A DNA stretch of 14,565 nt from Azolla caroliniana. Lineage: Eukaryota; Plantae; Polypodiophyta. How positions within the stretch are numbered: position 1 is the first letter of the stretch; every line of letters starts with the position of its first letter. A program made the translations under genes and the position numbers. The notes below the pieces were generated by a model. That model had not been told where the DNA came from. It worked only from the letters and a program-made list of their open reading frames with translations, and ran no database searches. Of the stretch, positions 1 through 14,565 are shown in pieces. Location of the stretch: assembly GCA_043228905.1 (NCBI GenBank), contig JBHGNT010000857.1, positions 1-14,565 of the forward strand, read 5' to 3'.

Positions 1-330
1 GTGTTTCATGTATCCCTTTTGGAACCTTATACTACAAGTTCAATTTCAGGCCGACTTACGACACCCCCACCACTTGTCGAGTTCTTGGACGGGCCTGAAT
101 TTGAAGTTGCTGCCGTTCTCGATTCTAAAATCGTGCGCAACAAGTTGTATTACTTAGTCGATTGGCTAGGTTATACCCCCAATGATCGAACTTGGGAACC
201 TGCCGCAAATCTTTCCAATGCTGCAGAACTCGTCAATGCATTTCATCGCCAATATCCTTGTAAACCAAGTCCTAATACAAACCCTACGACCCGTGAGACG
301 TGTCGTCGAAAAAGGGGGATAGTGTCATGA
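1..330 (+). CDS. pol: C-terminus of Ty3/Gypsy integrase with group I chromodomain (5'-partial)
   Basis: VFHVSLLEPY motif, then EFEVAAVLDSK...YYLVDWLGY...DRTWEPAANL...FHRQYP, a chromodomain with aromatic-cage residues. The ORF runs through the PPT and stops at TGA 328-330 inside the LTR. Confidence 0.92.
   Translation: MFHVSLLEPYTTSSISGRLTTPPPLVEFLDGPEFEVAAVLDSKIVRNKLYYLVDWLGYTPNDRTWEPAANLSNAAELVNAFHRQYPCKPSPNTNPTTRETCRRKRGIVS
308..322 (+). other. Polypurine tract of element A
   Basis: GAAAAAGGGGGATAG immediately before TGTCATGA. Confidence 0.88.
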
Positions 331-387
331 TAACACTCACATCATGCATCGAAAGGATCATGACACTCACATTATGACTCGAAAGGA
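325..387 (+). repeat. Imperfect tandem duplication (33 and 30 bp) at the LTR 5' end
   Basis: TCATGATAACACTCACATCATGCATCGAAAGGA (325-357) vs TCATGACACTCACATTATGACTCGAAAGGA (358-387). Confidence 0.85.
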
Positions 388-446
388 TTTGAACCCACGA
401 CCTTGTTGTACACATGTCAAATCCTTAACCATTGTATTAATATTCT
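374..446 (-). promoter_or_regulatory. tRNA-shaped Pol III type-2 promoter module (A box + B box); not a foldable tRNA
   Basis: Minus strand reads AGAATAT TA ATAC AATGGTTA AGGA T TTGAC ATGTGTA CAACA AGGTC GTGGG TTCAAAT CCTTT CGAGTCA T (73 nt). B box GGTTCAAATCC (395-385) and A-box-like TAATACAATGG (439-429) sit at tRNA spacing. The stems mostly do not pair. Confidence 0.65.
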
Positions 447-485
447 TATATGTATAGTCTCTAGAATATAAAATCTAATATCATA

Positions 486-628
486 GGAATATTCTATATT
501 ATTCTACATTCTAGAATGACCTAAAATATTCTAGAGTGTTCTATACCACTAGAACCTTCTAGAATACTCTAGAGATCTTCTAGATTACTCTACATTCTAT
601 GATAACCTAGAATATTCTAGAGTGTTCT
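486..628. promoter_or_regulatory. Heat-shock-element (alternating nGAAn) array in U3
   Basis: aGAAc-cTTCt-aGAAt at 551-565, aGAAt-aTTCt-aGAGt-gTTCt at 609-628, gGAAt-aTTCt at 486-495, aTTCt-aGAAt at 508-517. A 39-bp direct repeat spans 504-542 and 590-628. Confidence 0.75.
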
Positions 629-636
629 CTATTACT

Positions 637-644
637 TATAAATA
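637..644 (+). promoter_or_regulatory. TATA box of LTR A
   Basis: TATAAATA directly downstream of the HSE array. Confidence 0.75.
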
Positions 645-696
645 GGGATCTACCACCCATCCCAAACCTATCCTCCTTTGTAACCATCCTGAAACC

Positions 697-1863
697 ATGG
701 CTGCCATTAATTTAGAAGAATATCTCACCCTTGTTGCAGAAATGGAGAACCTTAAATCCAAGTTCACATCTCTTGAAGTAGAGAATCAACGTCTACTTGG
801 GGATCTACAAAAGGTTACTATAGAGAAGCAACAACAACAAGAGGAGTTCACGCGACGAGTGCAACAGTTAGAGTCGACAATCGTAGTGTTACAACAACAA
901 AGGGTTGAAGGTCAGGGACTTTTCAAGGAGCCCAAAATTAGCCTCCCAACTAAATTTGATGGGTCGAGGGCGCATTTCCGAGGTTTCTTGAATCAAGTAC
1001 GGTTGGTGATTCAAATGCATCCCGCGCGTTATCCAACAGATGCATCACGAGTCGGGCTAGTGGGCACCTTATTGACTGGCATAGCGTTGTTGTGGTTTGC
1101 TCCATTGCTAGAGACCAATTCTCCTCTATTGAATAATTTCGAGGAATTTATCAAGGAATTTAAAGCTTGTTTCGGTCCAGATACTGATGGGGCGAAAACA
1201 GTTATCAACAAGATTCGTACACTTCGTCAAGGTGATCAACCAGCTTCGACATATGCTGCCAATTTCCGTCTCATCGCAAGCGATATTCCTTGGGATGAAC
1301 AAGCCCTAATGGAGCAATTCCGTTCAGGCCTTCGTAGTGATGTCAAAGACTTACTTCTTACCTTCCCCGAGGATCCAAGGTCACTTACAGAAGCTATTAG
1401 TCGAGCAATACGGTGTGATAATCGCCTTTTTGAGCGTCGATGTGAGCGACAACAACAAATAACAAGATCAAGATTCACACCAACTTATGCATCAATAACG
1501 GCGCAATCATCCCCAAGGCAAATGTATAGCCATGCTCCATCTCCAAGGCAAACACGTAGTCTAGTCCCAATGGATAGTCCTGCACCTATGGAGATCGATA
1601 TGACTCAACGACGAGGACCGTTGTCAGATGAAGAGAAGCAACGTCGTCGAGCAAACCACCTATGCTTATATTGCGGATGTCCAGGACATATAGCCATTCA
1701 TTGCTCCCGTAGGCCGAGACGTCAGGTAAATCAAATTCACTATGACAATAAAAATGAGTCCAACATTTTAGAAGTAGTTAGTGAATCTAATATTATGAAT
1801 AATCCACCCTTGTCCAATAAATTTGAAGTCCTAAGCCAATTAGAAGAGGAGTCAAACGAATAA
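697..1863 (+). CDS. gag: Gag (retrotransposon capsid + CCHC nucleocapsid), intact 388 aa
   Basis: N-terminal coiled coil, [16 protein letters not shown]...YAANFR...FRSGL, PMEID, and the zinc knuckle [14 protein letters not shown]. Confidence 0.93.
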
Positions 1864-1902
1864 GTCCGGCCAAAATAGGAGCCATTTGGTTGGACAACCC
1901 TA
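1851..1902 (+). promoter_or_regulatory. Putative -1 programmed ribosomal frameshift signal (gag to pol)
   Basis: G_TCA_AAC (1851-1857) just before the gag stop, a 6-nt spacer, and an 11-bp stem 1864-1874/1885-1895. The pol frame is -1 relative to gag and open from 1827. Confidence 0.65.
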
Positions 1903-2990
1903 GATATGTACAACCTAGTGTGGGTTCCATTTCTTCTAAGCATGTCAGTAGAGTCTTCTCAGCCCTAGTACAAGTTAGGACACCCAGTTGTCAACTTCAA
2001 GTCCAAGCCCTCTTAGATACTAGAGCCAATTCTTGTTTCATTGATAGAGATTTTGCCCAAAAACACCAAATATCCTTGCATACACTTCCTAGTCCAGTTT
2101 CCATAGTAGTGATTGATGGACGCCCCATAGCTTCCGGGAAGATATTTGAAGAGTTTGAGCCAATACACATACTCTTGGGTGATTTAGGATGTGTAGTTTC
2201 CTTTAAAATAATCCGTAGTCCTGAGCATCCAATTGTCCTCGGTTTGCCATGGTTCGAGCTACATAACCCTAGAATCGATTGGAGGAAGCGAGAAATTAGG
2301 TGCCCTTTAGTGGAAAATATCATTGTCAAGGATCGAACTCGGGATTATCCTCCTAAAGTATATAGTTCTACCGATGCACCATATCCTTCTCATCAAATTT
2401 CAGCCATCACATTGCAACAATTGTGCCAAGTGGGAGGCAAGGAGGAGCTTTTCTTATTTGCAGTATTAGTGACACCTTCTAGTGTCACTCAAGGGAATTC
2501 AGGCATCCAAATTCCCAAAAAATATCAAGGCTATGATGATGTTTTTGACAAAGTCAAAGCTAGTGTTCTTCCAAAGCATCGGTCATACGACTGTCCTATT
2601 GATCTCCAACCAGGAAAAGAGCCACCGTGGGGTCCGATTTACAATTTATCACCCACTGAGCTTGAGGTTCTTCGAGAATACATCGAGGAAAATCTTGCAC
2701 ATGGGTTTATTCGACATTCAAAGTCTCCAGCTGGTGCTCCTATCTTTTTTGTGAAGAAAAAGGACGGCTCCCTTCGTTTGGTCGTGGACTATCGAGGCTT
2801 AAATAAAGTCACCATAAGGAATAGGTATGCTTTACCTAGGTGGGGCAAAGCATTTTACCAAATTTGATCTAAGGGGTGCATATAATCTTGTTCGAATTCG
2901 GCCGGGAGATGAGTGGAAAACAGCATTTCGTACTCGGTATGGTCATTTCGAGTATACAGTCATGCCTTTCGGGCTCACAAATGCACCTGC
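1857..2990 (+). pseudogene. pol: pol fragment of element A: aspartic protease and N-terminal reverse transcriptase
   Basis: [13 protein letters not shown] (D-T-G altered to D-T-R), [30 protein letters not shown]. Frameshifting deletion near 2837, then [11 protein letters not shown]...[24 protein letters not shown]. Cut at 2990 before YxDD. Confidence 0.9.
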
Positions 2991-3445
2991 TGTTACGGGC
3001 ATGACCATTTAATATCCCGTGGTGAGAATTTACCGTAGTATTCTATACACGTGGATAAGTGTGAGGGTTAAATGAGAGTGTAAAGAAGGGGAGGATTACT
3101 TTTAATCCTCGGGATTGAGACAACCCATTAGGTCAAGTGTGAACTTGCCTGGGGGCCTTGGGTATCACTATAAATAAGAGGCCTAGCTACCCTCATTTGA
3201 TCATCTTTTGACTACATCGAGACTCTGCTCTTGTGGTGGGTCAACTCTTGTAGCGAGCGCGCCAACACCAGGAACGACTCGACGCCACGGCGGTGGTATG
3301 GGACGCCGATCGAGGCTCAAGTCCATCTCAATCCCTTCGCTCGGGGGTGGTCAGGTGGATCGGCACCCTTCTTTCTCTTTCTCCTTTCTATCTATCATTA
3401 GTTTATCCTTATCTTAAGCTTCCTTTAGCACCTAGATCTCTAATA
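2991..3445 (+). repeat. 5' LTR of element B (455 bp)
   Basis: TGTTA...TAATA (likely mutated TAACA), TATAAATA at 3169-3176, followed 2 nt later by the PBS. Matches 7989-8295. Confidence 0.92.
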
Positions 3446-3447
3446 TT

Positions 3448-3459
3448 TGGTATCAGAGC
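3448..3459 (+). other. Primer-binding site for tRNA-iMet
   Basis: TGGTATCAGAGC, the complement of the plant initiator Met tRNA 3' end. Confidence 0.95.
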
Positions 3460-3574
3460 TATGTACTAATGTTTCTTTGTTTGTCTTTTGTCTTTTGATT
3501 GATGGTGATCGATCGATGTGCGGTCGGCCTTGATTCAGACAACGATCAACAAAGAACTTCGAAAATAATCTTTA

Positions 3575-6500
3575 ATGGCTCAAATTAACGACCCGATGTC
3601 ATCCGCTCAAGCGGAAGGAACTCAAGGGAATCCTCCTGGACAAATGTCCACTGAGATGTATTTGGCACAAATAACCCAATACCTTAGTTTCACCGCTCAA
3701 CAGATGACCAAACTTCGGCAATCTCAGAGTGCTCTTGAGGCACGTGTCATTAGTCTACAACGTGAGACTAATAGACCTGATGAGCGACAAGGTGAACCAT
3801 CATTTATCGTTAAGCCATTTACGGGAGACAAAAAGGAAAGAACCGAAGAAGCAATCTGCACATGGCTGGGACGATGGGAGTCTCATTTTGAGCTCTATCC
3901 CACGCTAGATAGTATGAAGATTGCATATGTCAGCCGAGAACTCGGGGGTAAAGCCGCCGCCTGGTGGCGTGGGCTCCGCACTTTGGGGAAATTACCCGAT
4001 ACCTAGACAGATTTTGTCACGGTTTTTAAGGGCCAATTGCTACAACCTCCCTCTCGAACCGAGGTAGCACAAGCTTTAATGAACCTCTCTAGCAGGAAAT
4101 TTTCCTCGCTAGAAGACTATGTTCACCATGCTAGAACCCAAATCCAAAAATCGGGTCTAGAAGGGGACAATTGGTTGATAGCTTGTTTTGTCAATGGCAT
4201 CCCAATTCGGACTATCACTGGATAGTGCACGATAAGGATCCAAAATCCTTCGAAGAGGCCATTGAAATAGTTCTTCGCTATCAACGCACTTCGAAGAAGG
4301 ACCACAACAAACCCAACAAAGAGCCCAGGATTAAGCAGTCGCAATTCGTTGGGAAACGCAAGACACCCAACGAATTCATGGATCGCGATTGTAAGCGACA
4401 ATATCCTTTTTGCGTATTCTGCAAAAAGAAGGGTCATACAAAAGATCAATGTCGAAAGCTCCAACGGAAAGAGCACGACAACAAAGCTAAAGCTACAGAC
4501 CATAAAGGTCAGATTCCTAATGTCCTTCAGGTCTATACACATCATTTAAGTAATTGTCAATGTTCTTTCCCTCATTATGTATTGGGTCCCAATGATTTAC
4601 TACATGCAAACGGGTATATCAATGGATCTCCCGTACAATTTTTATTTGATTCGGGAAGCTCACACAATTTTGTGAATGATCGTTTGATTCAGATATGGGG
4701 AATCGAACCCACCGTACGTGATCACACCTACACGATGCACTTGGCTGATGGAAGAGTACAATACATCAATAGGGCGATTCATTCATTAGGAATTTCTATT
4801 GATACTTATATAGAGGAAGTAGACTTCCATGTAATGAATCTTTGTACCACCGATGTAATATTGGGTTATCCCTGGTTTTATAATAAAAACTCTTCTTTAT
4901 TTATTGATTGGGTTCGCCATTCCATTTCATTTGTACTGAACGACTATACTCATTTTATTCAATGTGTAAAAAAACAATCCCTCTCGATTGTTTCCTCGTG
5001 TCCATCAATATCTGAGTTGTCTTGTTCTACTCTATTTTATTGTGTACTTGATCCGGACATTCACGTTTACAATATCGATAATGTTCCGGTTCAATTAACA
5101 TATTTTGAACAACAACAACTTGATGAAATCTTAAATGATTTTCATGATGTTTTCCCAAGTGAACTACATGATGGGTTACCTCCCAAACGTAATATAGACC
5201 ATCGTATAGATATTGTACCTGGTGTTGCACCAATAAGTATACCTCTGTATCGCTTAAGTCGATCCGAAGAGGATGAGGTATCTAAGCAACTCAAGGACTA
5301 TTTACGAATGGGTTATATACGTTATAGTAAATCTCCATGGTGCGCCAGTTCTCTTGGTTAAAAAGAAAGAGGGCACATGGCGTATGTGTATTAATTACCG
5401 ACGCTTGAATAAAGTGACGATCAAGAATTCATACCCATTGCCCCGGGCTGACGATCTAATTGACCGTCTCTAGGGAGCTCAGTATTTTACGAAACTTGAT
5501 CTCTGTACTGGCTACCATCAAATATGAATAAGTGAGGATGATGTTCCTAAAACGGCATTTCGTACGCGTTATGGCCATTACGAGTTTTTGGTTATGCCTT
5601 TTGGTTTGACCAATGCTCCGGCTACTTTTCAACAAGAAATGAATGACATTTTCCGAGAACAACTTGGAAAATTTGTCGTTATTTTCTTGGATGATATTTT
5701 AGTTTATAGCCGTACATTACAAGAACATGCTAGACATGTCCGCTTTGTTTTACAAACATTGCGTGACAAACAGTTTTATGCGAAGATCTCAAAATGTGAG
5801 TTCTTCAAGAAATCAATTACTTATCTTGGACATCTCATAACCGAACGAGTTGAAATTGATCCTTCTCGCATTGAGAAAATCAAGCTTTGGCCCACTCTTC
5901 GGAATATTCGAGAAGTTCGATCATTCCTTGGTTTTGTTGGGTTTTTGCGAAAGTCTCTTCGTAATTACTCCCAATTGACGACGCCGTTTACTGATCTTTT
6001 AAAAGGTCAAACGCGTAAGTCTACAAAACCTATTGTGTGGAATGCTACACTAGACCTCGCCTTTAAGGAACTCAAGGACCTGGTTTGCAAGGCTCCTTCA
6101 CTTCTTTTACCTGATCCTTCAAAACCTTTTGAGGTTGAAACCGATGCAAGCGATTATGCTATAGGTGTTGTCTTGTATCAAGATGGTAAACCAATAGCAT
6201 TCGAGAGTAAGAAACTTGATTCTGCTTAATGTCAGTATACCGTTCAAGAAAAGGAATTATTTGCAGTTATACATGCGCTCAAAACATGGCGCCATTATCT
6301 TTAAGGAAATCGCTTTGTGGTAACTACGGACCACGAGTCCTTGAAATATTTTTGTCACCAACAAGACCTGAAAGGTCATAAGGCACGATGGGTAGATCTC
6401 ATCCAGGACTTTGATTTTGCCATACGATATCGTAAAGGTTCCATGAATATTGTCGTTGATGCACTAAGTCGCATCCGTGAAGTTAACATGCTCAGCTTCA

Positions 6501-8002
6501 CGGAAATAACATCAGATCTTTATGATCACCTTCGAGGAAAGTATCCTGATAACAGTTATTTTGCAAAATACTAGGCAAGAGTTGAGTCTGGAACAAACAC
6601 CACCACATCCTCGAAGGAATACTTCCACATTGTTAACGGTTTGCTCTACCGTAATGGGAAGGTTTGTGTTCCAGATTTACCCGAGGTCAAAAAGAGGATT
6701 CTTTTTGAATGCCATGATGCACCCTCAATAGGGCACCCTGGAATACATCGTACACTCATTCTCATCTCCACTCAATTTTATTGGCCTAAGATGCGCCCTG
6801 ACATACATAGTTATGTGACTAAATGTCACCAATGTCAAGTTAAAAAAGCCGAGCGACTTAAAGCTGCAGGACTTTTACATCCCTTGGACATTCCCAATAA
6901 TAAGTGGGAAAGTATATCCGTGGATTTTATTGTTAGCCTTCCTCGCACCCAAAAAGGCCATGATGCCATCTGGGTTGTGGTTGATAGACTAACTAAAATG
7001 GCCAGATTTATTGCTACTAAAACCACGGTAACAGCTCATAAATTGGCTTACCAATTCGTTGACGAATTATTTCGTTTTTATGGGTTACCGATGGATATCG
7101 TGAGTGATCGAGATCCAAAATTTACTAGTGACTTCTGGACGCAAGTCTTTAAGAAGTTAGAAACTACGTTGAGCATGAGCTCCACGGATCATCCTCAATC
7201 CGATGGACAAATAGAACGAGTAAATCAAATTATTGAGGACATGCTTCGAGCATACGTTGGTGCAAAACCAACAAAATGGGAACGTTATCTCCCAATTTTG
7301 GAGTTTGCTTATAACAGCTCCAAGCATACGTCGACGGGATATAGTCCTTTTATGTTGATGTATGGTTTTCAGCCACGAGCCCCGATTGATGTTAATATAC
7401 ATCATGATGAGTTGCAAAGTACGCAAAACTTTCTTCGGGATATGCAAGATATGTTGCATATTGCACGAGATAATATAAAAACAACTCAAGATAGAGCGCG
7501 TTTTTATGCCGACCATCATAGGCAACCTCATGTATTCAACCCTGGACAGAAGGTATTTTTACGTGTACCTCACAATTCTAAGACATTGTCTACGGGTAAG
7601 TGCACTAAGTTAGCCCCACGGTTTTGTGGACCTTTCACAATCCTCAAACGCATTGGGTCATCAGCCTATTGCCTCGCTCTTCCCGATGGTGTTGGAATTC
7701 ATCGAGTCTTTCATGTGAGTCGTCTAAAAGAACTTCTAGGTTCTAGCGACAATACAGTTACAACTGAAACTCTGCTTACTTCTGAAGAATTATCTTCTAA
7801 ACCACATGTACCAGAAAGAATTCTCGATATTAAAACAAAAAAATTACATACTAAAGAAATCCGAGAATTTAAAATAAAAAGGATGGATAAAACAATAAAA
7901 GATGCCACATGGGAATGCGAAAATACTCTCAGAACTAATTTCCCTAACTTTTCATTGCAAGAGTGCAATGTTTTAAAGAGGGGGAGTATGTTACGGGCAT
8001 GA
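3575..8002 (+). pseudogene. gag-pol: gag-pol polyprotein of element B, disrupted
   Basis: Gag with CVFCKKKGHTKDQC, protease FLFDSGSSHNF, RT ([20 protein letters not shown]), RNase H ([11 protein letters not shown]), integrase HHCC, D-D-E core, GPF motif, terminal chromodomain-like PERILD...DATWE. Stops at 4004, 5471, 5525, 6227, 6302 and 6572; frameshifts near 4203 and 5340. Confidence 0.93.
7975..7988 (+). other. Polypurine tract of element B
   Basis: AAAGAGGGGGAGTA immediately before TGTTACGGGC. Confidence 0.9.
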
Positions 8003-8295
8003 CCATTTAATATCCCATGGTGAGAATTTACCGTAGTATTCTATACACGTGGATAAGTGTGAGGGTTAAACAAGAGTGTAAAGAAGGGGAGGATTACTTT
8101 TAATCCTCGGGATTGAGACAACCCATTAGGTCAAGTGTGAACTTGCCTGGGGGCCTTGGGTATCGCTATAAATAAGAGGCCTAACTACCCTCATTTGATC
8201 ATCTTTTGATTACATCGAGACTCTGCTCTTGTGGTGGGTCAACTCTTGTAGCGAGCGTGCCAACACCAGGTACAACTCGACGCCACGGCGGTGGT
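7989..8295 (+). repeat. 3' LTR of element B, truncated (307 of 455 bp)
   Basis: Ungapped match to 2991-3297 with 9 substitutions by manual count. Similarity stops after CGGCGGTGGT. Confidence 0.93.
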
Positions 8296-8441
8296 CTTTA
8301 GCTCTCATTACATATCTTGTATCCATTCTCTTTCTTTCTCTATCTTAAACATCCATTCTTCTCTTAGTATTTCGTTCCTTTCTTCTCGTGTTCTCTAATA
8401 TCCTTCTTCCATCACTCTATCTTTTATCCTTGGTTCTGACA
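8296..8441. other. Pyrimidine-rich fragment, possibly the terminus of another LTR
   Basis: CT-rich block ending in GGTTCTGACA, followed by a sharp switch to GC-rich sequence. Confidence 0.35.
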
Positions 8442-8769
8442 CCAAACCGGTAGCAGCAGCGCGAGACGAAAGTGGCCAAGCAGGCTACCATGGGGTGTTC
8501 CTCGGACGTGGAGGACACCGGTATGCGGAGAGCAGAGCGTGCATACGGGGGAGTGAAGGGCCAACAATAAGGCACGCGTACTACGAGGTCGCGGCGAACG
8601 ACCTATTGGTGGGACGAATGAGCCTACGGAGAGGCAAGCGGCACGAGGATGAACCGGACCCAAGCAACAAGGACGACCGGTTCGAAGCAAATGGCGATTC
8701 GGAGGACGAAGGGTAAGCGCGGGTCGGTCTTCTCCGGCAGAGAGTCTATTTTGGCGCATACCGGTGGAT

Positions 8770-8790
8770 GCGCGGTTAGGTGGGAGCGGA
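8770..8790 (+). other. PPT region preceding LTR C1
   Basis: GCGCGGTTAGGTGGGAGCGGA immediately before TGTCGTGG; repeated at 9561-9581. Confidence 0.7.
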
Positions 8791-9560
8791 TGTCGTGGAG
8801 AAAACCGTCCCTAGATGGAATCGGAGAATATCGGGAGAAACGGCGGTGTGCACCATGTGTACTCACCCTTGTATAAACATGTGAATAGTAGGAGTCAAGT
8901 CGGGACAGAGAATCCCATGTAAGTCAGGATTTATCCCACATTGTAATGCATCCCTCTCCTTGTTCTATAAAAGGAAGGGGTGGTCCCTTGTAGAAGTTGC
9001 CCATTTTTGCATTCATAGGGTATATCGTTGGATTAAGAGACATCATCTCTTTCTCTTCCTCTTGTTTAGGGTTTCGTTTCTTCTTCTTTCCTTTGCTTCT
9101 TCCTCTTCGTCGTTCTATGTATCGAGAGGGACTTCTAGTGTTTCTGTTTGTTGCACCATCCCCTATGCAAGACCCCGCTCAGCGCGACAAGCTCGAGAGC
9201 TCGCCGACTGGCAGCTTGGCAGTAGATGACTGTTGCAACCTGAGCTACTTAGGTCGGGCTCGATGCCAGTATTGTATCTTATTCTTGTAATATATGTGTG
9301 GAGGGTTCTGCGTATCGGTGTCTATGTGGGTGTTTTGGCACCCTCTTACCTCCATTTCTGTACATAAGGGCATGAGTTGGGTCGGTGTGGTGTGTGTGTG
9401 TGTGTGTGAGTCGGTGTCAAGCGCGCGTTCTCTCTCTTTCTCTCTCTCGTTCGGTTGCTTCCGGAACGCGTCTGGAATCTTCTTCTCGGCTTCCCTTCTT
9501 CCCTTGTCCGAGACCCCCGTGGTCCCGCCCTTTTACACACACGCGCGTAATAACGTGACA
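8791..9560 (+). repeat. LTR C1 (770 bp), probably the 3' LTR of a Gypsy-type element
   Basis: TGTCG...GTGACA termini, TATAAAA at 8966-8972, internal (GT)n. Both ends are shared with LTR C2. Confidence 0.8.
9390..9408. repeat. (GT)n microsatellite inside LTR C1
   Basis: Direct reading. Confidence 0.9.
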
Positions 9561-9581
9561 GCACGGTTAGGTGGGGGCGGA
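9561..9581 (+). other. PPT region preceding LTR C2
   Basis: GCACGGTTAGGTGGGGGCGGA, 19/21 identical to 8770-8790. Confidence 0.75.
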
Positions 9582-9779
9582 TGTCGTGGAGAAAACCGTC
9601 CCTAGGCGGAAACCGGGTATAACGTGCGTAAACCGGCCCTTACACGTGGGCACAAGTTTTGTTGTATAGTACGTAGATAGGTACAAGTCGGATGAGGCGA
9701 AATCCTAGGTAGCACGCATTCATTAGGGAGAAAATCGAGGCGTATCCCTGTCCGAAAGGACAAGGAATAAAAATGATGT

Positions 9780-10094
9780 TGTTGAGATATCAAGCTCAAC
9801 TAGTTTAATCTAGTTAGTCAACACATGTAACTTAGTAGTTACCTAGATCGAATCTAGTTAATGTGTTGACCTTAAGCCTTTAAATAGGACCTTGTACTTA
9901 AGTGGGATATTCTAGATCCTCCACTCCTTAGTACATTTAATGTAGGACTTACACATAAGTACCTATGTTCTACCCACACATGTGCACCTTTGCACATGGG
10001 TTGTATATATACCTCATTGTGGGTATTTTTGTAGTTGATGACACTTTTCAATATAGTCAATCATCCCCCATTTATCTTTGTGTTCAAGTGTAAC

Positions 10095-10152
<58 letters not shown>

Positions 10153-10255
10153 TCTCACACACTCTCTCTCTCTCTCTCTCTCTCTCTTCAGCTGCTTAAC
10201 GTAACCATATAATTAGTCTCTAATTAACCATAGTTAATTACCTAATTACTTAACA
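9780..10255 (+). mobile_element. Solo LTR D1 (476 bp, Copia-like termini)
   Basis: TGTTGAG...TTAACA, flanked by GATGT/GATCT (5-bp TSD, 1 mismatch), no PBS or PPT, homologous to 12368-12812. Orientation inferred from TATA followed by (CT)n. Confidence 0.88.
10098..10186. repeat. Interrupted (CT)n microsatellite within solo LTR D1
   Basis: Direct reading; much shorter in the D2 copy. Confidence 0.92.
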
Positions 10256-10857
10256 GATCTAACGGGTGGTAATGGCCTCCCTCCTTGGGCTATAAAAGAG
10301 AGGGAGAGGTATGGTAAAAAGGTATCGCGTTGTGTGGAGGACGAAGTGCTGCCGGACTGGAACCGAGCTCTTCTCCTCTGTCTTCTCCATAGTCGTTCTA
10401 TGCAGGTTTTCGGGAGGCTGACTCTACTCTGCGGAACGCTCGAGTGCTTCCGGTAGAGTCTCCATCTCACGTTCTGTGTGTGTGTGTGTGTGTGTGCAGG
10501 CGTCAGAGCCTATCACTCGCCGGCTTGCCGGTTGTAACTCCTTGGTATATATATATACATATACATTCGTTTGTCTCCATTGTTCAAAGTTAGATGCAAC
10601 TCATGTGAATCTGTGTGTCTGTGCACGTGTGAAGTACATCGGTAGTTTCCTTCCCCTCTTCTCATTCGGTTATTTCTCGGTCCAAGGCCCCCGTGGTCCC
10701 GCCTCGTTCCCCACGCACGCGCGTAACAACGCGACACCGTGATTGTGTGTTCGAGACGCCGACGAAAAAATCCGGCTATCGGCTACCGTAGTGCCGCTAC
10801 GTAGCACGTACACGTGATTGAAGGAAGAAAAACAAAAGAAGAGAAGACACAATCAAC

Positions 10858-12288
10858 ATGAACACCCAAATGGGTAGCTCGCTCCCTAGTGAAAAGCTAG
10901 ACTAGAGCAATTATTCATCTTGGGAGTACAAGATGACCCAATACCTCGTCGGCCAAGGGTATTGGAGCTACATTCACGACGCACTCGAAAACAAGCCCGA
11001 CATCAAAAACACCAACTACCCAGCGTGGGAGCAAGGAGCGAGTCGGGTAATGTATTGCTTGGCAACATGTGTCCACGACCACATTCGAGACGCCAAGACG
11101 CCTAAAGAGGCGTGGGCGAATTTAAAGAAAAATTTCGCCGCCAACACGACCGCCCAAAAGCTTCAACTCCGACAAGAGTTGAACAACATTCGGCAAAAAG
11201 ACATGTCTATGTCAGACTACACCGCCAAGATCAAGAGCATTTGCGACTCACTTGGCTCCATCAACATAAACGTCAACGAAGACGAGATAGTTCAAGTATG
11301 CTTGGGCGGCCTCACACAACGATTCGATCCATTACGGATGGCAATCTTGGCGAGAGAAAACCCTCCCTCATTCATCGACCTCCAATCAATGCTATTGGTT
11401 GAAGAGAACCACGTCCGAACCAAAAGCAAGACGTCGGAAGGACAAATGTTCTTCTCGAATTCGAATGGTGGCCGAGGAGGAAGTCGCGGCGGTAGAAGAG
11501 GTCAATTCGGCCCATCACACGAAGGGAACCCAAACCTTCACGGAAGCCATCAAGGAACTTTCGGAAGAAGGGGGAGCTTCCACGCCAAACAAGGTCGGCA
11601 AACGACGCCCACAACTTGCAATTATTGCGGCAAAGTCGGCCACCATGAGGCGGTGTGTTGGAAAAAGAGAAGTGAGTCGGCTTCAACAAGTCGACAACTC
11701 ATAAACTACGCATCGAACTCCTACTATGACAATCGTAGCGGAATGTTCACGAATCACACATTGAATTCCGACTACGGCGACCGTGGCAGAATGTTCGTAA
11801 TGAGGCATAGAGCGAACTCTATGACGGCCTCCAACTTCGCAAGCACCTCCAATTCGGAAGACGTGCAGTTCGTCGATTCCGGCGCCTCACATCACATGAC
11901 ATCCCACAAGGAGTGGTTCAATGACTTGCGTACACCAGATCGACCCAGCTACATAGAGACGGGAGACAACACCACGCATCCCATTCGACACATCGGCAAT
12001 GTCCCATTCGGGAAAGAAGGCGAGCAAACTTGCATCAAGAATGTCTTGCATGTGCCCACAATAACGAAGAATTTGGTCTCGGTCGGCCAAATCATGGAGC
12101 AAGGCATGCAAGTCTGCTTCAACAACGAAGGTTGTTTCATCGAGAAAGATGGTCAACTCATAGCCAAGGGACGAAGAGACGGTCGAATGTTCATCCTCGA
12201 TTCGAACGAGGTGAAATCGGCAATGTACGCTAAAGGTCTCAAAACCGAGACAAGCATCGAGTTGTGGCACAAGAGAATCGGCCACATG
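10858..12288 (+). pseudogene. gag-pol: Ty1/Copia gag-protease-pre-integrase (segment E)
   Basis: ATG at 10858 in frame with ORF 10933, with TAG at 10903. KLD.SNYSSWEYKM, UBN2-type gag, CNYCGKVGHHEAVC, protease FVDSGASHHMT, NVLHVPTITKNLVSV, LWHKRIGH. Confidence 0.9.
11704..11799 (+). repeat. In-frame 48-bp tandem duplication in the gag-protease linker
   Basis: NYASNSYYDNRSGMFT / NHTLNSDYGDRGRMFV, with a matching 48-nt period in the DNA. Confidence 0.7.
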
Positions 12289-14565
12289 GCACATTAGTCT
12301 CTCGACGGTGCCTTCTGATTCGTCAGCTTTATTGATGACTCGACTCAAAAGGTGTGGGCATATCTGATGTTGAGAGATCAAGCTCAACTTAGTTTAGTTA
12401 GTTAGTCAACAATATAACTTCGTAGTTACCTAAATATAATCTATTTAGAAGTGTTGACTATAATGCCTTAAATAGGACCTTGTACTTATGTGGGATATTC
12501 TAGATCCTCCACTCCTAGGTACATTTAATATAGGACTTACACCTTAGTACCTATATTCTACTCACACATGTGCACCTTTGCACATGAGATAGTATATATA
12601 CCTCATTGTGGGTATTTTTGTATTTGATGATGATAAAGCTAATTTAATATAGTTACTCATCCCCCATCTTGTGTTGTTCATAAGTGTATCTCTCTCTCCC
12701 TCTTCCTCTCACACACATACACACACATATCACTTAATCTTCCGCTTATTAACTTAATCACATAATTAGGTACTAATTAACCCATACTTAATTACTTCCC
12801 TAATTCTTAACATCCGATAAAGACCAAAGATCTAGTGGTTCTCAATTTTCTCTGATTGGCTCGCTATGGTCAAGAATTAGTACGGCCGAAAATTGAAATG
12901 CTTTCGAACAGATAATGGAGGAGAGTTCAAATCTGAAGAATTCGTCAGATTCTGCCGACAACGCGGCATACGACATGAATATACGGCACCCCACAATCCG
13001 GAGCAGAACGGAATTGCCGAGCGGATGAATTGGACAATTCAAGAAAGGATAGTTTCCATGCTCCAACACTTCGGACTATCAGATGGCTTTTGGGAAGAGG
13101 CACTACTTACGCAGTACACATAATCAATATGTCGCCTAGTAGGCCTCTAAGACTTTGGATACCTCAGGAACTATGGAACGGCATCAAGCTGAATTACGAC
13201 AAGCTAAGGATTTTCGGGTGCGAGGCATACGCCCTCATACCGAAAGACGATCGCTGCAAACTTGCACCAAGGTCCCGGAAATGCATTTTCCTCGATTATG
13301 GACCAAATGGTGAAATCGGCTATTGACTCTAGGACCTCGAGCACAGACAGATCGTCTGAAGTTCAAACGTAGTGTTCAATGAGTCAGCCATGCATCAATT
13401 GGCCGAAAAGCTAATTGAAGTCCGAAGGGTAATTTTTTCTAATGTGCCAACCCTTCACGAAGGCCCAACCCGCAACAAAAGATCGGCTTCACGAGTAGCC
13501 GAAACTCTAGCACTGACTCGGCAGCATCCGACTCGGCACAACCGAATGTTTCGGCTTTTGACCATCCGACTTCGATACCCGATGCAACTAGTCTAGTCAT
13601 ACCTCGAAGATCAGTGAGACTGTCGCGGCCCCTAGAGAGATACTCTCCTGGAATCTTCTTTACGGACGCCGGAGAACTGACGTCATACGAAGAAGCATCG
13701 GCATCTGCCGATTCGGCCACCTAGCATCTGGCAATGGAGTCCGAAATGAACTCCATTCGAGCAAACCAAACTTGGGACTTGGTTGAACTACCGAAAAATC
13801 GATGTGCTCTTCCATGCAAATGGGTCTATAGAATTAAAGAGACGTTTGATTCGTCCACCCCAAAATTCAAGGCCAGGTTAGTTGCGAAAGGGTTTCAACA
13901 GGAATGACAACCCTCCCCTTTATGCTCGGCGTCGTGGTAGCCGAGAATTTGGAGTTGATTTAGCTAGATGTCAAAACGGCATTCCTCCATGGTGATCTAG
14001 AGGAGGAAATTTATATGGAGTAGCCGAAAGGCTTCGTCGCACCCGGCCAAGAACATCTAGTCTCCCGACTCAGGAAGAGTCTTTATAGCTTGAAACAAGC
14101 ACCGCGACAATGGTGTTAGAAGTTTGATGACTTCATTCAGTCGGTTGGCTTCTCGAAGAGCGATGAGGACCATTGTCTCTTCACGAAAACAACTTGAGAT
14201 GGGTCACCCATCTTCCTCATCATCTACGTGGACGACATGTTAATCTCCGGTCGGTAAGCCGGAGAGCTTGTCGAACTCTTTCGGCAACTACAGTTTAAGT
14301 TTGCCATGAAGGACCTCGGTTCGGCAAGACACATTCTCGGCATGAAGATCAATCGAAATCGAAATCGAAGACAATTGTGTTTGTCCCAATGCGACTATAT
14401 TACCCGTGTCCTCGAACGCTTCAACATGCAATCGGCTAAACCTACTTCAAACCCGCTCCCCATTAGCCTTTGGCTGTCTCAGCGAGACTGCCCAACATCT
14501 GCTTCGGAGGGGGACATTATGAAGTCGATACCGTATGTACAGGCAATCAGCTCCTTGATGTATGC
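12289..14565 (+). pseudogene. pol: Ty1/Copia integrase core and reverse transcriptase (segment F, Tnt1/Tork-like), interrupted by D2, 3'-partial
   Basis: FVSFIDDSTQKVWAYP / IKTKD across D2, RTDNGGEF, PEQNGIAERMN, LRIFGCEAY, KLAPRSRKCIF; RT TWDLVELP...CKWVY...KARLVAKGF, LDVKTAFLHGDL, YVDD at 14225-14236, MKDLG. Many stops, frameshifts and a deletion near 13905. Confidence 0.92.
12368..12812 (+). mobile_element. Solo LTR D2 (445 bp) inserted in the Copia integrase
   Basis: TGTTGAG...TTAACA with TSD TCTGA/TCCGA. Removing it restores VWAYPIKTKD. Confidence 0.92.

Follow-up and report, generated by a model that had tools for sequence, protein, structure and literature searches.

The window, that is, the whole stretch of 14,565 nucleotides analysed here, is a nest of plant-type LTR retrotransposons. 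It begins with the end of an integrase open reading frame (ORF) carrying a chromodomain, followed by a polypurine tract (PPT) and the U3 of a Tcn1-type LTR (Table 1). The aromatic-cage residues F34, W55 and Y58 are all present in the window chromodomain, as seen in the chromodomain alignment. The integrase ORF extends across the PPT and terminates at LTR bases 6–8; many relatives are alike in this respect, with GIVS or GMVS ends. The 30-nt tandem duplication at the beginning of the LTR is present in two relatives (L002 and L078), and two others (L025 and L070) contain a single unit. The array preceding the TATA box is of the heat-shock-element (HSE) type.

Table 1. Features of the first part of the window
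Feature	Position	Strand	Evidence
End of integrase ORF with chromodomain	1..330	+	Pfam Chromo, E 3e-14; ORF; alignment of relatives
PPT	308..322	+	Sequence; PPT at the same place in relatives
T5 run, proposed Pol III terminator, hinging on copy-private A311	309..313	-	Variants at 311; terminator survey
U3 of Tcn1-type LTR, start TGTCATG	323..668	+	LTR start; loose ends at 668–670; LTR ends of intact relatives
30-nt tandem duplication, subfamily-specific (327–356/357–386)	327..386	+	Supplies register positions 61–73
tRNA-gene-derived module, register 1–73, facing out of the LTR	374..446	-	Sequence; relatives
B box GGTTCAAATCC, register positions 52–62	385..395	-	Exact B-box match; between-family identity 0.79 over 52–61
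AGGT block, register positions 44–47	400..403	-	A44 95%, G45 94%, G46 91%, T47 100%
A box (T8...A14 A15 T16 G18 G19 T20...A21)	426..439	-	T8 95%, A14 94%, T16 96%, G18 98%, G19 96%
Predicted TFIIIB footprint, an AT-rich tract preceding the register	447..490	-	Composition
HSE-type GAAnnTTC/TTCnnGAA array, five pairs in the window copy	487..617	+	Motif count; repeats
TATA box of the element's Pol II promoter	637..644	+	Sequence; same distance upstream of the R start in relatives
Junction of family-1 LTR and family-2-type gag leader	668..669	+	Identities to relatives; loose ends
gag ORF of the downstream element	697..1863	+	ORF; domain search

Contigs from sequencing runs show loose ends at 668–670, where the family goes on into R and U5 while the window switches to a gag leader. 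The chromodomain region of the window is 95% identical to L001 and L002, the gag is 89% identical to L041, and the protease-RT part is 94% identical to L042. Judging by its sequence, the window copy is a chimera that lacks R, U5 and the self-priming PBS, and it is predicted to be defective. According to the ORF list, the gag and pol frames overlap (646–1863 and 1827–2867). A second gypsy element (2991–8288), having LTR copies of at least 300 nt that are 97% identical and a PBS near 3449, presumably of the tRNA-Met type, sits within the RT of the Tcn1-type element downstream. Dispersed direct repeats, 74–97% alike, are located at 9777–10229 and 12365–12782, on either side of a copia-type gag-pol fragment (10906–12297), and more copia pol remnants are found up to the end of the window.

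A preliminary description of this DNA had noticed that the minus strand of 446–374 fits a 73-nt tRNA register without gaps, which was borne out: T8 falls at position 439, A14 at 433, G18 at 430, G19 at 429, A21 at 426, T33 at 414 and AGGTC (44–48) at 403–399. Of the cloverleaf, whose acceptor, D and anticodon stems were said there not to pair, only 9 of 21 pairs are formed (acceptor 3/7, D 1/4, anticodon 1/5, T 4/5; counted by hand from the sequence). No tRNA was called in the window by ARAGORN, and the Rfam search of the window gave no tRNA match at E<=10 and returned just a tmRNA match of 7.2 bits at 384–427. The window module folds no better than its shuffles (z -0.43). The window contains two B-box matches against 0.20 expected, a number reached in 5 of 200 shuffles and therefore mildly unusual. 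A B-box match in the window alone could be due to chance; the case against chance rests on the relatives.

The module is covered by contigs of all four runs (three coded organisms), its depth being among the highest in 230–760, and the window stretch is contained in leaf metagenomes. Among the variants listed, those reaching at least 5% within the module are at 377, 399, 408 and 445, and box B is free of them.

Occurrence and conservation among related elements

Relatives were retrieved from metagenome contigs by chromodomain protein alignment alone, and the best 80 of 160 chromodomain relatives, with 54–93% identity, were retained. The LTR set consisted of 75 loci, all from a single numbered assembly series, and the window; L001 and L069, which were too short, and L004, L037 and L055, which were without an LTR start, were dropped. 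The first 130 LTR bases formed 19 clusters with a between-cluster identity of 0.56, compared with 0.48 for shuffles. A seed pattern based on general tRNA knowledge (A14 R15 .. G18 G19, 32–35 nt, GTTCRA) was sought in the first 160 nt and was found on the minus strand of 53 of the 76 LTRs and on the plus strand of none (0/76), the mean for shuffles being 0.13; with C61 added, it was found in 49/76. Other stretches contained it in 16 cases of 2470, two of which were real tRNA genes.

When modules were placed using leave-one-family-out profiles that permitted a spacing of 30–45, 67 of the 76 LTRs scored above 10 bits. The G18–G53 spacing in these placed modules was 36 in 43, 35 in 21 and different in 3, and box B lay between 10 and 62 nt from the LTR end. 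An alignment with two real tRNA genes matches the module column by column. The Rfam search, applied to 20 of the 80 loci, found a tRNA match at none of the LTR modules, and ARAGORN with a lowered threshold was abandoned as noise because it called ‘tRNAs’ all over the loci. Real tRNA genes (Asn and Thr, and an Asp call) occur beside 5′-truncated element fragments at L021:553–626 (+) and 832–905 (-) and at L028:128–201 (+).

In the chromodomain tree (84 rows and 115 columns, with many weak forks; L025, L076 and L080 left out), the module appears in every main ingroup branch, and the eight rows without it are scattered tips. Coverage by 4/4 runs and the presence in all main branches rule out a private SINE insertion in one copy. 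The preliminary description had named privacy to a single copy as an outcome that would count against its idea; instead, the module turned out to be common to at least 12 LTR families. A search of viral contigs with the chromodomain revealed no relatives. A reverse transcriptase search of IMG/VR gave 11 distant chromoviruses, and the module was absent from all 11, the best combined score being 5 bits against 18–48 bits for placed modules. It was also absent from SM-Tcn1 of Selaginella, judged by eye on the supplementary sequence of PMC2864245. Its absence from SM-Tcn1 and the 11 distant chromoviruses indicates that the module is not essential to the chromovirus lifestyle.

Conservation was assessed on 53 distinct modules from 12 families. 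It had been suggested as a check that the boxes should be conserved more than their flanks, and this is what was found: between-family identity was 0.84 at positions 44–48, 0.79 in the B box (52–61) and 0.65 in the A box, against 0.38 in the spacer, 0.47 at positions 49–51 and 0.31–0.38 in the flanks, with the reservation that box-anchored placement inflates the identities somewhat (T8, T16, 44–47, G52 and T60 lie outside the seed pattern). In an unanchored MAFFT alignment of 18 LTRs, the conserved blocks were the LTR terminus and the two boxes only. As a benchmark, the chromodomain region of 43 loci showed an identity of 0.37 at four-fold silent sites and 0.80 at codon positions 1–2. Box B and positions 44–48 are conserved like codon positions 1–2, and the spacer, flanks and silent sites are near saturation.

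Across the 12 families, G53, T54, T55, C56, R57, A58 and C61 of the B box were conserved at 99, 99, 100, 89, 100, 99 and 73%, respectively. C61, though a consensus base, is lost in families 5, 8 and 10, and G10 of the A box is likewise an unconserved consensus base (A in the window; G10 in only 34% across families). At the CpG-prone 56–57 step, G57 and A57 alternate (29:24), and C56 is changed to T in only 3 of 53 modules. The tRNA-like bases named in the preliminary description are all present in the window copy, but two of them, T33 (34%) and A21 (57%), are unconserved across families. The idea of a captured tRNA-type promoter is well supported and applies more widely than proposed, to at least 12 diverged LTR families where it is under purifying selection. 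T35 (window position 412) is found in 81% across families, within the otherwise saturated spacer.

Fold, terminators and neighbouring promoter elements

Only 6–14 of the 21 cloverleaf pairs are formed in 32 LTR rows, compared with 21/21 in two real tRNAs. An apparent excess of cloverleaf pairs (52.7% vs 47.6%) was rejected, since it was inflated by the two real tRNA rows. Without these rows, the D, anticodon and T stems pair no more than they do in shuffles and no stem covaries, and a small excess is seen overall (0.498 vs 0.472, 22/1000) and in the acceptor stem (19/1000). RNAalifold predicted 0 pairs on the modules. An alternative hairpin, 23–30:55–62 in families 0 and 1, showed no excess (0.58 vs a cross-family null of 0.56) and was discarded. 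A long hairpin is present in family 0 only, where 8 of 11 modules fold at z below -2; outside this family, 2 of 42 modules do so. The family 0 hairpins of L019:1191–1263, L024, L050, L063 and L074 have z of -3.7 to -5.8 and may represent a lineage-specific RNA or DNA hairpin.

For the 53 modules, the first T4 downstream falls within the LTR (18 cases), the PPT (9) or the integrase ORF (23), and 3 modules have none, giving predicted RNAs from about 60 to more than 1000 nt. A T4 inside the module was found in 6/53, compared with 7.7 in shuffles, and none of the oligo-T terminators is common to the 53 modules. The lack of stem covariation, of RNAalifold pairs and of a common terminator suggests that selection acts on the DNA sequence and not on an RNA product.

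The complement of the PPT had been proposed as the first possible terminator, yielding an antisense RNA of roughly 135 nt. In the window copy, the PPT T5 (313–309) is indeed the first run of four or more T downstream, at about 133 nt, but this does not hold as a family feature. Position 311, which does not appear among the variants listed for the RNA runs and lies 21 nt from the end of the part compared with them, is G in about 97% of the summed contig depth, in 4/4 runs; the close relatives L001 and L002 carry GAAGAAGGGGG in the PPT, so that the typical PPT reads TTCTT on the minus strand. A 135-nt RNA terminated by the PPT is thus unsupported, the A at 311 being copy-private and the length also hinging on the 30-nt duplication. 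The RNA runs X19 and X17 each contain one unstranded contig leading from host flank into an LTR, and X16 appears to be DNA.

Upstream of the register, no conserved TATA-like motif was found (0.16 vs 0.15–0.17 in controls), and CAA is modestly enriched (0.28 vs 0.09). HSE arrays are located beside the module in families 0, 1, 2, 4, 5 and 16. Families 3, 6, 8, 10 and 11 have 0–1 HSE pairs and possess what we take to be RY/ABRE-like motifs, and family 14 has neither. The connection with a heat-shock promoter made in the preliminary description therefore stands for some families, including that of the window, but not for families 3, 6, 8, 10, 11 and 14. As the module is kept beside differing enhancer sets, it seems to be tied to the LTR edge and not to heat shock.

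The LTRs of relatives end in TGACA, after which comes sequence that can pair with their own R start, and this pairing of R start and PBS is accompanied by compensatory changes in L041, L042, L047 and L062. On these grounds, the studied elements are assigned to the Tf1/Tcn1 type of self-priming; they have no tRNA PBS and require no tRNA as primer. Among Tcn1 elements, 83% are reported as predicted to be self-priming, and overlapping gag and pol are reported as the dominant layout. The carriers of the module encode gag and pol (a 1109-aa open frame in L001). A second B-box-like motif, found downstream of the TATA box on the plus strand, was dismissed as a promoter because it proved to be the self-primer, varying together with the PBS. 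Read on the plus strand, this self-primer, about 30 nt after the TATA box (L020, L035, L041, L062), is T-loop/B-box-like in every family examined, with two different registers among them.

Possible function of the module

It is tentatively suggested, with a probability of about 0.48, that the module is a tRNA-gene-derived A/B-box pair kept under purifying selection by autonomous self-priming Tcn1-type chromoviruses, at the outermost part of U3 and pointing away from their Pol II promoter, as a likely TFIIIC site and probable barrier protecting the LTR promoter against silencing. That it is a functional TFIIIC site seems likely, and, given such a site, a role as a barrier or in open chromatin is rather to be expected than not. 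The wider idea, in which autonomous, heterochromatin-targeting chromoviruses of one clade turned the promoter of a tRNA gene into a chromatin barrier that travels with them and insulates their own Pol II promoter, is put forward with caution. The conserved bases largely match reported TFIIIC contacts. A change of C56 is reported to lower TFIIIC binding 370-fold, and TFIIIC accepts an A–B spacing of 30–67 bp (PMC11811891), so the fixed spacing of 35–36 is tighter than binding alone needs. Positions 44–47 are described as a contact of the tauB winged helix that influences binding as well as transcription, an effect of G45 is described too, and TFIIIB is said to require box A in order to be loaded (PMC11724288).

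In the proposed mechanism, TFIIIC would bind box B together with positions 44–47, and box A would position tauA in such a way that TFIIIB lands on the AT-rich tract at about 447–490. This tract lies between the module and the stress-enhancer array with the TATA box, so that, in the 5′ LTR, the complex would stand between flanking heterochromatin and the Pol II promoter, in the manner of tRNA-gene barriers. The selected benefit would be an open, insulated Pol II promoter inside heterochromatin, and Pol III transcripts, if made, would vary in length and be by-products. The ability of tRNA genes to act as chromatin barriers has been described chiefly in yeasts and mammals. Box B alone might suffice for a barrier, as in extra-TFIIIC sites, and the retention of box A fits transcription equally well. 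Chromodomain integrases, including that of RLG1, are thought to target heterochromatin (PMC7466625).

Under another explanation, which is unlikely, Pol III actively transcribes from the module and the resulting antisense RNA is what selection keeps; from the 3′ LTR, this RNA would read into the PPT and the integrase ORF and would limit copy number or seed small RNAs. Box A, needed for TFIIIB loading and initiation, is kept; a T4 lies within the LTR or PPT in 27/53 modules; and the long hairpin of family 0 (z below -2 in 8/11) and the Pol III small-RNA cassettes reported in the U3 of foamy virus (PMC3993851) would suit such a product. The scattered first T4, with predicted RNAs of about 60 to more than 1000 nt, the near-shuffle frequency of T4 inside the module (6/53 vs 7.7) and the paucity of stable folds outside family 0 (2/42 below z -2) argue against it. 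It is also improbable that the U3 of the genomic RNA pairs with a host tRNA through its D and T arms, like the 3′ half of the bipartite PBS of Ty3, and aids packaging or strand transfer. Although the antisense orientation and the place in U3 just after the PPT match those described for Ty3 (PMC5371799), and a fixed tRNA-like spacing of the boxes suits pairing, there is no tRNA PBS, and the R start pairs with post-LTR sequence, with compensatory changes. Positions 49–51, which would be in the middle of the duplex, vary (0.47), and the isolated T8 is conserved across variable positions 10–13. Wobble-preserving G>A changes are rare (G18 1, G19 0 and G53 0 of 53), and pair-breaking changes of C61 occur in 8/53.

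An involvement of the TFIIIC/TFIIIB site in integration, as a cDNA tether or through old LTRs serving as landing pads for Pol III-targeting elements, is quite improbable. It could draw on the tRNA genes in 2/80 loci, but these genes adjoin 5′-truncated pol and not an LTR end in both loci, and the 13 listed LTR breakpoints are spread from -21 to +227 relative to register position +1 with no cluster. There is very little chance that what the LTR carries is the neutral remnant of a SINE or tRNA that inserted long ago, or a fortuitous look-alike. Helenus is proposed to have arisen when a SINE inserted into an LTR (PMC10886601), and such an origin is plausible for this module too; however, a relic would decay evenly, and here the boxes are conserved nearly at codon level while the spacer has diverged like silent sites, which largely rules out a neutral relic. 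A chance look-alike is excluded by the occurrence on the minus strand in 53/76 LTRs against 0/76 on the plus strand and 0.13 in shuffles.

If the barrier reading is true, full and solo LTRs, in their thousands, would scatter outward-facing TFIIIC/TFIIIB sites over the genome of a non-seed plant. The contig depth over the window LTR is very high, so these sites may be numerous and could influence how TFIIIC is distributed and how Pol III reads through into the DNA of the host. The module offers a test of tRNA-gene barrier activity in plants and of its use by transposons that target silent chromatin. In addition, the natural variation among the 12 families amounts to a mutational scan of a type 2 promoter in plants, in which positions 44–47 stand out.

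Comparison with known systems

Pol III promoters in LTRs have been described for non-autonomous TRIMs, where they make the element RNA. An outward-facing module cannot do so, and an outward promoter held about as tightly as protein-coding positions calls for another function. The closest likeness is found in Helenus/TRIMp3, which has tRNA-derived LTR sequence with conserved boxes A and B and no functional cloverleaf (PMC10886601). The putative Pol III promoter of Helenus was proposed only (Kojima 2024), with one plant case, in Selaginella (PMC10886601). Helenus elements are non-coding TRIMs of 311–1263 bp with tRNA PBSs, whereas the carriers studied here encode gag-pol and self-prime; moreover, the Helenus promoter is proposed to make the element RNA, whereas the studied boxes point outward and a TATA promoter is present (PMC10886601). 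The accessible text of the same paper mentions that ‘not a few’ Repbase LTRs contain tRNA-like parts, its analysis being confined to TRIMs (PMC10886601). Cassandra, which is plant-wide, and Ajax also have an LTR-borne internal Pol III promoter under purifying selection, but it is 5S-derived (type 1), belongs to non-autonomous elements and drives the retrotransposing RNA (PMC10886601).

The bipartite PBS of Ty3 from Saccharomyces cerevisiae includes a U3 sequence antisense to the T and D arms of tRNA, and it differs in working with a 5′ tRNA PBS, which the studied elements do not have (PMC5371799). Simian foamy virus has A/B-box Pol III units in the U3 of an autonomous LTR element; its miRNA cassettes possess defined hairpins and terminators, neither of which is conserved in the studied modules (PMC3993851). 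No description of such a module in Tcn1 or moss LTRs was found in the full-text literature, judged by titles and the openings of abstracts, with subscription papers largely outside reach. A sequence look-up revealed nothing resembling the window LTR, and a homologue search with pol gave no close relative bearing a name.

As for the Tcn1 group, SM-Tcn1 of Selaginella shares with the studied elements the aromatic-cage chromodomain and overlapping gag and pol (PMC2864245, PMC6317226). The accessible part of the literature reports plant Tcn1 elements from mosses and club-mosses only (PMC6317226). Taken together with the occurrence of the stretch in leaf metagenomes, this points to a host among the non-seed plants, probably a moss. 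The assignment to Tcn1 draws on likenesses in the LTR end, PBS and R start that were judged by eye: the LTR of SM-Tcn1 ends in TGACA and is followed by GTTTGA, and its R start ends in TCAACACCAGTCT (PMC2864245). The U3 of SM-Tcn1, also judged by eye, differs in having tandem repeats and no antisense A/B module (PMC2864245), nor do the accessible descriptions of Tcn1 elements mention one (PMC2864245, PMC6317226). Evidence of self-priming is reported as absent for SM-Tcn1 in the accessible text of its description (PMC2864245). Yet inspection by eye suggests that the R start and post-LTR bases of SM-Tcn1 (at about 395–415 and 492–510) are complementary and arranged like those of the studied families.
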